Below, piece by piece: positions 1 through 27,324 of a stretch of DNA of 27,324 bases. Position 1 is the stretch's first letter. Each line of letters starts with the position of its first letter. The DNA lies in assembly GCA_964351045.1 (NCBI GenBank), contig CAYGMA010000002.1:1-27324 (forward strand), written 5' to 3'. The position numbers and the translations under genes were made by a program. This DNA is from an uncultured Holosporaceae bacterium (GTDB lineage: Bacteria > Pseudomonadota > Alphaproteobacteria > UBA7879). The notes beneath the pieces were generated by a model, which worked only from the letters and a program-made list of their open reading frames with translations, had not been told where the DNA came from and did no database searches.

Positions 1-161
1 TAGAGCAATGGGTTCTGTTTCAGGGGGCGAAAAAAATCTATACGAATGCAGCCAAAGCTGCGATGGATTTTTACAAAAAACAGGGATACACAAACAGCGC
101 ATTTGACGATGAAAACCCCATGCCAAATACGACCCAAATGGGAAAGGATTTGGAGAGATGA
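1..161 (+). CDS. 3' end of a GNAT-family N-acetyltransferase (5'-truncated by window edge; frame starts at nt 3)
   Basis: My translation from nt 3: EQWVLFQGAKKIYTNAAKAAMDFYKKQGYTNSAFDDENPMPNTTQMGKDLER*, TGA at 159-161. A..FYKKQGY is the typical GNAT C-terminal motif B. Not in the ORF track. Confidence 0.6.
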   Translation, partial: EQWVLFQGAKKIYTNAAKAAMDFYKKQGYTNSAFDDENPMPNTTQMGKDLER

Positions 162-359
162 GGCGTGCCTCGCGTTTTGGGGTGTGCAGCTTTTAGGAAA
201 CTTTGGGAGGTAAAAAAACGATCTTATAAGAGAATAATGAAGATGTCAGAAAAAGCTGAGACGTGTTCTGTTTTTCAGGATGACGTTTTCTCTGTTTTGT
301 ATTAAGGTGGGTTTTGAAAATTATATTATATAACATTCTATAAAGTGGTTAGGGTTATC

Positions 360-1490
360 ATGCGTCAGTATCAGACATCTTTGTTTAAAATTTTTAGTTT
401 CAGTTTGCTTTTTGTTTTGTGTCAGTGTTCGTTTGTTTCGATCATTGATGAGGAAGAAAAGGAAATTTCGAAAGGATCTAAAAAGTTCGATAAGTCTGTT
501 TTTGAAATAAAAGAAACAGGGGAAACACCTGATTGGATGGAGATGAAAGGCGAAGGGATTTACAAGCTTGGTAAGCCTTATAAGGTTAATGGTGTTTGGC
601 ACTTCCCAAAACAAGATTCAAAGTATGATGAGATAGGGATTGCGTCTTGGTATGGCCCTGGCTTCCATCAAAAGATTACAGCAAATGGGGAATACTTTGA
701 TATGGATTTGGTAACAGCGGCTCATAAAACACTGCCTTTGCCGAGCGTTGTGCGGGTGACAAACTTGGAAAATGGCCGTTCTCTTTTGGTGCGGGTGAAT
801 GATCGAGGTCCTTTTGTGAATGATCGTATTATTGATTTATCTCGGAAAGCTGCGGAGCTTTTAGGGTTTATTGCAAAAGGAACTGCGAAAGTACGGGTTG
901 AATTGATGCCAGAAGAAAGTATGGCGGTTGCGTCTTATGCACAAAACCAATTTGTGAGTAACACCCAGTTGCCATCTGCGGCTGCAGGAACTGTTTCTGT
1001 GACTGCGGATGAGGCGCCTGTGAAACAAGCAGAAGAACAGGGGCAGCCAGAGCAAGAAGTTTTGATTTTAGATCAATCTGAGAACAAATCGGCGCCGCAA
1101 ACATTTGTTACAGAACCACAATCAAGTGATTTAGCGGGTGTTGTTTCTACGCTCACGAACACTGAGGGTGTTCAAGTGGTGAAATCTGAGCCTGCGCCAA
1201 CAACGCAGACCGTTTCTACAGCGCCGTCTGCTGAAGATAAGGAAGCCATGCTTAATGCGTATGGGAAATCTTTTGTGCAGGTTGGGGCATTTGGTAACTT
1301 AGAAAATGCGAAGAAAATAGCACACATGTTGTCCTCTGTTGGGAAGGCGGTCATTGAGCCGTTGAACCGATTTGGCCAAACCATTTATCGGGTACGCTTT
1401 GGTCCTTATGATGATGTGGCTGAGGCGCAGAAAATTATGGATAAAATATTGGATGTTGGGCATGGAGATGTTCAAATCGTTGTTGAATAA
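360..1490 (+). CDS. rlpA: Septal ring lytic transglycosylase RlpA family lipoprotein (DPBB domain + C-terminal SPOR domain)
   Basis: GIASWYGPGFH..TANGE.FDM...TAAHKTLPLPSVVRVTNLENGRSLLVRVNDRGPF is the RlpA DPBB signature. C-terminal VQVGAFGNLENAKK...YRVRFGPY is SPOR. The ATG at 360 (same frame as the track's GTG 345) opens a signal-peptide-like N-terminus. Sits upstream of dacA as usual. Confidence 0.93.
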   Translation: MRQYQTSLFKIFSFSLLFVLCQCSFVSIIDEEEKEISKGSKKFDKSVFEIKETGETPDWMEMKGEGIYKLGKPYKVNGVWHFPKQDSKYDEIGIASWYGPGFHQKITANGEYFDMDLVTAAHKTLPLPSVVRVTNLENGRSLLVRVNDRGPFVNDRIIDLSRKAAELLGFIAKGTAKVRVELMPEESMAVASYAQNQFVSNTQLPSAAAGTVSVTADEAPVKQAEEQGQPEQEVLILDQSENKSAPQTFVTEPQSSDLAGVVSTLTNTEGVQVVKSEPAPTTQTVSTAPSAEDKEAMLNAYGKSFVQVGAFGNLENAKKIAHMLSSVGKAVIEPLNRFGQTIYRVRFGPYDDVAEAQKIMDKILDVGHGDVQIVVE

Positions 1491-1503
1491 AGAGGTGAAA
1501 GTG

Positions 1504-2745
1504 ATGATGCGGTTGATGTTTTTTGTTCTTGTTTTTTTAGGTGTTTTAAACTTTGTGGTTCCCGTTCAGGCAGACCCTGCGCAGGAAAAAGTTTTAACAA
1601 CTCTCCCTGTTCCCCAAAAAACAGAGACAGATCAAACGACTGCTTTTAAAAACCCTGTTCCAGACAATAGCCCGCTACTTCAAGGAGCGAAGCAAATTTT
1701 CTTGATTGCTCCTGAAACAGGGCGCGTTATTTTGGACAAGAATGGGGATGAAGTGATCACGCCTTCGTCTATGACAAAAATTGCAACGTTGATGTATTTG
1801 TTTGAGCAATTGAGCAAAGGGACGGTGAGCCTGGATGATAAGTTTCTTGTGAGTGTTAATGCGTGGCGGAACGATGAAGGTTCACGTATGTTCTTGGAGC
1901 CTAACTCTCGGGTGAGTGTGCTTGATTTGATTCGCGGTGTTGCTGTGCAATCTGGAAATGATGCAACAACTACAATTGCCGAAGGGCTTGCAGGAGATGA
2001 GCGTCAATTTGCGACACAAATGACAGAGATGCTCCATGATTTGGGTATTCGTAACACAAACTTTACAAATGCATCCGGGCTTCCTGAAAAAGATCACTAT
2101 TCTACAGCGCGGGACTTGGCGTTGATGTCGATGCATTTGATTCGGTTGTATCCCCAATATTACCACCACTTTAGCGAGAAATGGTTTTCTCACAATAATA
2201 TTCGCCAGATGAACCGCAATGCTTTGTTGGGGCGCCCTGGAACATTTGTTGATGGAATTAAAACAGGGCAAACAGAAGCCGGTGGCTTTGGTATTGCTGC
2301 TTCTGCCGTGAAAGATGGGTTGCGGCTTATTTTGGTTTTGAATGGCTGCAAAACAGACAAAGATCGCCTTATTACAGGGGAGAAAATCTTAAAGTGGGCC
2401 TTTAGAGATTATAAAAACTATACATTTTTTGAAGCGGGACATGTTTTGGCAGATGCAGATGTTTGGTTGGGCGCAGAAAAACAAGTGCCGTTGGTTGTGC
2501 CTGAGCGGGTGCGGTTGACGCTTTCGTCTCAAGAACGGAAAAAAATAACAGCGCATGTTTCTTATGATGGGCCTGTTGAGGCGCCTATTAAAGAAGGGCA
2601 AAAAGTTGGAGAGTTGATTCTTGAAGTGCCCGGAGGCAATAAATGGGTTTACCCAGTTGTTGCGGGGAAAACAGTGAATGAAGTGGGCTTCTTTGGGCGG
2701 GCGATTTCAGCACTGTATTATATTGCTTGGGGAGTTCCTCGGTAA
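1504..2745 (+). CDS. dacA: D-alanyl-D-alanine carboxypeptidase (peptidase S11, PBP5/6 family)
   Basis: SxxK (PSSMTKI), SxN (QSGNDA), KTG (GIKTGQT), PBP5 C-terminal domain (APIKEGQKVGEL). Start moved from 1372 to ATG 1504 (GTG 1501 is an alternative), after the rlpA stop and the RBS AGAGGTG at 1491-1497; this gives the signal peptide MMRLMFFVLVFLGVLNFVVPVQA. Confidence 0.92.
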   Translation: MMRLMFFVLVFLGVLNFVVPVQADPAQEKVLTTLPVPQKTETDQTTAFKNPVPDNSPLLQGAKQIFLIAPETGRVILDKNGDEVITPSSMTKIATLMYLFEQLSKGTVSLDDKFLVSVNAWRNDEGSRMFLEPNSRVSVLDLIRGVAVQSGNDATTTIAEGLAGDERQFATQMTEMLHDLGIRNTNFTNASGLPEKDHYSTARDLALMSMHLIRLYPQYYHHFSEKWFSHNNIRQMNRNALLGRPGTFVDGIKTGQTEAGGFGIAASAVKDGLRLILVLNGCKTDKDRLITGEKILKWAFRDYKNYTFFEAGHVLADADVWLGAEKQVPLVVPERVRLTLSSQERKKITAHVSYDGPVEAPIKEGQKVGELILEVPGGNKWVYPVVAGKTVNEVGFFGRAISALYYIAWGVPR

Positions 2746-3428
2746 TGCAGTCTGCCAAGTTTATTTCGTTGGAAGGGGCAGATGGGGTTGGGAAATCAAC
2801 CCATGCACGCTTTTTAGCAGAAGCTCTAGAAAAAAAAGGATACAAAACGCTTGTAACGCGTGAGCCTGGTGGAACAGACGGGGCTGAAAAAATTCGCGCT
2901 CTTTTGAAAGAAGGAGACGTGAATGCGTGGTTGCCCATGAGCGAGGTGTTGCTTTTATATGCTGCGCGGTATGATCATGTTGAAAAAGTGATTAAGCCTG
3001 CGTTGAAAGAAGGCATCTGGGTGATAAGCGATCGGTTTTCGGATTCAACTATTGCGTATCAGTGTTATGCCCATGACCTTCCAAAGGAGTCGGTGCAGAA
3101 AATACATGATGTGGCTCTTGCGGGTTTCTTGCCAGACTTAACACTCTTCCTTGATAATGATGCGGATCAGTCTTTCTCTCGGGTGGAAAAGCGGGTGGAG
3201 GAGCAGCAATGTGAGTCGGCCATGGATCGTGTTGAGCGGAGAGGGGTTGAGTTTCAAAAAAGGCTGGTTGACGGATACCGGGATATGGCTCGCACAGAAT
3301 CACGCTTTCGGACAGTTGACGCGCGCCAGGAAAAAGCATTGGTGCATCAAGCGATTTGTGACTGGTGCAACCAAGCATTTGATCTTTCACTAGAGCCTGT
3401 GGAGGTTCCTAAAAAGGAAGCACCCTAA
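2745..3428 (+). CDS. tmk: Thymidylate kinase (dTMP kinase)
   Basis: P-loop FISLEGADGVGKST, TREPGG, DRFSDSTIAYQ. The ATG at 2745 overlaps the dacA stop (TAATG), indicating translational coupling. Confidence 0.95.
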   Translation: MQSAKFISLEGADGVGKSTHARFLAEALEKKGYKTLVTREPGGTDGAEKIRALLKEGDVNAWLPMSEVLLLYAARYDHVEKVIKPALKEGIWVISDRFSDSTIAYQCYAHDLPKESVQKIHDVALAGFLPDLTLFLDNDADQSFSRVEKRVEEQQCESAMDRVERRGVEFQKRLVDGYRDMARTESRFRTVDARQEKALVHQAICDWCNQAFDLSLEPVEVPKKEAP

Positions 3429-3429
3429 A

Positions 3430-4416
3430 ATGAGCAGCCTTCCTCAACTCCATGCGCAAGAACATAGGCGGCTTTTAGAGGAATTTCTTGGGCTTTTTAA
3501 CGATAAAAAACTCCATCATGCTTGGGTGATTCAAGGGGAAGACCTTCTGTCGGTTAAGCAGTTTGTTTCAACGTTAAGTCAGCGCCTTTTGGGGATAGAT
3601 GAGGGGAGTGATTCAGAAGAAACGCCTCTTCATCCTGACTCTTTTTATATGGACGAAAATACATCTTCAACAGCGTCTGGAAAAATTTCTGTGGAAGATG
3701 TGCGGCGTGTGAACGCCTTTGCAATGAAATCCCCGTTGAAAGCCGCGGATAAAGTTATTTTTATCCACAATGCAAATTTGATGACGACTCAAGCTCAAAA
3801 CGCCCTTTTAAAAACCTTGGAAGCGCCGCCTCAAGGGGTTTATTTCTTTCTAACTACATCCCACATATCTGGGTTGCTTCCGACCATTCAGTCACGGTGC
3901 CAACAGAAAAAAATCCCTTTATTGAGTTTTGAGGAATTTCAGGAAACGCTCGCACAGGATGAGAGGTATGGGGCGCTTAGCCCAGCAGAGCAACGAGGTG
4001 TTTATGACTTGGCTCAAGGCTCTTTGCTGCGTGGGTGCGCTGTTTTAGACAACGATGGATATGACGCGTATTTAACTTTTCTAAAGCAGTTATCTCCGCT
4101 CATTTCAGAAAAAAATTATGCGCCTATTTTAGCCCATCTTAATAAGGTTGTTGCGACACGAGATGAGGGGAAGCTTGCCTTGTTTGAAGAACAGCTGGTT
4201 CAAACATTGGTGTTTTTAAAAGCGGCGCATTTGGGGGAGCTTTCTTCTCAGTTTGATGGGGTGTTTGAGCCGTTGGTTGAAAAAACAAGTCTTGAGGCCG
4301 TTGCAACTTGTTATACTCGGGTGGTGGCTGGTTTGCGCGATGGACGCTTTTTAATGCTTGATGCTCGACAAACGCTGACAAATGTTTTAAGAGAATTTGA
4401 GACATTGGTGGTTTAA
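3430..4416 (+). CDS. holB: DNA polymerase III delta' subunit (divergent)
   Basis: HPD motif, ISVEDVR, AQNALLKTLEAPP, LLPTIQSRC (clamp-loader SRC motif); conserved tmk-holB-metG-tatD position. Confidence 0.85.
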   Translation: MSSLPQLHAQEHRRLLEEFLGLFNDKKLHHAWVIQGEDLLSVKQFVSTLSQRLLGIDEGSDSEETPLHPDSFYMDENTSSTASGKISVEDVRRVNAFAMKSPLKAADKVIFIHNANLMTTQAQNALLKTLEAPPQGVYFFLTTSHISGLLPTIQSRCQQKKIPLLSFEEFQETLAQDERYGALSPAEQRGVYDLAQGSLLRGCAVLDNDGYDAYLTFLKQLSPLISEKNYAPILAHLNKVVATRDEGKLALFEEQLVQTLVFLKAAHLGELSSQFDGVFEPLVEKTSLEAVATCYTRVVAGLRDGRFLMLDARQTLTNVLREFETLVV

Positions 4417-4418
4417 AG

Positions 4419-5957
4419 ATGGATAAAGATACTTTTTATATTACGACGCCTATTTATTACGTGAATGATAAACCACATATTGGGCATGCGTATACAACGG
4501 TTTCCTGTGATGTTTTAGCGCGTTTTGCACGGCTTTCTGGCAAAGAAGTGATGTTCTTAACGGGGACAGATGAACATGGATTGAAAGTCCAGCAGTCAGC
4601 TGAAAAAGCAGGCATTGATCCGTGTGACTTTGTGAAGCCAGGTTCTGGGCGGTTTAAGGATTTATTCCACGCGTTGCATATTCAGTTTGATGATTTCATT
4701 CGTACAACAGAGCCTCGGCACCAACAAGCAGCACAAGCTGTTTGGAAGACCATTGCTGAAAAAGGGCAAATTTATTTGGGGTCTTACAGTGGATGGTATT
4801 CAGTTCAGGATGAATCTTACTTTACTGAAACAGAGTTGGTGGATGGTCGGGCACCGACGGGGGCTCCGGTGGAATGGTTGGAAGAAGAATCTTACTTTTT
4901 TAAGCTTTCAGAATTTCAAGAAAAACTTTTAGAGCATTATGAAAAGAACCCTGACTTTATTCAGCCAGCCTCTCGGCGGAATGAAGTGATTCGCTTTGTG
5001 GAATCTGGGCTGCGAGATTTGTCTGTTTCTCGGTGCAATTTTAACTGGGGCATTCCCGTTCCAGGAGATGAAAAACATGTGATGTATGTGTGGTTTGATG
5101 CACTTACAAACTATATTTCAGCTTTGGGATATCCAGATGAAGCGCATAAGTATAAAAAGTTTTGGCCTGCAACGGTGCATATGGTTGGAAAAGACATCTT
5201 GCGGTTTCATGCTGTTTATTGGCCAGCTATGTTGATGGCTGCTGGGTTGCCTCTTCCTGAAAAAGTTTATGCTCATGGGTTTTGGACGCGGGACGGGAAA
5301 AAGATGTCGAAGTCTTTAGGAAATGGAGTGGATCCTTATGAGTTGATTGAGGAATTTGGCGTGGATCAAACGCGTTTCTTTATGGCGCGTGAGGTTGTGT
5401 TTGGGCAGGATGGTGATTTCTCTCGAGAGAGCTTTATTCAATTGACCAATAGTCATCTGGCGAATGATTTGGGGAACTTAACCCAGCGTGTTTTGAGTAT
5501 GATTCACAAAAACTGTGGAGCATGTTTGCCAAATTGTGGGGCTATTGAGCCAGAGGATGAACAGCTATTAACGCAAGCAGCGGGTTTGTTTGATTCTTTA
5601 ACGCCGTTGCTTACAGAAACATATGAAATCCAAAAATATTGTGAAACCATTTGGAGCGTGATTCGGGCGGCGAATCAGTATGTGGATGCTCAAGCGCCTT
5701 GGGCTTTGCGAAAAACAGACACAGCACGTATGGAAACAGTGCTTTATGTGCTAGCGGAAACGTTGCGGTATGTGGGGATTTTGATTCAGCCTTTAATGCC
5801 AACGTCTGCGGCAAAGCTTTTGGATTTGCTCTCTATCCCTACGGATGAGCGGTCTTTTAAGTTTTTAACAGTTGAGCATGCATTGGTATCTGGTACGGCG
5901 GTTCCTAAACCGGAAGGACTTTTTCCTCGGTTTGTTGAGAAAGAAGGAGAGGCTTAA
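4419..5957 (+). CDS. metG: Methionine--tRNA ligase (short form, no C-terminal tRNA-binding domain)
   Basis: FYITTPIYYVNDKPHIGHAY (HIGH), GTDEHGLKV, YVWFDAL, GKDILRFH, KMSKS. Confidence 0.97.
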   Translation: MDKDTFYITTPIYYVNDKPHIGHAYTTVSCDVLARFARLSGKEVMFLTGTDEHGLKVQQSAEKAGIDPCDFVKPGSGRFKDLFHALHIQFDDFIRTTEPRHQQAAQAVWKTIAEKGQIYLGSYSGWYSVQDESYFTETELVDGRAPTGAPVEWLEEESYFFKLSEFQEKLLEHYEKNPDFIQPASRRNEVIRFVESGLRDLSVSRCNFNWGIPVPGDEKHVMYVWFDALTNYISALGYPDEAHKYKKFWPATVHMVGKDILRFHAVYWPAMLMAAGLPLPEKVYAHGFWTRDGKKMSKSLGNGVDPYELIEEFGVDQTRFFMAREVVFGQDGDFSRESFIQLTNSHLANDLGNLTQRVLSMIHKNCGACLPNCGAIEPEDEQLLTQAAGLFDSLTPLLTETYEIQKYCETIWSVIRAANQYVDAQAPWALRKTDTARMETVLYVLAETLRYVGILIQPLMPTSAAKLLDLLSIPTDERSFKFLTVEHALVSGTAVPKPEGLFPRFVEKEGEA

Positions 5958-6743
5958 ATGTTAGTCGATAGTCATTGTCATTTAAATTTTCCAGAGTTTT
6001 CACAAGATTTGCCAGGCACCTTGGCGCGGGCAAGAGATGTGGGCGTTTCAACTTTCCTAACGGTTAATACTCGGCTTTCTGAAACGAAAGACTTAATTGC
6101 CATTGCAGCGTCTGAGCCGGATGTATTTGCCACAGTTGGCGCGCATCCATGTGATGTTCATGAAACAGGGGCGCCAACAAAAGAGGAGTTGTTGGCCTTT
6201 ACCCAACATCCAAAGGTGATTGGATTGGGTGAGACGGGGTTGGATTATTATTACGATACAACGCAAAAAGAGATGCAGCAAAAAAGTTTGCAGAACCATA
6301 TAGAGGTGGCTCGGGAAACAGGGTTGCCATTGATTATTCATGCACGTGATGCGGAAGAGGATTTGATTCGTTTTTTAGAGCCTTTAAAAGACCTTGAAAA
6401 TCCAGGCGTGATTCACTGTTTTACGGGAACGCGGGCGTTTGCCATGAAGATGTTGGAGTGTGGTTTTTTTATCTCTATTTCTGGGATTGTGACATTTAAA
6501 AAAGCGACAGAGCTGCAGGACATTGTGTTGGATATTCCGTTGGATCGGCTTTTGGTTGAAACGGATGCTCCTTATTTGGCGCCTGTTCCAAAACGGGGGA
6601 AACCGAATGAACCGGCGTATGTGCGTTATACAGCTGAAAAAGTGGCTGAGCTGAAAGGAGTTTCCTTGGAAACGGTGGCGCGTCATACCACAGATAACTT
6701 TTTTCGGCTTTTTTCAAAAGCTAGCCCTGAGGCCCCTGCATGA
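5958..6743 (+). CDS. tatD: TatD family metal-dependent nuclease/hydrolase
   Basis: MLVDSHCHL, GLGETGLDY, IIHARDAE, VIHCFTG, LLVETDAPYLAPVPKRGKPNEP. Confidence 0.95.
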   Translation: MLVDSHCHLNFPEFSQDLPGTLARARDVGVSTFLTVNTRLSETKDLIAIAASEPDVFATVGAHPCDVHETGAPTKEELLAFTQHPKVIGLGETGLDYYYDTTQKEMQQKSLQNHIEVARETGLPLIIHARDAEEDLIRFLEPLKDLENPGVIHCFTGTRAFAMKMLECGFFISISGIVTFKKATELQDIVLDIPLDRLLVETDAPYLAPVPKRGKPNEPAYVRYTAEKVAELKGVSLETVARHTTDNFFRLFSKASPEAPA

Positions 6744-7516
6744 AACGCATAACTGTTTTAGGATGCGGACCTTCTCCTGGTGTGCCTCTGATCGGAAACA
6801 ACTGGGGGAAATGCGATCCTCAGAATCCTAAAAACAGGCGGACGCGTTCTTCTATTTTGCTGGAAACTGAGGGCAAGAAATTGCTCATTGATTCCTCTCC
6901 AGATTTGCGGCAACAGCTTTTACGAGAAAACATAGATTGGATTGATGCTGTTTTATACACGCATGAGCATGCAGATCATTGCCATGGCATTAATGATTTG
7001 TTTTTTCTTGGACGATCTCGAGGGAAAAGCATTCCTGTGTATGCGGATCCGGGCACGTTAAAAGAATTGAAAAAAAGCTTTTATTACATGTTCCCTGCAA
7101 AAGAAAATGAGGGCGCTTATTATAAACCGTGTTTAGTGCCCCATGAGATTACAGGCGGAGAGGTGACGCTTTTTGACAAAATTGTTGTTCAACACTTTGA
7201 GCAAGATCATGGATTTAGCAAAACATATGGCTTTCGATTTGGAGAGTTTGCGTATTCAACGGATTTGACAGCACTTCCTGAGCATTCTTGGGCAGCTTTA
7301 GAAGGGGTGACAACGTGGATTGTTTCGGCGTTGCGGCTGGAGCCTCACGAAACTCATGCGCATTTAGATCTGGCGCTTTCTTGGATTGAACGCTTGAAGC
7401 CTAAGCAGGCGTTTCTAACGCACTTGGGGACGGAACTAGATTATGACACCATAAGCAAACAATTGCCGGAAAATGTGCATCTTTGCTATGATGGACTTAA
7501 AATTGATCTTGAATAG
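6740..7516 (+). CDS. Metallo-beta-lactamase fold hydrolase (PhnP/YycJ-like)
   Basis: VLGCGPSPGVP, NRRTRSSIL, LIDSSPDLRQQLL, THEHADHCHG (HxHxDH), AFLTHLG. Usual position after tatD, with an ATGA overlap. Confidence 0.9.
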   Translation: MKRITVLGCGPSPGVPLIGNNWGKCDPQNPKNRRTRSSILLETEGKKLLIDSSPDLRQQLLRENIDWIDAVLYTHEHADHCHGINDLFFLGRSRGKSIPVYADPGTLKELKKSFYYMFPAKENEGAYYKPCLVPHEITGGEVTLFDKIVVQHFEQDHGFSKTYGFRFGEFAYSTDLTALPEHSWAALEGVTTWIVSALRLEPHETHAHLDLALSWIERLKPKQAFLTHLGTELDYDTISKQLPENVHLCYDGLKIDLE

Positions 7517-7528
7517 GGGGGTGAAGAA

Positions 7529-8188
7529 ATGCGGTTTTTAGGGTTCCTGGTTTTTTTTGTTTTCGCTGCTGGGATGAGAGTGGAAGCAGAAGATGATGCT
7601 GTTTCTGTTGTTTCTCAGGAAGACGTGGAGGATGGATAAGGTGATGGGTATGACTATGAGGAAAAGGTAGAAGAAAGCCAAGGAGAAAGCACTGAAGCGT
7701 CTCAAAAAGAGGGGGAGACTCCTCAAGAGCACAAAGTGAATGGTCTTTTATCTTTAGAGGGCCCTCAAGCAAAAGAGGCGGTGAGTTCTCAGGATTTGGT
7801 TTCGGCTTCTTTGCTTGAAAAAGGGAAGGGGCTGGAGGATGACTTGAAAGCGCCTCAGGCTTCTTCAGATACAGAGGATATTGATGCGGCGTTGAAAGAG
7901 AAAGAAATTTCTTTTGATTCAGGAGAGGATCGGCCCTTGTTTTTAGATGTGGCTGCTGGAAGCCGCGTTGCTTTGGACGCCCAAGATAAAGAAGATATAC
8001 GGCTGAGAGAAAAACAGCGACAAGAGGCTGTTTTGCCAGCTCATTATGAGCAGTTGGATGCGGCGCCTGAGGATAGTAGGTTTGGGCAGTTGAAACCAGT
8101 TGTTGATAAGCCTTTTTTTTCAGAAAGAGGGCCTAACTCATTGCCTCGAGATAAGTTTGGCCGGGTGAAATCAGCAAAAATAGGCTGA
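7529..8188 (+). pseudogene. Putative secreted acidic protein, 219 codons, interrupted by one in-frame TAA at 7637-7639 (pseudogene, readthrough or sequence error)
   Basis: ATG 7529 is in frame with the track ORF 7736..8188. Translation: MRFLGFLVFFVFAAGMRVEA-EDDAVSVVSQEDVEDG*GDGYDYEEKVEESQGESTEASQKEGETPQEHKVNGLL... It has a signal peptide ending in VEA, and the RBS 12-mer AATAGGGGGGTG (7512-7523) is identical to the one before ntrX (13281-13292). Confidence 0.7.
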
Positions 8189-8232
8189 CTTCCAACTGAG
8201 CGTAGGCGGGAGCCATGAATTGTGAGTTGAGC

Positions 8233-8254
8233 GGGGTTAGTTCACAGGACGTAG
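8233..8254. repeat. Degenerate copy of the REP-like hairpin element (mostly right arm)
   Basis: GGGGTTAGTTCACAGGACGTAG aligns without gaps to 8300-8321 at 17/22 positions, including an identical CAGGACGTAG. Confidence 0.5.
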
Positions 8255-8290
8255 TGCTTGGGAAAAATGAGGGGTTTCGCGCTTTTATGG

Positions 8291-8326
8291 CTACGTCCTG
8301 GGATCAAGTCCCAGGACGTAGAGAGA
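8291..8326. repeat. REP-like palindromic element, copy 1 (perfect 13-bp stem, TCAAG loop, AGAGA tail)
   Basis: CTACGTCCTGGGA (8291-8303), TCAAG, TCCCAGGACGTAG (8309-8321); the arms are exact reverse complements. A related copy lies at 14705-14735. Confidence 0.8.
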
Positions 8327-8385
8327 ATAAGCTAGGGAGTGCAGAAGAAAAGATAGCTTTTTATGAAAAGATGTTGTTAAAAAAC

Positions 8386-8414
8386 TAGACATTTATTTCA
8401 AATATTTCTAAAGA
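8386..8414 (+). promoter_or_regulatory. Possible sigma70 promoter of the MFS gene
   Basis: TAGACA, 17 nt, TAAAGA, ending 24 nt before ATG 8439. Pattern match only. Confidence 0.35.
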
Positions 8415-8438
8415 AGAAGCATAAAGGATTGTGGAATA

Positions 8439-9692
8439 ATGAAGTCTCTTTTATCTAAATCAAGTCGGTTTGCTCTTCTTTACTGGTTTGTTGCTGCGTG
8501 TTTTTACTTTTATCAATATGTTTTACGTGTGTCTGGTGGTCTTTTAACAGACACGTTGATGCAGGATTTTGGTATTACAGCCTCGGCGGTTGGGACTGTC
8601 TTGAGCGTTGCAAGCTTTTCATATGTGTTTATGCAAATCCCAGCAGGGGCAACAACCGATTACTTTGGTGTTAAATGGGTTTTTCCTGTGGCCTGCTTTC
8701 TGTGTGGACTGGGGTGTTACCTTTTTGTGGCCTCCGAAGGCATGACGCTTCTGTTAATTGCGCGGGCTTTAATTGGCGTTGGTGCTGCTTATGCTTTTAT
8801 CTGTGCGACAAAAATTATCTCTTTATATTTTGATGGAAAGATGTTGCCCGCCATGGTGTCTTGGACGATCCTAATAGGATCGAGTGGCGGGTTGATTGGC
8901 GCTGGGCCACTTGCTTCTGCAATGGAAGACTTTGGCTGGCGCACAAGCTTGTTTTATGTGGCGCTTTTTGGTTTTCTTTTAGGAGGTCTTAGCTTTGCGT
9001 TGGGGTGGAAATCAACGGCACGCCAAAAGAAAGCAGCACAAAAAGAAAAGAATCGACTTTTAGAAGGGCTTGCCTATTGCATGAAAACGCCTCAAGTTTT
9101 GATTGTGTGCGCGTGGGGCTTTTGCATTTATATGCCTCTGTGTGTGTTTGCAGATACGTGGGGCGTTCCGTATTTGATGCAGGCTACAAATTGTACAAAA
9201 AACATTGCGGCTCAACATGTTTCGTTGATTTACTTGGGCCTTATAGTTGGGTGTCCTCTTTTTGGATGGCTTGGAAGCAAGTTTAGTCGGTATGACATTA
9301 TTTTTTCTGTTTCTTCCTTTTTCCTGATTATTCTTTTTTATTTGGTTTTCTGGCAGATCTCTCTGGTTTCTTTCATGCTGGAAGCACTTATGGTGTTGAT
9401 TGGGTTTTTCATTAGTGTCCAGTTGCTGATGTTTCCAGCGGCCGTGCGCCATGTGCCTGTGCATTTTACAGCCTCTACAGTGGGGTTGGTGAATACGGCA
9501 ACCATGATTAGTGGAGCCATTTTTCAAAAGCTTGTGGGAGCTGGCGTTGATTGGCTGTGGGATGGCTCTTATTATGAGGGAGTGCCTCGCTATGGCACAC
9601 AATGCTACCAAATCCCCTTAACTGTGATTGTCTTTTTTATGGTGTGTGCTTTTTTGATTTCTTTGTTTATTCGAGATAAAAAATCAAAATAA
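8439..9692 (+). CDS. Major facilitator superfamily transporter (Pht-like)
   Basis: About 12 hydrophobic segments, MFS motif A variant GATTDYFGVK, FYFYQYVLRV near the N-terminus, WGVPYL in the C-terminal half. Confidence 0.88.
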   Translation: MKSLLSKSSRFALLYWFVAACFYFYQYVLRVSGGLLTDTLMQDFGITASAVGTVLSVASFSYVFMQIPAGATTDYFGVKWVFPVACFLCGLGCYLFVASEGMTLLLIARALIGVGAAYAFICATKIISLYFDGKMLPAMVSWTILIGSSGGLIGAGPLASAMEDFGWRTSLFYVALFGFLLGGLSFALGWKSTARQKKAAQKEKNRLLEGLAYCMKTPQVLIVCAWGFCIYMPLCVFADTWGVPYLMQATNCTKNIAAQHVSLIYLGLIVGCPLFGWLGSKFSRYDIIFSVSSFFLIILFYLVFWQISLVSFMLEALMVLIGFFISVQLLMFPAAVRHVPVHFTASTVGLVNTATMISGAIFQKLVGAGVDWLWDGSYYEGVPRYGTQCYQIPLTVIVFFMVCAFLISLFIRDKKSK

Positions 9693-9710
9693 AAGAAAAC
9701 ACACAGTAAA

Positions 9711-9726
9711 TTAACATTAATTTAAC
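9711..9726 (+). promoter_or_regulatory. CtrA-binding consensus match
   Basis: TTAA-CATTAAT-TTAAC equals TTAA-N7-TTAAC, ending 10 nt upstream of the proposed -35 of dusB. Confidence 0.45.
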
Positions 9727-9736
9727 CAACTTTTCC

Positions 9737-9765
9737 TTGCGTTAGCGCTTTTTTTTAGCTAATTA
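9737..9765 (+). promoter_or_regulatory. Probable sigma70 promoter of the dusB operon
   Basis: TTGCGT (9737-9742), 17 nt, TAATTA (9760-9765) in a GCTAAT context. A -10 lacking the -7T is common in Alphaproteobacteria. Confidence 0.45.
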
Positions 9766-9782
9766 TGCCTAATATTTAAGCA
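9766..9782. promoter_or_regulatory. Fis/NtrC-type operator (near-palindrome)
   Basis: TGCCTAATATTTAAGCA has the TGC-N11-GCA NtrC-box geometry, and its inner 15-mer GCCTAATATTTAAGC fits the Fis consensus GNNYRNNWNNYRNNC. It lies just after the proposed -10 and 10 nt before the dusB ATG. Confidence 0.55.
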
Positions 9783-9792
9783 AACTAGAAAA

Positions 9793-10788
9793 ATGAAGCC
9801 CATTCAAATTGGATCGATAACCATTGATAATCCGGTGATTTTAGCGCCCATGTCGGGTGTGACGGATTTGCCATATCGTCGGTTGGTGAAAGAGAGCGGT
9901 GTTGGGCTGGTTGTTTCTGAGATGATTGCTAGTGCGGCTATGGTACGTGAAACACGTCAATCTTTGTTGATGGCGAAAAGCGAGCCTGAGCAATATCCAA
10001 TGGCGGTTCAGCTTGCTGGATGTGATCCTGAAATTATGGCAGAGGCAGCTAAGTTGAATGTGGATCGTGGGGCGGAAATTATTGATATTAATATGGGCTG
10101 CCCCGTTAAAAAAGTTGTGAATGGATTTGCTGGTTCTGCGTTGATGAAAGATGAAGCGCATGCGGCTAAAATTCTTGAAGCCACTGTGAAGGCGGTTAAC
10201 GTTCCTGTGACATTAAAAATGAGAACAGGATGGAATGCAGAAAACCGAAATGCGCCGCAGTTGGCGAAGATTGCTGAAGACTTAGGTATTCAGATGATCA
10301 CAGTCCATGGAAGAACCCGAGCACAGCTTTATAATGGATCTGCGGATTGGGCGTTTGTTCGCAACGTGAAGGAAGCGGTTTCTATTCCTGTGATTGTGAA
10401 TGGAGATATAAAATCTCCAGAGGATGCACAAATGGCTTTAGAGCTTTCTGGAGCTGATGGCATTATGGTTGGGCGTGCGACTTATGGGCGTCCGTGGCTC
10501 TTATCCCAATTGAGCACGTTTTTGATGGAGGGAAAACGTGTTGAAGAGCCCTCTTTAGAAACACGTATTTCTGTGATGCAGCGACATATGGAAGATATGA
10601 TGCAACATTATGGAGAACAAACGGCAGTGAAGTTGGTGAGAAAGCATTTGGGATGGTACAGCAAAGGATTGCCGTGCTCTGCTGATTTTCGACTCGCTGT
10701 GAACACGTCTCAAACGTACGAGGGGATTAAAAACCTTATACAGTCTTTTTTCTACCCTCACATTAACAAAGAAATTTATGCTGCATAA
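9793..10788 (+). CDS. dusB: tRNA-dihydrouridine synthase B (NifR3 family)
   Basis: [34 protein letters not shown] (catalytic Cys), [31 protein letters not shown]. Confidence 0.96.
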
Positions 10789-10804
10789 AGGATTTTAAAA
10801 CAGA

Positions 10805-11080
10805 ATGAAAAAAGAAACAGTTTCCATCTCTTTGCCAAAAGAATTCACTGAAAATGGAATTGGACATTTGGTCACGGCTTATTTAGATGGTTTTGTTATG
10901 AATCATCCCAACTTTTGTGAAATGGGAAACTTACATCGCATTATTGTGGATGAGGTTGAAAAGGCAGTGATTATCAAAGTTTTAGAAAAAACAAATGGAA
11001 ATCAGTCTAAGGCGGCTCAAATTTTAGGGGTTAACCGAAACACCTTGCGAAAAAAACTCCTTGCACATAAAATTGCGTAA
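10805..11080 (+). CDS. Stand-alone Fis-type HTH protein corresponding to the NtrC C-terminal dimerisation/DNA-binding domain
   Basis: 91 aa; LHRIIVDEVEKAVIIKVLEKTNGNQSKAAQILGVNRNTLRKKL is an HTH_8/Fis signature. No receiver or AAA+ domain. RBS-like AAGGA lies in the 16-nt gap after the dusB stop. Confidence 0.88.
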   Translation: MKKETVSISLPKEFTENGIGHLVTAYLDGFVMNHPNFCEMGNLHRIIVDEVEKAVIIKVLEKTNGNQSKAAQILGVNRNTLRKKLLAHKIA

Positions 11081-11090
11081 CAACTAAGTT

Positions 11091-13277
11091 TTGCGTGTGG
11101 CTACTTCTTCTTTATCAGACATTTACGGAAAGTCGTTTTTTGGGAGATGGTTTGTTCTCTTTGCCTTGTGTCTTGTTGCTGTTTTAGGAGCGGTTACGTA
11201 CTACTTTTTTTTGACATTGGATATGTCTCAGACGGCACAGCCCTCTAAAGCTATTAACACAATTTTAGTGGTGGATAGCGCTGTTTTATTGGTGCTTTCT
11301 GGTATTATTATCTTTAGAATCATTCAAGTGTGGCTGCGCTTTCGCAGGAAGGTAAGTGAGGCTCGGCTTCATTTCAAAATTATGCTGCTTTTTGGAATTG
11401 TCTCTATTGTGCCGGCAATTGTGATGATGGCGTTTTCCACGCTCTTTTTTCATTATGGAATGCAATCTTGGTTTAACGATAAAGTGCAAGGAGCACTGAA
11501 TGAGTCTTTGAGTGTTGCGCGTTCGTATCTTAAAGAGCATGAACAGATTATGGAGCGTGATACACTTATTTTGGCGAAAGATTTGAGCAATAACCCAGAC
11601 GTTTTTGAGTTGCCTAAAGCAGAACGCAATCACCGTTTTAACTTTATGGCTTCAACCATTCGAGGGATGCGTGAAGCAGTTGTATTTAATCAGGAAAATA
11701 AAATTATCGCGCGGTCAGATTTAACCTTTGCCATTGGGTTTGAGTATATTCCTCAGAAAATTTTTGATCAGGTTAAAAATGCATCTCCTGAAACACGTGT
11801 CGTTATTTTGCGGAGTGAGTCAGACGATCGACTAAGGGCGTTGGTGAAAATTAATACGCCGGAGCCGTTGTATTTATATGTTGGGCGGTTTGTGGATCCA
11901 AAGGTTCTAACGTTTCTTCATGAAGCAGAACATAACGTTGAAGACTATGGTAAACTTGCTGTTTCTAGGCTGCAGTTTGAAGTGACATTCACATTGGTTT
12001 TTGTGGTTGTGTCTTTGCTTGTTTTATTAACCGCGATTCTCTTTGGGCTGCGGTTTGCGAATCGGTTGCTTTTGCCGTTGGAAGAGCTTTCGATGGCAGC
12101 GCAACGTATGGCGTCGGGAGACTTAACAGCGCGTGTTGAAGAGAATAAAAAAGGGGATGAGATTAACGCGCTTAAAAGAACCTTTAATAAAATGGCCAGT
12201 CAAATTGAAAATCAACGGCACGATCTTTTAAGCGTGAATGAGGAGTTGATAGATCGGCGTCACTTTATTGAATCGGTTTTATCAAACATTTCTTCAGCCG
12301 TTATTAATGTGAACGCTAAGAAACAGATCTTGTTTGCCAATGAATCGTCTAAGAAAATTTTCAACAAAGACTTAACGAAATCTTTAGGGCAATCCTTGGT
12401 TAAAGTTGCTCCCTTTTTTAGGGATATTTTAACCGGAGAAAAGCCGCCATTGAAATCGCTTCATAGAAAGGTTTTGATTGAGGGAAAAGAGCATATTCTC
12501 TCTATTAAGATTTTAGAAGATATTGAAGAGGGACATATAGAAGGATATTTTATTACCGTTGAAGATGTGACAGAACTTCTCTCTGTTCAGAAGAAAGCGG
12601 CTTGGGCGGATGTGGCGCGCCAAATTGCCCATGAAATTAAGAACCCTTTGACGCCTATACAGCTTGCGACAGAACGGCTTAAGAAAAAATTTATTGGGCA
12701 AATCGACTCTGGGAAGGAGCAGTTCTCAGATTATATTGAGACGATCATGCGGTATGTTCAGCAAATCCAGAGCCTTATTAATGCGTTTAGTGATTTTGCT
12801 CGTATGCCTACCCCTAAAATGGAAAAGGTTGATTTCTTCTCCCTTGTGCATAAGGCGCTGAGTTTGCAGAAAACAGCGTATCCTTCTATTGAGTTTAAGG
12901 AGGAAAAACAGGATGAACAAGCTGTGTTTATCTTTGTCGATTCAAACCTTATTGTGCAGGCTTTAACAAATATTTTAAAGAATGCGATTGAGGCGGTGAT
13001 GGATCAGAAGAACCCAATGATTACGGTTTCTTCCTGGGTGGAGGATAAACAATGCATTGTGCGTGTTTCTGATAATGGACCTGGGTTTCCTGAAAACATT
13101 GACGCTGAAGACCTTTTTGATCCCTATATTACGTATAGTAAAGAGGGGACAGGTTTAGGGCTTGGAATTGTTCGAAATATTATTGAAAACCACAACGGCC
13201 AGGTGCGCTTGGTTCAGAAAAAAGGAAAAGGGGCTGTTGTTGAGATTGTTTTACCGATCTTGGATAAGAAGTCATAG
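11091..13277 (+). CDS. ntrY: Sensor histidine kinase NtrY (TM, periplasmic domain, HAMP, PAS, HisKA, HATPase)
   Basis: AAWADVARQIAHEIKNPLTPIQL (H-box), QALTNILKNAIEA (N-box), VSDNGPGFP, GTGLGLGIV. Position upstream of ntrX. TTG start. Confidence 0.92.
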   Translation: MRVATSSLSDIYGKSFFGRWFVLFALCLVAVLGAVTYYFFLTLDMSQTAQPSKAINTILVVDSAVLLVLSGIIIFRIIQVWLRFRRKVSEARLHFKIMLLFGIVSIVPAIVMMAFSTLFFHYGMQSWFNDKVQGALNESLSVARSYLKEHEQIMERDTLILAKDLSNNPDVFELPKAERNHRFNFMASTIRGMREAVVFNQENKIIARSDLTFAIGFEYIPQKIFDQVKNASPETRVVILRSESDDRLRALVKINTPEPLYLYVGRFVDPKVLTFLHEAEHNVEDYGKLAVSRLQFEVTFTLVFVVVSLLVLLTAILFGLRFANRLLLPLEELSMAAQRMASGDLTARVEENKKGDEINALKRTFNKMASQIENQRHDLLSVNEELIDRRHFIESVLSNISSAVINVNAKKQILFANESSKKIFNKDLTKSLGQSLVKVAPFFRDILTGEKPPLKSLHRKVLIEGKEHILSIKILEDIEEGHIEGYFITVEDVTELLSVQKKAAWADVARQIAHEIKNPLTPIQLATERLKKKFIGQIDSGKEQFSDYIETIMRYVQQIQSLINAFSDFARMPTPKMEKVDFFSLVHKALSLQKTAYPSIEFKEEKQDEQAVFIFVDSNLIVQALTNILKNAIEAVMDQKNPMITVSSWVEDKQCIVRVSDNGPGFPENIDAEDLFDPYITYSKEGTGLGLGIVRNIIENHNGQVRLVQKKGKGAVVEIVLPILDKKS

Positions 13278-13294
13278 AAAAATAGGGGGGTGTG

Positions 13295-14674
13295 ATGAAA
13301 GCGAAAATTCTTGTTGTTGATGATCAAGCTGATATCAGAACCCTTTTAGGGGAGTTCTTAGAAGACGAGGGATACACTGTTTTGGTTGCGTCAGATGGTC
13401 AGGAGGCTTTGAAGCTCATTGAGTATGAACAGCCAGGCATTGTTCTTTTGGATATTTGGCTCAATGACAAGCGGTTTGATGGTATTGCCATTTTAGACAT
13501 TATCCGCGAGAAATTTCCGGATGTTGTGACGATCATGATGAGTGGCCATGGAACCATTGAAACCGCTATTGCGACGTTAAAAAAAGGAGCGTTTGATTTT
13601 ATTGAGAAACCGTTCCAAAGTGAGCGGCTTTCTAGCATGCTTGAAAAAGCAAAACAAGTAATTGATCTGCGCAAGGAGCTTTCTCTGTTAAAGGGGAAGG
13701 TTGAACATCAAAGTGATTTTATTGGCTCTTCTAAAAGTACAGAAGCTGTGCGAAAAGAGCTCTTAAAACTAGCTCATACAAATGCACGGGTGATGTTGGT
13801 TGGGCCTTCAGGTGTTGGTAAAACCCAGGCAGCGCGATTTATTCATGTGAACTCTGAGCGCGCCAAGATGCCTTTTGTGGAAGTTGATTGTGCAGTTTTA
13901 GATGACAAAACTTTTTCAGAAGCTTTTTTTGGGGCTGAGGCAGAAAGCGCTGAAGGATACCCCGTTGTGAAAGTGGGGCTTTTAGAGCAAGCTAATAAAG
14001 GAACATTGGTTTTAGAAAATGTTCAAGATTTGCCGAAAGCTGTTTCTTCAAAATTGGCACATGTGTTGCACTCAAAAAAATTTCAACGCATTGGTGGCGA
14101 GCGTTCTTATGATATTGATGTTCGGTTTTTATCAACACTCGTTCCTCTTTCAAAGGTGGGCACTCAACCGTCTCACCAAATTCGGGAAGATCTTTATCAC
14201 CGACTGGCTGTTGCATCCATTGAGATCCCTCCTTTGTCTAACCGGGTGGATGATATTATGGATCTTGTGCGTTACTTTTATGAGGTGTTTTCAGGCAAAA
14301 GCAAGGTGATTGTTTCACAAGAAGCCAAGTTTATTTTGATGAACTATAGCTGGCCCGGAAATGTGAGGCAGTTAAAAAATGTGGTTGAATGGATATCCAT
14401 TGTTTTAAAAGAGGGAGGAACTGAAATTCTTCCTAAATATTTACCTCGAGACTTGAAAGAACCTTCTGAAAATAGCCCTGCTCAAGAGGGTGGGGATTTA
14501 TTTTTAGGTCCTTTAAAAGAAGCCCGTGAGCGGTTTGAAAAAGCGTATATCGAATTTCATTTGCACTGTTCTCAAGGAAATATCAAAAAAACAGCAGAAG
14601 AAATTGGTATGGAAAGAACGGCGTTGCACAGAAAAATTAAAAACTTAGGACTGGACAGCTTAGACGGTTCTTAG
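13295..14674 (+). CDS. ntrX: Response regulator NtrX (receiver, AAA+-like domain, Fis-type HTH)
   Basis: ILVVDD, VLLDIWL, MMSGHGTIETA, FIEKPF in the receiver; WPGNVRQLKNVVE; C-terminal GNIKKTAEEIGMERTALHRKIK, typical of NtrX. ATG 13295 or GTG 13292. Confidence 0.93.
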   Translation: MKAKILVVDDQADIRTLLGEFLEDEGYTVLVASDGQEALKLIEYEQPGIVLLDIWLNDKRFDGIAILDIIREKFPDVVTIMMSGHGTIETAIATLKKGAFDFIEKPFQSERLSSMLEKAKQVIDLRKELSLLKGKVEHQSDFIGSSKSTEAVRKELLKLAHTNARVMLVGPSGVGKTQAARFIHVNSERAKMPFVEVDCAVLDDKTFSEAFFGAEAESAEGYPVVKVGLLEQANKGTLVLENVQDLPKAVSSKLAHVLHSKKFQRIGGERSYDIDVRFLSTLVPLSKVGTQPSHQIREDLYHRLAVASIEIPPLSNRVDDIMDLVRYFYEVFSGKSKVIVSQEAKFILMNYSWPGNVRQLKNVVEWISIVLKEGGTEILPKYLPRDLKEPSENSPAQEGGDLFLGPLKEARERFEKAYIEFHLHCSQGNIKKTAEEIGMERTALHRKIKNLGLDSLDGS

Positions 14675-14704
14675 AGAAAGATCTTCACGTTTTGTCTGGC
14701 TGGA

Positions 14705-14735
14705 CCCTGGGGTTAAGCCCCAGGGCGTAGAGAGA
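14705..14735. repeat. REP-like palindromic element, copy 2
   Basis: CCCTGGGG, TTAAG, CCCCAGGG, then CGTAGAGAGA; 26/31 identical to 8296-8326. Confidence 0.75.
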
Positions 14736-14877
14736 GTTTGCAGCGTGGAGCAAAGCTTTATAAAATAAATAGCGTGGCGTGGAAGAAAATGATAGTTTCT
14801 GTAAGAAGTTATTGAGAGTTTCCTGCCCAGAACAAGGGCGTATTTATTGTATTAATCAGTATTTTTAAAGAGCTTTT

Positions 14878-15720
14878 ATGAAATTTGTTTATATAAATGG
14901 ATCTTATTACCCTAAGAACTTAGCGGCCCTTTCTGTTGATGATCGTGGCGTTGTTTTTGGTGATGCTCTTTATGAATCTGTTACGGTGCATGATGGAAAG
15001 CTTATTGATTTTTTAGCGCATTTAGATCGATTGTATGATGCGATGGAAGCACTCCACATGAGGCCTTTTTTGAAAAGGAACGTGCTGTCTATTCCTATTC
15101 TGGAGCTTTATCGACGGGATAAAATTAAAAATGGCTTGCTGTATATGCAGGTGTCTCGGGGGATTTATCCAAGGTCTCATCCTTTTCCTAAGCAGAAGAA
15201 AAAAGGGTCGTTGTTTATGTATTTTAAATCAGCTCCGACCCTTGTGCCAAACCGGCACATTAAAATGTTTGCTCAAGAAGATGTGCGCTCTTCTTATTGT
15301 TCGATTAAGTCAACAGCTTTACTTCCAAATATTCTTGCAAAGCAAAAAGCAATTGAGCTGGGAGGGGATGAGGTGTTGTTTAAACGTGGGGATGAGTTAA
15401 TAGAGGGGGCGTCTTGCAACTTCTTCTTGGTGCAGGGTGGAAAACTTTATACGTGCCCAGAAGATGGGCGTATTGTTCCAGGCACAACGCGGGAACGGCT
15501 TCTTGCCTTGGCAAAAAACCTTGGATATGAAGTTGTTTTAAAGGCTCCAAGCTACACAATGCTGAAAGAAGCAGATGAGGCCTTTGTGTCTCACGCGTCT
15601 AATGGGATTAGCCATGTTAAAGAAATTGATGGTCTTTCTTTAACTAAAAATCAATCCATCAGCAAAAAGCTTTTTGAGGTGTATTGTGAAACAGTTCCCA
15701 AGTATACGCTGGCGAGCTGA
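14878..15720 (+). CDS. dat: Class IV PLP-dependent aminotransferase, D-amino-acid aminotransferase-like
   Basis: DDRGVVFGDALYE, AHLDRL, LYMQVSRG, IKSTALLPN (PLP lysine), EGASCNFF, GTTRE. Location between ntrX and hfq as in other Alphaproteobacteria. Confidence 0.8.
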   Translation: MKFVYINGSYYPKNLAALSVDDRGVVFGDALYESVTVHDGKLIDFLAHLDRLYDAMEALHMRPFLKRNVLSIPILELYRRDKIKNGLLYMQVSRGIYPRSHPFPKQKKKGSLFMYFKSAPTLVPNRHIKMFAQEDVRSSYCSIKSTALLPNILAKQKAIELGGDEVLFKRGDELIEGASCNFFLVQGGKLYTCPEDGRIVPGTTRERLLALAKNLGYEVVLKAPSYTMLKEADEAFVSHASNGISHVKEIDGLSLTKNQSISKKLFEVYCETVPKYTLAS

Positions 15721-16363
15721 AACGCTTTGCACTCCTAAGACGTTTATCTTTGATTGGGAGGGAACACTTGCAAGTTCGCAGGCGTTTCTTGTGGCGTGTT
15801 ACGAAAAAACCTTTTCTGCTTTTGGTAAGCCGCTTCCTCCTGTGGAGGTGTTGTTGTCTTATGCGTCTCTTGATGTTTTTCGTGAGCATTTAAGAGAAGA
15901 TGTGGGAAAGGCTCAGCATCTTTTTCAGGATTTTTTAAAAACAGAAGATTGTACGACTTTATCTGTTTATGACGGTGTTTCTGAGCTTTTGTCTTTTTTA
16001 AATGAGCAGGGATATCCATTGTTTATTATTAGCAATGGGAATGGCCGGAATTTAAATAAATTAGCGCATGACCTTGGGTGGAGCTCTTTTTTTAAGAAAA
16101 TTGTGGGGGCGAACGATTTCTTGGTGCGTAAGCCTGATCCTGAAATTGTTTTTCAAACATTGGCATTTGAGGGCATTTGTCCAGACCAAACAACTTGGTT
16201 TGTGGGAGATTCAGCGATTGATCTTGCGTGTGCACGCGGCGCTGGCTGTACGGCTGTAAATGTGTTAAATTATAAAAAATCGTGTGAACAGGACGTCCAA
16301 AGCTATGATTTGGTTCTCCAGAAAACACCAGACTTGAAAAAAATATTAACTGAATTACAATAA
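15686..16363 (+). CDS. HAD-family hydrolase (phosphoglycolate phosphatase-like)
   Basis: IFDWEGTL (motif I variant), IISNG (motif II), RKPDP (III), FVGDSAIDLACARGAG (IV). GTG 15686 follows GAGGTG at 15676-15681 and overlaps the dat end by 35 nt; the start is uncertain. Confidence 0.8.
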   Translation: MKQFPSIRWRAETLCTPKTFIFDWEGTLASSQAFLVACYEKTFSAFGKPLPPVEVLLSYASLDVFREHLREDVGKAQHLFQDFLKTEDCTTLSVYDGVSELLSFLNEQGYPLFIISNGNGRNLNKLAHDLGWSSFFKKIVGANDFLVRKPDPEIVFQTLAFEGICPDQTTWFVGDSAIDLACARGAGCTAVNVLNYKKSCEQDVQSYDLVLQKTPDLKKILTELQ

Positions 16364-16392
16364 TTTAGAAACGGGAAAGAAAAGAGCACAGT

Positions 16393-16647
16393 ATGTCACA
16401 AGAAAAAAAACAAAATATCCAAGACCTTTTTTTAAACACGCTTCGCAAAAATAAAACGCCTCTAACCATGTTCCTTGTGAATGGCATTAAACTTCAAGGC
16501 GTTGTGGTTTCTTTTGATAATTTTTGTGTGATGGTGAGGCGCGATTCTCACATGCAATTAGTTTATAAGCATGCAATTTCAACAGTCATGCCTAATGGAC
16601 CGATTTCTCTTTACGACGGGGAATCTGAAGAAAAAGCTGCAGAATAA
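16393..16647 (+). CDS. hfq: RNA chaperone Hfq
   Basis: [61 protein letters not shown]. Confidence 0.97.
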
Positions 16648-16668
16648 TCTTTTAACGTTGATTCTTTA

Positions 16669-17934
16669 ATGCAGCAATCTGCGATTGTTTTGTTTCCAAA
16701 TACCCGGCGGTTGTCCCAGCAGGAGTGTGTTTATCGTTTAGAGGAAGCGGTTAACTTAACGCAGTCGCTTGGCCTTGAGGTGCAGCATTCAGAGTTTTTT
16801 CCTGTGAATCAACCCAAATCTGGAACGCTTTTTGGGCTTGGTAAGGTTGATGAGATTTCAGAGAAAATCCTTGAGCTTGAGAGTGAGCTGGTTGTTGTTG
16901 ATGCGCAATTGACACCTATCCAGCAGCGAAATTTAGAAAAACTGCTGAATGCTAAAGTTTTGGATCGAACAGGGTTGATTCTAGAGATTTTTGGCGCGCG
17001 AGCACGCACGAAAGAAGGATCTCTGCAAGTTGAGCTGGCTGCGTTGACGTATCAAAAAAGTCGGCTGGTGCGTTCTTGGACACACTTGGAGCGTCAGCGC
17101 GGCGGACTGGGTTTTATTGGTGGACCGGGTGAATCCCAGATCGAACTTGATAAGCGGATGATTAATACCCGCATTAGAGCGTTAAAAAAAGAGCTTGAAA
17201 AGGTTAAGAAAACACGCGGGCTTCACCGCAAAAAAAGAGATAGCATTCCTTATGATGTGGTGGCGTTGGTGGGGTATACAAACGCGGGAAAATCGACTCT
17301 CTTTAATGCACTAACAGGAGCGGCCGTTTTAGAGAAGGATTTGCTGTTTGCAACATTGGATCCAACCTTGCGGGCACTGACGTTGCCAAACGGAAAGAAA
17401 ATTATTCTCTCAGATACGGTGGGGTTTGTTTCTGATTTGCCTCATGAGTTGGTGTCGGCCTTTCATGCAACTTTGGAAGAAGTTCAGGCAGCCCAGGTGA
17501 TTCTGCATGTTCATGAGATCTCAAATCCAGAATGGCAAAGACATGCTGAGGAAGTTAATAAAGTTTTAGCAGTGCTTGGGATTTCAGATCAAGATCCTCG
17601 GATTTTGCATGTTTATAATAAGATGGACTTATTGCCAGAGGATGAGCGTTTGTCTTTTCAAAAGGGGCTTCCTGACAATGCGGTGATGACATCAGCGTTG
17701 AATGAAGGGTCTTTAGCTCCGTTGAAAGACTTAATAGAACAGATGCTTGCTGAAAAACATATTTCAGTTCATCTTCTTGTTCCTTTTGAGGAGACGGCTT
17801 TTTTAGCTTGGTTGCACCGCAAAGGTCAGGTGGTTTCTCAGAAAGAAAAAGAAGATGCGTTTGAGCTTGAGGTTGAGTTGGCTCCTCGTGACTTTTCTTA
17901 TGCAAGGAAGACCTTTTTTTCTTATTTCGTTTGA
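16669..17934 (+). CDS. hflX: Ribosome rescue GTPase HflX
   Basis: DRTGLILEIFGARA, HLERQRGG, GPGESQIELDKR, GYTNAGKSTLFN, LFATLDPT, SDTVGF, NKMD; follows hfq. Confidence 0.97.
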   Translation: MQQSAIVLFPNTRRLSQQECVYRLEEAVNLTQSLGLEVQHSEFFPVNQPKSGTLFGLGKVDEISEKILELESELVVVDAQLTPIQQRNLEKLLNAKVLDRTGLILEIFGARARTKEGSLQVELAALTYQKSRLVRSWTHLERQRGGLGFIGGPGESQIELDKRMINTRIRALKKELEKVKKTRGLHRKKRDSIPYDVVALVGYTNAGKSTLFNALTGAAVLEKDLLFATLDPTLRALTLPNGKKIILSDTVGFVSDLPHELVSAFHATLEEVQAAQVILHVHEISNPEWQRHAEEVNKVLAVLGISDQDPRILHVYNKMDLLPEDERLSFQKGLPDNAVMTSALNEGSLAPLKDLIEQMLAEKHISVHLLVPFEETAFLAWLHRKGQVVSQKEKEDAFELEVELAPRDFSYARKTFFSYFV

Positions 17935-18102
17935 GTTGTTTTTCAAGAAAGTGGTTCCTTGCTATCAAAGTTACAGGTAACCCTCTTTCTAAAAGAAAGG
18001 AAAAGCCTAGTATTTTCCAGTTTTTTTCAAGAATCGCTTGAAAAGTATTGACTGTTTATTTTTTTTAGATATTTTCCAGATTACTTATTATGGATTTTTA
18101 TT

Positions 18103-18933
18103 ATGATTAGAAATATTTTTTTATGTTTGATTTTTTCTTGTTCATCGGTTTTTTGTGTGCCCCCTGCGGTGCCAGAAGAGGCTCAAGAGGCAGAGGAACT
18201 TTCTTTTGTCTATTTGTCTCCAGATGTGCTGGCTGAAAAAAGCAAAAGCATTACTACGTTTTTTTCCTCATATGCTCCTGATGAAGCAAGTAAAAAATAC
18301 AATAACTTCACTGAAATGAATTTTCGGATTTTTGCGGCTCAAAATAGTGATGAAAAGCAGGTATTAGGTGTTTTTGGGGCTTTTGTTAATGATGAGATGA
18401 TTGGGCTTGTGCGTACATTTTCATGGGTTAATGGTCAACTTATGAAACTAAAAGGCGGCTATGAAATGAATATTGGAATCCATCCGGATAAGCGCGGGCA
18501 GGGGTATGCTACGCTGCTTCTTGAAAAAGCATTTTCCCATTTTGAAACACAAGGATTGGATAAAAAACTTTGGATGACTGTTAATGTCGAAAACCTAGCA
18601 TGTTTATCTCTTATGAGTAAGTTCATTGCTAGCCAGCATGTCAATCTCTACGACTTGCGTGTTTATGGAGAAGATACTTTTATTACTTTTGTGCGTAAAA
18701 GAGAAGATAGCTCTCTAGAATTTCCTTTAACCGAAGAACAAAAAGGGCATGTTTTTTCTTATATTAATGAAAAAAAAGAGGGTGCAAAAGAAGACGTTGA
18801 GATTTTGGCTGCAGAAAGGACAACAGCAACCAATGAGGAAAATATGTCTTTATTGAAAGCCTACAGAAAGGAAATGGAAGAACTTAATAAAAGGCGCAGT
18901 AAAGCACTTGGTGAGCTTGGGTGTGGATGGTAG
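18103..18933 (+). CDS. GNAT-family acetyltransferase with N-terminal signal-peptide-like segment
   Basis: IGIHPDKRGQGYATLLLEKAF (acetyl-CoA motif A), TVNVENLA (motif B), N-terminus MIRNIFLCLIFSCSSVFC, charged helical C-terminal tail. Confidence 0.72.
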   Translation: MIRNIFLCLIFSCSSVFCVPPAVPEEAQEAEELSFVYLSPDVLAEKSKSITTFFSSYAPDEASKKYNNFTEMNFRIFAAQNSDEKQVLGVFGAFVNDEMIGLVRTFSWVNGQLMKLKGGYEMNIGIHPDKRGQGYATLLLEKAFSHFETQGLDKKLWMTVNVENLACLSLMSKFIASQHVNLYDLRVYGEDTFITFVRKREDSSLEFPLTEEQKGHVFSYINEKKEGAKEDVEILAAERTTATNEENMSLLKAYRKEMEELNKRRSKALGELGCGW

Positions 18934-18967
18934 TTTTTCTGAACTTATTCAAAGAAATTATAGGATC

Positions 18968-18996
18968 TTGCCATTTGAAGAAACCCCTGATACTAT
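18968..18996 (+). promoter_or_regulatory. sigma70 promoter of rpsA
   Basis: TTGCCA (18968-18973), 17 nt, TACTAT (18991-18996), ending 64 nt before the rpsA ATG. Confidence 0.65.
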
Positions 18997-19060
18997 TCGA
19001 GCCATTAGCGCTTGATTTCAAGGGCTAAAATAAATCTTGAAAGGAATTTAATTAATTAAC

Positions 19061-20779
19061 ATGACAACCAAAGAAACTACAGCGTTTGAAGAGAATTTTG
19101 AAGCCCTCTTGGAGGAGTCTTTTAAAGGGCAGGATACTTTGGAAGGCAAAGTTGTTGAAGGCCATATTGTGGCTGAAGATAATGATGCATTTACCATTGA
19201 TGTCGGCTTGAAATCTGAGGGACGCGTTGAAAAGAAAGAACTTGGCGGAAAAGCAAAGGACTATAAAGTTGGCGATTCTATTAATATTTATGTGGATCGT
19301 TTAGAGGACCGCCGGGGTGAAATTGTTTTAAGTTTTGAAAAAGCACGCCGTGAAGAGGTGTGGGCAGAGCTTGAAGTCGCTTATGAAAAAGGCGAAAAAG
19401 TATTAGGTGTGATGACTAACCGTGTGAAAGGGGGATTCACCGTTGACCTTTCTGGTGCTGTTGCATTTTTGCCAGGCAGCCAGGTTGATATTCGCCCGAT
19501 TAAAGATATGTCTGCTTTGATGAACATCGAGCAGCCTTTTGTGATCTTAAAAATGGATCGTTTGAGAGGCAATATCGTTGTATCTCGTCGTGCTATTCTG
19601 GAAGAAAGCCGTGCAGAAGCGCGTTCTGAAATTCTGGAAAAAATGCATGAAGGTCTTGAACTCGACGGTGTTGTTAAAAACGTAACAGACTACGGTGCCT
19701 TTGTTGACTTAGGCGGCGTTGATGGCTTGTTGCACTTAACAGACATTTCTTGGCAGCGCATTAATCACCCATCTGACAAGCTCAGCGTTGGGGATACGAT
19801 CCGTGTGAAAATCATCAAATTCAACGAAGAAAACAAACGTATTTCTTTGGGGATGAAACAACTTCAACCAGATCCTTGGATTGGCATTGAAGACAAATAT
19901 CATATGGATGATGTGGTTAAGGGGCGTGTGACAAACGTAACAGACTACCGGGTTTTTGTTGAACTTGAGCCAGGTATTGAAGGACTTGTTCATGCGTCTG
20001 AGTTGTCTTGGAGCAAAAAATCAAGCAACCCACAACAAATGATTGCTCAAGACCAAGAAGTTGAAGTTAAGATCATTGAAATGAACTTAGAAAAACGCCG
20101 GATTGGTTTGAGCTTGCGTCAGTGCCTTGAGAACCCATGGCAGAAATTTGCTGCAGAGCATTCAGCTGGAGATGTGATTACTGGAGCGATCCAGAACATT
20201 ACAGACTTTGGATTGTTTGTTCAGGTCGCTGAAGACATTGATGGCCTCGTGCACATGAATGACTTGAGCTGGGAAGAATCTGCTGAGAAATGCTTGAAAT
20301 CTTATGAAAAAGGTCAAGTGGTTCAAGCAAAAATTCTTGAGATCAACACCGACGATGAAAAAGTTGTTTTAGGAATTAAGCAGCTTTCTGAAGATCCATT
20401 TGCTGCTCAAATGGGTGACATCAAAACAGGTGACATTGTGACCTGTACGGTGAAAGGTGTTCAGGCAGCGGGTCTTGACGTTGTGATCGGGGATAAAGAA
20501 GTGCCTGGGTTTATTAGAAAAGCTGAATTGGCACGGGATCGCTCTGAGCAACGGACAGATCGTTTTGCGATTGATGAGCGCGTGGATGCGTTGGTGACAA
20601 ACATTGACCATAAAACACGTCGCTTTACACTTTCCATTAAAGCACGCGAAGTGAAGGAAGAAAAAGAAGCAATGGCTGAATTTGGATCTTCTGATAGCGG
20701 CGCAAGCTTAGGTGATATTTTAGGATCTTCTTTGGATCTTGAAAAAATGAAAGAAAGTGGAAAGAAAAAAGAGAAGTAG
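19061..20779 (+). CDS. rpsA: 30S ribosomal protein S1 (six S1 domains)
   Basis: IDVGLKSEGRV, RVKGGFTVDL, AFLPGSQVDIRP, TDYGAFVDLGGVDGLLHLTDISW, ITDFGLFV, GSSDSGASLGDILG. Confidence 0.97.
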   Translation: MTTKETTAFEENFEALLEESFKGQDTLEGKVVEGHIVAEDNDAFTIDVGLKSEGRVEKKELGGKAKDYKVGDSINIYVDRLEDRRGEIVLSFEKARREEVWAELEVAYEKGEKVLGVMTNRVKGGFTVDLSGAVAFLPGSQVDIRPIKDMSALMNIEQPFVILKMDRLRGNIVVSRRAILEESRAEARSEILEKMHEGLELDGVVKNVTDYGAFVDLGGVDGLLHLTDISWQRINHPSDKLSVGDTIRVKIIKFNEENKRISLGMKQLQPDPWIGIEDKYHMDDVVKGRVTNVTDYRVFVELEPGIEGLVHASELSWSKKSSNPQQMIAQDQEVEVKIIEMNLEKRRIGLSLRQCLENPWQKFAAEHSAGDVITGAIQNITDFGLFVQVAEDIDGLVHMNDLSWEESAEKCLKSYEKGQVVQAKILEINTDDEKVVLGIKQLSEDPFAAQMGDIKTGDIVTCTVKGVQAAGLDVVIGDKEVPGFIRKAELARDRSEQRTDRFAIDERVDALVTNIDHKTRRFTLSIKAREVKEEKEAMAEFGSSDSGASLGDILGSSLDLEKMKESGKKKEK

Positions 20780-20807
20780 TTTTTTCTCTGTTTCTGAAAT
20801 TTGACGG

Positions 20808-20837
20808 AAAAGCCCAGTTTTTTAACTGGGTTTTTTT
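20808..20837 (+). terminator. Rho-independent terminator after rpsA
   Basis: AAAAG, CCCAGTT (20813-20819), TTTT loop, AACTGGG (20824-20830), then a run of 7 T. Confidence 0.8.
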
Positions 20838-20918
20838 GTGGGGGCAATTGACTTAAATTATCAGGTGCAAAAAATGTGTAACCTTGTATAATCTGACCAA
20901 CTTTGAAGGATTAATAAG

Positions 20919-21473
20919 ATGCAAGATAAAAATCCAAATCTGATGTATGGAACAACGATTTTATCTGTGCGTAAAGGCAACGAAGTCGTTTTAGCTGGAG
21001 ATGGTCAGGTTACATTGGGGCATGTGCAAATGAAAAGCAATGCGAAGAAAGTACGCACCATGGCCAACGGATCTGTGGTTGTTGGGTTTGCTGGGGCAAC
21101 AGCAGATGCATTGACTTTGTTTGAACGTTTAGAAGCGAAGCTTGAACAACACCCTAAGCAGTTAACGCGAGCCTGTGTGGAGTTGGCTAAAGATTGGCGA
21201 ACAGATCGGTATTTGCGGCGCTTAGAGGCAATGATGGCTGTGATTGATAAGAATGTCTCTTTGATTTTAACTGGAACAGGAGATGTGTTGGAGCCAGAAG
21301 ATGGGCTCATTGGTATTGGATCGGGTGGCTCTTATGCGTTGGCTGCGGCGCGGGCCTTGATTGATCGAGATGATTTAGATGCTGAAGCTATTGCACGTAA
21401 GGCCATGAGTATTACGGCTGACTTGTGTATTTATTCTAACCACACCTTAACCTTAGAGAAGTTATCCCTATGA
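20919..21473 (+). CDS. hslV: ATP-dependent protease subunit HslV
   Basis: Short propeptide then catalytic Thr [46 protein letters not shown]. Confidence 0.97.
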
Positions 21474-22789
21474 CATCAAACTTAACACCTAGAGAAATCG
21501 TTTCAGAACTGGATCGCTATATTATTGGGCAAGGGAATGCTAAACGCGCGGTTGCTATTGCCTTAAGAAATCGTTGGCGTCGGCAGCAGCTTGACGGGCA
21601 AATGCGCGAAGAAATCCTGCCTAAAAATATTTTAATGATTGGTCCCACAGGGGTTGGGAAAACCGAAATTGCCCGGCGTTTATCCCGTTTGGCCAATGCG
21701 CCTTTTACAAAAGTTGAAGCAACGAAATTCACAGAAGTTGGATACGTGGGCCGAGATGTTGAGCAAATCATTCGAGATTTGCTGGATACATCTTTGATTC
21801 AGACTCGGGAATTTCTTCGAACAGAAAAACGGGCTAAAGCGACTAAAAAAATGGAAGAACGTATTTTAGAAGCGTTTATTGGAAAGGAATCTCGGGATAC
21901 AACGCGTCAGTCTTTCTTAGAGCAGCTACGACGGGATGAGTTGGACGATAAAGAAATTGAGATTGAGGTTTCAGATGCGCCGTCTCAAAATATGCCAACG
22001 TTTGATATTCCGGGCATGCCTGGTGCTCAAATGGGCATGCTTAACCTTGGGGATATCTTTGGAAAAGCCATGGGCGGGCAAAAAACAAAGAAAAAAAAGC
22101 TGACCATTAAAGAGGCGCGAGACCTGGTTTTGCAGGAAGAAAGTGATAAGCTTTTGGATCAAGATGAAGTTGTGCGCCAAGCCATTAAGTCTGTCGAGCA
22201 AAATGGTATTGTGTTTATCGATGAGATTGACAAAATTTGTGCCCGGACAGAACGCGGAGATGGCGCAGGTGTGAGCCGAGAAGGAGTGCAGAGAGATTTG
22301 CTTCCTTTGCTTGAAGGAACAACGGTTAGCACAAAATACGGGCCTGTTAAAACGGATCATATTTTATTTATTTCATCCGGGGCATTTCATTTAGCGAAGC
22401 CGTCTGACTTGTTGCCAGAGCTTCAAGGGCGATTGCCCATTCGAGTGGAGTTGGACTCACTCACGCAAGATGATTTTGTGAAAATTTTAACAGAGCCAGA
22501 ATGCAGCTTAATTAAGCAATATATGGCGTTGTTAAAAACAGAAGCCGTTCAGCTGGACTTTACACCAGAGGGGATTGCTGAAATAGCAGCCGTGGCGACT
22601 TCTTTGAATGAGACTGTCGAAAATATTGGTGCACGGCGGTTGCATACGGTTATGGAGAAGCTTTTGGAAGACATTAGCTTTTCAGCCAGTGACCATGCGA
22701 ATAAGGCGATTTCTATTACGCCTGAGTATGTTCAGAAACATGTTGGAGATCTTTCTCAAAACATGGATCTGTCGAAATTTATTCTTTAA
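21470..22789 (+). CDS. hslU: ATP-dependent protease ATPase subunit HslU
   Basis: [81 protein letters not shown] overlap with hslV. Confidence 0.97.
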
Positions 22790-22807
22790 CAACCTTGGAT
22801 TTTTACT

Positions 22808-24769
22808 ATGACATCAGCTTTGTGGGCTCCTTCTAAAGAGCAGATTAACGCAGCAAACTTGACGCGTTTTGGGCAGGTTTTATCAGATAAAATGGGGCGG
22901 TCGTTTGAGTCTTATGAAGAGTTACATGATTGGTCTGTGGCGCATAAGGAAGATTTCTGGGGAAGCCTTTGGGATTATTGTGATGTGATTGGCTCTAAAG
23001 GGCCCAAACCTTTTTTGGACAATGAAGAAGATTTTATTCAGTCTCGGTTTTTTCCAAACGGCACGTTAAACTATGCTGAGAATATGCTTAAGGGGCTGGA
23101 GGGGTATAAAGAGGAAGAAGAAATCATCGTTTTTTGGTCTGAAAAAGGCTTTAAAACACGCATTACAAAAGCGGATTTTTTAGCAGATGTGAAGAAATTT
23201 CGAGCTTGGTTTGAGAAAAAAGGCCTGCGCGCAGGAGACCGTGTGTGTGCGTTGCTTCCAAATACACCCAAAACTATAGCCGCTTTATTAGCAGCTTCTT
23301 CCATGGGGCTTGTTTGGGGATCCTGCTCTCCTGATTTTGGCGTGGATGGAATTTTAGATCGCTTCCAACAAATCCACCCAAAAGCGTTTCTTTCGTGTGA
23401 TGGGTATTACTACAAAGGGCGTTTTTTTGAGCTGGAAGAGAAAGTGACTGAGATTGCGGATGCTCTGGGCGTTCAAGATGCAACATTGATTTTTTCTTAT
23501 CCGGGTGGAGATTCTGTTAATCTTCAGAGTTCTTTTTTGGAAAAATTTGAGGATTTGGAAGCATCTGAGGCACCTTTAACGTTTGCTCCTTTGTCTTTTA
23601 ATCATCCGCTCTTTATTATGTTTTCATCCGGAACAACGGGGCGGCCAAAATGCATTATTCATGGAGCAGGTGGCACATTGCTTCAACATTTAAAAGAGCA
23701 TCAGCTGCACTGTGATATTAAGCCAAGGGATCGGGTTTTTTACTTTAGTACATGCAGTTGGATGATGTGGAACTGGCATGTTTCAGCCATGGCTTCTGGT
23801 GCTGTTTTGTTGCTTTTTGATGGGTTTCCTTTTTTACCGACGGCAACAGTGTTATTTGATTTTGCTGAAGAAGAAAAAATGACCCTTTTTGGAACGGCGT
23901 CTAAATACATAGATGCCTTGAGAAAGCGAGAGGTTAAGCTTAAAGACACGCATGATTTAACGCATTTACGGATGATTACTTCTACGGGCGGGCCGCTTGT
24001 TCATGAAAGTTTTGAGTATATTAACCAAGATATCAAACAGGATTTGTGTGTGGCTTCTATCTCTGGTGGGACAGACATTATTTCATGTTTTGTGTTAGGA
24101 TGTCCAATCTTGCCTGTGTATCCAGGGCAAATCCAATGTAAAGGATTGGGTATGGATGTTGATGTTTTTAATGCAGAGGGCAAGCCTGTGACGCAAGAAA
24201 AAGGAGAGTTGGTTTGTAAGACGCCTTTCCCATCAAAGCCCCTTGGTTTTATGAATGATCCTGAAGATGCCAAGTTTAAAGCGAGCTACTTTGAGGAGTT
24301 TGACAACATTTGGTGCCATGGAGATTATGCTGAAATTACCCCAGAAGGGGGCATCGTTATTTATGGACGGTCTGATACTGTTTTAAATCCAGGAGGCGTG
24401 CGTATTGGAACAGCAGAAATCTATCGCCAAGTGGAAAAAATTGAAGACGTGACAGAATCTTTGGCTGTTGGGCAAGAATGGGATGATGACATGCGGGTCA
24501 TTTTATTTGTGACACTCAAAGAGGGCGTTACGCTTGATGATTCTTTGAAAAAAGGAATTCGCACGATTATTAAAGAGAATGCTTCTCCACGGCATGTTCC
24601 AAGTAAAATTGTTCATGTGCCAGACCTACCAAAAACAAAAAACGGGAAGCTCATGGAAGGGGTTGTGCGCCATGTGATTCATGATCGGCCAGTTGTGAAT
24701 AAAAGCACTTTGGCGAATCCAGAGTGTTTAAAGTATTTTAAAGATGTTCCAGATCTAAAAATGGTTTAA
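22808..24769 (+). CDS. Acetoacetate--CoA ligase (acetoacetyl-CoA synthetase, ANL superfamily)
   Basis: LWAPSKE, FFPNGTLNYAEN, WGSCSPDFG, IMFSSGTTGRPKCIIHGAGG, WMMWNW, SISGGTDI, GRSDTVLNPGGVRIGTAEIY. Confidence 0.9.
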   Translation: MTSALWAPSKEQINAANLTRFGQVLSDKMGRSFESYEELHDWSVAHKEDFWGSLWDYCDVIGSKGPKPFLDNEEDFIQSRFFPNGTLNYAENMLKGLEGYKEEEEIIVFWSEKGFKTRITKADFLADVKKFRAWFEKKGLRAGDRVCALLPNTPKTIAALLAASSMGLVWGSCSPDFGVDGILDRFQQIHPKAFLSCDGYYYKGRFFELEEKVTEIADALGVQDATLIFSYPGGDSVNLQSSFLEKFEDLEASEAPLTFAPLSFNHPLFIMFSSGTTGRPKCIIHGAGGTLLQHLKEHQLHCDIKPRDRVFYFSTCSWMMWNWHVSAMASGAVLLLFDGFPFLPTATVLFDFAEEEKMTLFGTASKYIDALRKREVKLKDTHDLTHLRMITSTGGPLVHESFEYINQDIKQDLCVASISGGTDIISCFVLGCPILPVYPGQIQCKGLGMDVDVFNAEGKPVTQEKGELVCKTPFPSKPLGFMNDPEDAKFKASYFEEFDNIWCHGDYAEITPEGGIVIYGRSDTVLNPGGVRIGTAEIYRQVEKIEDVTESLAVGQEWDDDMRVILFVTLKEGVTLDDSLKKGIRTIIKENASPRHVPSKIVHVPDLPKTKNGKLMEGVVRHVIHDRPVVNKSTLANPECLKYFKDVPDLKMV

Positions 24770-24807
24770 AGTAGTCTTTACGGATAACTTAAAGGGCCCC
24801 AAATACA

Positions 24808-25737
24808 ATGTCGCCTTCTTGTAATCATTCTCATTTTGACTTTTCAAACATTCGGAACAAGAATCTCAAACGATGGGTGACTTTCACATCCGTTTCTGTT
24901 GCGTTTATCTTGATCCTTTCAAAAATAATTGGGTGGTATCTCACTGGGTCTGTGAGTGTCCTTTCGAGCTTAGCTGATTCTTTTATGGATTTTTTTGCCT
25001 CTCTTTTAAGTTTATTTGCTGTGCGTCAAGCAATGAAGCCGGCAGATAACCATCACCGATTTGGGTTTGGAAAGATCGAGGCGCTGGCGGCTTTAGGGCA
25101 AGCGGTTTTTATTTTTCTCTCTGTTTTGTATGTTGCCTATGAAGCGTTTATGCATTTGAAGAATCCTCATCCGATTACAAAACCGCTGGTTGGTGTGGTA
25201 GTGATGGGCGTTTCTATCGTTCTAACACTCGGGTTGGTGTGGTTTCAAAATTACGTGGTTAAAAAAACACACTCTCTTGCTATTACAGCAGATTCCATGC
25301 ATTACAAAGCAGATATGTTTTTGAATTTAGGTGTTCTTGTTTCGGTTTTATTTTCGGCGATTTTTGGGATGTATTGGGTTGATGGGGCGATTGGGCTTCT
25401 GATTTCTGGATATATCTTCTATACCTCTATCAGTATTGCGCGAAAGTCTGTTTATATTTTAATGGACCGAGAGCTTGAGTCTGAGAAAAAACAAGAGATT
25501 GTAAGAATTATAAAAGAGCATCCACTGGTTTTAGGATTGCATGAATTGAAAACACGTAGCTCTGGTACAAAAGACTTTGTTCAGGTTCATATAGAGCTTG
25601 ATGGCAACATGCCGTTAAAAGAGGCGCATCAAGTTGTTTATGACTTAGAGAAAGCGCTTCTTAAAGAATTTCCAACGTTACACTTAACCATTCATCAAGA
25701 TCCTAGCGGTCTTAAGGAAACGCACGTTGAGTTGTAG
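24808..25737 (+). CDS. Cation diffusion facilitator, FieF-like
   Basis: TM2 LADSFMD and TM5 HYKAD (DD-HD metal site as in FieF), HRFGFGKIEALAAL, C-terminal domain LKTRSSG...HIELDG...AHQ...IHQDP. Confidence 0.9.
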   Translation: MSPSCNHSHFDFSNIRNKNLKRWVTFTSVSVAFILILSKIIGWYLTGSVSVLSSLADSFMDFFASLLSLFAVRQAMKPADNHHRFGFGKIEALAALGQAVFIFLSVLYVAYEAFMHLKNPHPITKPLVGVVVMGVSIVLTLGLVWFQNYVVKKTHSLAITADSMHYKADMFLNLGVLVSVLFSAIFGMYWVDGAIGLLISGYIFYTSISIARKSVYILMDRELESEKKQEIVRIIKEHPLVLGLHELKTRSSGTKDFVQVHIELDGNMPLKEAHQVVYDLEKALLKEFPTLHLTIHQDPSGLKETHVEL

Positions 25738-26764
25738 TGTTTTTAAGAAAATACTTTAAAGCATCTTCTAAGCGCTTTGCGCCTGTTGGAAGGAGATAGT
25801 TTTTTTCAACGGTTTGATAGCCATTCATTCTTAACGTTTCTTGAAGCGCTTGCCCTTTTATCAATAAGGCCATGTTTTCAGCGAGAGCGTTTGCATCTTC
25901 TACAGGGCTGAGAAGGCCATTTGTTTTGTGTTGAATAAGCTCCTCTGGCCCTGAAGAAGCGGTTGCGCAAATGGGAACTCCATACCGCCAGGCTTCTAAG
26001 ACTACAAGGCCGAACGGTTCGGAGGAAGAGGGGATGCAAAAAACATCAATGGCTTCATAAAAATCACCCGCGCTCATCCATCCTTTCATTTGAACGTGAG
26101 ATTCTAGGGCATTTTGTTTGATGGTTTCTTTCAGTTCTTCTTCTTGCTCGCCTGTTCCTGCAACCCATGCTTGAAAAGAAACATTTTTTTCTTTTAAAAT
26201 TTTTAGCGCTTCTAAAAAAAGAAGCATACCTTTTCGTGGAACCAGGCGTCCCATGGCGCCGATCAAAGGAGGAGAGTGACTGGCTTGTTTTCTTGGAACA
26301 ATCTCTGCGTCAGAGAGCATGTTGAACACCACTTGAATTTGATCTTCCGTGAATCCTTCTTGCAAGGCGCGTTCTTTCATAGAGTTATTAATTGCAATTA
26401 GGCCATCGACATTTTTGAGTGGGGAGAGCTTGAAACTGTGGGTCACGGCAAGCGTTGGGCAAATCTTGTTTTTCTGCGCAAACAAAGCAGCCCTACGCCC
26501 ATGGGTGATGCAAAGGTCTGGGCGGTGTTGTTTGATTTCTTGATGTAGCTTCTTTTTTGCAAGAATGTCATATCCACCCAGACGGTTTTTGATGTCTGTT
26601 TTGACTTTTAACTGGGCATTTTCATAAACAGGAATCATTTTACTTTTAGGGTTAAGGTAAGTGATCACGTCATGACCTCTGCTTTGGAGCGCGAGGGCAT
26701 AGTCGAAAGAGGCTTTCTCGAGCCCGCCTAAATCTTTACCAAACATTAAGTTGAAAATTTTCAT
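25712..26764 (-). CDS. Glycosyltransferase family 4 (GT-B)
   Basis: N-terminal GGLEK, IGAMGRLVPRKG, WVAGTGEQ, FCIPSSSEPFGLVVLEAWRYGVP (E-x7-E), GPEELIQHKTNGLL. Confidence 0.9.
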   Translation of the reverse strand: MKIFNLMFGKDLGGLEKASFDYALALQSRGHDVITYLNPKSKMIPVYENAQLKVKTDIKNRLGGYDILAKKKLHQEIKQHRPDLCITHGRRAALFAQKNKICPTLAVTHSFKLSPLKNVDGLIAINNSMKERALQEGFTEDQIQVVFNMLSDAEIVPRKQASHSPPLIGAMGRLVPRKGMLLFLEALKILKEKNVSFQAWVAGTGEQEEELKETIKQNALESHVQMKGWMSAGDFYEAIDVFCIPSSSEPFGLVVLEAWRYGVPICATASSGPEELIQHKTNGLLSPVEDANALAENMALLIKGQALQETLRMNGYQTVEKNYLLPTGAKRLEDALKYFLKNTTTQRAFP

Positions 26765-26794
26765 GGTCTTACGTACTGTAACCTTTAAGTATAA

Positions 26795-27324
26795 ATGAGT
26801 ATCGATGTGCTAAAATCTATCATAAAATCCAACGGGACTAAATTAGTATATGACCATATATTTTTTCAAGAAGCAAATAAAGCGGTTCTTTTTTTGCCTG
26901 GCTTTATGTCTGATAGAAAAGGTACAAAAGCATGCTTTTTAAGAGAGCTTTGTACGCAGCATGAAATTGACTTCCTTTGTTTAGATTATCAAGGTCATGG
27001 TGAGTCTGATGGTGTGTTTGAGCATCTTAAGCTCACGGATTGGTTGGAAGATTGTTTGGATGTGGCTGCTCAAACAGATAAGCCGTTGATTCTTGTTGGA
27101 TCAAGCATGGGCGGGTGGTTGGCTCTGCGTTTGACGGAAATCCTTAAGGAAAAAATTCAAGGGCTTGTTTTATTGGCGCCTGCTCCTGACTTTACGGAGC
27201 GGCTGATGGAGGAATTCACTGAAGAGCAGGTGCAGGATCTGCAGGAAAAAGGATTGGTTTCTATTGATTCAGGGTATGAACAGCCTCATATTTTTACTCA
27301 AACGCTTATCGAGGACGGAAAAGA
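26795..27324 (+). CDS. Alpha/beta hydrolase (3'-truncated by window edge)
   Basis: My translation from ATG 26795: MSIDVLKSIIKSNGTKLVYDHIFFQEANKAVLFLPGFMSDRKGTKA...LDYQGHGESDG...LVGSSMGGWLA (GxSxG)...LLAPAPDFTE. Open to the window end; not in the ORF track. Confidence 0.88.
   Translation, partial: MSIDVLKSIIKSNGTKLVYDHIFFQEANKAVLFLPGFMSDRKGTKACFLRELCTQHEIDFLCLDYQGHGESDGVFEHLKLTDWLEDCLDVAAQTDKPLILVGSSMGGWLALRLTEILKEKIQGLVLLAPAPDFTERLMEEFTEEQVQDLQEKGLVSIDSGYEQPHIFTQTLIEDGK

Follow-up and report, generated by a model that had tools for sequence, protein, structure and literature searches.

The window analysed here, a stretch of 27,324 nucleotides from an uncultured Holosporaceae bacterium, carries on its + strand a run of closely spaced genes that opens with dusB (nifR3; 9793-10788, ATG at 9793, TAA at 10786-10788). 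Its product, a tRNA dihydrouridine synthase B of 331 aa, scores 412 bits with TIGR00737 (cut-off 293) and 340 bits with Pfam Dus, and is 77% identical to its same-genus relatives. Then come, all on the same strand, a small gene for a stand-alone NtrC C-terminal (Fis-type) DNA-binding protein of 91 aa, with HTH_8 as its only domain (10805-11080); ntrY, a sensor histidine kinase of 728 aa with NtrY_N, HAMP, HisKA and HATPase_c domains (11091-13277, start codon TTG at 11091), which is syntenic in relatives; and ntrX, a response regulator of 460 aa (13292-14674) that scores 454 bits with NF051870, under that model's cut-off of 600, and whose translation lacks a GAFTGA loop. Genes for a class IV aminotransferase (dat) and a HAD hydrolase, hfq and hflX lie 3' of ntrX. 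The 16-nt gap between dusB and the small gene contains AAGGA and no predicted terminator; the gap between the small gene and ntrY is 10 nt. The small gene, with a GC content of 0.357, falls inside the range of its neighbours (0.35-0.47). It is probably co-translated with dusB, and we infer that dusB, the small gene, ntrY and ntrX are co-transcribed. The coordinates and gaps agree with the gene order and spacing given in the original prediction, from dusB to hflX; the small gene is intact, as claimed, its frame running from the ATG at 10805 to the TAA at 11078-11080 behind the RBS-like AAGGA; and the two gaps leave no room for the remnant of ntrB or of an AAA+ domain that was said to be missing between dusB and the small gene.

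Ahead of dusB, on the + strand, the sequence reads as a putative sigma-70-type promoter of the operon, in which a -35-like hexamer (TTGCGT, 9737-9742) is separated by 17 nt from a weak -10-like hexamer (TAATTA, 9760-9765); a consensus promoter scanner made no call on these hexamers (9737-9765). Abutting the -10-like hexamer, and ending 10 nt ahead of the dusB ATG, is a 17-bp palindrome with an AT-rich core, TGCCTAATATTTAAGCA (9766-9782, no strand assigned), a putative NtrC-type operator of the form TGC-N11-GCA recognised from its sequence and its conservation.

The small protein matches Pfam HTH_8 (PF02954) at 60.1 bits over residues 48-85 (gathering threshold 22), and the NtrC model TIGR01818 only between model positions 391 and 460, with 40 bits where the cut-off is 559; neither a receiver domain with its phospho-acceptor Asp nor a sigma-54-interacting AAA+ domain was found in the 91 aa. 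A family profile of 89 positions, built from the small proteins of the order, aligns at positions 5-86 with full-length alphaproteobacterial NtrC (n=20), at 91-98 bits; the corresponding scores are 81 bits for E. coli Fis, 71-78 for Fis of Betaproteobacteria, 31 for E. coli NtrC and 16-19 for NtrX. In canonical NtrC the AAA+ lid ends at residue 397 and the profile match spans residues 396-482. The recognition helix, NRNTLRKK, is present in 19 of 20 sampled alphaproteobacterial NtrC C-terminal domains, whereas that of E. coli Fis is NRGTLRKK. Judged by these profiles and the lid boundary, the small protein is all of alphaproteobacterial NtrC that lies beyond the AAA+ lid, now encoded by a free gene; the NtrC form of the helix, and the presence of such a domain in the dusB...ntrYX setting, had both been predicted. 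By the same measure its sequence has drifted from that of full-length NtrC: members of the window's genus score 60-72 bits with a profile of full-length NtrC C-terminal domains and 75-80 bits with a Fis profile, as against 94-97 bits with a profile of their own order from which their own genus had been left out. Genes of this type are currently annotated 'hypothetical protein', 'Fis family regulator' or 'GlnG'.

Partners of a classical NtrC were not found. None of the order's 18 genomes yielded sigma-54 (rpoN), and this genome yielded neither P-II (glnB) nor glutamine synthetase (GlnA). Searches of the whole assembly (1.12 Mb, 92.8% complete) returned two HTH_8 domains, those of the small gene and NtrX, and a single strong match to the bEBP-type AAA+ domain Sigma54_activat, again NtrX (129 bits), together with weak matches of 24.8 and 16.6 bits on other contigs. 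Of the genes that the original prediction wanted checked in the genome, rpoN and glnB were looked for and not found, and NtrX was the only other HTH_8 protein found. Three HU/IHF-family genes are present. Since it has neither a receiver nor an AAA+ domain, and belongs to an order in which sigma-54 was not found, the small protein can neither be phosphorylated nor activate sigma-54, in agreement with what had been proposed.

The dusB-small gene-ntrY layout extends to all three families of the order, a Holosporales-type group with genomes of 1.0-1.5 Mb, where it was seen in 17 other genomes and on two independent metagenomic contigs. At 18 loci of the order the small gene is intact and starts either in a 4-nt overlap with the dusB stop, as in several relatives, or less than 35 nt past it. 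Many other streamlined alphaproteobacterial families share the layout, including Ca. Paracaedimonas acanthamoebae, Ca. Odyssella acanthamoebae and Paracaedibacteraceae. The small gene stands directly 5' of ntrYX in the order, and does so too at 13 of 20 further alphaproteobacterial loci that were retrieved; four lineages (L074, L077, L086, L092) have dusB and the small gene with no ntrYX downstream. This survey of the dusB-ntrY interval shows the deletion to be old, order-wide and found in many alphaproteobacterial families: the dusB-fis layout recreated in an ntrYX context is there as described, but the clean deletion did not take place in this organism itself. Several independent truncations are suggested by the trees, in which some short forms nest among full-length NtrCs (support 94/90-94/92) but a single clade of all alphaproteobacterial short forms is not rejected by an AU test (p 0.12); the backbone of the DusB tree is poorly resolved.

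The small gene is conserved and under purifying selection. Most pairs of loci are saturated at synonymous sites (dS >1.3 or undefined); in the two unsaturated pairs (L116-L117, L014-L016) its dN/dS is 0.08-0.25, that of dusB being about 0.02-0.03 in the one of these pairs that allowed the comparison and in the other pairs. The small protein evolves faster than DusB, at 69% identity to its nearest relative as against 84%. The window was found in DNA metagenomes from biofloc, marine and aquatic sources; no RNA runs were among the runs listed for it.

An AF2 model of the small protein (pLDDT 86.8) has four helices, A (18-33), B (43-62), C (67-74) and D (78-87), and a disordered, low-confidence stretch at residues 1-11 with no strand predicted; among 19 relatives the N-terminal 10-25 residues vary in length and sequence. 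The best 30 Foldseek matches in the PDB are all Fis, with target-normalised TM values mostly of 0.61-0.81 and rmsd mostly of 1.6-2.5 A for E. coli Fis chains, and with the family profile Fis structures score 82 bits, aligned from Fis residue 17 to residue 97. The four-helix Fis fold pattern noticed in the sequence is thus also the predicted fold. Invariant among relatives are E52, N66, Q67, A71, L74, N77, R78, N79, T80, L81 and K84. Residues N66, Q67, S68, K69, N77, R78, T80, R82, K83 and K84 align with Fis N73, Q74, T75, R76, N84, R85, T87, R89, K90 and K91, so that the positions of DNA contact in Fis are kept or conservatively replaced, and most are invariant.

Fis (factor for inversion stimulation; PDB 1ETY, 3IV5) is among the best-studied bacterial chromatin proteins; it belongs to Gamma- and Betaproteobacteria and is encoded in a dusB-fis operon, b3260-b3261 in E. 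coli. It is a homodimer that bends DNA and reaches high abundance depending on growth phase. Its N-terminal beta-hairpin arm is required for stimulation of the Hin and Gin invertases. The small protein resembles Fis in size (91 against 98 aa), in its predicted A-D fold, in its DNA-contact positions and in being encoded directly after dusB. It differs in having no conserved N-terminal arm, in carrying N at the position of Fis G86, and N again where Fis has R71, a residue of its activation patch; and its gene is followed by ntrYX and has upstream of it an NtrC-type operator, which is lacking from dusB-fis loci of beta/gammaproteobacteria (a strict box in 1/10). With the curated Fis models it scores 51.2 bits (NF001659, cut-off 99) and 57.6 bits (NF002517, cut-off 122). 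In the domain tree, from which E. coli NtrC and the other EBP tails that served as outgroup were taken out (branches of 6-10 substitutions/site, misplaced), 19 Fis proteins of beta- and gammaproteobacteria occupy one side of a 98/97 branch and every alphaproteobacterial sequence the other. Having no arm, falling under the curated cut-offs and lying outside the Fis clade, the small protein is Fis-like but no member of the Fis family.

The tree that places Fis as sister to the order's proteins gives p-AU 0.41, and one that forces the group of the window's genus next to Fis gives p-AU 0.54, a marginally better fit; neither is rejected. These AU tests are not decisive, and the trees are compatible both with an independent origin and with kinship to the Fis ancestor. 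The original prediction had offered exactly these alternatives: a Fis-like, NtrC-derived domain stands, and the AU tests do not choose between the two histories. That a stand-alone NtrC C-terminal domain like this one, in an alphaproteobacterium, gave rise to the beta/gamma Fis lineage or is its sister strikes us as a doubtful proposition, in spite of these trees and of the better fit of the window protein to a Fis profile than to one of full-length NtrC C-terminal domains. Were it true, truncation within the dusB operon would have come first and transfer or divergence later, and the Fis ancestor would have its nearest living kin in these small-genome alphaproteobacteria. The same Fis-proximal pattern would also result from long-branch attraction and from parallel drift once the AAA+ domain had been lost. 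The DusB tree separates Alphaproteobacteria from beta/gammaproteobacteria cleanly (100/99), which we count as a point against a Fis ancestor of this kind.

The operator provides evidence of another sort. Strict boxes, counted by regular expression from -130 to +40 around the dusB start, occur at 12/15 loci of the window's own order, 7/15 canonical dusB-ntrBC loci and 1/10 beta/gamma dusB-fis loci; the canonical loci, where the box sits at about -25, include 6 further near matches in the same place. A CCTTGCG element, followed about 17 nt on by a TAA-type hexamer, lies upstream of the box in the relatives L116, L014, L016, L009 and L010. In a PWM search the box at 9766-9782 is the top site of the genome, at 24.7 bits against 19.1 for the runner-up; the PWM was derived from the same orthologous sites, so that such scores are partly circular, a problem of which the strict count is free. 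A degenerate form of the pattern matches three times in the window (0.49 expected), and sites of at least 14 bits number 14 in the genome against 2-6 in shuffled versions, a modest enrichment, most of them inside ORFs; weak further candidates lie upstream of sua5/tsaC and secB. The strict box is missing near dusB from 3/15 loci of the order and from most other short-form lineages, in which the small gene is nevertheless kept, so autoregulation cannot be its sole selected function. The NtrC of S. meliloti recognises a TGC-N11-GCA motif; by binding at PdusB it represses its own operon, dusB-ntrBC, and it binds DNA in the unphosphorylated state too (PMC10746234). We propose that the box is the ancestral NtrC operator, a putative binding site co-conserved with the small gene. 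What is new here is this palindrome, 9766-9782, beside a conserved promoter-like element, kept before dusB both in the order and in canonical loci.

We therefore favour the following reading, and consider it probable: the small gene is a selected, free NtrC C-terminal domain whose product acts as a dimeric, constitutive repressor of its own dusB-small gene-ntrYX operon through the ancestral operator. An old deletion would have removed ntrB from a dusB-ntrB-ntrC-ntrY-ntrX operon together with the stretch of ntrC that encodes the receiver and AAA+ domains, leaving the C-terminal dimerisation and DNA-binding domain as a free-standing gene under selection. The protein most likely forms a Fis-type four-helix homodimer, which would bind the operator at 9766-9782; since this abuts the -10 region of the dusB promoter, we infer that the sign of regulation is negative. 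Repression would be constitutive, requiring neither phosphorylation nor ATP nor sigma-54, and a few further genomic sites may also be bound. Whole-domain homology, NRNTLRKK, the slot between dusB and ntrY and the TGC-N11-GCA box before dusB are all shared with alphaproteobacterial NtrC. Unlike NtrC, the small protein has no receiver, AAA+ domain or partner NtrB, and so neither signal input nor sigma-54 activation, and the search for its classical surroundings turned up neither glnA nor glnB in this genome, and no rpoN in any of the order's 18. Caulobacter and Rhodobacter NtrC, which are bEBPs without GAFTGA acting at sigma-70 promoters, offer a parallel in that they work without sigma-54 and that DNA binding suffices for repression, but they keep the receiver and AAA+ domains and still need phosphorylation or ATP. 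In Caulobacter, NtrC acts as repressor and activator at sigma-70 promoters through a Fis-like motif (10.1101/2023.06.06.543975).

A partly overlapping possibility is that the protein is a global, Fis-like nucleoid-associated protein, abundant and DNA-bending, for which the dusB box is just one of hundreds of degenerate AT-rich sites. The Fis fold and Fis DNA-contact residues would suit such a role, as would the dusB-fis layout with its tight coupling to dusB, the retention of the gene in lineages without the dusB box, and the closer match of the window's genus to the Fis profile than to full-length NtrC C-terminal domains (75-80 against 60-72 bits). The similarity of the Caulobacter NtrC motif to that of Fis points the same way, as does the overlap of its sites with those of the nucleoid protein GapR (10.1101/2023.06.06.543975). 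Yet this genome is already equipped with three genes of the HU/IHF family, the protein lacks the N-terminal arm of Fis, and a specific 17-bp palindrome whose TGC/GCA ends are conserved is what one would look for in a dedicated operator; we consider this reading unlikely, though one that deserves some weight.

The position of the small gene directly upstream of ntrYX, in the order and in 13/20 other alphaproteobacterial loci, and the finding of NtrX as the only other HTH_8 protein in the genome, raise the idea of a helper of NtrY/NtrX, for instance one that joins NtrX on the DNA, or competes with it, at sites used by both, and is kept for tuning the two-component system. We hold this to be very unlikely. 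The four lineages without ntrYX downstream (L074, L077, L086, L092) keep dusB and the small gene all the same, the small protein offers NtrY no receiver domain, and the C-terminal domain of NtrX is so distant (16-19 bits) that heterodimers or shared sites are improbable.

Acquisition of a true fis gene from a beta- or gammaproteobacterium, replacing a resident gene, could explain why a word search finds Taylorella and Paenalcaligenes Fis as the nearest short proteins (about 50% identity over 59-71% of the query) and why the forced tree of the genus group with Fis fits marginally better (p-AU 0.54). Other results speak against it. The phylogeny of NtrC C-terminal domains and beta/gamma Fis, run as the original prediction had suggested, keeps Fis on its own side of the 98/97 branch, and the nesting within gammaproteobacterial Fis expected of a transferred gene was not seen. 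With its own genus left out the protein remains closer to its order (94-97 bits) than to Fis (75-80); DusB of the window lies firmly within its order, on the alphaproteobacterial side of the 100/99 split; the recognition helix is NRNTLRKK; the locus has kept both an NtrC operator of the alpha type and ntrYX as its neighbours; and the GC content of 0.357 is that of the neighbourhood. Such a transfer is exceedingly improbable. As for a decaying ntrC remnant or an assembly artefact, the reduced genome, the failure to find in it glnA and glnB, the classical targets of NtrC, and the faster evolution of the protein than of DusB (69% against 84% identity) might have suggested one, but intactness at 18 loci in three families and on two independent contigs of other samples, a dN/dS of 0.08-0.25, invariant DNA-contact residues and an operator co-conserved with the gene effectively rule it out.

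A putative repressor derived from NtrC by truncation bears on an older idea. Morett and Bork (1998, as cited in PMC7962754 and PMC7482072) proposed that Fis originated as the C-terminal domain of NtrC in an alphaproteobacterium, and our family-profile scores, by which Fis is much nearer to alphaproteobacterial than to enterobacterial NtrC, reproduce their key observation. The present locus shows the intermediate they predicted, an alphaproteobacterial dusB with a free NtrC C-terminal domain encoded behind it; in their work the event was inferred, and living alphaproteobacterial stand-alone forms were not described, as far as we could establish. We found no paper describing a dusB-stand-alone NtrC C-terminal domain-ntrY arrangement. 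A comparable reduction is NinH of phage lambda, a small cut-down HTH protein of the Fis/NtrC type (PMC7166090), which is likewise a small HTH_8-type DNA binder but is a phage protein with no linkage to dusB.

The proposed origin of Fis from NtrC has so far rested on sequence similarity alone. The alphaproteobacterial short forms are natural replicates of the proposed step, with the ancestral operon and operator still in place, and in that setting the shift from a signal-dependent enhancer-binding protein to a free DNA binder becomes directly testable. For the streamlined and intracellular Alphaproteobacteria themselves, what has passed for loss of NtrBC may be better described as retention under selection of the DNA-binding module and its putative autoregulatory site, with the nitrogen circuit gone.

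The gene calls and domain matches bear out the predicted gene order. dusB (9793-10788; TIGR00737, 412 bits) is followed, after a 16-nt spacer that includes AAGGA, by an intact gene of 91 codons (ATG at 10805, TAA at 11078-11080; Pfam HTH_8, 60 bits), and this in turn, after 10 nt, by ntrY (11091-13277; NtrY_N, HAMP, HisKA and HATPase domains) and ntrX (13292-14674), with a class IV aminotransferase, a HAD hydrolase, hfq and hflX 3' of ntrX. As had also been predicted, the 16-nt interval between dusB and the small gene holds no candidate ntrB or AAA+ remnant. In GC content (0.357) the small gene falls inside the range of its neighbours. The assembly from which the window comes (1.12 Mb in 186 contigs, completeness 92.8%) has HTH_8 domains only in the small protein and NtrX, and a single strong Sigma54_activat match, NtrX at 129 bits, beside two weak ones on other contigs; sigma-54 (DBD or CBD), P-II and glutamine synthetase were not found in it, and HU/IHF-family genes number three. 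NtrX itself lacks the GAFTGA loop, and its score with the NtrX equivalog is 454 bits, short of the cut-off of 600.

The original prediction saw here an NtrBC reduced to a stand-alone Fis-like protein. Nineteen small proteins from the window's order, a Holosporales-type group of alphaproteobacteria, were aligned (A1) to give a family profile. Full-length alphaproteobacterial NtrCs (20 sequences) match it with their C-terminal ends, at 91-98 bits and over positions 5-86 of 89; E. coli Fis (81 bits) and betaproteobacterial Fis (71-78 bits) match along the full length of the profile, E. coli NtrC (31 bits) and NtrX (16-19 bits) over the HTH only. Judged by sequence, the small protein is the portion of NtrC that follows the ATPase, because in a canonical 485-aa NtrC the profile match spans residues 396-482 and so begins at the end of the AAA+ lid (residue 397). 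The recognition helix NRNTLRKK, identified beforehand as the alphaproteobacterial NtrC form, is indeed present in 19 of 20 alphaproteobacterial NtrCs sampled, E. coli Fis having NRGTLRKK.

Among solved structures, Fis ranks first against the profile (82 bits, Fis residues 17-97). An AlphaFold2 model made from an alignment of 99 sequences (mean pLDDT 86.8) shows four main helices, the N-terminus being disordered; Fis accounts for every one of its top 30 PDB matches, target-normalised TM being mostly 0.61-0.81 for E. coli Fis chains, so that the proposed four-helix Fis fold holds at the level of prediction. Invariant residues E52, N66, Q67, A71, L74, N77, R78, N79, T80, L81 and K84 align with DNA-contacting residues of Fis. 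At A54 (window 10964-10966), the position of the helix-B kink proline (P61) of Fis, members of the window's genus carry Ala or Val and most relatives Pro; the Fis P61A structure, 1FIP, ranks among the best structural matches.

The small protein resembles Fis in predicted fold, DNA-contact residues and operon position, but falls below the curated Fis cut-offs, lacks the N-terminal arm and lies outside the Fis clade; nor is it an NtrC in the functional sense, since receiver and AAA+ domain are missing. We class it as an NtrC C-terminal domain that stands alone, a separate variant within the Fis/NtrC HTH_8 kind.

[quoted passage not shown] The nesting within gammaproteobacterial Fis that would have pointed to horizontal transfer was not seen. 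Trees holding Fis with the order's proteins (p-AU 0.41) or with the genus group (p-AU 0.54) were not rejected, for which long branches could be responsible. A tree uniting all the alphaproteobacterial short forms in one clade was likewise not rejected (p 0.12); two groups of short forms fall within the full-length NtrCs (94/90 and 94/92), which suggests more than one truncation of NtrC. Fis of Taylorella asinigenitalis (locus L026) and Paenalcaligenes come top in word-based searches because they and the window protein have the run EKTNGNQSKA.QILG.NR.TLRKKLL in common, probably through parallel change rather than close kinship.

The arrangement dusB-small gene-ntrY occurs in 16 of the order's 18 genomes (three families, 0.9-1.5 Mb), the small gene being intact wherever present (84-107 aa) and starting in a 4-nt overlap with the dusB stop or less than 35 nt after it. 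No match was found in the other two, G010 (98% complete) and G015 (92%), which may reflect loss within the order or an assembly gap. Two pairs have unsaturated synonymous sites; in them the small gene gives a dN/dS of 0.19-0.25 (dS 0.40-0.47) and 0.08-0.16 (dS 0.34-0.57), and dusB 0.03 in the second pair and about 0.02-0.03 in the others. The gene is therefore under purifying selection, and neither degraded in relatives nor near a dN/dS of 1, as a decaying ntrC remnant would be. The suggested check for rpoN gave no hit: sigma-54 was found in none of the order's 18 genomes. The closest named DusB is that of Ca. Bealeia paramacronuclearis, and one small protein of the order is identical to that of a 'Holosporaceae bacterium' MAG. 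Public records contain all ten gene models looked up, most of them named 'hypothetical protein'; the Ca. Paracaedimonas acanthamoebae copy bears the UniRef name 'Putative Fis-like DNA-binding protein', and Ca. Odyssella acanthamoebae and Paracaedibacteraceae supply further members.

Across the class (401 genomes, one of which, G057, is unpublished and supports no claim here), the short form extends beyond the order, with equally strong matches in frames of 93-136 aa in many other small-genome families, and most genomes keep full-length NtrC; most of 20 full-length loci have the canonical order dusB-ntrB-ntrC-ntrY-ntrX. Thirteen of 20 short-form loci fetched read dusB-short gene-ntrY-ntrX; four, from four other alphaproteobacterial lineages (L074, L077, L086, L092), have dusB and the short gene with no ntrYX after them, so that the small gene persists where the entire ntr block is gone. 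One of the loci fetched (L090:3488-4003, minus strand, genome G069) has a 172-aa frame of AAA+ lid plus HTH_8 before ntrYX, by its sequence a mid-length remnant of NtrC that may reflect either a second route of collapse or a frameshift. Same-family relatives have full-length NtrC, and JGI data hold a similar 172-aa protein (P0335). Locus L091, from a 67%-complete assembly (G350), has dusB-ntrB-ntrC-ntrY in several frame-shifted pieces, more likely sequencing error than decay.

Ten nt before the dusB ATG lies a palindrome, TGCCTAATATTTAAGCA (9766-9782), a putative NtrC-type operator. In Sinorhizobium meliloti the NtrC motif is TGC-N11-GCA, NtrC binds PdusB in gel shifts and dusB-ntrBC is negatively autoregulated (PMC10746234); NtrC autoregulation belongs to the conserved regulon core in Proteobacteria (PMC5343134). 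Caulobacter NtrC acts as repressor and activator at sigma-70 promoters, and its ChIP-seq motif resembles that of Fis (10.1101/2023.06.06.543975). The palindrome is the genome's top-scoring site (24.7 bits vs 19.1 for the next), and the window contains 3 matches to a degenerate pattern, where 0.49 would be expected. A strict box (TGC-N11-GCA with AT-rich core, from -130 to +40 of the dusB start; chance expectation a few hundredths per locus) is conserved with the gene in 12 of 15 loci of the order, and occurs in 7 of 15 canonical dusB-ntrBC loci (six more having a one-mismatch site at the same position), 5 of 18 other short-form loci and 1 of 10 beta/gamma dusB-fis loci. In the order a conserved CCTTGCG...TAA-type element resembling a -35/-10 pair precedes the box; a consensus promoter scanner called no promoter there. 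Genome-wide, 14 sites reach at least 14 bits (2-6 in shuffles), the next-best intergenic ones lying 56 nt upstream of sua5/tsaC, for t6A tRNA modification (contig C174:101-117 of the window's genome G000; L118), and about 95 nt upstream of secB (C25:2912-2928; L119:413-429), which is too weak for a regulon.

Papers citing Morett and Bork (1998) describe Fis as largely confined to proteobacteria and as descended from the NtrC of an ancestral alphaproteobacterium (PMC7962754; PMC7482072). A SAR11 study reports ntrB and ntrC absent in intracellular parasites and Pelagibacterales, with no mention of a retained DNA-binding remnant (PMC3870248); a recent Holosporales review mentions neither two-component systems nor Fis, and full-text literature search found no description of the stand-alone proteins. 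New here are the conservation of the gene throughout the order together with its dN/dS, the exact boundary of the domain, the lack of detectable sigma-54 across the order, and an apparently retained NtrC operator that canonical dusB-ntrBC loci share.

Repression by occlusion requires no more than a DNA-binding dimer. On the simplest reading the bare NtrC domain, presumably dimeric, would keep binding its old operator and so repress dusB-X-ntrYX (X being the small gene), presumably one transcript, constitutively, without NtrB input and without sigma-54. The strict box is missing from three loci of the order and from most other short-form lineages; the small protein probably recognises additional sites, or plays a broader part in the nucleoid.
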